Shown here: positions 1-64,000 of the stretch, piece by piece
Layout of the letters: each line of letters begins with the position of its first letter
Position numbering within the stretch: the first letter of the stretch is position 1
Assembly (NCBI GenBank): GCA_904063045.1
Contig: CAJFCJ010000006.1
Coordinates: 2,904,946-2,968,945, forward strand
Direction: 5' to 3'
DNA from: Dimorphilus gyrociliatus
Taxonomy: Eukaryota > Animalia > Annelida
Length of the DNA: 64,000 nucleotides
Notes under the pieces: model-generated
What the model saw: only the letters and a program-made list of their open reading frames with translations
The model's database searches: none
Told to the model about the DNA's origin: nothing
Position numbers and translations under genes: made by a program

Positions 1-2313
1 TTTATCTTCGTAACAACTGTTTTCATAATATTTTTAATTCTGCGCATTAAATATAAACGTTTAAACGTAAATTCTCTTTCTCTCTCTCTCTCTGTCCGGC
101 AGTTGCAGCCATCTTCAATATTTTTTGTGTATTTATATCTAAAATTCCCCTTCAATTGACAAACAAAAAGAGAACCAATACTATATAAATGACTTTGTCA
201 AATACCTAAGACCTATTTTGCTTTCTTCTAGCAAGGCTCATTAAGTTATTCTGTTGAGAGCAACGCTTTAAAGCTGGCCTCTTTCATTCAAATTCTTATT
301 GTGATATTACTGTATAAATTTAACGGTGGAGCAGAGGTTGACTGCTGCTAATTAATGGATATTTATGAGTAAGGAAAATGTGGTATAAATAAGAAACGCT
401 TTGTAAATAGAAGTTTTATAGCGTTTTTTTTTTTAAAGTTATTTTCATCGATTCATTCTTATTTCGTTTTAAAAAAACAATATTGTATATTTTATAATTA
501 ACGAAACCGAATCGACCTAGAAGCAAATAGTTTATGCAAAGATATCATTTGCATCTTCATTCATGAAAGATGAAATGTATATGACTAAAAGAGAGCGAGA
601 ATAGAAAGCGTGAGGGTCTATGTTTATATTAATTTAGGTCTATGCTAAAGCTATTTAGCTTAGAATTACAATAATATACAAGAGGTCGCAGAAGAGAAAA
701 GAATTGATGAAAAATTGAAAATAAAACGCAAAAAGAAAGGATGAGAAGAGTAGGAGGAATAGATAAAAATATGAAGAAAAAAAGAGAGAGTAAATTCTAG
801 ATAATTTATTATACACAGGAGCTCTCTTTATTCTATGAAAAAAAGAATTAAGGGAAAGGAAAGATTTTCTAAAGATTCTATCATCTATTTCTATTTTGGA
901 TAGTAAATAGGACTTGATGTTTTGTTTTGTTTTGTTTTTTAGCTCGATTTTTGCGTAGAATGTAAAATAACATATGGAGTAAGAGTATCAAGTAAATCAA
1001 TTATAGGGTTAAGAGTAAATGATGCATATTTATATAAAATATTATATATATTTATATGCTTATATATATTAATATATATCTACAACGTATAGTAGTATCA
1101 GACTAAATATAATATTTAGAGCGTTTTTAAATTATGTTGTATTGCTTTTAAGCCTAAGGCAAAAGTTGCTATTTTTTTTAGGGCATATAAGAGAAATTTA
1201 TGACAAAGCCAATACAGCTTTTCCAGGAGTCAGCTTTTGATATTTGCAGTTGTTTTCTTAACTGAATAAATCACTGTTTTTTTCATTAGTAATAGTACGA
1301 AAAATACTATGATTATAGCTCTTCAAAGATTTTTTATACTAATTCTTTCAATAAAAAGAAGCAAACAGTATCTTTTTGATCAATAAGCTTGAACAGCAGC
1401 TGACGTTAGTTTGTACTCTCTACATTCCAAACATACTTTTGTGTGAGTAATCAATTTTACGATGAAAGATGAATAATAACTTTTTGCTATAAGAGTCAGC
1501 TAGTAAATGATACTACAGCATTGTAGAAGGATGTATATATATATACTAATATATATATAGATATACAAGTATTTTTGCACAACTGATGAAAGTTTTGCCC
1601 GATGTAAAATACTAAAAAAGTTTGTAGTCAAAGTTTGCCATTGTAATTAGTTTCTATTAGAAAGTTTGACATGAAATTATAATTAAATACCTTTTAAAGT
1701 TGGTTGTTGTCTGTAGTTATAAATCATTAATTTCTACCTTAATTAATTCCATCTTACTCTCCAAGTATATATCTAATTTATAAAGTAATTTTCTATTCAC
1801 ATTTATTATTTAATTCCCTTTTTCCAGTTCTACTCGAGACAATATTACGTTCTATACAATTTGTTCTTTATAATTCGATTTTTTTCCATATAATTAAAAA
1901 ATTAACATTCTTTAATTATATTTCCAAAATCTAAATTACAAGGGTTGTTTAGTCTAGCTTGTCCTTTGTCTTTTCTATTTAGTTTATGAGGTTAACGGAA
2001 GCAACAGTTTTTGATATTACCTGCTAATTCCTCCTGGTTCAAAGCTTTGTAATCGATTCTTTGAAGTTGGTACAGGTATAAAAAATGTCATGCTTAGTAT
2101 TTGCTACCTGTTTATGATACTAGTTTTCAATCGGAAGGTTAATTGATACCACTAGTATTAGGATTAATTACACCTTATTGATTAATAAAAGTAGGCGTTT
2201 TAGGACATTATTTTTTAAGTTTGAACTATAAGGACGAATAGATTTGAATGAAATATTCCAAAGTGTACCTGTATTTTAATCGCATTTGTTTTATTTCCTG
2301 ATCTTCTCTAGAC

Positions 2314-5300
2314 ATGGATGAACAAAATCTCCTTCAAGATAATCCAAATAATCCAAATCTCTTTCACACTGGTGATACAGCAACAATGGATGTACCATCG
2401 ATTCCTGATGACAACGCTAATCAAGCCGAAGATAAGAAACAGGAAGATGAGGATAACGGGAATACACAACGTCTAGACGTTATGCAGACGGGCGTCTATG
2501 GAATGGATTCAATGACTGGCAGCATGATCGGTGGTTTATCTGCCAGTGCAGAATCTATAGAATCAGAGAAGGACGAAAAGCTTAGGGAATTATTGGAGAA
2601 CCGTGATAATGGTAATATGGAAGATAGTACCGAATTTATAAGTGAATCTTATCTAATTAGTGAGAAGAAGGATACTGTTGTAGAGTTTGATAAGGGTCCT
2701 TTTGACGATTTTGCTACTCTGTCCAACATTGGTAGTCGACTAGAAGAGAAATTCGATTCTGGTGAAGTTTCAGAGAATTTAATTACGCCGGACGAGAAGC
2801 CTTCGAAAGGGGAAGAAATCAGCGAGGAAATGACAGATCCCCAAATTTCACTTGATAATCAAACTGATTTAGAGGAAGAAAGACTTTTTAAGAGTGACGA
2901 AACGGAAGCAGACAAGTTGGTTTACCAAAGAGATCTAATGGACCAACAAAATGAATTATCTCAATTATCTCAATTAGAAGAGAGAGATGAAAGTAAAGAG
3001 GCAAGTGCCTTGTACGATGTTGGACAAAAAGAATGTGATACGACTGAACTGTTTCAAACTCGAAGTTTGAAAGAATCAGTTCAGGTAGAAGTTCAGAAAA
3101 CTGAAACTAATTTGATTATGACGGAAGAAAGAGTCGAAACTGTTGAAAGACAGGTGGAAATTGTTGAAAAAACGAGTCTTGATTTCAACAATCAGATGGC
3201 ACCAGCGTCGAAAAGTCTTGAGGATAATAGTGATGATGAATCCCAAGTATTAAGGGTAGATACTGATGAATTTAAGGAACTGGAGCAACAGCCTAGAATT
3301 GGAACTGATGATGAATTTCTTAATGATTCCCAAACTTCATTTAGCGACGAAGGTATATCTACGCCTATAACAGCAGACGTTGCCCAAATACAAGAGTCGA
3401 TGGATGATCGAGGATTATCATCCCCGATTCTAGAGAATTATGAGTTATCTGTTGAAAAAGAACACGATAATTCAAATATTGATGATCATACTGTTGAAAA
3501 ACAAGATCTCTATGGCGATGTACGAGACGAAAGTTCTGTTAAAATGGAAGCAATAGAAGAGGAAAAGCTTCTTGAAATGGATATTAGTACTTCTAACGAG
3601 ACTACTCCAAGTTCTTTCCATCAGAAAGAGGAAGCGTGCGCTGACGAAAACGTTCAATCACACGCTGAGATGTACTCTTCAAGTGTTGTAGATACGGAAC
3701 TAATAGAATCGGCAGTTGTAGAAACAGTTCAAGAAGATAAACTAATTGATGAAAACAAAGAAAGTTTCTTTGATGATAACAAAACGAATGCTGAGGAGGA
3801 GCAAACACAAGAAATTGTTTCCAAGGAAGAATCTGCTATCTTAGAAGAGTTGACATTGGAGAGAAAGTCAACAGATCTCACCGAGGAAGAAAATTGTGAG
3901 TCAGTATTAAAGAAGGAAGAAATAACCGATAAACTAGAAGATTCAATCAATTCAACCAAAGAAACAGATTTTGAATTTAGAGAACAAGATGACTATGAGC
4001 AAAATCAAAAAGATTTCCTAGTCGAAAATGTAACAGGAATAGAACGGGAAGAATCCACTGCGGATAGTTCAGGTATAGAGGAAACTATCTCTGAGTCTCA
4101 CAACTCACAAGATTTGTTAAAAGATCAATGTCAAATTGATGAACAATCAATTGATGAACAATCTAACAAGGATAATATGAGCGCATCTCTTTATGATGAA
4201 AAAATTGAAGAAACGTCTCATATTCAAGATAATAGAGATGAGAAAGAAATACTAACATTTGAGGAGGAGGACGAAACACAAACACAGGCTAACTTCGAAC
4301 ATTGTGAGAAAGCGGCAGAAGATCTTTTGCCTGCTTCTAACATAGGTGAGGAAAGAAGCATTTTAAACCCTGAGGAAGCGCATATCGAACAAGAAATAAG
4401 TCAAGAAGAACTCCAACTCAATACACCTACTGATCCAGAAGAGATAGCGACAGCTCAAGATGTAAAAACAACAGAAGGCGTCATCGAAAGCGAACAATTG
4501 CAAGATAACAATGTAGAAAGAGAAGAGTTAAAGGATATTGTCAATGAAGATAACCAAAACTCATTAGCTTCTCTTGAGGAATTAAAGGAATCTTCTGATA
4601 CTAGAACGCATTTAGAATCTGAACAAAGTTTTGCAGCAGATGAAGAGGATTCAAAATTGAGCAGACAGTTTTCAGAAGAACCTCAAGCAATTCCATCAAC
4701 ATTTGAAGAAAAGACTGATATTCCTCCAAGTATTTTGAAAAGCGTTTACAAGAGTCTTGATGATGAGCCATCGAATTTAGAGGAAAATGCAAAGGAACAG
4801 GATTTGGATACAATTGTGAAAGACAATATTCTTGTTTCTAGTGACGAAGATGATAAAGAAAAGGAAAAAGAAGAATCATATACTCTGGATGGCACAGGAG
4901 ATAAGTTTAATGAGACTGAGAAAGTTATCACAGAAGAGCAAACAGGTGAAAAAGAGAATGTGGCAGATTTTCAAGAGGCAGGTTTCGATGATAGACAAGC
5001 AGAACATGAAGAAATCAGTGTAGTAGAAGGTAAAGAATTAGGTTTAGGAGATGTGTCAGGAGAGCATTTAGAAGACAAACAAGAAATTGGTTTATCTGAG
5101 AACCAAAAAGTTCTTTTTGATGACAAATCCCAAGAGTTTGCTTTAGACAAAGAGACAGAATCTGTTGCAGAAGACCACACTAAAGAGCAAGAAGAATCTC
5201 TTCAAGAAAATCTTCAAGATAAGATTGAAGACAAGATTGAGGAACCATGCAGGCTATTAGAAAAAGAAAGAGATGAGAAACTGTTTGAAGAACAAAACGA

Positions 5301-8300
5301 AAAAGATATGGAATATGTGGATCAAAAATTGGACGAACCAACCGAAGAGATACCACAAGAAACGGCCGCAAACACGATGCAAGAGGAATTTGCTGGTGAA
5401 AGCGTGGAAGATAATTCTGGAGAGAAGCAGTCTGAGATTGCTGTGGATGACGAAAGAAATAAATTCGAGGAAAAAAGTATGAAAAGTGACCAAGAACTCC
5501 TATCCACTGAAATGGATGATTTTGCGAAAGATCAAGAACTTCACTCTATGGATAGTGATATTTTAATACAAGATAAAAGTGAGCCTAATACACCAATTGA
5601 TTCGGGAGAGGTAAACGAGGAGTCTGATGACGAAGATGCTAGTTTAAGAGAGCAAATAGATAATTCTATAACAAAAGATGATACCTTGACTGATATTGTT
5701 GGCGTAACAGATGAAAAAATCGAAACGCATGCGCAATCGCAAATGCAAACTATAAGCGACGAGACCTTTGTTGGGTCAATGCAGTCAGCACCAGGTGCAG
5801 AGGATGTAACAGGTGTTGATGAAAAATTACCGATTGATGAGGAAAAACATTCTACTACAACCTCGGAAGAGATTATTGAGGAAGACGACGTTCTCTTGAT
5901 GGAACAATCTTCTTTGGAAAATTCTGCGCCGGTCAGCAATGACCAGGCACTTTTAGATTTGGAAGACAAGCCTGAATTAGAGACTAATGAGTCAGATGCA
6001 AACTTATCGACTGATGTTAAAACAAATATAGCTGAAATTCAACATGACCCAATGGAAGAATGCGGGACAACAATCGAATCGAAAACGGAGCATATTACCG
6101 ACACATCTTTCGCATCAAATGATAATGGCGATGAGAACTTGCTGAATAATACTAGCACATTGGAAGATAAACAGACAGAAGAAAATATTGTTGTTGAAGA
6201 AGCAATTAAAACAGAAATAGAAATAGAGGAAGCAGCAAATGAAACTGTAGACGAGGCTATGGAAGAAATTAAAGAGAGAATGACGGAAGAAGTTGAAGAG
6301 AGAATGACGGAAGAAGTTGAAGAGAGAATTACGGAAGAAGCTGAAGAGAGAATTACAGAAGAAGTTGAAGAGAGAATTACGGAAGAAGCTGAAGAGAGAA
6401 TGACGGAAGAAATTAAAGAGAGAATTACGGAAGAAATTTCCGAGGAAGTTCATGCTGCTATATCCACAACGGAAGAGCACTCAGAAATTAACAAGAAAAC
6501 GGACGAACTTTTAGTTAATGAAGAAGACGAAACTTTAAGTAGATTTGCATCCTCTACTGAGACAATAAAAATGGCCGATAGTTTTCAAGAATTGAGTGAT
6601 AAAACAGAAACGGAATTAATAAAAGAAGCGGGACCAGCAGAAGTTATTAATGAAGCAATTTCAGCAACGAATGAGATGGAAGAGTCTTTCCACCGTGTCG
6701 AAACCACTGTGAATGAAAGCGTTGTTATAACTACTTCCTCTATAAATGAAAGTCTAAACATAGATGAAAGTAATTTTTCGAAGGAAATTACTGTCGAGAA
6801 GACAAATGGAGGAGAATTTTTCGAGAAGAAAACAGCCCTGCCGTCAACTCCCCCTAGCTCCCCTGTTAAAGTTGAACAAACCTTAGCGAGCGGTGAAGTT
6901 AGTCCTCTAGAAGGAATTATTGATAAGAAGCATGTCACTCTTACTCATTCATTCAATGCTGAGGACTTTTCGGAAGATCTAAAGCCTAAGGTAACTCTTA
7001 GCCCTGATGGCGATGATCTCTTTGTTGAAACCTCAGCCGCAGTAGTAACTGTAGCGGCTTTAAACACACAAACGGTAGAAAAAAGTGTATCAAAGCCTCT
7101 GGAATCTCCCGTTACATCCGAAAAATCTGATACTAGCACGAAGAGTTCCACATCTGCGAAAAAGGTACAATTTACCAGAAAAGTAGAGACGCAAACTTCA
7201 ACTATTGCAGCTAAAACTAAATCGAAACCACCACCAAGTCCAAAGACTTCCTCAAAACCTCCTTCAAAACCAGCGTCCGCTCCTGCTCCTAAGCCTAAAA
7301 TAACGCCTAAACCTACTCCTAAGCCTGCTATTTCAGCTCCAAAGCCTAAGACATCACCGACAAAACCAAAATCAGCACCTGTATTATCATCACCAGTGAA
7401 ATCTAGTCCGAAAAAACCAGTTCAAAAAGATGCTAAGCCAGTATCAAAGGCTAAACCTATCAAGTCTAGTCCAGTTAAATATGCTTCTACAGCTGTGAGC
7501 GGTAACGGTAATATTCATAAATCTATGGATAAGAAAAGACAAAGGAGTCCTAGTCCGCAAAAGGCTTTGGAAAGCAATAGAGGAAGATCGAGAAAAGAGG
7601 CGTATGATGCTCAAGTACAAATGGTAGAGCGACTCTATTATAGAGCTATTGCAATCTCACCTCATCATAAAACAGGAAATCCAATTACTGGAATAGGAAT
7701 GAAAAGTACTGATGAAATACGCGATTCAATCTTGGCTGCTTCTCAGGGAGCAAGATCTAGAAGTAAAAATCCATTAACTGGTGAAGGATACGACAGAGAG
7801 AACACCAACCAGCAAGGGAAGGTTAGAAGTAAAAGTTGCGTTGCCATAACCAGACGGAAAAACTTGACTGAAGCCGGAGAGAGTAGAGAAGAGATCAAGG
7901 CACGATACACTCGAAGAGAAAATCCTATTACGGCTAATACTTATGATTCTTATGCGGCTGTTTATACTGGTAAGATATACTATAGAATTACATTCGATGT
8001 TGACTTATCATTTTCCTTGCTATTTAACAGATAGACAACCATTAAACTCTAGTGTACATGAGAATATTCGGCCGGAAAGGAGAGAAGTTGTGAACACTGC
8101 ACCGAAAGGTGAGAGGTCACGTTCGACCCCGAGGAAGCGAGTTCGTAGTCCAACACCCGCCAGAACAAATCCAATCACTGGCGAAGGCTATGACGAACTC
8201 GTTCAACCTCTATCTCTACCAAAGTCGTTTAGTCATCACGGTGGCTTATCCGGAATACTAAGCACTTCAAGACCCAATCCGATAACTATGAGAGGATATG

Positions 8301-8386
8301 AGATAGAATTACACAGGGGAAAAAGACGTTACGATGTTGCTCCTTCCTCATCACCTTTTGCTATTTCAACAGACGAGACATTTTAA
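2314..8386 (+). CDS. Large acidic low-complexity protein (~2003 aa): Glu/Asp-rich body, Pro/Lys/Ser-rich linker, basic C-terminus with five NP[IL]T motifs; possible microtubule-associated protein
   Basis: 1906-aa ORF plus ORF 7943..8386, joined by a 61-bp phase-1 intron (GTAAG at 7970, AG at 8030) giving ...YT-D-RQPLNS. No globular domain recognised. Confidence 0.85.
6262..6440 (+). repeat. Coding 24-bp tandem repeat (~7 copies) encoding EE[VAI][EK]ER[MI]T
   Basis: Repeats of gaagaag(t/c)tgaagagagaat(g/t)acg read directly. Confidence 0.9.
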
Positions 8387-9371
8387 AGAAATGGTTCGAC
8401 CTAAGTTTTCGATCTTCTCCTTATTACTTTTATATACAAAAATCTTGTATCTTTTCGGTTCCTCTTATTTTCGAAGGTAAAGAAAGTGGAGTGATTTCTG
8501 TTGTTTTCCTTTTATATCACTATCTCTTCCCTTAAAATGCACATATTTTATTTCTATACCTTTTTTAATCTATATTAGACTATAATCTGCTAATGATTTC
8601 AACTAGTTTTTGTTTAATAGCTATATACAGTATAAGGAGTTTACTTATTCCCGTTTTCCTTCATAGATTCTATCGATGTGGTTAATGGAATTCCTCAATA
8701 AGGAGAAGGAATGTAAGTCTTAATTGAATAAAAAAATATGCCTTTTACGGTTAATTAATTGAATTGTTATTCATTACTTCAGATGGTTGAATCAATTTCT
8801 GAAATTTGGGCAAATGTATCGTCGTCTCTCACTAAATTGCAACTGTATAAATTGAAAAAAAATGCATTGGGAAGGTTATACAGTATATCTTACGTAACTC
8901 TCTCTTTCTCTACCTTTCTCCCTTCTCTCTCCTCTCATTCTCTATCAGTCCCTACTATTACCACTACTACTACTACTACTACTATTTCTACCTAGATCTT
9001 CTCTATCTCTATCTCTCCATCCACCTTTTAGCTTCAGCAAGTGCAAGTCTATTATGCATATACTAATCCGCTCTCTAGAATGTTTAAATGTGTCAATTCG
9101 TTACTACTATTATATTCTAAATATACGTAATATATGTTTCTTTTTGTCTAAAATTTACATAGATTAGTTGTTTAGGACGTTAAACGCCCTATTTGCTCTT
9201 GTTCTAAGTAAAAATTGATTTTTTTTACTGATGGTGAATTGGTTTTCGTATTCTCAATGCTATAACGAGCACATATTTTAATGGTACATTCTGTGCTTTT
9301 AAAACGCTTAGTAAAAAAGTCTAATAAAGGACATTAAAAAAAACATTTATTATTGATTGGTGTGAGAGTTA

Positions 9372-9431
9372 ATGTATGTATGTATGTGTGTATGTATGTG
9401 TACGTATGTATACATATATATATATATATAA
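9372..9431. repeat. Compound (TATG)n/(TA)n microsatellite
   Basis: Direct reading. Confidence 0.8.
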
Positions 9432-10852
9432 TATAGGCAGACTATATATATATATATATAAATTTATATAGCAATTATTGCTTTCATTACAAAAGAAAGA
9501 GTTTAAAAAGATTAACCCAAAAAAGGGATTATAGAAAGAATGTTATTAAATTGAGTGGTTATGTATTTTTAAGATTTAAATAGGATAATTATCTTATAAA
9601 TTGAATGAAAAGCCATATAAAAAATGAGATATAGAAAGGATATAATAATTTCAGAAAAGCGAGTAATAAGACTAATAATAGTTTAGATTATGAATTGCTA
9701 TTTTAATTTAATACTTTTTTCAATATTACAGTATAAAAGAGATTAATGTATCCATCTATCTTTAATATATTTAAAAAATATTCAATTACTCCTTCTTTCT
9801 CTCTATTTATAAATTCTATTAGAATTCTTTTAAGATTCTACTACTTGACATTTATAGAATCTTCTGTATTAAATCTAAAGTGGAAATTGTTAAAAAAAAT
9901 ATAGAAAAGTACTTAAAAAGTTTCTTATTTAATCCACCTGGAAACTAATAGGGAATCTGTTTTATTAAAAATTGTGATACTTGAGTAGAGAGAAACTGAG
10001 TCAAAGTGAATCAAATGTTACTTTAATTTGAAAACATCATCACTAAAATGTTATTTTTAGACCTGTAATCGGATAATTCGCATTTTCATTTAGATAGCAA
10101 ATTCAATATTATAGCTATCTATTTTGATTAGGAACTAGGTACAACTAATCGAATGGTAATTAATGGGAAATTATCATTTAAAGTGGGAGATTCGCGCTAT
10201 GATTTAGACTTAATGGAGAGATTTCTTCCAATTTCGTAAGCATCAGCATACAGAAGTTTGTGTTAACTAAGCATCACATTTCCAAAAACAGTAAATACTA
10301 ATAGCACTCCAACGTTAGAACCTGTTATTAATCTATACTCTTGTTATATTTTAACACTGACTCTCTGCAAATAAGAATAAATTATGCCTGTTATTTCGTT
10401 TGTTTATGTCAAATTACCATTTTGTTGTAAATTCCCCAGGTATTGTCAAAGTCTATTAACAGTAATAGCCGTACTTGATAAATACCCCTAAATGCTATTT
10501 GTCTGGAGGAATACCCTTATAGGCTTAATTTATCAAGTTATCCATTCATTTTTTTATATTTATTTTTGTAATGATTTACTTATATATACTATGCTTTTAT
10601 ACTCTTAGAAGAAGAAAAAAAGAAGGGTATTTCTCCCTTTAATTGTATTTAGCAAACGAACTAAAAAGCGAGAAACTATCCTTAAGTAAATGAGGGAAAA
10701 TACTCCTTACGGGTATTGGGACGGGACGATTCAATGAGTAGAATAAATCAAATTAACAGTACCGTTATTTAGAACGTTAGGTTAGAGTTGGTGCAATGTT
10801 CTCAAAGACATTTCCTTATTTTTTGCATATAGCAAATGTTCATTCATTCTTT

Positions 10853-10878
10853 AGAGAGAGAGAGAGAGAGAGAGAGAG
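10853..10878. repeat. (AG)13 microsatellite
   Basis: Direct reading. Confidence 0.9.
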
Positions 10879-11492
10879 CTCTTTGCCCCTAATTTTCTCC
10901 AAATACCATCTTAACAACAATAAAGGAAATTAGTCTATTGTCTACAATAATCGATTGTTTTTTTTTTTACATAATTTCTATGTATCGATTAGATTTATCA
11001 TTTTCATAAACAAAATAGATTATACATCCCATTTTAATCTTTGTTAGAGATTTATACTGAATATTTTTATAGATTTTTCTTTTTTATAGAACAATGAAAC
11101 AAAGATAAAGCAGAACTATAGGACTATTCTAATTCAACATATAAAATAGAAGAGATATTTACGCTTCCAATAACAGATTTTTAAATAAAAATGATGTGTA
11201 CATACTGTATATTAAAAAAAAGTGTGTTACTATTCATTCAATTAGTCGAATTATAATGGTTAAATATGTTGCAGTATATTTAATATATGCAACATAATTT
11301 GCATAAATGCAAATAATAGTATTTATCTCTCCAATAGATATTTTAATATATAGATATATATATAATTAGTTTACTTTTAATTAACAGTCAAAAACAGAAT
11401 ATTCTTTGTATTTGCAATATAAACATTTTGCTTAATAATTGAAAAATTTTATTTTTAGACTATAGATAATTATTAACTAATCAAAATTCAAA

Positions 11493-12719
11493 TTAATTCT
11501 TTGATGTTGAGTTGATATCAAATATACCTGATCCTTTTCCTTTTTTAGCTTTATTATAAAATTTTCTATATTGATTTATTATGAGATAATCGCTTATGAA
11601 TGATGGAAAATATGAGAGAAGTATGTTAAGCTTGTTATTAATTGAATATCTTTTCTTTGGCCATTTAGCAAATATTGCGTGTTCATAAGCATCAACTATC
11701 ATGTCTAGTCTATCTGAAGCTTGTTCATTTATTATAAATTGAATTCTTCCAACTATTAGTAATAAAGAAAGATTGAAATTAGATCAAATATTAATATAAA
11801 TATTATTATATTATATTACTTAAGTTTATTTTATCTTCTTCTTCCTGTTTTTTAAATTCAGCCTTGGTTAAACGTTTAAAACCTGCTTCATATTTCTCCT
11901 TCTTCTTTTCCAAATCCTCTAGCCTAAAATCGCCTGGTTCAATTACGTGAACAGAAACTGGCTGACGGTGTAATTTCATAACAATTCTATTGTTGAACAC
12001 ATGTTATTATATTTAAAAAAAACGATTCTTTGTAAAAAACCTTACTACCTGTAACAGTCTGATAATGCTTCTGTTGCTGCTAGGCTCATACAACTTGGTA
12101 CACTATGCGAAGTCGGTTTAATAAGTCTTCCGGCAGTTGATGTTACATTAACAATTCTTCCTCTGCCTTTAATAAGTAGAGGTAGAAATTTTGAACTCAT
12201 GTTGGCAACCGCTAAAATATGCCCTTCAAAAACTTTTTTATAGTCATCAATATTTAAATTGTCAAAATCCGTATAGACAGTTTCGTTCGCCAATTCATTA
12301 TTAACTAAAGCATGAAGTCCTATTCCATCTAGCTCACTTTTTAAATATTCAGAAAAATCTTCAATGTCATCCTCTTTCGACAAGTCTAAGTTAACAGCTT
12401 TTAGACGACTTGAGCATTCGTTCTGTAATCTGTCAACCCCTTCTTCAGTGGCACACGTTCCAATGACAAAAACTCCTTGTGTGTCCAACTTTTTGGCCAA
12501 AAGATAACCAGGACCTATTGTTGGAGGAATACAATTATCGATAGTTCAAAAAAATTGAAAAATTGTTACAACACCTGAATCGCATCCTGTGATTAGAACA
12601 TGCTTTTTAGTTCTATCTTTAATGTAAAATGATCTTAAAAATCTCTCGATAAGTTTAAACAAGACACAGCTACTCAAAGTTATAGCAAAAATTTTGAAAA
12701 AACCGCATACACCTATCAT
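11493..12719 (-). CDS. Short-chain dehydrogenase/reductase, RDH/BDH1/17b-HSD6 type, with degenerate catalytic motif
   Basis: Exons 12719-12575, 12514-12049, 11986-11820, 11752-11493 splice in frame. Hydrophobic N-terminus, KHVLITGCDSGPG, GLHALVNN, GRIVNVTS, VSVHVIEPGDF, AIFAKWPKKRY. Confidence 0.88.
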
Positions 12720-13100
12720 TATTGACTCTCAACTAAGACTGAATAAAAAATTACAACTATTACATCCGTTATATGACTGCAGATGTTAACTTTAATTACG
12801 GTTATTATAATCTAATCTATGCTATCTCTGTGATCAAGAACAGTTGCGCCATCTACCATATATAGATTCGGTATATAAAAATGTATTGAGTTGGCAGTAA
12901 AAAGATAAATATACAAGAATATTCAAAACTACATATAAGAATATATAAATACATATTTGAGTACATAAATCAGATGCATTTGTATAAAATATTTCACTTT
13001 TCATCCCGTATGAGTTATCTGCTACGATTAAAATAAGCTTATTCGTAACATCTGTTGACAAATGAATACAAGAATTGTTAGCGATCTTCTTTACTTCATT

Positions 13101-14498
13101 CTATTTTCCTGGACAACATTTGCAGTCTTTGCAAGTACATGGATTGCATGTACAGCATTTGCAGCTATCTCCACATTTACATTTACCACCAGTTTTACAA
13201 TCGCAGTCATTACATACACAAGCTTTACCAGGACAGCATGTGCAAGGATCACAAGTACATGGATCGCATTTACAACATCTGCATTTGTCTCCACAACAAC
13301 ATTTTCCTCCATCTTTGCAACCACAATCTTTGCAGTCACAGGTATTCTTTCCGGGACAACATTTACAGTCCTTGCAAGTACATGGGTCGCATTTACAACA
13401 ACTGCATTTGTCTCCACAACAACATTTTCCTCCATCTCTGCAACAGCAATCCTTACATTCACAGGTATTCTTTCCAGGACAGCATCTGCAAGGATCACAA
13501 GTACATGGATCGCATTTACAACAACTGCACTTGTCTCCGCAACAACATTTTCCTCCGTTTTTGCAGTCACAGTCTTTGCAGTCACACTTGTTCTTTCCGG
13601 GACAACATTTACAGTCCTTGCAAGTACATGGGTCGCATTTACAACAACTGCATTTGTCTCCACAACAACATTTACCTCCATCTTTGCAACCACAATCCTT
13701 ACATTCACAGGTATTCTTTCCAGGACAGCATCTGCAAGGATCACAAGTACATGGATCGCATTTACAACAACTGCACTTGTCTCCACAACAACATTTTCCT
13801 CCATCTTTGCAACCACAATCTTTGCAGTCACAGGTATTCTTTCCGGGACAACATTTACAGTCCTTGCAAGTACATGGGTCGCATTTACAACAACTGCATT
13901 TGTCTCCACAACAACATTTTCCTCCATCTCTGCAACAGCAATCCTTACATTCACAGGTATTCTTTCCTGGACAACACTTGCAGTCTTTGCAAGTACATGG
14001 ATCGCATTTACAACAACTGCACTTGTCTCCACAACAACATTTTCCTCCGTTTTTGCAGTCACAGCCTTTGCAGTCACAGGTATTCTTTCCTGGACAACAC
14101 TTGCAGTCTTTGCAAGTACATGGATCGCATTTACAACAACTGCATTTGTCTCCACAACAACATTTTCCTCCGTTTTTGCAGTCACAGTCTTTGCAGTCAC
14201 ATTTGTTCTTTCCGGGACAACACTTGCAGTCCTTGCAAGTACATGGGTCACATTTACAACAACTGCACTTGTCTCCGCAACAACATTTACCTCCATCTTT
14301 GCAACCACAATCCTTACATTCACAGGTATTCTTTCCTGGACAGCATTTGCAGTCTTTGCAAGTACATGGATCGCATTTACAACAACTGCAGTTGTCTCCG
14401 CAGCAACATTTACCTCCGTTTTTGCAGTCACAGTCTTTACAGTCGCATTTCTGGTTGCTTGAACAACAAGTAGGGATTGTTTCTGGTTTCGAAGCCAT
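13101..14498 (-). CDS. Giant multi-domain metallothionein-like protein MT-A (465 aa, 11 tandem units of 39-41 aa, ~179 Cys, intronless)
   Basis: ATG 14498 to TAG 13101. Unit CDCKDCDCKNGGKCCCGDKCSCCKCDPCTCKDCKCCPGKNT. No aromatic residues, no signal peptide, CxC/CC/CCC motifs with Lys/Asp spacers. Confidence 0.8.
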   Translation of the reverse strand: MASKPETIPTCCSSNQKCDCKDCDCKNGGKCCCGDNCSCCKCDPCTCKDCKCCPGKNTCECKDCGCKDGGKCCCGDKCSCCKCDPCTCKDCKCCPGKNKCDCKDCDCKNGGKCCCGDKCSCCKCDPCTCKDCKCCPGKNTCDCKGCDCKNGGKCCCGDKCSCCKCDPCTCKDCKCCPGKNTCECKDCCCRDGGKCCCGDKCSCCKCDPCTCKDCKCCPGKNTCDCKDCGCKDGGKCCCGDKCSCCKCDPCTCDPCRCCPGKNTCECKDCGCKDGGKCCCGDKCSCCKCDPCTCKDCKCCPGKNKCDCKDCDCKNGGKCCCGDKCSCCKCDPCTCDPCRCCPGKNTCECKDCCCRDGGKCCCGDKCSCCKCDPCTCKDCKCCPGKNTCDCKDCGCKDGGKCCCGDKCRCCKCDPCTCDPCTCCPGKACVCNDCDCKTGGKCKCGDSCKCCTCNPCTCKDCKCCPGK

Positions 14499-14550
14499 TT
14501 TATTTTGTTATTATGCCACTAAGTTATATTGTCACACAATTGAGTCGTAG

Positions 14551-14743
14551 TTGAAATGAAAGCAATCTTGCTTATATACTGATACCAAATCTCGTTTTCA
14601 TCTCATTTTCCCATTTTGGCGCACGGAACCTTTTTTAAATCAATGCTTCAATACACTTAAGATAAATGTGAGGCGATGTTACGTGAAGCATGTGAAGGCA
14701 TATGTGAATCAAATTTCACATGTCGCTGTTTCGTTTTGCACTC
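14551..14743 (-). promoter_or_regulatory. MT-A promoter: TATATAAG (14578-14571), ~80-bp block shared with MT-B, TTCAC[GA] cluster (14665-14722), MRE core TGCACTC (14737-14743)
   Basis: Motifs read directly; MRE core consensus is TGCRCNC. Confidence 0.6.
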
Positions 14744-15140
14744 ATTTCTACCCAGTCTTGGCAAAGCTCCAAAAGAAAGGTGCTATGAAGACACATGTTT
14801 TGTAAAATAGGATATTTTCCAGCTGGAGAGATTATTATAAAATGCAGATAATCTTAAAGAGAATAAGAATGGGAGAAGAGAGGCTGTAACTTGAAAACTC
14901 TTACTTGAATATTGTAAATTTAAACACTTAATAATATTAAATATTCATTGAAATTATGACAAAACTTTATTCATCAATTCTTTTATATTTGAAAGAAAAG
15001 AAGTGAATTTCTTATTAGTTTTCTAAGAAATCTGTGAAAATTTGCTATGCAAAAGGCATATTATATTGATCTAATAAGCAAAGTAGGCGAGAATAAGTGC
15101 TTTTGACTGGTATATATATATACTGTATATTGGTAGACAT

Positions 15141-16448
15141 CTAATCGACATTTAATTTTCGGAAATACCCAGCAGTGTCACCATTATTGCCCGGCTTCTT
15201 CTCAGGATTGTACTGCTTTTTCGAAAAATCCGAAAATTCCTTGATGATATTATGATATTTCTCCGTAGTTACCAGTTTTGCTGTATCCTCTGAAAGTAGT
15301 CGGAAAGAATGCATAATTGCCTTTTATTTTTAATTCTTTATTTACATACCAGCAATTTTTTTACAAGATCCAGGACAAGGTCCATCGTATTCGTCAGGTA
15401 AGTATTCCTCGGGCAACATTCGGAGTGGAATTGTCTTATATAGAGACTCTAGATTACTGTGTGTCTTTATCTGTATAGGACAAAAATGACGCTTTTAGAC
15501 GTTTCGCTTTTAATTATTTATATACAGCATACTCTTTCTAATTGTTTCGATTTGAATGAGGGTTTCATCACCCCTAAAACAGCTTCAAATAGCATTCCGG
15601 CATTGTAAAAATCTATCGACTTAACTCTTCCCACTATTGAACCCTAGCATTGATAAAAAAAGAAGTTAAGGTTTTATACCTAACCTAATAATAGATAATA
15701 TTTGCCATGTGGTCTTTCTGATAAACGCTCAATGGTTTCGTACCAAAAGATGTTACGAAACCCAATGATACATTGGTTAAATCGAAGACGAGAATTACTC
15801 CATTGACTTGAATCATCTCGTCGTACATAAGATGATAAAATATACAATGCCAGGCTCTGATGCATACTTCTACAGTAAACTCTTTAAGAGTTTGAGTAAT
15901 TGGTTGTACAGCTAAAAGAATGAACAATACAGATTATTATGAATTATTTTTTGAAAAGTATTGAGTTTACATTCTCTATAAAAAAATATCTTTCTGCCTT
16001 CGTCGTCATATCCGGGAAGAACTAAAATTATCCTATAACAAGAACAAAAATAATTGTGGTTAAAACACATGAATCATAATATTCACCCTCTCTTGATAAA
16101 TTCTTGAATAGCATGGTCACGACTGTCGATATCTTTACAAACATTCTCGTGTTTAAACTGAAACTTTAGTATTTTTTCAATAGTTTCCCTTGCTTTTATC
16201 TGACTGAATTTTGCGTGTCTCAGTATCCTTAACAGACTTCTAGTACCTTAAGCATAAAAATATATTTCAATTTGCCATTAAGGACTACTTATTTGAATAC
16301 TTGTATCATATTTTAAGTAGTCTTGATCGTTAACCCATTTCCTTAGAGCTTCAACAGAATCTAATCTATCTTGTTCATTTTCTTGCAACTCATCTTTGGC
16401 TTTCTTAATATATTTCGGTTCAAGACTACACGTGTACTCGTTCGCCAT
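15141..16448 (-). CDS. CRAL-TRIO lipid-binding protein (alpha-tocopherol transfer protein / clavesin / RLBP1-like)
   Basis: MANEYTCSLEPKYIKKAKDELQE start, LLRILRHAKFSQIKARETIEKY, NGVILVFDLTNV, LPEEYLPDEY, and family-typical C-terminus GYFRKLNVD*; multi-exon. Confidence 0.88.
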
Positions 16449-17036
16449 TGTTCACAAACAGGAAAATGAAAAACAGTCAAGCCTTTTATAAGCTACTTAT
16501 AACCATGGTTGAGAAATTGGATATTTACCCTTTGATGACTCACTAGCACTTGGATGAACACTAATTATTTATAAGTTTGAAATAAATTCTTTCATAATTG
16601 CTAACAGTAATCATGTTAAGCGAATTTGACACTCTAATGTATAATAATAGTAAATTTGTATGTGTATTGAAGGTATAAGCCGTTAGGGAACTAAACCTTT
16701 TTAAGTTAACAATACTTTTTTTCTATTTAATTTAATAATAAAAGCAAAAAAGACACGTTTTTGTATGGGGAACTATACTTCTTCTTAAAGTAGCAGTTAA
16801 GTGGAAGAATATCTGTAATACGAAGACTTAGGGATATTTTGTCATTGATACTCGTTTCGTTTAGAACTCGTATATTACAGAATTATTACTCTTAATCTAC
16901 AGCTTATCTTGCATTATCAATTAAAGATTATCGTCTTGTAAGCATTTAAGGTTCATAGAGTTAATTTGTTAGAATTGCTGGATATTGGTATTTTTTTTTA
17001 CAAGGCCTTGCAGATCTTTAGTTTCTTATAATTAAA

Positions 17037-18094
17037 ATGGCGGATAATATACCCGTTTTCACAATACAAGAAACTTCTTATCCTGAAATTAATAATTTGC
17101 ATAAGTTAATGCACGAAAATGTCTCTTGGAATATCTCTAGAGATTTTTTACAATCAATATACGACTCTTTTGAAATGAAAACTTTCAACGCCGTTGCAGA
17201 GGATGGCGAAATAATAGGTTAGTATAAACACAAATGAAGACACTCTAATCTTCTCAGTATATATCTAATATATTCATAGTAAATCTTTAATTTAATTTAT
17301 AGGAACTTGTTCAATGTCACCTATCGAGGATATTCCAGATTGCTACATGTTTACTTCGTTTGCCGTGAAAAAATGCTATAGAGGAGCCGGTATAGGCAGA
17401 GAACTATTGGAAAAAGCTGATAATATAGTTAGAAATAGTAACGCTTTGGTAAACGCCGCCGAGGGTACTGATGATCTGTACAATCGTAAAGGATATACTC
17501 TAACTGATTTTATTATTCATGGCGTTTGTAAGTTTTAGAAATACTTCTATAAATAGAAGACGTTTACTATAAATATAATTTTCAGTTGATGTCCCCATTC
17601 TAAATGATGAATTTAAACAGAATATCAAACAAGATACAGCTGTTATCATTGAAGTGACGAATGGAAATGATAAGATAATGGAAGAAGTATTAAATTTTGA
17701 TCAACGCGTTGCCTATTCGAAGAGAACGCAATTCGTTAAGTCTTGGTGTCAAAAAAGCGAATATACATTAGTGGCATTAAGAAATAACAAGTGCGTTGGC
17801 TATACTTGTTTATGGTATAGCGAATTCTACAGAGTTGGTCCACTATTCGCTGAAGATAATGATGTTGCATCTCTCTTATGGCAAAAATCTGTTGAAAAGT
17901 TGTCCGGGGAGAAGATATTGGTTGAAATTTTTGAGGAAAATAAGGATGCTCTAAGCCTATTTGCCAAAAGTGGTTTGACAATAGAAAGAAACAAAAAATA
18001 CGTTAACGTTAGATTTAATAGTAAAGAAATTGTGAAATTTAATAGGAAATATGTCTATGCACTCTCTTCAACTGATTGTCCAATTCTTGTCTAA
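17037..18094 (+). CDS. Tandem GNAT-fold acetyltransferase (N-terminal GNAT plus YitH-like C-terminal GNAT)
   Basis: Exons 17037-17217, 17303-17527, 17586-18094 splice in frame. Acetyl-CoA motif FAVKKCYRGAGIG, LYNRKGY, RVGPLFAEDNDVA. Confidence 0.82.
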
Positions 18095-18161
18095 ATCGCA
18101 TTTTGAATGTTATTTGAATAATTTAACACCTAATGATAATAGTAATGCAATAAATAACAAT

Positions 18162-18215
18162 AAAACTGCAATGTAGCTACTAGACAAAACTGCAATGTAG
18201 CAACTAGACAAAACT
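18162..18215. repeat. 24-bp tandem duplication (2.2 copies) downstream of GNAT
   Basis: aaaactgcaatgtagc(t/a)actagac x2 plus aaaact. Confidence 0.85.
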
Positions 18216-18350
18216 TTGTTTATTTATAGAAATTAATTGCTGGAAAAGCAGAATTATGCCACGTATCTGAGCAATTACTCTTTTAAAAAGTGTTCACACG
18301 GCCAATATATCGGTAAACGGGCGCAAAAATAGGAAAAATGGGCATGACAA

Positions 18351-18629
18351 ACGTGAGCCTGATTCACGCTTTTTCACACGTTTCACGTTCTTCACGTTCT
18401 TCACGTACTTGATTCACATTGTGCTACGTCACGAAAAAATGAAAAAACAAAGAAAAAGGCCTAAAAGAAAGAAAAAACATTTTCCCGCCCATAACTTCAC
18501 GTTACATGAGTTTTAAATATATTATAAAACCGGTACTGCTTCAGAAGAAGTTCCGTGTGCCAAAATGGGAAAATGAGAGAAAAATGAGAATTTCTATCAG
18601 TATAAAAGCAATATTGTTTTCATTTGAAG
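18351..18629 (+). promoter_or_regulatory. MT-B promoter: TTCAC[GA] cluster (18363-18418, 18496), CRE-like TACGTCA (18425-18431), conserved block 18550-18629 with TATAAAAG (18601)
   Basis: Motifs read directly; block is homologous to the MT-A promoter. Confidence 0.6.
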
Positions 18630-18683
18630 AAAAACTCAAGTTTTCTTAAAACAAAAATTTACAAATAAAATAAACTGAAAAAT

Positions 18684-20138
18684 ATGGCTTCAAAACCAGA
18701 AACGACAACCACTTGTTGTTCAAATAAACAACAATGTAGGGATGGCCACAACAGACAAGAAAAACACTATTCTTCTGATGACAAATTCTCTTCTGACAAA
18801 TATATTCAAAGTACTTACAAAAATTGTAAATGCTGGAACAAAGACATCACTTGTGAATGTCAAGATTGTCGTTGCAAAGATGGAAGGACACGCTGTTCTG
18901 GGGTAAATTGCAGCTGCTGCAAATGTGATCCGCGTACGTGTAATAACTATAAATGCTTTTCTGGAAAGAATACCTGTGACTGCAAAGACTGCGACTGCAA
19001 AAACGGAGGGAAATGTTGTTGCGGAGATAATTGCAGTTGTTGTAAATGCGACACATGTACTTGCAAGGACTGCAAGTGTTGTCCCGGAAAGAATACCTGT
19101 GAATGTAAGGATTGTGGTTGCAAAGATGGAGGAAAATGTTGTTGCGGAGACAATTGCAGTTGTTGTAAATGCGACCCATGTACTTGCAAGGACTGCAAGT
19201 GCTGTCCAGGAAAGAATACCTGTGAATGTAAGGATTGTGGTTGCAAAAACGGAGGAAAATGTTGTTGCGGAGATAATTGCAGTTGTTGTAAATGCGAATC
19301 ATGTACTTGCAAGGACTGCAAGTGCTGTCCAGGAAAGAATACCTGTGAATGTAAGGATTGTCGTTGCAAAGATGGAGGAAAATGTTGTTGCGGAGACAAT
19401 TGCAGTTGTTGTAAATGCGACCCATGTACTTGCAAGGACTGCAAGTGCTGTCCAGGAAAGAATACCTGTGAATGTAAGGATTGTCGTTGCAAAGATGGAG
19501 GAAAATGTTGTTGCGGAGACAATTGCAGTTGTTGTAAATGCGAATCATGTACTTGCAAGGACTGCAAGTGCTGTCCAGGAAAGAATACCTGTGACTGCAA
19601 AGACTGCGACTGCAAAAACGGAGGAAAATGTTGTTGCGGAGATAATTGCAGTTGTTGTAAATGCGAATCATGTACTTGCAAGGACTGCAAGTGCTGTCCA
19701 GGAAAGAATACCTGTGACTGCAAAGACTGCGACTGCAAAAACGGAGGAAAATGTTGTTGCGGAGATAATTGCAGTTGTTGTAAATGCGACCCATGTACTT
19801 GCAAGGACTGCAAGTGCTGTCCAGGAAAGAATACCTGTGACTGCAAAGACTGCGACTGCAAAAACGGAGGAAAATGTTGTTGCGGAGATAATTGCAGTTG
19901 TTGTAAATGCGAATCATGTACTTGCAAGGACTGCAAGTGTTGTCCCGGAAAGAATACCTGTGAAAGTAAGGATTGTCGTTGCGAAGATGGAAGAAAATGT
20001 TGTTGTGGAGACAAATGCAGTTGTTGTAAATGCGACCCATGTACTTGCAAGGACTGCAAGTGCTGTCCAGGAAAGAATACCTGTGAATGTAAGGATTGTC
20101 GTTGCGAAGATGGAGGAAATTGCTTTGTAGAGGATTAA
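18684..20138 (+). CDS. Giant multi-domain metallothionein-like protein MT-B (484 aa, ~164 Cys; two eroded N-terminal units, nine near-intact units, partial last unit)
   Basis: Same MASKPET start and 123-bp unit as MT-A, opposite orientation. Confidence 0.78.
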   Translation: MASKPETTTTCCSNKQQCRDGHNRQEKHYSSDDKFSSDKYIQSTYKNCKCWNKDITCECQDCRCKDGRTRCSGVNCSCCKCDPRTCNNYKCFSGKNTCDCKDCDCKNGGKCCCGDNCSCCKCDTCTCKDCKCCPGKNTCECKDCGCKDGGKCCCGDNCSCCKCDPCTCKDCKCCPGKNTCECKDCGCKNGGKCCCGDNCSCCKCESCTCKDCKCCPGKNTCECKDCRCKDGGKCCCGDNCSCCKCDPCTCKDCKCCPGKNTCECKDCRCKDGGKCCCGDNCSCCKCESCTCKDCKCCPGKNTCDCKDCDCKNGGKCCCGDNCSCCKCESCTCKDCKCCPGKNTCDCKDCDCKNGGKCCCGDNCSCCKCDPCTCKDCKCCPGKNTCDCKDCDCKNGGKCCCGDNCSCCKCESCTCKDCKCCPGKNTCESKDCRCEDGRKCCCGDKCSCCKCDPCTCKDCKCCPGKNTCECKDCRCEDGGNCFVED

Positions 20139-20665
20139 ATCCGGTGACAATGGAACATTTGGTTTATGCTTGTCGAATGACATATTGTATTATTAATTTC
20201 TTTTATATATGTTTAAATGTTTTGGTAAAATAATATATTGATGATCTAAAACTCGAAGCTTTTTTTTTGTGAATGCAGTATGAATTGATTCACTTTATAG
20301 GATAGTGCTTGCCGAATTATTGCAATTGGAATATTTTTAAAAAATAGTAATTTGTTTAATGAGTGAATAAAAGGTATTTTTTTATTAACGAACTTTAAGT
20401 TTTGTAGATATTTAGAAGCGTAATGCTAAAAATCAGCGTCTTGAATAACTCTCGCTGTTTTTTTATATTGTATTTCCATTTATCGTGTTAGAATCTTTTT
20501 TCTGTTAAAAAATGGTAATTAGTAATATTTAAGAATTGTTTGCCTATATGACATACTATTACATCTTCTTATTAAAAGGTTAAAAAACTGTATGAGTTTT
20601 TAGGTACTTGAAATTAACTTTTTGACTTATTTAAAGAAACTTGTAAAATAATATTAATGGATCTA

Positions 20666-21655
20666 TTACCTTTGATCAATTTCTTTTTGGTAGGTACCAT
20701 GAGTAGAGATCTTAATTAGTAAACCATATAAAACTACTGCATGATGAATATTAGTTGCCCATTCGAGTTCATTGTTGGAAAATCTAATTTACAGAAGTAA
20801 TATTCATAATTTTTAATATGAAATGTTCAAAAGTATGATTTTTACCAACAATTTGTCTATTGCAGCTGTAGCTCCAATAGTTTCTGGCATTTTTTGAAAA
20901 GTGTCTGGCTTGACGAGAACTTGAAAACTAGTCTGAACCTTGTAGTGTTTCCAGCTGATAACGCAATCATTTACTTAGTAATAACTATAATAATTCAAAA
21001 GTGAAAATGTGCGTACTTGTGAGGAGAAGCATAGTATCCAGAATATACTATTGAAGGAGATACAAACACGCGTTTATAATCGAAACCTTTAGGTCCGTAA
21101 TTTTCTCCATAATGCCCAAATAACTCTTTCAACTCTTTACCAGTGTACAAAACATCACCTGGCATACACAATTGACCAGTGCGTAAAACGTCTCCAACTC
21201 TATTTGGTTGTGTGCCATGATAGGCTCGGTAATAGCACTCGAACGAATCTTCTAGAGGAGTATATAATTTTAATCCGAATCTGCACCATCCAACAGGAAT
21301 TGCATAGGTCATTGGAGGCTTTCCTCTTGAATAAGATTCTCTATCTCCTCTTTCTTTGTGGCAAACTCTGCAGTAGCAAATGTTAAATTGTTCATTCATA
21401 TAGTTATCTGTCATAATAAAGATTTACTATATTAATAATAAAAATGTAGTAAAAATATTTTTCAACCCACCGTCTAGCTTAAGCTCTTCCTTCACATATT
21501 CTTTCGCCAAGTCTTTTAAAACACAAACTGAAAACAAGGGAAAATGTATATGTAAATAAGCAATAACTTAATGTTATAATAAAAATAAAATAACCATTTC
21601 CATCAAGAGGATCTCCTTGAAAAAAGGTACCATCACAACAAACATTGCTTGCCAT
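20666..21655 (-). CDS. Cluster gene P1: short stand-alone NEURL4-type ART domain protein (no SPRY, only a stub of the helical region)
   Basis: Hand-spliced: MASNVCCDG...DGN|VCVLKDLAKEYVKEELKLD|DNYMNEQFNICYCRVCH...RAYHGT...FVSPSIVY|WKHYKVQTSFQVLVKP|FSNNELEW...YGLLIKI; stop 20666-20668. Confidence 0.72.
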
Positions 21656-22162
21656 ATTTCCAATTATAGATTCATAAGAAAAGATTGATAAAAATCAATA
21701 GGGAGACTATTCTGTACTTGATATATATTCTCAAGTCAGTGATGTAAAACTAAACAGCAAGAAAAGAAAAGAAAAGTAGAAAATTTGTTACATTAACATA
21801 TTTCTTCTACTTTTATTTTCGTTCATTTCATACTATTTTTTATAACGCAAAATATGTTTCCGTTCTTTTTTTTGTGGTTTTTAAATTGTATGACGATCAT
21901 AGGATCATAAAAGAAATAGTTGTATATTGTTGTATATGGAATATACGAAGTTGAACTAGAGAATACGAAAATCTATCTTCAAAAGCTTAATATTTCAAAA
22001 GTTAGGCTAAATATTTACAAACACATCAATAATTTTGTAATAGTTTTTGTTTTACTTTAAGTCTATTGTGTATACTTTCAGTTTTTATATACTGTATTCA
22101 TAATAATAATAGTCAACTACGTATTTAAAGGTGTCTAATATCTTTTTCTCTTGTGAAGTTTA

Positions 22163-24784
22163 TTATTTCTGTCTTAAATCTGCTTTTATTAGTAGGCCAT
22201 AGATAATTAATGAATTATCATTTTCAACGAACCATTCTATTTCGGTGTTGGAAAATCTGCAGAGAAATTCAATTGTTTATTGCATAACGAACAAGATTTA
22301 GGTGAATACATACGATGGATCAAATTGGAGTTGTTTATTGCCGTTTCTACCTTGAGCTGTATAGCTATCGGGTCTTACTAAGACTTGAAAAGCCAATTTA
22401 ATGTCATAAGCTCCGTATCTTTTAAGTAAAAATGGAATATTAAACCGACAAATATTTAAAATCTCCAACTGATTAAGTACCTTCTTGACTGAGATGTGTA
22501 ACTGCAATATTTAATTGATGGAGAAACAAATCTAGTTGCTGATTCTCGGATTTCTGAATTACGACTTTCAATAACTTCTTTTACACTATCGCTGAAAGAT
22601 ATTGGAAGATAGGCTCTATGCCAATCCTCAAAGTCGTACACGGTTGCATGGGTGTCGTGAACGTTGAGCCCTATCCTATACCATCCAAGAGGCAAAACAT
22701 ATTTTCTTAAAGGCTTTCCCCTATGATAATAGTCATTGTCTTTTCTATAAAGGTGGCAATTATGACAGAAACATTTGCTATGTCTTTCTGCTTTGTAAGA
22801 ATCTCCTATAAGTTTAAAAGTTGTAAACAAATTAGTTGCTTCGTTTAGCTGTTAAAATAGACTAACTTATGGATAATTCAGTTTTAAAATATTTATCACA
22901 TAAATTTTTTAATTGACAAATTTCTGAGTCTTTTATCCTCTTGATTTCGTTCAATTTTAAGATACAAGTTGAAATTAAATCATCAAATTCGTTTCCTTTT
23001 AATTTTTCCAATTCCATTATGAATCTATCTGCGTTGAAATTCCTCGGTAAGGTGTCTACTTTTCTAATAGTTTTAATAGTCATTGAGAAACAGACGCTTA
23101 AACAATTTAAAAGATGTTCACAGGACGTTAAATCGTTTGGGTCTAAATTTTCCAATTTATTTCCCAACATGTTCATTATACCCATATCAAACAAATGTTG
23201 GTAATTCCTTTCATTTCTCAAAGCATACCTTAAAATTTCAAGAATTAACGTCGATTGGAGTTTATCATTGAAATATTTTATCAGTAAATTCGCACAAGTT
23301 TCTATAAAAGGAAAAACAGTTATATAGTTATTTAGCATAGCTATTTTTTTATTTAAAAACAACCATCAAGTTCAAAGGTTTCTCCACAAAGAAGAATACT
23401 TATCGTTAGAGTAACTAGTTTGATGTTATCAGGTGTGAGATGGCATCTTGTAAAGTTAATATAGTAATCTCTTTTTTCCAAAATTCTACCTGATATCTCC
23501 GATATCTTACAGCCCTGTTTAATTAACTGTAAAGTACACAGCAAAATTCCATTCGGATTTAACTGTTTAACAATTAAAATATTAATGAATTAAGATGAAT
23601 TTTAAAATAATTATATTGTATTGTACTTTAAGTTTTTCGGCCTCCATTACAATGTGTAAAAGATCAATAAATGAATTGTCAAAAGCCAATTTAGCGAACA
23701 TAGCATTCTTCTTTGAACAACTCTTGAAAAATTTACACATCATTCTGTAACTTTGTTGAATATCATGATCGTCCATATACAATGTGAAAAATCTCAACAT
23801 TTTATTTGCAACCTCAAAAAACTGACTTTTCATAATAATGGTTAGAATAGTTTCGTATAGGATACTATCACAGTAGCATACTCTTAAAAATTTTAATAGT
23901 TTCTTTAAAAAATCTTTAAAAAGAGAGTATTCATTAATTTTTGCTATAAGATCCAAAATTTTAAGAAGAACTTTAGTAAACGTTTCCAAATCGCTATAAT
24001 ATCCTTCAGATTTAAGAAGATACGGTAGTTTCGCAACGCTAATTTCACAGTTTTTACTGGAGATGCTTACCGTTAGGAACAGATTTTTATTCTGTTTTGT
24101 AAATAATTCAGTTATTCCGGTAAAACATATACCGTAATCTATATCATTTGTTCCGAATGATAGAGTTCCTCTTTTAAAATCGACTATCATTTTGAAATAG
24201 TCGGGAATAACGAAGCTCGGCGAACAATTCTCCGGGTAGCTATGAATTACTTCATTCTTATAATAAAATTCTTTACTGTTTAAATCCCAACCAAATGAAT
24301 TCTCATTCTGACCGCAAAGTGGAACGAGAGAGCTTTCTCTTTTAGAAACTGAATCGGTTGATAAACCAATTATTGAGAATTTACCTCTTCTCGTTTCTTT
24401 AGGCCAATATATTTGATAAACGTGAATTCCTTTGTATAATCCTTCTGTACACTTAGCTAAATCTGAGGAGGTTTTGGAAATATTTTTACGAATCGTTATC
24501 TTTTCATCGGTTATTGTAAAGTTATCTGAGGAATCGATCTTATCCCATTGAAATACATTTTCTTGTTTGAACCATTGGGGTACACAACCTTGTTTAGCTT
24601 TAACAGGATTAACTTCATACGCTTTAATACGCTTTTCCCAAGCATCCAATGGAAGTGTAAACTCATCCTGAAAATGATACTGTCCTTCATAATTATCTCT
24701 TTCACAATCAGTACCGGATGCATTTCTTATTAGAGTACTTGTTTTCGATTCTATATCACCTAAATCGCTTAGATTGTTACCCAT
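22163..24784 (-). CDS. Cluster gene P2: MG-start SPRY - helical - NEURL4-type ART (His lost)
   Basis: MGNNLS; SPRY WD...KGIHVYQIYWP...SFGWD; CFCHNCH; WHRAYLPI in place of YHGT; SPSIKY; AFQVLVRP; EIEW; stop 22163-22165. Confidence 0.82.
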
Positions 24785-25052
24785 ATCTGTCTGTGATATA
24801 TCTGCTTTCGTTTTCGATAAAATGGCGTCTGGTGGTTACCGAAATAGAAAATAAAATGTTTCATACGTTGTATTTAAATATTGAAGCTAATTCATCATTT
24901 TTAAATTTTTTGGACAGGGAACCTAGTTTTAAAATTCTACTTTCGTTTTTAAAATAGTAAATAGCAATAACAACAATTGAAAGCTGATATCATACTGTAT
25001 TTTGTGTAAAAAATAGTTCTAAATGTTAGTGATTATTTATCGAAAAAGAAAG

Positions 25053-27787
25053 TTAACTTTTTTCAATAGGTTCTATATTAATCAAAAGTCCGTAGAGAGC
25101 ATGACAAGCACGTTGCATTGTAAACCATTCAAGTTCGTCGTTGGAAAATCTGTTAAGATGATTATTAAAATAAATATTAATTATATTATTTTAATTGATT
25201 TTTATACAAAAAACCAACTTCTGATCAATTTGTTTGCTTTGTCCAATTGTTTGTGGTCCAATTTTGTAAGTATTTGGTGCCATTAGAACTTGAAAACACA
25301 TTTTGACAACGTATTTATCTTTCCATCTATAGAATATTTTTTAATTAATAGATTACTTTGTTTAGTGTAATAATAGATAAAAGTTGATAATTACCTTGAT
25401 CCTGGGGAGTAGTGGGTTGAATAGCGAAGAGATGGAGATACAAATACACATTTTGTATTGAATCCTTCAGGTTTTCTCTCATCATTAAAGTGATTTGGCA
25501 ATTCTGTCAGCCGATGACCACTAGCTGTATAATCACCGGGTAATAACAGAAATCCATGACGTAGAATATCAGGGATAGTCTCAGTCTTGGTACCGTGATA
25601 AGCTCTATGCCATTTTTTTACGGCTTCTGCCTCTTCTGCAAAAGGAGGTAAAACCAAACCAAACCTATACCATCCAATAGGCAATGCATAGGTTCGGGAT
25701 GGCTCTCCACGTGAGTAATAATCTTGATCGTTTCTTTTAGAATGGCAGTTGATGCAAAAACATCTATCGTATTTAGAGTCAAAATATACCGAGCCTATAA
25801 AGAAATAGAATGGTTGTCTTCCTATTTTTGAATAATCAAATAAAAGTATATTTACTAAAATTTAAACACTGCATTAATTCTGCAGTTAAATCTTTCAGAA
25901 GGCATTTTTTCTCTACAGCTACTCCTTTCTCAATTTCATCTAATTTGTTTAGGCAGGAATTAATCTGGCATTCAATGCTGCTTGAACCGCTTGATAAGTC
26001 TTTGAGAGTTTCTCTTAATCGCTTTACGCCTACACTATCTCTGAGAGAACTATTATGAGAATTTTCCCTTTGTAATTCGACAACTTTCGTTAATAGTTTA
26101 ATTAGACATTGTAACGCTATAGTAAGACAGTCATTTTTTTCTTTAATTCCATTCAAAATGCCATTAAATTTACCAGTAACCCCTTGACGTAACAAATACA
26201 AAATATTCTGATTGTTGTCCAGTACTGATGCCAATGTATCCAGAGCTTCTTTTGGTAATATGAAAAAGTCATCTCCGACCTTTCCATCTAGGGCTGCAGA
26301 TTCAGCGAAAGAGGCAATGATATCCAGAAAATGTGCTGAATTTAACAAAAAAGCTTTGTTATTATTCTTATATTCTATATATATTCATATATGCATACAA
26401 TTAATGGTCCATTTAGATCTCGAATCTTCGTATTTTATATAGCCAAGACTCATAATACATAGTATTGGAATAAATGATTCGACGTCTACACCTGCACATA
26501 TATTATCAGAACAATGTTTTTCAAGCAATCCGTCAATTTTCCTTTGAAGAATTTCATCTCTTATTGCCGATATCTTAGAGAGATTGCATATTAGGATGAG
26601 GATAGGGAGTAGAATATCTTTCTTGATCTGTAACCAATTGATTTAAATGATTAGAAAAGCTATTAGTTGTTTGTTTAAGTAATACTAACTGATATTGACA
26701 TATTTGCTTTAATTATGTCTGAAAGTACAGTTTCCAAAGTATCTAAACATCCAGATTCAAATAGTGACGTGGAAAATTTTGCAAAATCGTGGGAACATGT
26801 TCCCATCAGTTTAGTTATCTCTATAAAATTCGTAATCGCTGCTGGTTTCCTTTTTTGTTTATATGTATATTTCTGATAATGGCACATTATGTTAGCGTCT
26901 TTCGCAATCATAGACATATATATCTTATACATCCAAACGTCTTGTTTAGCTTCCTCCAAAATATTATGAAACTTGGCAATGCTTTCATATATAAGTGAGG
27001 AGTCATCTAAGCTTTTGCTACGCATCATCTCTATTAAAGTTCTCCAAACTACAGAATTTTCCGATAAAGCAGACGTACTTCTTGTTGAAAACAATTGATT
27101 AAATGTACTCTTCCCCATGCCTTCGATTTTTGTCATTGATACCTTATCATTGAAATTTGTAAGATTAACTGTAGGATATAGTTTTACATTCTTTTTGGAG
27201 AAAACTGCATCCAATCCACTACAACAAATTCCAATATCTCCGTGTTCATCTTTAAATGAGAGGATCCCTTTCTGCAAGTCTAGGATCATAAAAAAGGTGT
27301 CTGATACTGAATAACCAGGATTCCTGTCCTCCGGATACGTATTCAACACCATTCCTCCGTAAAGAGCTTTATTATTTACTATATCCCAACCTAGTGAGTG
27401 CTGATTTAGACCACATAACGGTAGGCATTGAAAATTTTGAATGGGTGCCATCTGAGAAGAAACACCAATAACTGCACACAAACCCCTCTTTTTCTGAGGC
27501 CAATGTATTTTAAATATGTGTAATCCATCAGTATATCCTTCAGCTGCTTTTGCAATATGTGAACTAGGTCTTTCTGCAATTTTAGACACTGTCAATCCGT
27601 CAGCTTCTATTCTGAGAGATGAAGATGTCTTTTCCTCATCCCATATAGACGCCTGTTTTATCCTAGGGCTTTTGACTGCTTCTGCAGGCCTTTGAGTGTT
27701 TCTCGTATTGGAATTCTTGAGTGCACTCACGAAAATTTTAGCTATATCTTCTTCCAAGTCTGACAAATCGCCTTGAGCATTTCCCAT
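25053..27787 (-). CDS. Cluster gene P3: MG-start SPRY - helical - NEURL4-type ART
   Basis: MGNAQG; SPRY GYTDGLHIFKIHWP...SLGWD; CFCINCH; WHRAYHGT; SPSLRY; CFQVLMAP; ELEW; stop 25053-25055. Confidence 0.85.
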
Positions 27788-28336
27788 TTCTGCAATGCAA
27801 CTGAAGCTACACTTCCTACTTTCACTTTAAAATAGAACTGGAACCATACTAAAAAAGAGTTTATAAGTACAGAAATTTGTCATGAAAACCAGAAGAGAAC
27901 CATTTTAAACTTCAAATATGGTTTAAATTGATTAATATATAACTATAAATGATAAACTCTTTAATGTTAAAACAAAGTTTGTATGCAATAACGTTTTATT
28001 TACTTTATAACGATAGGCCTTCATATACGCCTTATAACAATAGAAATATAAACGAAAATAAAAACAAGATGATTACACGATTACAACTTCAATGATATTT
28101 TTTATTCTCTTTACGATTCAATTTCAAGTTTCTGCGTTTCTTTTTTTTTTTAAAGAAAAAATAATTAAAAATAGATTGTAAGAGTAACAAAGTGATGAAA
28201 GACAAAAACAGAAAATCAAAAAAAAGATAAGTATTTAAGGTTGAAAATTTGTTGATAATAATATTTTTCAACAATATTTTTTAAATTATAATTAATTAAA
28301 AAAAAATTACTTAGAAAACGAAAGTAGAAAAAGAGT

Positions 28337-30988
28337 TTATTTTTCGTTCTTTTCGATTTTAATTAGTAGACTGTGCAGTACAACAGAACTTCTATTTTCT
28401 GTAAACCATTCGAGATCATAGTTTGAATACCTGAATGAATAATTAAAAATCAATTAATTCATTTAATTATAAAGGAGTAGTTTTAGTTTGCATTTACATT
28501 AAATCAATTTGCTTTTTAACACCAATTGTTTCGGGTCCAATATTATAGCAATTAGGCTTAATTAGAACTTGAAATGCTGCTTTAACTGTACAACCGTTCC
28601 ATCTTTTGAAAAATAGGAGGGTTTTTTTTAAATTGTTTCTATTGCTATTCTAATTATTTAGCTTACTGTTTTCCTGGAGAATAGTAATTTGCATAGCGAA
28701 GAGAAGGTGAGACAAATATTCTCTTTGTATTGAAACCTTCTGGTTTATTATCATTGTTGTAATGTCCAGGTAGTTCTTTTATTCTGTGACCGTCAGCAGT
28801 CATCTCTCCTGGTAAAAGTAGTTCCTCCTGGCGCAAAATTGTATAAACCCTATCAACTCTTGTTCCATGAAATGCTCTATGCCAAGTTTCAGAAGCTCTT
28901 TCCGATTTGGCTTGAGAAGGTATTTTAAGAGCAAATCTAAACCATCCAATAGGTAAGGAATGATATCTTGGTGGGATACCATGAGATACCCCTTCGGCTT
29001 CATTCCTTATCGAATGACAAACTGGACAATAACATTTATCATATTGGTTCAAGAGATACGATTTATCTGTGTAAAGAAACGAGTATTTCAGTGAAAATGT
29101 TAACTATATATATATATATAGTTTCTTACTGTCAATATTAATATATTCTTTTAAGAAGCGTCTACTTAAATTCTCTAAAATGCATTCGCCTTTTATTTTT
29201 CCTATTGTAAATTTTTGTATCTTATAAAGACATATTTTTGACGTCATTGAAAGATAATTGAAATCTCTCTCGTCCAACTTCTTTAATACATCCACTAAGC
29301 CATTAACTTTAACAATTTTTCGATATTGTTGATCTTTACCCTCATGAGTCATAACAATTAACGTAAATAATTTATTCAAGCATTGCTGTGCTAATTCGAG
29401 ACAAACGTTGTCATTTGATAATTGAATTAAAGCGTCGTTTAAGATGCCAATTAAATTCCTTTTTAATAGAAAATGACAATTTTCCGCACAATCCAATATT
29501 GCTAGTAAAGTTTCCAACGCTTCTCTGGGAAAAACATACATTGTTGAAAATTTTGCATGTCCTTCTTTTATGGCTTTTATAGTCAATTCCACTAAGATTT
29601 CTAATAGTTTTTCTACGTATTTGAAGAGAGTAGTATTTTATTAGTCATAAAGTTATGGCCAATCCCTATACAAACCTGGCACTATCCAAGCTTGTCGATT
29701 ATCGCTGTATAAAACGTTACCTAGAGTCATAACGCTAATAAGACAAACTGTCGGTGGATATGCTATCGTATCGCAATAATTCTCCAAAATTCCATGAATC
29801 CTCTTTCGTATTATTTCATCTTTTATTATTGTCACCTTTGACAAATTGTGTAAAAGGCCTATTGAATTTACTAGAATCTCGCTTTTTACCTAGAATTTTT
29901 GAATAAAGAGAGTAGTAAGAAATTATATCTATATTTTCATTATTACTTACGTCTTGCGCTATTGATAGTTTAGGCATAATTTGAAAAGTATCTATAATAG
30001 TATCTAAGCATTTTTGATTAACGAGTGCAATGGGAAAAAGAGCATTTCCCCAAGTATAATAATACATAAGTCGAGATACTGCAATGAAGCATTGAACACC
30101 GACACTATCTCTTATTTGTGTTAGGGAGAATATTTGAAAAAGATTTAAAGCTCTGGTATCATCAAGTTTTGTCATCATTTTTAAATATGTTTTATACATC
30201 CATAGATCATCTCTAACCATAAAATTTAGTTCCAAAAATTCTTGTATAATTTGAAGTATGACATTGACCTTATCCGAACTTTTATGTATCATCATTGAAT
30301 TTAACATACGCCATTTAACTGACATCTCTAGTAGCATTCCAATCCTTCTTTTGGAGGGATCATGAGATGAATTATGAATTTCTACCACGGTAACTTCGCT
30401 ACCAGCTGATGTAAGATTAATAACGGGATATAGTTTAATCCCCTGTTCAGCAAATATACTATTTAATTCACAATAACAAAAGCCAAATTCCTCGTCATCC
30501 GTTCTAAACGCTAATATGCCTTTATCAAGGTCTAAAATCATATAAAAATTTTCAGGCACTGCGTAGTTGGGATTTCGATCTTTGGGATAATTCTTAATTA
30601 AATTCCCATTAAAAAATGACTGATTATTAACGATATCCCAACCAAGAAGAACTTCGTTTGAATCGAAAATCTGAACAATTTGTGAACGACAAACTGGAAC
30701 TTGATCTGTAGATACACCTATTATAGCAACCTCGCCTCTTTTTTTCTTAGGCCAATTCACTTTAAAGATGTGTATGCCTTCAGTATATCCAGATGTACTC
30801 CTAGCTATATCTGCAGTATCCGTAGATAAACATTTTTTTACTGTTAAGCCAAGATTACATATTTCCAAATTGGGAGAAGACTCGTAATTATCCCATTTAA
30901 AAGCTGTCTTTCCAGCAAAAGTTCGAATAATCTCTTTTGTAGATTGTTCAATTGTAGATTTATTATCGAAATCCGAATTGCTTTCCAT
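28337..30988 (-). CDS. Cluster gene P4: SPRY - helical - NEURL4-type ART (no N-terminal Gly)
   Basis: MESNSD; SPRY GYTEGIHIFKVNWP; CYCPVCH; WHRAFHGT; SPSLRY; AFQVLIKP; DLEW; stop 28337-28339. Confidence 0.85.
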
Positions 30989-32338
30989 AATTTGTATGAA
31001 AAATGTCGAAGAACTCTATATCTAATAATATTTATTAAACATTTCACATAAAGAGAAAAGACTATTCTCGCGTAAAAGTCTCTCCTATAAAATAAACAGT
31101 TGATAGTTTTGTCGTTACTCCACTCTTCAAAACTTCTGTTTACTCAAAAGTAAAATTCTATTTTTTTTTCATTTTTAGGCGACTGATTCACATGAATGAT
31201 TTCAGTATTGATTCTATTCTCCTAACAATTTACTAATATCATATTGGGTATTAATCATATTTTTTTTTTCTTAAATATCTATCAATATTCGAATTATGAA
31301 GAATTTTAATATTGTATGAAGTGGAATTATGCTCAACGCCCTTTCTTTTCTCTTTTGAACAATACCCCCTATTTCAAATACGCTATTCTGTCCATTGAAG
31401 TATAAAGCATATAATATAGAAATAAACTTGTTATATCTTTATAGTTGAACAAACCTACTCTAATTACCACTAACTATCAAATAATTATACAAGTATAGTA
31501 GATATTTTCTTATATCAGCTTTTATTACGTAAGAGAAGGAAATAAGAAATGAGAGAACAAGTTAGTACGGTTTTAATGCTGCTGGCTTCTATGAAAAATG
31601 AATAGGATCATAAAATTTGTTGGCTAATATATTTTATACTTTTACTGAAAATATAATAATTTATAAAGTAAGAAGACTTTTATTGGTCTTTTTAGGTCTT
31701 TCGCTGACCTAGATAAATAGTTCTACGCGTAGTTAAAAATGCCTTTTCATCAAAAATATGCGATCTAAGCCTATACAATAAAAAATCATTTAATCTAGAA
31801 TGGCAGTATTCAGTCTTGAATATCCCAGTTATAGGCTATCAATAATCTCTGAAAAAATGAGAGAGGGAAAAACAAGTGCCAATCAACTATGAGCTAAATG
31901 TATTTATTGTTTATTTACTTTGATATTTATCTCTAAATACTCTAAATAGTATCAAAACAAAAACGTAAATATTATTAATTAATTTGAAAAAGCTACCATT
32001 CACAATTCCTTTTAAAAAATAGATTCATTTGTTTATTTATCTACTAAGTCCAATATAACTATAAGTATAATTCTATTAATTACAAATTACATGGTTCTTT
32101 GAACCTGAATAATAACGCCTGGCATACTGATAGTTAGCTTTTATCCCTATTGGTCTTATTTTATATATATATATATAGGCTAAATACTGCAAAATGATTT
32201 ATCTTAAATAGTAAAAGCATTGTAGTTGATATCGATATTGAATAAAAGAAAAAAAAACATCAACAACAACAAACGTTATGCGCAGTTTAAATATTTTGGA
32301 AATAAAAGAAATCTTTAAAAGGGGACAAAGTTCAATAT

Positions 32339-32342
<4 letters not shown>

Positions 32343-32370
<28 letters not shown>

Positions 32371-32398
32371 CAGAGAGAGAGAGAGAAAGAGAGAGAGA
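32343..32398. repeat. Compound (TA)n/(AG)n microsatellite
   Basis: Direct reading. Confidence 0.85.
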
Positions 32399-32908
32399 AA
32401 ATTTTATGCCTGAACGAATATTCTAAAAGAGAAAATAGCCCCTCCCTTTTTTTCTGTCCATCACCCTTGATTAAATTACCAACTCTTATTTTTTAAATAA
32501 AAAGTCCTCTAGTCCTCCAGTTAATCTAAATATCATAAATCCGATATGAGATACATATATAGGATATATAGAGTTAATTTTAAAGATGATATCTTCAACA
32601 GAGACTACTCAAGATGGCTCTTTTTTTTCACACTTAGTAAAAAAAATGAAAAAAAAGAATAACCTTGAAAAAAACAAGGTCTTGTATTCTTCTCTTTCTT
32701 ATTCTGCTTCTAAAGAGCAAAAATCATAATAAACTAGCAATAATAGATTGTATACAGTACACCCATATTTTTTTATTATTAAGTTATCTATAATTTTTCT
32801 TCTAGAATATTTATTTTATAAAGAATACGAAAAGAATGGAAAATAAATATGATAACATATATAATTTTTAAATTAAAGACTCTATTGTTAGATAGGGGGG
32901 GGAAAAAA

Positions 32909-33533
32909 ATGGAAAAATCGAATTTTTTTGATTATTTATCAATTGATTCGAGAGTTATTACATTTGAAGAAGATAAATACGGAAATTATAAATCGAATAT
33001 AACATTAAAAAATAACTTGAAGAGTAATAGAGTTAGATTTTTATTAAAGACGAATAAATCAAAAATATTTAATATTAAACCTACAAATACAAATATATTG
33101 GATTGCGATGAAAACATTAATCTAAAAATATCTTGTAAAACTGCTAGTATTGATGAAATAGAAAATAGTTGTTTTCAAATATTGGCAAATATCGTTAATG
33201 ATGAAGGCCCTGATAAAGATAGTAATCAAGTAGTAGAAGCAAGATTACCTTGTAGATTACAAAGTCGTGAGCTTATCCTCCCTGAAAAGGGAAAGCAAAA
33301 TGTGGAAAAAATGTAAAGTAGTCCTTTAAATTTCTAGATCGATATCTATTTATTCTATTATCTATAGGTTAATTAATATAACAATACTTATGGTTGGTTT
33401 TCTAATCGGTATTATTTTTGCCACATTCTTTTTGAGGTCATATTATCAAAGATTGGATAAAACTGGTGGAATAACGGATTCTTTAACAAATTCTCTTTAT
33501 TGGATGTTTTTTACAAATGATAAATACGATTAG
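32909..33533 (+). CDS. MSP (major sperm protein)-domain protein with C-terminal transmembrane helix (VAP/MOSPD-like)
   Basis: NITLKN...RVRFLLKTNKSKIFNIKP matches the MSP pattern. A 55-bp intron (33313-33367) joins exon 2 LINITILMVGFLIGIIFATFFL; TAG 33531-33533. Confidence 0.7.
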
Positions 33534-33666
33534 AAATTGTTGGAAAAGCATTAAAGAACACAAAATGTCCAATTAGCATATTTTCGGTTTTTAATATAGA
33601 AATATTTATATAAAAACTTTTTTTTTTAAAAAAAAAAATATGAAATAAAACATAGCTTAATAAATT

Positions 33667-34991
33667 TTAAGTAAATATATCTTGTTCGATAGTTGAGTGT
33701 CTTTCCCCCTGAAGGCTATATATTGTTAAGCTTCCTTGAAATATTGACAATAGTAATAGAGTAATTCCAATAATTAATAGTCGGGAAAAAAATTTGCCTG
33801 TCATTTCAAGAATTGTTATAGAAATTTCTCTTTCCAAAAAGAAGAAACATCCCTGTAGAGAGAAAAAGAAAAAAAAGAAGAGTGTTTATCATTTTTACCT
33901 AAAAATTTGTTTATTTAAGTATAAAATACTGTTTGATAAATAGCTGTATTCGAAAATGGAGAGGTTACAGAAGAATTTGAATGTTTCGATGGTTTCTGGC
34001 TAAAGCAACTTTGATTTTTAGGTTTTGTTGCGTAAATACTACACGATTCTGGTATTTTTCCATTCCAATCTTGATAAGTATTAATTCCACAACAGTTGCA
34101 CTGAAAAATTAAAGGAGGTAATAGAAAATTTAAATTAATAGAATAAAATATTACATCAATCTGCAAAGCATCCCAAAATCCTCTATCGTAATGATTTTCA
34201 TTTGCATTATTCTGAACGCGTTTTAATGAATTTATCATAACTCTTTCAGCAGATTTCCTTATCTATTTATTAATTAAAAGAATAACTATAAAACTTAGAA
34301 AAAATGATATTTTTACCTCTCTAAACAAGTGTTCTGTATAACTATTAGCGCATCTCATTCTCGAGTAGCCACAGAAGATACAGAAGACAGATCCAAATAG
34401 AATAACAATTGGCTATAAATGTATACAGATAAGAAAAATAGAAAAAACTAGTTAAAATATTATATAATCATTTTACCCAAAAATTAGTTTTTCTCTTATT
34501 TAAAGCAATGCAAAATATACAAAATCCGCAAGAAATAACAATTGAACTCGATAGAATTATTATAATTTCGTTTGTATTTATTTTTGAGAAACTTTCATCT
34601 TGAACCAAATTCAACCAACAAAATTGTTTTCCAACTTGAAATTTGTTTATTCTAGTTTATAATATTGTTTATATTGTTTGTTGATTTTATATTTTATTTT
34701 TTTCAACTTTTTATGAACTTACCTGCAATTTTTTTGAGATGAAGGATCTATCGTTTGAGTAAATACTCCTATTATTATTAAAATACTCCCTCCGCACATC
34801 ATTATTAAGATGCTAGATAAAATGAATAATCCAAATCTTACTTTTAACCAATTTATTTGGAGCGAATGTAATGAAATTAAACTTGAAAATATATTTGAAT
34901 TTGCTGAAATTGTCCTCTGTAATAAAGAATCGTTATTATTTAATACTCTTTCACAACAGCAACTCATGCTGGCAGTTTCTTCTTCTTCCAT
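33667..34991 (-). CDS. Divergent tetraspanin
   Basis: Four hydrophobic segments across in-frame exons; EC2 loop with WDALQID|CNCCG...DW...IPESC...GC; stop 33667-33669. Confidence 0.8.
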
Positions 34992-35535
34992 TTTCTCCTG
35001 ATTTTATTTTTATTGGGTGTAAACAAAATTCTTTCGCAAGGGTCAAGGACGAATAATATATTATCGCTCTCTATACTGCAATTTATCATTAATATCTAAA
35101 CAATTTAACGAATAACAGCTGTTCACATTGAAAATTTATTGCGAATATTTAAAGGACGAATTTTCTATTGCAATTTAAAGTTAATTTATCCTTTCACAAA
35201 TTAGTAAAACAGTCTCTTCATTCAATAAAGTAGTGAAACACCATTTAATCAAAAGTAAGAGTCTATTGTATACTTTATATATTTAAGTATAATAATAAAT
35301 TATTCAAGTAATATTTAAGAATAAATGAAATGAAGAGATAGATTATAAATATTCCTTAATAAATATTGTTCTAAGAGATCATTGAAATTCCATATTTTAC
35401 AATAAATATTCATTCAATAACTGTATTGACAACCGATTGTTTAAATGGAAAGGAACTTATGATAAAAATATTAGAAATAAATAAACCAGTCATTTATAAA
35501 TTACGTAATTACATGCCTCTTTTCATAATTTCTGC

Positions 35536-38228
35536 TTATTGAACTTTCACCAGGAAACCATATAAGAAGATTGCGCCACAATGATAAGTCATCCACTCTA
35601 GCTCGTCATTAGGTAACCTTAATAATATTAAAAAATAAAAAAGCAGTATTTTTTTTAATATGACAATAAAATATTTTCTAGAAACTACCTTGGATCGATA
35701 GCCGTAGTACCTAGATTCATAGTCTCTGGTCCTACGGTGTAAACATCAGGCTTTACTAGAACTTGGAAAGCTGTCTTAAATGTCTTATCTTTAAAGCTAA
35801 ATAATGACAATATATCTTTTATTTATCTTGATATTTGTATTTTACTAATGGATTTACCTGACTTGGTCGCAATAAAGTTCCGAATAAAATATCGAGGGGC
35901 TCAGAAACGTTTGATTTACATTAAATCCTTCTGGCTTATTATCCTCTGTAAAATGCCATTCTGGTGGTCTAATTTTTTTACCATCTAGGGTAGTATCACC
36001 AGGCTTTAAAAAATTACCATGCTGCAGAATGGGAACAATATTATTATAAGATGTTCCATGATACGCAATTTGCCATTTTTTTAAAGCATCAATTGACTTG
36101 TCTGCATGTCTTGAGGGAAGTTTCAAACCAAATTTAAACCAACCAATAGGAACAGGATACATCCTACTAGGTTCACCTTGCGACTTATAGTCACTTCCTC
36201 CCCGAGCTAAATGACAATTTCGGCAATGGCATCGATTAAATCTCGAATCAATGTAGGTTTTAACTAAATAAAGAAAATGACTCTCTGTTAACTATTCTAT
36301 TAATTAATTATTTACGTTCATTCACCGTCAATCTTTAAATAATCTCTTACAAAGCTAGTAACAATTTTCTCTATTTCGCATTTCTTCTTCTTTGCGGCTC
36401 CATTGGTAATTTCATGTATTCTTGCTTCACAAATTTTTGCAACATTTACGATCGATGGTTGATACTTAGACGAAAACTTCTTCAAAAATTCTTGTAATTC
36501 GCGATTTCTAATGTTGGAGTATACTTCATCAGTTAATAAACTCTTGTTATCCTTTGAAACACTAATCACGGTTTGTAAACATCTACTTAAACAATGCAAA
36601 GCCAACTCTATGTGATGAGCATGTTCCTGCACTTTATCTACTTTTTGAAATATCTTTAATAGGCTTTCTATAAGACATCCTTTAAGCAACGTTAAAGAAT
36701 TATTGTCACTTGTTAACGTTCCGGACAATAGGCTGAAAGCTACTCTAGGATAAATTATAATAAAACATTGATCGGTGTCATCTACTGCTGACTCTTTGTC
36801 GTATTTTGAAAGTTTGCATCCTACATATTTTGATGAATCCACAACTAGTTTAACAACTAAGCGAAGTGCTGAATCTGTGTTGTTATTAATAAACTCTCTG
36901 CATTGATTCTGTTGCAAGAAGAAGAAAATTTACCTTTCAAATCAAATGTAGCCTTTTCTTTTTCACTTAAAATATTCATCAGGCAAATTAAATTCAATAA
37001 TAAACAAGAATCTTTATCCTCTTTTTTATAAATCTCCATTAAAGATGATTTAAGATCTTCTCTATTCATGACATCTTGAATAGCAGATACTGAAGATATA
37101 TTCATTATTAAACCAAAGACTTTCCAACGACAGGAACGTAAATCCGTCTATAAAAGTGTAAAGTTATTTAATTAGTTTATTAACTTTTCTCAAAAAATTG
37201 GCTTTGCTTACAAATTGATTTACACGAAGAATGTTGTCCAGAATTCCTACGATAATATCTAGACAACCTCGGTTAACGATGGTTTTCGAAAACTTCCGAC
37301 TTTTTGATGTAAATCTCAAGAGAAATGATAAAATACTACTAAGTGGATTAGAAAGATTAGTTCTTTTACTCCTATATTGCAAGTATTTCAAGTAGTTAAT
37401 TAAGGATTCTGTCTCGTCGTAATCAATGATAAGATGTGTATACATTGAAGTAGTTAGAGTATCTGCAACTCTTGGAATGTTTGAAAACAACTTTAACTTT
37501 TCATTAATATAGTTTGTGGAAGAGAGAGATCTCACTTTCATTTTCTCCGCTAGCTCTTTCCATAGTGATGAATAGGTAGAAATATCACCGATGTCGTCAT
37601 TCGGTGAATTGTTACTATAAATCAGGGCCATGCTTACTTCACTGCCTTTTGATGAAATATTAACGGTTGGATAGAGGGGAACATTTCGAAAAATCCTTTC
37701 AAGACAAGTACAACACGAGCCATATTCAACAGAATCCGACCTAAAGCTTAAACACCCCGAGCGCATATCTAAAATCATATAAAAAAAGTCTGGAGCCTCA
37801 AAATCATCCGATATATCAGCAGGATAAGGCATTTTCCGGCCAGAGCCCCAAACGGCATTGTTTTTATTTAAGTCCCAACCAAATGAATTATTGTTTGATC
37901 CACAGAGCTGTTGTTGTTCTTCTCGATCAAGTTGGGCATCTTTAGTCGAAAAGCCAACTATACAAATTTTTCCCCTCTTTTTTACTGGACTGTTTACTTC
38001 AAAAATATGGATACCTGACGTAAAACCTTGGTTGCCTTTTGCTAAATTAGACTTATCCGAGTAATTTTCTTTATATATTGTCAAATTATTATTTTTCAGT
38101 AATAAATCATTGGAACTTTCAGATGCATTCCATTTAAATCGTGTTCTTTTCTTGACAAATTCTAAAAAGTTCTTTGTAGCCTCTTCTCCCTCATCAATCG
38201 ATATCTTTGCAGGTTGAGCTATTGCCAT
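35536..38228 (-). CDS. Cluster gene P5: SPRY - helical - NEURL4-type ART (no N-terminal Gly)
   Basis: MAIAQP; SPRY GFTSGIHIFEV...SFGWD; CHCRNCH; WQIAYHGT; SPSIFY; AFQVLVKP; ELEW; stop 35536-35538. Confidence 0.84.
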
Positions 38229-39758
38229 TTGTAAATGATTTTCGTTCTTTAACACACCTTATTTCAATACAAAAAGTATTCAATATATCTAATGAACTTG
38301 TAAAGAATACGATCAGTAAATGACAAAATGATCAAATTGAAAAAATTACAAATAAGCAAAGGTGAAGTGGCTACTTTCGATATCAAAAGTAATCAGTGAA
38401 TAAGTAACCAGTCTAATAGTGTAAGGTAAATATCGAATGACCTATTTAAAAGTACTTGATACGAAAAAAAAATGATGACCAAAGTAGAAAAAAATCTCTA
38501 AGTCATCTACATTTATTGCGTGATATATTTACATTTTCATTTCTCTTCTCTTCCCTCCAGTATACTTAGCTTAATTAGTCATATTTTATATAACCTACTT
38601 ATGGTTATAATATACAGTATACAGATGACTTACATTTTAATTTCTATAAGAGTTAAAAGATCTTAATCTACTTAAAATTATCACGTAAAAATTCTATTTA
38701 TTATTTTGCATTGAATTAGATTTTCTAGTAAAGAATTTGCGAGAAAAAAAACACCTTTTAACTCTAAAAAGACCTTTTAATTCGTTATTCTGAAATACTA
38801 CAAATATGTATAACATTTTCTACGAAATTTATAATTACTTTCCTCTCTCTTTGATGATTAAAAGAAATAGAAAAAAAATAATAAAAAAAAGTGCTAAAAT
38901 AAAATACTTTGACCTAAATGTAACAGAAATTTTTTGTACTTCTTTCGTTAGACGACACTATTAAGGAGGAGTTTTTACAAATAGAATGTTTAATTATTTA
39001 CTTAGAAGTGAAAACATTCTTTTTTAAAACAATAATAATAATAACAAAATATTTCAATCCTTTTTTTGTTTACGTTGTTTGCTTTAAAGAGACAAAAAAT
39101 GCATCTTTATTTGTTAAACAGCGTTAGTGTAAAATATTTTTTATTAGTTTTTTTGTTTTTTTAAAAAAACAAAAAGATTCTTTTTTTCGAATGACTAAAC
39201 AACTATGAAAAAACATTCTCGGTTTATTTTCATAAAATGCTTTGTAAACAAAAAATTATCATTTGTATATATATATTAGTATATATATAGAAAATATATA
39301 TAGAAAATGTGATGAAAGATGAAAGGGGTGAGAATATCAGCCTTGGTGTTTTATTCATTATTTTTAATGTCTAAAAGGTTAATATCTTATATTTAATCTG
39401 CACTCTTAACTAAATCATACTATTTTTTATTTTTATTCGAGGATGAATTTAAAGAAAAAAAGACGTTATTTTAATTAAGGTACAGCGATCTTTCTAAATA
39501 TAACGCTATTATATCTTTATTAAGTACAATGACTTTAGCGAATCCTTTATATCACAAAGAATGGCAGAAATAGAACATTGAAATTTTTTTTTACTTAAAT
39601 TTATTAATTAATTCGATCTCTGCACTTCTACTATGCATGCAAAAAACACACTTTTTTTCTTTTTGACATTGTAATTTGACCTCGAGGATTTTCACTCGTA
39701 GGGTATAAATTATAGACCATCATAAGCATATTACTCATTTGAATCAGAAGTTTGAAAG

Positions 39759-40983
39759 ATGCAACATACGGCTATATACGAGGATATTTCTTTCACTCTA
39801 CAGGAAATTCTTGTATCTTTGGATACACTTGTTGACTGTCCAAAGAATGGTAGTTGGATGATTAAGAATGGGCTTGTTGAAGTATTAATTGGTATTTTAA
39901 GAACGCTGTCAACTAGCGAAACAATTTTCCATTTAACAATGGTCATCTTAAATAAACTGCTACATCAGGATCAAAATAAAGACGATGACCAGTATTTTCT
40001 CGAAATCGATTCCGAAAAGTTATTAGATACTTTGGAGATACTTAAGGAAAAAGAAAATCTCTCTTTTTTAACTTCCGCCGAAATTTGCTTAAATAAGATA
40101 CTTTTGTTAAGAAATGAAAATATCTTTTTGGATTGTCTCCTTGAAGAGAGATGTTATAGATTTTTAAGAGAAGTTTTACATATTGATGGTAACTTTTCAT
40201 TTATTTCTTTTTTTTTATTGTATGTCATTGTCACATGATTTTGTTTTTTTTTTATAGAAGATGCTTACCTGGATCCTAGATACAATAAATGCTATTGTAC
40301 TCGTTGCCATGCACAAAGACAATTAGACGATTACGATGAAAGGGGTAATCCTCCTAGAACTTATGCCGTACCTACTGGATGGTATAGATTTGCTTTAAAA
40401 ACTCCACCCTTTGCTGCAGGTGAATGTGCTTTTGATAACTGGCATAGAGCATATCACGGTACAAGACCAGAGTACATTCCAGAAATATTACGTCACGGCT
40501 GCCTCTTGATGCCTGGAGATATAACGTCCAGAGGTGATGTGCTGAAAGAAATTGAAGAAAACCGACACGACGAAAATCAACCCGAAAACTTTAATTCAAA
40601 ACAAATCTTTGTATCTCCTACAATTAAATACTCGGATTTCTACGCTAACGGAACAAAGTAAAATCATTAAGTTTAATTAATATTAATTTATTCACATATT
40701 ATAATTTACGCAACGAATATTCAACAGATGGAATAATTTTACTGTAAAAGTTGCTTTTCAAGTTCTTATCAAGCCAAACTCTTACAGAACGGGCAGAGAA
40801 ACTATCGGTCTAGAAGATCAAATTGATCCAAAGTAATTACTTGATAAATATTCTAATTAATTAGTTAATTAATTAATTACATAAATTATGATATTTTGTA
40901 GATTTTCAAATAATGAAGTTGAATGGTTTACAAATCGTCGGGCATCTATTATTTTATATGGACTTTTAATTAAAATGGATTAA
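39759..40983 (+). CDS. Cluster gene P6: N-terminally truncated (partial helical region + intact NEURL4-type ART, no SPRY)
   Basis: ORF 39759 aligns to an internal exon of P7/P11; CYCTRCH; WHRAYHGT; SPTIKY; AFQVLIKP; EVEW; stop 40981-40983. No SPRY exon visible in 38.4-39.7 kb. Confidence 0.7.
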
Positions 40984-41706
40984 ACTTCCTCTACTTAAAA
41001 AACATTACCTTGGCTATAAAGCAAATATAGAATACAAATTTTCCATTTCTTTCCTTCTTATCCCAACTATAAATAGAATAGAAGAAGATAATTTATGAAA
41101 CAAAAAATACCGTGTGGGTGGAAACATAATAGTTTTGATTGTGTGATGAAATTGAAACAATAATGCTTGTTTTTTCTTCTTTTTCTTTTTTACTGGTTTA
41201 ATACTGTCTATATAGATTTTATAATGTTCTATATATAGTTTAATTGAATAACTTATATACTCTTTATATGATTACACTTGTAAAATATACTGTAAATGTA
41301 TATATATATACATATACAGCATATATATATATATTTCTATTTATACTAAAATCATTGTTAGTTATGTTTTATATTTAAATAAAATTGTAAAATATGAAAA
41401 TGAAAGTAGATTAAAGAGTGAATTTGATTTATTGCTTATTGTTCTTTACGAGGATAATCATTGGTTAAATATTTTCAAATTAGGAGGCCTATAAGACTAT
41501 TTTTGTAGGGAATAGCAGTTAAAAATATATTGTATTTCAACCTTTAATATAAAATTAGACTTAGGAAAGCCAAAAATTTATAATGACGTAGAAAGTCTCC
41601 AGAAAAACACAATGTACGTCACAATTTGATGCAAAATTAAATCGCCTTTTGTGGCTGAATCATAGATTATAGATTTTAAAGAATAATAATAAAAAAAGAC
41701 CATAAT

Positions 41707-44366
41707 ATGGGTCTTTCTACCAGTAAAAAGAAGAAGTTGCATCATACAAATACAAATGATGATTTACCTGAAGTGACCGAAAGTAAAGAGGATAATAATT
41801 CTAAATTATCAACAAGTCAGACCTTTTTCAAGTGGGATATTAATAGCTGCTCAAAAAATTTGGTTATAAGTGATGATTTTTCTACAATCAGTAAACCATT
41901 TAAAACAGGAACAATCGACTCTGTCCGAAGTAAATTTGGATATAATTCAGGTCGTCACGTCTACAGAGTAAATTGGCCAATTGATCGACGAGGAGAAGAT
42001 ATTGCTGTAATAGGATTCTCCACCAAACACCTACCTCTTCAATCTGTTTGTGGAAGTAGTGAAAAATCATTCGGCTTGAATTTAATAGACAATTCGATAA
42101 TATTTAATAATGCTAAAACGAATACAAACGCCGATGAGGAAGTACCCGATACCTTTATTGTCATTTTAGATCTAATCGATGATTGGTGGATTATCAAGAT
42201 GGATAATAAATATATTAAAATTTCATTAAAAGAATTGAAAAATGTTATTGAAAAGGAGAATAATAAATTATATTTAACAACTAGTATGACGAAAGATGGT
42301 GGAAGAGTAAATGTTAACATTGACTGGAGAAATCCATCTATTCTATTAGAAGATGACTCACCGCACATACTAGATTCAATATCAATGAAATACGTCTTTG
42401 ATGTTTCAATTCAAGAATCTTGGCTAACATCAAAAAGTATTTTAAAGCAACTGATCTTAAACGATGGAGATAAGATTAAATCTATAATTATCCAAAGTAT
42501 TAATCTCTTTAAGCTTTATCCAAATATGCTTGAATCATCAATTGCAATCTATAGTGCCGACGATAGTATTAAAATAATATTAAGGTATTACGAATTATTG
42601 TCAAGGAATTTGGAAGATGAAAAAGTACATGCATGCTTCAAATGGATGACAGTCTTCCTATTTTTTCTTACAAATACAAATTCAACTAATAGCTTTTTAG
42701 CGGAAGAGAATGGAATATTGAAAATAATTGGAAAAGTTCTTAAAATGTTTCAGAATAAAAAAAATCCAGTAAGTTGAGTCAAATTTGCAGTTTATTGTTT
42801 AAATAAATGATCTTTATTTCTTCTTACGTAGAAGCCATTTTTATTAATCAAGCTATTATTAAATTTATCCAAACCTATACAAATGAGAGAAAAGATAAGG
42901 CAAAGCAGAGTTTATGATATAATTTCGTGGTTTAGCGATAACGACGACGTCGAATCCTATAAAATGTATGCAACAATGATAAAAGCAAGAGTAATGAATA
43001 GTACCGAAAGAAGTCACTGGAATATAGATGGTATAATATATTCTAATACATCATGAATATTCAAAATGCTTAATTTACGTTACAGAAACAATTTTACAAA
43101 GTTTAACTATATCAATAAAACTTCGAGACGAGAATGGTAATATCGACTTTAAAGAGATGACTCTCAATTTATACGAAGTTTTAGATTGTATCAGTCTGAT
43201 TTGCGAAAATTCGGATAATGGAAAATACTTTCTTCGTAACGGGGTCACGTACGAACTAATTGATATTATAAGTATTCAATCAACTCATACTTTAACAGCT
43301 GAAAAAGCTGTTCATTGCTTAAATCAGCTATTTAATCAAATAAAGAAAAGATTAGAAAATGGTAATCTATCCGATATAGATGATATTGCATTTCTGTTCA
43401 AATCCGATAGATTAAATATGATTCTTCATAACTTACTTGGAAAAAGCAGCGATGTTGACCTACATAAACAAATAAAAACGTGTTTGATAGAAATTCAAGA
43501 TATCGCAAAAATTTGCTCAAATCACAATTGCTTTTATAAGAATTTATGCAGAAAATTCATAATCAATAACTTGAAAATAAACGGTCAGTTTCTATATTCA
43601 AAACAAACAGCTAGTAATGAGTTAACTATTATAATTGTTTCAATATTTCTAGATGCTTTCTTAGAGCCTGCCTATGACATGTGCTACTGTAAATTCTGCT
43701 TTACATTAAGAGGTGATAAGGAATACTACGCTCGAGGATATCCAGAATCTACATATGCGTTACCTATAGGATGGTATAGAATTGGATTGAAGTTACCACC
43801 TCGGGCAAAAGTTGAAAATGCTTTTGAGAAATGGCATAGAGCATTTCATGGAACCAGAGTTGAGAATATACTTAAAATATTACAGCACGGTGATCTGTTA
43901 ATGCCCGGAGATATTACCGCCGAAGGGCAACAGTTGAAAGAATTAGATGGACATTTTAATCTTGATTATAAACCTGAAGGATTCGATACACGTCAAGTTT
44001 TTGTTTCTCCAACCATTCGTTATGCTGGTCTTAACGTTTATTCATATAAGCAAAAGTAAGTATAATTGAAAGATTAAATGTTTTAAATTAACAACAATAT
44101 TTATTAATAAGATGGAAAGACTTCAATGTAAAAGTAGCATTTCAAGTATTAATTAAACCAGGTACGTATAAAATTGGTAAAGAAACAATTGGAACAAGCG
44201 AAAGAATCGATCAAAGGTAAATAGAATTCACTTTTAATAATCGTTTAAATCTAATAACAATCTTCTTAGAATATCTAACGATGAAATTGAATGGTCAACA
44301 AAAAGGAGAGGAGTAATAATACCATACGGACTTTTAATTAAAGTTACAAAAGAGAATTTATCATAA
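41707..44366 (+). CDS. Cluster gene P7: MG-start/polybasic SPRY - helical - NEURL4-type ART
   Basis: MGLSTSKKKK; SPRY GYNSGRHVYRVNWP; CYCKFCF; WHRAFHGT; SPTIRYAG; AFQVLIKP; EIEW; stop 44364-44366. Confidence 0.85.
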
Positions 44367-44535
44367 AAAGAACAGTTATTATTCTTTTAATATATAATTG
44401 TTTTTATAAATAGATAGTAAAAGCTGGTTTTTTTATATTTGATTAACGTTTTACCTGATTTATCTTCGTTTAATTGTTATTAAATGAATAAAAAATGCTT
44501 TAATTATAATTTACGATATTTGAAATAATCCATGA

Positions 44536-44736
44536 TTAAAGACCTTTAGCGGATACATTTATGTATTCCATAGTAACTTGACTTTCATTAGGCATGCAGC
44601 CGGATGCAAAGTTAACTTTTTGATGAATTTTTATTCCAAGATTTTCTAAGCACACTCTATGACATTTATCATTGGCGATAAAAGATAAATATCATCCTTT
44701 AGTCAAATCTAGAATCATGTAAAAATCCTCATTGAC
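44536..44736 (-). pseudogene. Relic of the C-terminal half of a cluster-type SPRY domain
   Basis: Translates VNEDFYMILDLTKG*YLSF...SQVTMEYI, matching P4 VPENFYMILDLDKGILAF...SEVTVVEI; in-frame TGA at 44692-44694. Confidence 0.65.
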
Positions 44737-44914
44737 TAATCCAATTAATTACTAATCGTTGAATAACTCTTTAAATATCTAAAATATTCAATTTTTATCA
44801 ATACATATGATTACTTGTTCACTGAAATGTATATAAGCCTATTTATTTCAAAATTATAACAATAACCATAAAAAATATAGCGTTCCTTTTGCGTTACTTC
44901 TTATTCTTTTTTTT

Positions 44915-46965
44915 TTATAAATCATACATATTTATTTTTTGTTTTAACAATAAATTTGAATATTCATTAAGTTCATTTTGGCACTTTTTCGCTAAAGTAG
45001 CATAATTAATTGTTCCAGTTTCTGAAATTTTCTTCAACATTTTCTTTAATGTATCTTCCTCAATTAATTTTTTAACTTTTTTTCCATCTTTGATCAATTG
45101 AATAGCGTCTGCTAAAGATTTTTCAAGGATATCTAAAATTAATCTCATAAGATCATCCTCTTGTAAAGTTTTTTTCAAGCAGATTGCTAATTCATCAATT
45201 ATTGATGACATTACAAAAAACATCCCATATTCATAATTATGTTGCAATATATTACATAATTGCAGGATATCTTTTACATGAAAGGAAACTGTACTGAGTA
45301 GAGTATTTCCGGTTGTTGAAGAATTTTTCAGCAATTTCATGATTAAAGTCAGCATCGTATCTTGAAAAGAATGAAAAAGTTTTGTTATAAACTAATTAAA
45401 AATTATTGTGTACCTTCAACTTTTAAAGAATTGAGATCGTGAAAACTCAATAGATTAGACAGAGACATTACACTAAGAAATGGAATTATCTGATATTCTT
45501 CATGCATATTAATGTATCTTAAAAGGTATTTTATTAATTTACTATCCTTAATCTCTTTACTAATAAATGATACTTTTGAAAAACTATAGATAATTGCCAA
45601 ACAACTTGTCTGTAATCTTAATTCAAGCTGAAGAAGAAACGATTATTGGATTAAAATCAATTAGACAACTTTAGCTAAAACAAACTCTTGAAAATTGGTC
45701 TTTTTCAATGAATGTTTCCAAAATATCCTCAATGATTTCAACGTATCCCAAATGGAAGAATGCCGATGAATAGAGGGAGTTATTATATGATGTATTTTGA
45801 ACAAAATGACAAATGGTTAAAAAACAATTTATAGCACAATTTAAATGAATTCTTCTCCACAGAAGTTTGTGATAATTGACAATTGATTTCATATCATTAA
45901 ATTCTATCATAAGTCTCAAGTAGATTAAATACATTCGTTGATCATTTTGAAAAGTTTGGCAGACGCTTGTTAAACTTAGAAAAAATTCGGATATTTCGTA
46001 AATATCTTTTAAATTGGAATTGATCATTAAACTATTAATATCTTTCCATTGACTTTCATTGCTAAATAGTGGAACGGTTGATTGATTATGATGAAATATG
46101 TAAGGAAGTATATTCTGGGAAAAAGAATTTAGATTTTCAACAGTTACTGTACTTTTCTGAGAATAGAGTGCAGCTGTAAGATATAGAGATTGTATTTGCT
46201 CTGAAAATATGTCATTTAAACCTCCAAAACATATAGATATCTCATCATCAAATTCAAAAGCTAGAATGCCCGAATATAAATCCAAAATTACTAAGAATTC
46301 ATCCTGCACTGCAAAGTTTGAGTCTCTATTGCTCGGAAAATAACGTACATTCTTCTCATTATATACTGCAGTATTATTAACGATATCCCATCCGCATGAA
46401 AAACTATCATCAGGAATATCCGAATTACGCAGAGTTTCGTCAGATGGAATAGATAATGATGATGAATTTCCAGACGAAATTCCAATAATTGCCGATACTT
46501 TTCCCCTGTTATTTTTTGGCCACTTAACTTTGAAAAAGTTTAAGCAAGTTTTAAATTCTTTGACGCTTCTAACAATGTCGTAGGAAGGTGTATTTTCTGC
46601 CTTAGTTACTGTTGAACCATTTGAAGATATGTTCAAATTTTCAGAACATTGACTGTTATCCCATTTAAAAGCATCTGTACACGTGAACCGATATACTGCA
46701 TTTTCGTTATCGGATAATGATATATTATCGCTTACATCGTTCAATAATAAGTCATGGAGTAATGAATCAGTACTATCAACTTTAACAAGAGAACACTGCC
46801 GATCAATATCTTTAAGTTTAAAGAAAAACAGAATTGAACAAATATACATACAGTATATTAATATATTAGCTAAATAATTAGTAAGTTATTTAGTCAAGAA
46901 AATATACCTCTTTCTTCTACATTGCCATTGATAATTGTAGAAGATACGCTGGAAGAGCAACCCAT
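44915..46965 (-). CDS. Cluster gene P8: MGC-start SPRY - helical, ART domain absent
   Basis: MGCSSS exon 1 spliced (phase 1) to the SPRY exon. Helical exons end QKINMYDL* at 44915, and no ART exons lie before the P7 3' end. Confidence 0.75.
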
Positions 46966-47476
46966 GAAAATATCTAGTTGAACAGATTAATTAGGCTTTA
47001 ATTCCAGCTCTAAAAGGTAAAAATAATAATAATTACCTATAAGTCAACTGTCTTGAACGATTGACCATCAACCTTCAAACATCAAACAAATCTCCTTCAA
47101 TTTCTTGTACGGTCTCTAATTTGAAGATACAAAATTCCCTACTAAACTCAGTTTTCTATTTTCGTTTAAATATTCAATCCTATAATGCATGACTCATGAT
47201 AATATTGAAAAAAGATATATAATTCTTTATATCTCGACTTCCTCAATCGCAGAAGATTTATTTATTGATTTACTGATTTATTGATCTAAAATATTTAAAT
47301 ATTTAGGTTGTTTAATCAAATTTTAATGGGAATACTTTGTTGATTTAATACACGTATTTTTATTATTTTAACAATTATGAATTATTAACAGTCTTGGAAA
47401 AGTAGTAGTATTAAATTAGATATTTAAAACTATAACAGATTATCAACTATAAAAGTCTAAGAAACTATTAGATAGG

Positions 47477-50146
47477 TTAGTTTGTTGAAGTATTCGTAAT
47501 TTTCAATAAGAGACCATAAACGAATGTCGTCCCTTGTCTATCAACAGACCATTCAATTTCTTCGTTTGCAAATCTAAAGCAAGAATATTCATTTGTATTT
47601 ATAATTATTATAAAGTTTGTAGTTATACTTACAGCGGATCGAGAATTTTACTTTCATCTGTTGTACCTTTCTGAGTTTTGAAGGTGTTGGGTTCAACTAA
47701 AACTTGTAGTGCAGATTTTACTTCGTATTTGTCCCATCTGACGAATAATATTTTAGATATTCAAGTAAGATTATTAGCTAACTTACTTGGTTGCTTTTGT
47801 GTAATAATCGCAATACCGAATGGTTGGTGAAAGAAGAATTCTTTTAAGACCTTCAGTGTCAGTAGGCATAACTTGTCCATCTATAGTCCTGTGACCACTC
47901 ATTACGAGACTTGGCTGACGTAAAATGCTTGATAACTTGTTGATATTCTGCACCTTGTAGTAGGCTCTGTACCATCTTTCAAATGCTTTTGTAGCTTTTA
48001 CTTGAGGTGGAGGTTTTATACCAAGGCGGCACCAGCCAATAGGAAGAGCATATCTTCTTGAAGGATTTCCCCTATTGTAATGCTCATTATCGTTCCTTTG
48101 GACGTGACAAAATTGACAATAGCACATTACAAACTGGTCGTCGAAAATTCTACCTGGAAAATTTCTTCATATTAACAATGATTAAAATGAGGATAATTGA
48201 ATGTTATACTGTCTATCCGCAGGACGTCCTTTGCATATTTTTTGCAGAGGTCTTGTAGCCAGCACTTCTCTTGACTTTTACCTTTGAAGATTTCAGATAA
48301 TTTTATCAAGCAAGTCTCTGCTACGGCGGAGTAATTTTCAGATTTCACATCCTTCTTCTTCTCTAAGACTTCCTTGAGTCCATTTATTTTGAGATAGGAC
48401 AAAACACTTTTTACATTGGGTCCTCGTGAGCTTCTAAACTCCCCTAAAATTTGAGTAAATGCCTTGTTCAAGCAAGCCAAGGCCAATTCGACAACCCTAG
48501 AATCACTTTCCCTTTGAAGAATCTTTACTATTTCATGAATGAGATGGCTCTTTATGAAATAATTACAATTATAACTGCAATCCATAAATGCATGTATGGT
48601 TTCCAACATCTCTTCCATAACAAGATACTGTCCATTGCAATCCATTGTCTTTCCTTCTGCTCCACATTTTATCATCCTTACAATCTGTTTAAGGATTAAG
48701 TCATCCAAGTTGAAAGACTTTCTCTTTTCGTCACTCAGAATGTTTCCTAGGGACATTGCAGATGATACATATGTCAAGGGGATGCTGTTGGTGTTTTCTA
48801 AATTTCTATAGAGAACTTGTAACATTGGTCCGTTCGCAATGCTTTGTCGCACTTCCGGCACCCTAGAGCAATTGTAAACTGCTCCTAAAAGACAACCCAA
48901 AGAATCAGTTTTCGCCTTGACAAATTTATGAAAAGAAATTCATTAATGCGTATCTGTATAATATACACGCTTATACTTCTCTCGTTAATATGCTGCTTGG
49001 AAGCTCAGTCAGGATCTCTGCGATGATGGAAAAACTATCGAACGACGCAAGAGCCAGAGGTACAGATACACATCTATTTGTGAATGATAGAAGACTTGTG
49101 TTAATGCAAAAGAAGCATCTTGCCGCTGCTTCATTGCGAATATTTTTCCAAAGGAAATGTAAGTATTTTATAACTGTTTCAAATTTGTCAAACGCTACCA
49201 TAATTTGTAAAACTATCTCGCGTTCAACAAGATTATCAACATTAGCCCGTGTAAGTTCTCTAAAACACGAAAAGAGCTGAACAACTGTGTCGCATTCGTC
49301 AACATCTTTCTTTATCATTAAGGTATTTAATAATGCCCATGCTGGAATCACTTTTTCAATTCCAACTTTTCTCTTTTCCTCAGATATTTCCATAGGAGGC
49401 TTGCAGATACTCACTTCACAGTCGCTAACTGTCATGCTTACTGCGGGGAATAATTTGATGTTTTTATCGCAGAATACGTCATCAAGACCACTCAAACAAA
49501 CTCCGTAATCTTCGTCCTCTGATTTAAATATCAAAACGCCCCTATTTAAATCTGCGATCATTGTAAGGCTTTCTGGCACCTCAAAGGTGATAGGTTTATT
49601 CTCTGGGTAGCTTGATATAATTCGGCTATTATATAAGGCTTGTCGGGACACAATATCCCACCCAACGGAAGTTTCTTGGCCACCTACAAGTGCCTTGTAT
49701 CCGTTACAAATCAGTGGAGTTTCCATACAAGATAGCCCAATGACACATGAGATATTACCTCTCGAAGACTTGGGGCAAAAAATCTTAAAGATGTGAACAC
49801 CACTTGTATAACCTTCTGTACCTCTTACTAAATCAGTTGTTTTAGTTTTACAGGGCTTTTTCGTCGCTGTTATGTAATTGTTGGACAGCTTAATGTTTGG
49901 AGAGCAATCTCTCGGATCCCATTGAAATTTATTGTCATCTGCAAATCCTGGAGGAAGGTTTTCGCCAGTTGATTCATCATTGTCTGAAGTGACTTCCGCA
50001 AGATGCAAATCTGTTAAAGCTGATAAAAGAACAGCAGCAGTTAAAGCTTCCTTCCTCCTTCGCTCCTGGTCCAAGTGGCCCAAGAGTAGTTGCTTGATAT
50101 ATTCATTGCCATCATCTTCACTAGCAACTCCAAGTTCGTTGCCCAT
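47477..50146 (-). CDS. Cluster gene P9: MG-start SPRY - helical - NEURL4-type ART (His lost)
   Basis: MGNELG; most SPSB-like SPRY (WDPRDCSPNI...TDLVRGTEGYTSGVHIF...GYKALVG...SVGWD); CYCQFCH; WYRAYYKV; SPTIRY; EIEW; stop 47477-47479. Confidence 0.84.
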
Positions 50147-51465
50147 TGTAGCCTTTTTCCGTTCACTTCCTCCTTTCGTTTTGAATTTCAATTAAATAAT
50201 CGAATGAAAATTTTAAAAAAAAATAAATTAAATAATGCGATTATAAAAAGATTCTATTAAAAAACTCTCCTTGTTAAGACATTTTCTAAATGCCATTTTT
50301 AATCATACACTTTAAAAAACAACACCATCAATTATAATAATATTGATAATAATAATAATAATGATATTATCTTTTCTCTAAAAAAAACACTTGTATCTAA
50401 GTTTACTATAGAATTTATTAAAAAAAAGTAATATATAGTAAATATATAATTACAATACTTACAACTTATAATGGTACCTAATCTGATGACAGCAGAGAAA
50501 GTAATAATAACAAATGTTATTTTTTTTAAATTCAACTTTTACTTTCGCTTTTTTATGGTTTGGTGGTTTTTACGAAAATAGCTATTATTATACATTATAC
50601 ATATTATTTAAATACAATTTCCTTTATTTTATATAAAAGATACGAGAACAAAATATTGTTTTTTATGTATACTTATCAGAAAGTACTATAATCCTTATTA
50701 ACATAACAAAGACTCTTGTACTTTCGGTTTTAAATGAATTGGAAATTATTATTAAAAGAATGTTAAATATTGAAAAATTCTCTAATATTTAAGGTTTAAT
50801 AAGAATAATTATAAAGATTTTTAACATATGTATTATTAACTGAGCAAAAATGAAATAACAAACAACGCATACGACCTACATTTACAATATGAATTCAGAC
50901 ATTCTTCGTGAACAGAAAAATGAATAGCAGATATATAAAGATACCTTGAAACAACTGTTTTTTTGTAAATTACCCACTAAATCTTACTTTTTAATTGCAT
51001 TACAAAATACCCTTTTTAAGAGATGCTTTTAATCAGAATAATTTACGTAATTAACGTCTATATAGACAATGGAATCTATTTATAATACAAGGAAATAGTT
51101 CACTACTAATTTTAGTGAATAACTTTTGTTAATGTCACCGAATAGACTTAAGAGAAATGAATGAACTTTGTGTATTATGAATAAATTTATATTTATTATT
51201 TAGTCTATCGACTAAAAATTATAGATTCTAATGAAAGTAACAGCAGTATTTCTTCACCAACTCAAACTTACAATAGCTAACTTTTTACAGTAGTTTCTCT
51301 ATGATAATTAAAACTTTGAAAGTAGATTATAATGCTTAAATGGATTATATGTATTATAATTTTATTCTTTTCAACTATGAATGAATCTTGTTAGTAAACC
51401 CATTTTTTTATTTATAAAAAAAACGGTATAAGACGTTTCGAATGATTTTTCATTACTTTTTCAAG

Positions 51466-54400
51466 ATGAAATATGCAATCAAACTTCTCCGTGTTTTAAA
51501 AATGGAAATTGTATGGAGGATTCCTGCTTTTGTTCTGATGGAAAATGTCATGAAGGTTAATTCCCTTATTACTTTTCAATAGTCTTTTTTTTATCAGTCC
51601 TACATCTTTTTTATACAGTCAAATTTGCTAAAAAGCTGGCAAATAGTTTTCTGCCTAATAAGAAAATAATACGAAATTCTTTAAGAGAATGCTTCGCAGA
51701 ATGTTTACTAGCAGAAGATGAGTGTGTTGCGTTTAATGTTTTAGACGTGTCGGTCTCTTCTGAAGAAACGCTTCTTGAATGTTATTTGGCAAGACAAGTT
51801 ATATATCCATTACAGCAAGACAATATGAAAATAATGTTTATATTAAAAGGTTTAGAGGTTCTAATCGTTTGGTGAATAATTGAAACATTATTAATTTTTT
51901 CTAAGATAAAGAACTTGGAATATGTGGAGACGCTTCGCAAAATAATCAAGATTTTTATGAAGAATGCCACCAGTTGCTGTGGGAACAAGCGGGATGCACG
52001 ACAAATGTTATTAATTTTGACCAAACCCTAAAGGTTATGGAGTTGAAATCAGTGATGCAAAATTTCTATATAAATTCTTCGCATCCTTCATTATCTCAAA
52101 GTTGGACTGAAATAGGAGGAGATTTTCATTATAACAGAGCAATATGTTATGGGATACATGATGTTGATAACTATTATCGATCAAATGCCGCATTGTATTA
52201 TTCTACTTCATCGTTTTCATCTCCCCCAGGGTCTATATACAATTTGAAAAACATAATAGACAACACATTTGTTGAATCTGACGGAGGATGCTTCAGAAAA
52301 TCTCCTAATTTAGACGAGCTTAGGTTTATGATCGGGATTAGGCACCCTTTAATTATAAGAAAATTTATTATCTGGTCTTGTGAAACATGTGGTAGGCCAA
52401 AAAAATTGAACATATTTTTGATTGCCTTTTTCATTTTATGACTTCTTTAAACAGATATAGGTACAACAGATATATTAATAACAAATAGCTGGTCTAAAGC
52501 AAATACTGCTGAAACAAGATGTCAGATAGGGGCAATACTTTATCCTGGGATTGCAAACGAAATTCTTTGCAATTCGACAACTTTAAAACCTGGGAAGTTT
52601 TTTCATCTATCATTCACTACTGAAGTGATTTGTGAAGTTAAAATGTTTTCAGGTATTTCTTTCCAAGCCTTTCCATCTTTTGTTCATAGAATTTATAATT
52701 ACAATAGACAGTATTACCTATATGAAGCAAATTTCTGCCTCAAATGATAAATCATATTCCGCTTGGAGGGTTCATCTGTTTGATAACTCATATTATAAAT
52801 TTTTCTCAACTGTTGACCATTGGTTGGCGATTCACTTAGTAGGACTATATAGCGTTGAGTTTGTTGACATCCTACCAAATCCAAATGTACAATATATGTT
52901 TTTTATTTCTGTTACAAACTATCATCCGTCTGCTTTCTGGCCAAGCCCAGAGAAAGAGGAATGCGGATCTTTTAATGCTACACGTGCTGAAATGTATACC
53001 GTAAAGTGTAGAAATCGTGGAGTTATAGGAGAATTTCTGGTTGTTCAAGTTCATATGGTTGAAAATCAAAATGGATATATAAGATACATATCAGCTTATG
53101 GAAAATATATTGGGCCAACTAGTAAGTATTTTTCAGCATAGAGTTATGAAACATAAGCAATTGAAATAATTATTATATTGATATCAGAAAATAACACAAA
53201 CGCTGCATTAGAAAAACCGGCATGGTTTGGGAAACTTGTATCTTCCGCAAAGTCAGAAGCTTTTGTTACCGATGATCTGATTTCGTATTCAGCTTCAATT
53301 ATTAGAAATTTCCCTAATCCTTGGGTAATGATTGACCTTTTAAACAATTACGTTGTACATTACATGACATACAATTTTGACAGACACAGTAAGTGACGCA
53401 GCAAGATTTTTCTTTTATTCATGTATATATATTTCATTTAGATAATCGAAATAAAGAATATGCTAACCTTAAGGGTCATATTACTCAAAAACCAATTCTA
53501 GTTGGTACGAATATAGATGTCGATCAGTTTAATTGTTTCGAAAACAATAAAATATCAGATTCAGGAAGGTATATGGGTTGGAGTTGTTTTGAACCGTATC
53601 CCATTGGAAGATTTGCCTTGTTTTTCATTTCATCATCAGATACAATGTATATCAGAGAAACGGGAGTTTATGGCGTTAAGTTAGCGACTCCCCTGGCAAA
53701 ATTGACTTCAGTTAATGTAAATACAATTGATCCGGCTATTACTTCTTCGCTTCACAAGAGTCATCCAATACAAGCTATCGATAATAGTTATCTTGCTCAT
53801 ATTTATGATCAAGTTCACAGCTGTGGTAGAGTAAAAGACGCTACAGAAAGTAGATATTCAATTAACCTGGACAGTATCTACGATGTGTATCAAATACTTG
53901 TTATATTCCCCATGGAAAACATAAATCTCTTCCTTGAAGTCGTAGTCGGTGTTGAAACGGTAGAATTCCTACCGGAAATAAATGTTTGTGGAGTGACAAA
54001 AAATATTGGTCGAATGCCTTATTACTTCAATTGTTCACATGGTACAACGGGAAATAGAATATCATTATACAAAAGCCAAGGATATATTCAAATATGCGAA
54101 GTTAAAGTCTACGGCGTAAAGAGTGAAGTGAAAAGTAATAGTTTCTATTAAAATACTTAATTAATCTTTAACTTTATAATGATTAATCCTTTTTATTTAG
54201 GTAGAGAACGACTAAAAGCTACACTATTTTATAATCTCCAGTTTAATCAGATATCTAAATGTTCAATAAATAGTGGATTAATAATGATATTCGACAAAAT
54301 TGCTACAGTTTACGGTATAGCTATTCAATTTGAAATGATTCCAAAAGACTATGAAATACATTTAATGAACGGACCCTCAAAGATCCTTTGCAAAGCAGGA

Positions 54401-54929
54401 AATAATAATACATACGATATGACCGAACTAAAAAATACTAAATATATATACTTTCATTGTGATGAAAAGTTTTATGCGGATACTGTTATATTTCAATCTA
54501 AAGATTTAGCTGAACAGGTTCAAATATGCAATGCAACAGCTATTGTGGATTCAAATTCAATCATTTCAGTCAACTTCAGTTTGTTTTATTATTATTATAC
54601 CTTATTATAAACTTTATTCAATTGACCATAATTTATATTTATTATAAACAGCTACGTGGAAGGCGAAAAAGCATATGAAAAAATTAAAAAGTCAATATAT
54701 CTCTAAAGAGAAATTGAATATTAAAAACGTAATAAATTGTATACAGCTTTGTGAAAAGTCAACAAACTGTTCAAGTCTATCATACAATCAAAATGACGTT
54801 ACTTGTTCATTATCATCATTACAAATATTCAATCATAATTTCGATGTTTACTTAGAAAATTCTTTAAATTATGAAATATTTATTTCACCAAATCCAGATA
54901 TCAAACTTGATTACTGTCCTATAGGCTAA
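51466..54929 (+). CDS. Multi-domain protein: EGF-like, PAN/apple, ~5 degenerate F-type lectin/F5-8C (discoidin) domains, C-terminal PAN; true start not located
   Basis: EICNQTSPCFKNGNCMEDSCFC; RECFAECLLAEDECVAFN; NAALEKPA...NPWVMIDL; repeated CEVK[MV][FY][SG] domain ends; NCIQLCEKSTNCSSLSYNQNDVTCSLS. Short introns join the ORFs in frame. Confidence 0.7.
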
Positions 54930-54979
54930 AAGTAAAGTTGTACTAATGAAACTTTAAGAATAAACTTGTAAATGCCAGT

Positions 54980-56222
54980 TTAAAATGTTAATTTCAAGTT
55001 TCTAATACTCTTTATACGTATTAGAAAATTCTTTGTTTCTCTAGGGAAATATATGCAATTTTTATAATCATTCAATTCCGATACAATTTGAACTAGTTTG
55101 TCAATATCATTAAAATGTCTTTTATCAATTCCATTATTTTCAATTGATGATAAATTCCTTAAAATTGAAGAGAAAATTTTGTTTAAACACGTTGCAACAA
55201 TTTCCGGATTGAAAATTGTATAGTTTTCCTCAAGATGAGAGTTTTTCATATCTTCTACAATATTATCTATTATTCTAAGGAGGCCAATGCTAGTTAGGTA
55301 TAGAAAATTTTCGGGAATATCTATTAAAGAAATGATATTTTCTAAAATCTCATTCTGATCGAATGATATGGGTCCTATTACGAAATCTTTTCTTCCTTTA
55401 CCGTACGAATTGAATAATTCATATATGGCATTTAAATTAATTGCTATAATAAGTAATATAACAGAGATTATTCAATAGAAAAGAACTTGTTTAAAGAATA
55501 CCTTGAATTTTCCATACTTTTCTCTTTTTCTCACTTAATATAGTATTTAAGGCCAGAGTATTTAATACCAAAGTAGCATCATTACAATTCTTATCAGTAT
55601 TAAAAGCTAACAGTAAATATTCTAACTCTTCGTCGTTAAATTTTACAGACCCAGCCTGACTTTTCAATACATTGAATATTATACCAAAACAAGGCATTAA
55701 TATATTATTTATTCTTGATATTTTGTCACTTTTCACTTGATTTAGGCATACTTTTATAATATCTAAACACTTTGTTTCCAATAGCATTAGAGGCAATAGC
55801 GAATTATCGTTACAATAATTTTGAATGAAATTACTCATTAGTATAAAACAATTACAGTGTTTGCTGTTTTTGTAATTAGCCCATAAATATTCATAAAATG
55901 ACATTAGATTATTCATTTTATTTGAATCTCTCATAAGCCTTAAGAATATCCAATAGATATTCTTTGTCTTTTTTAATGTATTTTGACGATTTAGTAGTTC
56001 TATTATAATTTCATTGATACTTCTTAAATTTTCTGACCGACTCCGAATCGTAAACAAATCGTGAAGACGATTCCATAAATTAGTACAATATGAGAGTTCT
56101 TTATCTACATCGTAAGTTGACAATGATGATAATGAGGAAGACGATGAAGACGACGATAAAGATGACGATGAAGAAATTGTTAAAGATTCCGTATTGTTCG
56201 CCTTTAAATAGGTTAAATTCAT
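54980..56222 (-). CDS. Cluster gene P10: helical region only, with N-terminal poly-Ser (no SPRY, no ART)
   Basis: FYEYLWANY...CFILMSNFIQNYCNDNSLLP...CLDII matches P11 YFKYTWDNF...CIVMSSFIQNNCENNSMFP...CLDLI. Two exons share the family intron after WKIQG. Confidence 0.72.
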
Positions 56223-56605
56223 GTTTCTTACAAGAAGAAAACAAATGTTAAACTTCGTTCGTGATAACTTAAGAAATGAGTAAATATGAAATGGAGATTA
56301 ATTGATAAAAATATATTAAGCGATAGTTTATCAATATCCACTTTTCTCTATTGATTTTCTTTTATATTTTGAATATTAAATCACTTAAAATACAGTAAAA
56401 GTGATAAGATATTTTTTACAAGAGCTTATAAAATATTAATCATTATTTTTTATTAATATTAAACTGGTTTTAACCTAATTTGAATCCTTGTTTACGACTT
56501 ACGCCAGCCTGTCTGCCTTGTTCATGTGACAACATTAATACTAATTAATATTCTTTTGTTTTTGAGTAGAAATCAAACTTTTTATTTTCACATTCAACGT
56601 CGTAA

Positions 56606-56678
56606 GCCCGGTTAGCTCAGTCGGTAGAGCATGAGACTCTTAATCTCAGGGTCGTGGGTTCGAGCCCCACATTGGGCG
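56606..56678 (+). tRNA. tRNA-Lys-CTT: tRNA-Lys(CTT)
   Basis: 73-nt GCCCGGTTAGCTCAGTCGGTAGAGC...GGTTCGAGCCCCACATTGGGCG; anticodon CTT 56639-56641; A/B boxes; downstream T-run Pol III terminator. Confidence 0.97.
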
Positions 56679-56766
56679 AATAATATTTTTTTACTTTTTG
56701 TTTTATTATGCAAAAGTCATTAATAAACCATTTATTATCTAATTATGTCATAAAAATATTGTATAT

Positions 56767-59475
56767 TCAATTTTCAAGAGTTTCTTGTTTGTCTATCAGT
56801 TTAATCAATAACCCGCGTATAACTGCCATTCCTTTTAAATTTATCGACCATTCGATTTCATCATTGGAAAATCTAAAATTTACAAAATATTGAAATAAAA
56901 GACAACGGAGAAAATGAATTAAAACTCACTTTGAATCGAATGGGGAATTTGATCCAACAACTTCTTTTCCTAGTTCATAAGTACCAGGACAGACTAACAA
57001 GTCAAAAGCAACTTTAACTATCTTGTTATTCCATCTATGTATAATAATAAATATTACATAAAGAAAGATTAATTTTAATTTAATAAGTACACGTATGATT
57101 CGGCAAAAGCGTCTAAACCGGCGTATCTTAATGAAGGAGATATAAACACTCTTTCTTTCGCAGTCTCTCCACTCCTATCAAATGATCGTTTCTTAGAATT
57201 GTCTAAATTTGATGGGGATGACACAATATCTCCTTGCCGTAGAATTTTCGAAATATTACCGACTCTTGTTCCATGATAAGCTCTATGATATTTCTTTAAA
57301 ATATCTTCATTTAATATTCGAGAGTGAGTCTTCAATCCTAATAAATACCATCCAATTGGAACAGAATAAGCCCTTGGTGGAATACCTTGATAACAATATT
57401 CCTTAAAATTTCTTGTTGAATGACAAAAACGACAATGGCACTCTGTGAATTCTTTATTAATGTGTTCACCTATGAATAAAAGTTACCTTTTGAACTATAT
57501 ACTATATAGCTATATTTGACAGATATGTTATTATTTTGAGATAAATACTTTACCACTTATTAACAATACATCATCAATAAATTTCTTACAGTCATTCTCT
57601 AATAGACAAGCTTCAGAAGCAAATTGATAACTATCAATTGACCATATTTTAATTAAACAAATTTCAGCTGATTCAGCTAGACCATTTATTTCATTTTTAG
57701 ATAAATCTTGTAATTTTTCCCTTATTTTTCCTTGTTGCAGTTTACCCTTTTCACTTTCTTGTAGACTTTTATCCGTAATAATTACAGATAGAATTGTATT
57801 TAAACAAGTTATTGTAAATTTTACATTAATTTCTCCAGTTAGCTTATGACAAAGAATTTCAAGTAAAAAGTCTATCAGTCCATTATGAATCATATAAATA
57901 CAATTCTCAATACATTCTAACGTATATGATAAACATTCTAGAATTTCTTGTAAGTAAAAAACAATCCCTTCAAAAATTGTTTTTGATTTGATGGTTGATT
58001 TAATTTGCTCTAATAATAAATCAAGAATACTCTCTGTAAATATTAATATTTAATTTATATTAGATAAACGAGAAATTTAAAGTATAATGCCGATTTTTAC
58101 CTTCAATCTTCCAAAATTTCTTATCTGGTAATATACGGCCTAAGGCCATCACTTTTAGAAAGCTCACACCTAAATCATACCTTTGAAAATCTGGATAATC
58201 CTCTAAATATACTCGAAGATCTCTATCACGAATTTCGTCAGCCAACTTTGAAACTTTAGAGAAATTATATAATATTCTCAAAATGAAAGTAAACACTGAT
58301 TTCTTTGCCTGGTTTTTGTTTTTGATTAGAATTATATAATATAGATATAAATGAAAGGTTGAGAAAGAAACATTTAGTTTTACCTCTATATCTTCGACAG
58401 CTCTTTCGTTATTTCCTTTTTCAAGAACATTATGAATTAGGTCCAAACATCCCTGTCTTGCAATTGCGGATGGAAACATTGAATTATTCTCACAATTATT
58501 TTGTATAAAACTACTCATAACAATACAATTTGCTTTGCTCTTCTCCATATGAAAATTATCCCAAGTGTACTTAAAATAGGCCATTAAAGTTTCACCTCCA
58601 TCGAATTTGAGTAACATATTTAAGAAAACTGCATGAGCACCTTTCACTCTTTTTATTAACCGACAACAGGATTCCAATTGAAGTATCATAAGCTGAATGC
58701 TATCTGCATACTTTGTTCGTCCCGTTTTCATCATGATATTGACTTTTGTCCACTTCCTCGATAAGTCAGAAAATGACAAAATAGGAACCATGTACGAAAT
58801 AACATCATTTAAAATATTCATCCATGAAGTATTCATCTTAAACATTGTTACTTGACTTCCAATCGATTTCATTGCTATTGTTGGATAAAGTTTTATTCCC
58901 CGATTGCCAAAAGCAGTATCCAAATCCCTACAGCACACTCCCAAGTGCCTATTTTCTACTTTAAACAGTAGTACTCCATTATAAAGGTCTAATATCATAA
59001 CAAAATTATCTGGCACTTTATAGTTTGAATCAATTTCCAATGGATATTTGCTCATTATTGCATTATTAAAAATTGATTTATTGCTAATAAGATCCCAGCC
59101 CATAACTACTTCAAAACCGCCAAAAACTTCTCTTGGTAAATTACCTGATACTTTGCAGGAGATTCCCATAACCGCCGAATCTTGACCTCTCAATCTAACT
59201 GACCAATTTACTGAATAGACGTGAATACCGGATATCTGTCCGTCGGTACTTCTAATAATATCCATAGTATTCGTATCGGTAACTTTAGTAACTGACGATC
59301 CATCCTTAGTTACTGTAATATTTTTGGAGCTTCGTTCGTCCCAAAATGCAGGAATTGATGCGGCTGAAATGTTTTCATCAACAAATTTCCTAATGCTACT
59401 CTGACTTTGAGTTTTTTGAATTGGAACAGAGATTTTATGAACGGTTTGCTGAGGTACGCCCAAATTGCAGCCCAT
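56767..59475 (-). CDS. Cluster gene P11: MGC-start SPRY - helical - NEURL4-type ART
   Basis: MGCNLG; SPRY GQISGIHVYSVNWS...MGWD; CHCRFCH; YHRAYHGT; SPSLRYAG; AFDLLVCP; EIEW; TGA 56767-56769. Confidence 0.84.
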
Positions 59476-60432
59476 TTGCCCTTGTTAGTAACCTATATCT
59501 TGAAGGAAGTGATAAAGAAAGTTTTCGTTAATTCTCCTTGTTAATCATAAGAAACAGTATTCTTTATTCATTATACCTTCAAAATAAAATTCATAGTCAC
59601 ACAAGTAAAAAGTTAGGCTAAATATTTATATATATTTGAAATGTTGAAAAAATAACTTACATATTGACAAATAGCTAGATTAGATAAATTTATAGCGTTT
59701 TCTCAAATGAAAAATTCAAGAGTAATACTCAAAAAGTTTCCTTTTTCTTACAATAATATCTTCAGTAAGACAACATTTTAGTCTTAGAGTGCGATCAGAT
59801 TATAGGAATGAATTATTACGAATGTCAGTTACCATAGTAATGCACCAACACTTAAACAGGTTAAAGCAAACTGTAGTTCTAGCCATAAAATACTATTTTA
59901 TTACCTTATTTAATACTAAGATAATAAAATACCGACAGGATATTATATGTTGCTATTTGTTCAAAAAGCAAGAAATTAAAGAAATTAACTACATCTCTTA
60001 AATCTTCTATGAAAAATAATCCTCTCCAAGTAGATCTTTGATATTTTTTTACAGAATATAAACTTTCATTTCTAAGAATCTGAAAGTCAATCTCTAGAAA
60101 TCTTAATTTAAATTACAATTTTAGAAAATGATCATGTCAAGGTTTAGAGAAAACTTTCAATCGCCACTTTTCTGGACAGATAATAAGAAAATTATCCTAT
60201 AAACTTGTATAATTAAATACAATTATAATCAATAACTTCTATTATATAACTACTAGGCTTAGACTATTCATGTAGTTCACTATAAAAGATATAACGTTAT
60301 ACTTTAAGCTCGAAGTTTTTGTTCATAGACCTGCACAGTAATAAATATAAGATAGCAGAAATGTTTCAATGCGTTAAGTGAACATGTATTTATTTTTATA
60401 ACTAATTACAAAGAAAACGTTTTCTTTAATCT

Positions 60433-61761
60433 TTAGTTTCCACTAGGCCTATGGAAGAAAATTAAAGGTAAATATCATGTATTTAATTAAAAATTTAAAA
60501 CTTACTTAGCCCATTCAACGTTCAATATCAAATGATCATAACCATAACCGGACAAATTGGCAATAGCCTTAGCTGCATCTTCCCTTTTTGAATAATTAAT
60601 AAACGCGTAGCCCTATTTAATAAAAAAGTCGTACAATAGGCTTTAATTAAGACCAAATTGCCTGTAAATTTTACCTTTGATTGGCCAGTAACTTTATCTT
60701 TAGCCAAAAATATACGATGGATATGACCAAAAGGCCTAAATAATTCTTGTAAATCACTCTCGGTAGTATCCTCTGAGAGATTTGTTACTCTAATCGTGGC
60801 ACTTTCATCTCTGCCTCCCATTCTTTCACCAACAGTGGTTTTAGAGTCAACACCGCCTCGTCTTCCAGGTGCAACATACTTTCCTGGTGGGCCAGCTTGT
60901 TTTGCTTTATCATCTCCAATAGCTGGAGCGGTGCCTTCTGGAGCTCCTGAAAATATGAATTTAGATTTGTCTAGTATATTTCTTAATGTTCTTACCATCC
61001 ATGCTAGGAGCAGCAATAGAGTCTTTGTAAGGACATTTAGTGGTCCAATGGTCTCCCTTACATATTCTACAAGATACCATCTTTTGCTTATCTTTCAATT
61101 TTCCGAAAGGATCTTCACTTTCCTCTGTTTGGAGTTGATTTTCTTTGTTATGTACCAAAACCATATATATATCTTCAGAAATTATAGTATTTGCTGGGTT
61201 GGGGCCAGGTGGATCATTTGATGCTTCACCAAATTTCTTCCAAGTCTTCCTCTTAGCGACTGTCTTCGGCATCTTTTGGATATCGATTCTGTATGTCTTG
61301 ATGACTTTAACCTTTTTTCCATCCTCATTTATTTTGAACTCAGTTAAGGTTTTCAATTTTCTGTCTTCATCCACATGTATTAGTGGAGTTGGGAGTCCGC
61401 CTTAGAAAATAAATGAATTGCATTAGTCACAAATGTTTAAACTCAATTTTCATCAGACTAAGCCTATTTTGACACATCAGTCAAAATATTCTATATTTTA
61501 AATAATAAATGACACAGTCAACGAGCAAAGAGTATTCAAATATATTTATTTGTATGAAAGTAAGACTGAATATGACTGGACTGGCAGTCTTTGCTAGCAT
61601 ACTCATGTTGAGAAACAATAGTTTTACTATACCTTCTTGTTCGACCTCATCGGCCCAGCTTTTTCCTATTCTGTAAGATATAAATTACTCAAATTAATCA
61701 AAGAATCTTAATTTTATTTCGTAGTAAGAAAGAATATAGTTTACCCGTCATATGTCGGCAT
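60433..61761 (-). CDS. EIF3G: Eukaryotic translation initiation factor 3 subunit G
   Basis: MPTYDG|IGKSWADEVEQE; TWKKFG; zinc knuckle CRICKGDHWTTKCPY; RRM ATIRVTNLSED...RIFLAKDKVTGQSK|GYAF...HLILNVEWAKPSGN*. Confidence 0.96.
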
Positions 61762-61785
61762 GCTTAACGATAACCTAAAGGATAA

Positions 61786-61840
61786 TGCGCATGCGCAAAG
61801 TCACTTTTAGACGATAAAACATTTTTGCACAACCCACGTG
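61786..61840. promoter_or_regulatory. Bidirectional promoter motifs: NRF1/EWG palindrome TGCGCATGCGCA (61786-61797) and E-box CACGTG (61835-61840)
   Basis: Perfect consensus matches within the 109 bp between the divergent eIF3g and ESF1 ATGs. Confidence 0.7.
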
Positions 61841-61870
61841 TTTTATATTCGGTTGTTCGTTAATTTCGTC

Positions 61871-64000
61871 ATGGATCATATTAAAAAAGATGAGAGATTT
61901 TCCCATATATCAAAGGATCCAAAATTCCGTAAATTGGCCAGAAAGGATAGAAAAGTTAAAATAGACAAAAGATTCCATGGGATGTTTAAAGACAAAAAAT
62001 TTAAAGTTACATACACAGTAGATAAACGAGGACGCCCGGTTAAAACATCCAGTACTGATCACTTAAAAAAGTTATATGATTTGGATAGTGATGAAAATGA
62101 AGATGATAGTGAAACTGATGAAAGCCAAGACGAGGATGAAAGTGATGAAGATGTAAGTGAAAAAATTCAAGATTCAAGTTAGTACGAAATTTAAATATGA
62201 ATCCGTAGACAATCTAAACTATAATCGTCCTTTTACTAAAAGAGCAAAGAAAGAAATTGAAGGATACCAATAAGAAAAGTGAGAGTAAGAGCAGTGAAGG
62301 AGAGGAGGAAGAAGAGAGTGGAAGTGACGAAGAAGAGGAGAGTGAAGATGACGAAGGAAAGCTCGACCTTACCGGACCTGACTTAGCTAGGGGAGAGGGT
62401 GCCATTGATTCTAGTAGCTCAGAAGAAGAATACGAATTGGAAGGTAGTTTAGGCAAAAAATGGCTCACTGTTTTTCTATAAATATTAACGTTTATAACAG
62501 ATGAACGTTTTGATCATGAATGGGGAGAAGTAGATAAAAATGTTAAACGATCAGAAGAAATAACTTGCAGACTTGCATGTTGTAATCAAGATTGGGATAG
62601 GATAAGGGCTGAGGATTTACTTATGATTTTCAATTCATTTAAACCTTCTACAGGAGTAGTAAAATCTATTACCGTTCGTAGTCTTCGCTATTTTCTAGTT
62701 TCATTCATGCTGTCGTTTTAACTTAAATAATAGATTTATCCCTCCGAATTTGGTTTACAACGTATGAAACAAGAAGACCTTGAAGGTCCAAAAGAGCTAT
62801 TCGAGAAAGAGGAAAGCTTGGCTACTTCGAATGATCAAGTTGAAGGAGAAGACTATCACAGAGAGAAATTACGACAATATCAATTAAAAAGACTTAAGTA
62901 TTATTATGCAATAGTAGACTGCGATAGTCCTGAAACGGCTAATGCCATTTATGAGCAATGTGATGGTGTCGAATTTGAGACAAGTTCGACTAAAATGGAT
63001 TTAAGGTAATCAATTTATCATTAATTACTTTCAGCTTATCATATTAAATTTCTATTAGGTTTGTTCCGGATGATATGACATTTAGTGAAAACTTTAAAGC
63101 ACGTGTTTCTGACGTTGATTTACTAAATTACAAGCCGATTTTGTTCAAAACTACCGCTCTAATGAGATCTAATGTTGAGTTAACTTGGGATGAGACAGAT
63201 CGCTCTAGATCAGCCATTCTCAATAAAAAATTTAAGAAGGACGAAATAGACAATCTTAATATCAAAGATTATCTTGCATCGTCTTCAGAGGATTCTGCTT
63301 GTACGTTCTCCTGACAAATACTATTGAATTATATTTTCTATCAATAATAATGATTTCAGGCGATGAAGAAAATGGAAATGAAAGTAATGACGACGATGAT
63401 AATGAAAATATTATTGAAAAAAAGAGAAACAAATATAAGGCACTTTTAGAGGTTTGAATTTCATAAATTAAATAGTTATAATAGGATATTAAGAACCTTT
63501 TGTAGGAAATTGATACGAAAGATGAGGAAAATGAAAAAGAAGATAAAAACGATGTTAATATGGAAATAAAATGGAATACTGGTTTGTTTTTAGAGAGTCT
63601 TTTAAGTATTTCAAATAAATAGTTCATTAATCCATTCTAGGTCTTAAAGCTAAATCCGAAGAAATTGTCAAAAAAGCTAAAGATGATAAAGAATTATCTG
63701 TATTTGAAAAATACTTAGAAAAGAGAAAAGAAAAGAAAAAGCTAAAGAGACGAAAGACAGCAATCAAAGAGAGTGATGAGGTATGATTTTTTTTAACTGA
63801 GTCATTGCTTTCTTTCATAAAAATTGTCCTATTCCTAGGGTGAAGATGAAGATATGGAGGAAAACGGATTTCAAGCATTTAGTGACGATGACGTAGGAGC
63901 AGAGTCTCCTCCACCCAAAAAGAAGAAGAAAGGCAAGAAGTCTAAAATTGAAAAACGAGTACTAACAGCTGAAGAGGAGGAAGAGGAGAAAAAGGCTCAA
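61871..64000 (+). CDS. ESF1: ESF1 pre-rRNA-processing protein (runs off the window end)
   Basis: DERFSHISKDPKF...KVKIDKRFHGMF...VDKRGRP; TCRLACCNQDWDRIRAEDL; YPSEFGLQRMKQEDLEGP; EKLRQYQLKRLKYYYAIVDCDS; VELTWDETD. Confidence 0.95.

Follow-up and report, generated by a model that had tools for sequence, protein, structure and literature searches.

The DNA analysed here, hereafter the window, is a 64,000-nt stretch of the Dimorphilus gyrociliatus genome (assembly GCA_904063045.1, contig CAJFCJ010000006.1, positions 2,904,946 to 2,968,945 of the forward strand). It carries two intronless genes, which we call A and B, that encode tandem arrays of a cysteine-rich unit. Gene A (13101..14498, minus strand, with its stop codon at 13101-13103) encodes 465 aa followed by a stop. 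Gene B (18684..20138, plus strand), a paralogous open reading frame of 484 aa with 164 Cys (33.9%), is a second, partly decayed copy that lies 4.2 kb from gene A and had been overlooked in the preliminary description of this locus. The genes are divergently oriented and thus form an inverted pair; between them lie a GNAT gene and a gene that reads as CRAL-TRIO-like but has no Pfam match, and a short-chain dehydrogenase gene, starting near 12720, is found downstream of gene A. When all of the 77.9-Mb assembly was searched in six frames, genes A and B were the only loci recovered.

Other features of the window deserve a brief mention. A single open frame of 1906 aa (2314-8034, plus strand) encodes a very acidic product rich in E, D, S, and T, and contains a 24-nt tandem repeat (6261-6435) specifying a run of the EE(V/A/I)EER(I/M)T type. 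Further along, at least nine paralogous genes stand in a row on both strands between 22800 and 59500, each with an “MG...” start and a helical-repeat-like exon after it. An SPRY domain was confirmed once in this row (PF00622, E = 6e-9, 23582-24784), and an SPRY-domain family has expanded greatly in this region.

Translation of gene A gave 179 Cys among 465 residues (38.5%), arranged in 11 tandem units and accompanied by no aromatic residue, exactly as the preliminary description had stated (~179 Cys, ~38%). The other residues include 82 K, 59 D, 49 G, 27 P, 23 T, 17 N, and 13 S; F, W, Y, H, and L are absent, and the chain has a single I, a single V, a single M, and two A. The predicted mass is 48.6 kDa, and the predicted pI is 8.1. 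By direct reading of the chain rather than by a signal-peptide predictor, no hydrophobic segment is present anywhere in the product, which would exclude a signal peptide, in agreement with the earlier observation, as well as a membrane segment.

The protein consists of a 15-aa leader, ten units of 41 aa, and a final unit of 40 aa. At the DNA level, the array (13104..14453, minus strand) comprises ten 123-nt units and, at its end, a diverged 120-nt unit (13104-13223), and Tandem Repeats Finder reported a period of 123 with 10.9 copies (score 1742, span 13105-14444). Each unit holds 16 Cys, except for two units with 17 and the last one with 15. Both the period and the Cys count per unit bear out the 41-aa, 16-Cys unit described previously, which follows the pattern x2[CxC]x2[CxC]x5[CCC]x3[CxCC]xCx2[CxC]x2[CxCC]x3 and has a Cys density of 39%. 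This module had been presented as unclassified and divided 8+8. The first part stands, given that no Pfam metallothionein family matches it; the 8+8 split is arbitrary, and the unit reads at least equally well as two 7-Cys halves, each led by CxCxxCxC, that are linked by a CxC.

The units of gene A are not equally related to one another. The proposed resemblance of units 5-6 to 9-10 and of units 2-3 to 7-8 is reflected in DNA identities of 100% (5/9), 96% (6/10), 96% (2/7), and 89% (3/8), and the array also has super-periods (246 and 492 nt). In addition, unit 8 looks recombinant, with a front like one unit type and a back like another. Such a mosaic, with its higher-order pattern, is what unequal crossing-over, the process suggested in the preliminary description, is expected to produce. 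The identity of units 5 and 9 over 123 nt and the 246- and 492-nt super-repeats could also speak for an assembly artefact, in which the array was collapsed or expanded and the number of units is wrong. We consider this very unlikely: most units differ by 4-22% and therefore provide unique anchors, the 1.35-kb array is embedded in a multi-megabase contig of a 349-contig assembly, and gene B contains an independent array of similar size.

Gene B begins with nearly the same leader, since 10 of its first 12 residues match gene A. On the plus strand, the leader gives way to two decayed units (18729-18968), where single-base changes have turned most or some Cys into Y, S, F, R, H, or W. The following nine units (18969-20075) are intact, and the last one (20076-20138) is truncated, with an early stop and a non-Cys tail. 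The product has eight aromatic residues and two His, nearly all in the two decayed units, with one Phe added by the truncated end. The decayed units are still in frame over 80 codons. We considered an intron that would excise them; the one donor/acceptor pair inspected by eye disrupts the frame. With Cys lost from its first two units and its end truncated, this part of the locus is evidently decaying, and the ends of gene B may reflect erosion from both ends of the array or, alternatively, a nascent N-terminal region. Both unit types are found in both genes (e.g., A1/B1, 96% identity; A3/B5-7, 93%), and the ancestor of the pair would therefore have been a multi-unit array already.

To assess constraint, we compared the 19 complete units of both genes. 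Cys is conserved in 303 of the 304 cells formed by the 16 Cys columns, and TGT and TGC are mixed in 9 of these 16 columns. Pairwise differences at codon positions 1, 2, and 3 number 408:286:1790, the corresponding variable columns number 9, 6, and 27, and pN/pS is 0.14 in the Cys frame. The last unit of gene A, the most diverged and the oldest (75% identity to the consensus), has kept 15 of 16 Cys and shows five silent changes in Cys codons. Array DNA is therefore constrained as coding sequence. These values do not choose the strand, however, because the antisense frame that shares the wobble positions has a pN/pS of 0.18, and pN/pS was dropped as a strand test. On repeat arrays, such a wobble-sharing antisense frame is a trap for selection-based gene calling. 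In both arrays (13075-14550 on the plus strand and 18947-20059 on the minus strand), all six frames are largely free of stop codons.

Besides its low pN/pS, the antisense frame stays open for 491 codons over gene A, which raises the question of whether the true product is its Q/H/L/S/P-rich protein. The frame contains no ATG across gene A, and its upstream side has neither a TATA box nor a conserved block. In contrast, in each of the two inverted copies it is the Cys frame whose 5' end carries the conserved promoter, the leader, and the start context, the last of these having A at -3 and G at +4 around the ATG. On these grounds, namely, the missing antisense ATG and the start context, TATA box, and promoter block of both copies, we assigned the strand to the Cys frame and regard the antisense product as highly improbable.

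The proximal promoter is conserved between the two genes. An ungapped block of 103 nt upstream of gene A (14539..14642, minus strand) is 83% identical to its counterpart upstream of gene B (18536..18639, plus strand; the alignment scores 106, whereas shuffled sequences reach 34 at most); alignment of the 3' flanks revealed no similarity between the genes. Within each block lie a TATA box, 80 nt upstream of the ATG in gene A (14571-14578, minus strand) and about 80 nt upstream in gene B (18601-18608, plus strand), and a 28-nt core (14601-14628, minus strand, and 18551-18578, plus strand) that occurs genome-wide (78 Mb) only at these two genes. Another element, CTTCACGT, has four copies in the 64-kb window, every one within the promoters of A and B. 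The gene A copy, with its ACGT core, is found at 14681..14688 (minus strand), at -190, the same position as in gene B, whose copies are at 18390-18397, 18399-18406, and 18495-18502 (plus strand). Hence, each gene has one copy at about -190, and the other two form a short local tandem in B; we treat CTTCACGT as a candidate cis element and nothing further. As for TGATTCAC, three of its six copies in the window are in the A and B promoters (18360-18420 and 14690-14720), and in promoter B it adjoins the CTTCACGT copies. The metal-response-element core TGCRCNC has a single match upstream of gene A (14737..14743, plus strand, about -240), which is at chance level: the window contains 11 matches for 12.1 expected, of which promoter A accounts for one and the vicinity of promoter B for one or two. 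Downstream, a possible poly(A) signal, ATTAAA, lies 304 nt past the stop codon of gene A (12791..12796, minus strand), and a possible signal of gene B lies 227 nt past its stop codon.

Conservation of the promoter also bears on whether the locus is alive. A silent or dying locus, whose frames remain open merely because the unit has few stop-prone codons and whose genes are becoming pseudogenes, would account for several observations: neither gene is present in public protein sets, stop codons are scarce in all six frames of the arrays, and gene B has decayed units with aromatic residues and His, together with a truncated end. That the 80 decayed codons of gene B have stayed open is itself unremarkable (estimate, about 0.1-0.3). 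Such a locus would not be expected to show a strong third-position excess, nor Cys conserved in 303 of 304 cells even in units that are only 75-80% identical. Moreover, the promoter block has been kept while the flanks have diverged beyond recognition, and gene A is intact from its ATG onward, its stop codon falling precisely on a unit end. We therefore find silence of the locus quite unlikely; to judge from their sequences, A and B are a real, strongly constrained gene pair.

We next turn to the relatives of these genes. No Pfam or NCBIfam family matched at E values of up to 10, whether the query was the entire chain, its N-terminal 97 aa, one unit, or a pair of units, and the gene A product fits no profile of the curated metallothionein families (Pfam Metallothio and relatives). 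Nothing significant emerged from word-index protein searches among candidates of 53-814 aa, which were queried with the complete chain, its first 97 residues, and a 205-aa piece. Their sole row was P0006, a JGI hypothetical protein of 213 aa (E = 0.26). It has five repeats of CKCDPCTCDPC, as in units 6, 8, and 10 of gene A, followed by a C-terminal hydrophobic anchor, and its likeness to gene A is probably due to convergence. A full HMMER search of 1.84 billion representatives gave five weak matches (best E = 8.6e-7), which we rejected as unrelated repeat proteins of the same period; they include bacterial surface repeats and EGF repeats, and none is Cys-rich like a metallothionein. The exact A and B protein sequences are absent from a collection of 15 billion predicted proteins, which contains no fragment of either one and no recorded gene with either product, and the ESM Atlas gave no usable match. 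A genome-wide search with a degenerate DNA pattern for CxCxxCxCxxC picked up an overwhelming number of TGY trinucleotide runs, which are CAG/CAA repeats read in reverse. Its single additional candidate (L009), a hydrophobic protein that contains a Cys cluster, is not a metallothionein. Thus, genes A and B appear to have no close relative in public protein sets, and relatives in unannotated annelid genomes are possible. The pair illustrates that coding genes made of tandem repeats can be missing from such sets.

What, then, could these proteins be? A high content of Cys in CxC, CC, CCC, and CxxC motifs and few aromatic residues or His are working criteria for metallothioneins (PMC11645667, PMC8283569). 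Gene A has 38.5% Cys in such motifs and no F, W, Y, or H, and its composition and motifs fit the metallothionein-like character noted earlier. At 48.6 kDa, it departs from the low molecular weight (classically <10 kDa) that is also used to define the class; multi-modular metallothioneins of up to 399 aa have nevertheless been accepted (PMC8476144). The design of the latter, head-to-tail repeats with invariant Cys positions, is found in gene A (10.9 copies; Cys kept in 303/304 cells across the units of A and B). Counting against this assignment are the absence of sequence similarity to any Pfam or known metallothionein, the absence of both proteins from the predicted proteins searched, the decay of part of gene B, and the lack of enrichment of metal-response-element cores (11 versus 12 expected). 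Weighing these observations, we propose that A and B are probably lineage-specific multi-modular metallothioneins, built from a new 16-Cys module and expanded by unequal crossing-over. In this regard, they likely represent a record-size variant of a known multi-modular class and not a new kind of system.

Chemistry leaves two plausible options. Without hydrophobic residues, the chain would have no folding core, and structure could form through metal-thiolate clusters or through disulfides. In the second case, A and B would be Cys-rich structural or redox proteins held together by disulfide cross-links, comparable to keratin-associated, sperm, and eggshell-membrane Cys-rich proteins. The sequence search of the PDB, with E values of 0.29-0.4 only, is far from significance; its top entry (E = 0.29) is a module from a cysteine-rich protein of the eggshell membrane. 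A signal peptide may likewise be missing from structural proteins of the ultra-high-sulfur kind, which is compatible with this alternative; the absence of a signal peptide or hydrophobic segment does, however, exclude classical secretion. Composition also disagrees, since gene A is rich in K, D, and G with CxC and CCC motifs, whereas keratin-associated and sperm proteins are rich in P, S, Q, and R. Finally, AlphaFold2, run on the single sequence, predicted no autonomous fold (mean pLDDT of 39.7) and no confident solenoid or knot. This predicted lack of a fold fits an apo-thionein but proves nothing. Taken together, we regard the disulfide-linked structure as unlikely and continue with the metallothionein.

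According to this proposal, A and B would be a young inverted pair in Dimorphilus gyrociliatus, each gene a single exon transcribed from its own TATA promoter, and unequal crossing-over together with gene conversion would have multiplied the 41-aa module to 11 copies in gene A. Lacking a secretion signal, the product would stay in the reducing cytosol as a chain without a hydrophobic core that folds only as its thiolates wrap around d10 metal ions (Zn, Cd, or Cu(I)). We infer that both genes would be expressed and that their products would form cytosolic metal clusters with a metal preference of their own and with the very high capacity suggested in the preliminary description. By analogy with measured stoichiometries, gene A would hold roughly 55-65 Zn or Cd ions, 5-6 per module; this estimate is scaled from ~2.9 Cys per divalent ion, as given by BscMT1 (105 Cys/36 Zn; PMC8476144) and wMT-2 (20 Cys/7 Cd). 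Likewise, its K:N of 82:17 resembles that of Cd/Zn-type rather than Cu-type snail metallothioneins, tabulated in PMC7084494, and may point to divalent metals rather than Cu.

We compared gene A with the largest metallothioneins that we found reported. To judge by its translation, it would exceed OdiMT2, BscMT1, Alinda 10md-MT, and the metallothionein of Tremella, which is reportedly 257 aa long, in length, Cys number, and Cys density. It had been thought possibly among the largest known; with 465 aa and 179 Cys, it surpasses the largest that we encountered, and the papers from 2024-2026 in our literature survey named none larger. The Alinda biplicata 10md-MT has 319 aa and 90 Cys (28%), and this snail resembles D. 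gyrociliatus in having two intronless isoform genes, 9md-MT and 10md-MT, that differ in their number of repeats (PMC7084494). As in gene A, the internal repeats are near identical and the end domains more divergent, K:N is high, and His is absent (PMC7084494). These multi-domain proteins are functional Cd/Zn binders that confer tolerance (PMC11645667). Their repeats, however, go back to the canonical mollusc metallothionein and are beta domains of ~30 aa with 9 Cys each, whereas the 41-aa, 16-Cys unit of gene A has no detectable relatives.

Tunicates provide two further cases. OdiMT2 of Oikopleura dioica (399 aa, 123 Cys, 31%; PMC8283569) resembles gene A in that a lineage-specific (de novo) module has given rise, by tandem multiplication, to a very large metallothionein whose Cys hardly vary although the rest of the sequence changes fast (PMC8283569, PMC8476144). 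It differs in its repeat unit, composed of a 7-Cys and a 12-Cys domain, in having a gene with exons, and in being a chordate protein. BscMT1 of Botryllus schlosseri (365 aa, 105 Cys, 29%) also consists of tandem repeats, nine in this case, and binds 36 Zn, four per 12-Cys repeat, so that its measured capacity scales with repeat number (PMC8476144). Unlike the module of gene A, its 12-Cys module is homologous to ordinary ascidian metallothioneins.

Within the annelids, tandem repetition in a metallothionein is already known, a point missed in the preliminary description. The 25-kDa CRP of Enchytraeus is reported to be a Cd-inducible protein of tandem Cys-rich repeats which, like gene A, have CxC and CC motifs (PMC3808331 and PMC11851633, citing Willuhn 1994 and Schmitt-Wrede 2004). 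It is about half the size, with 27% Cys, and is encoded by a multi-exon gene that reportedly grew by exon duplication, whereas a single exon holds all units of gene A. No similarity of gene A to the CRP surfaced in the whole-library HMMER search. Earthworm wMT-1/2/3, from the same phylum, are cytosolic Cd/Zn thioneins of 49-109 aa encoded by four-exon genes, with Cys blocks of 11-12 and 8-9 and a Cd7 stoichiometry (PMC4730310, PMC12783039). Gene A, whose single exon encodes 11 of the 16-Cys units, does not conform to this architecture of two Cys blocks, ~80 aa, and multiple exons, and we found no sequence match between it and the wMTs.

At its fullest, our interpretation would make gene A the longest and most Cys-dense metallothionein described, holding ~60 divalent ions through a previously unseen 16-Cys module from the dinophilid lineage, driven by a compact TATA promoter, situated in an annelid genome that ranks among the smallest, and overlooked by annotation, plausibly as a result of repeat-masking. 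We advance this full version tentatively, as possible though short of probable.

Metallothioneins have evolved again and again, and their modules serve as a model of repeat-protein evolution. If metal binding holds true, A and B would be another independent invention of a metallothionein and its largest example, widening the known range of size and thiol density, and in this pair, one gene intact and the other decaying at both ends, the birth, expansion, and erosion of such arrays could be followed at a single locus. Dimorphilus gyrociliatus is an ecotoxicology test species, and in that event, the genes would also provide a direct molecular marker of metal exposure in it.
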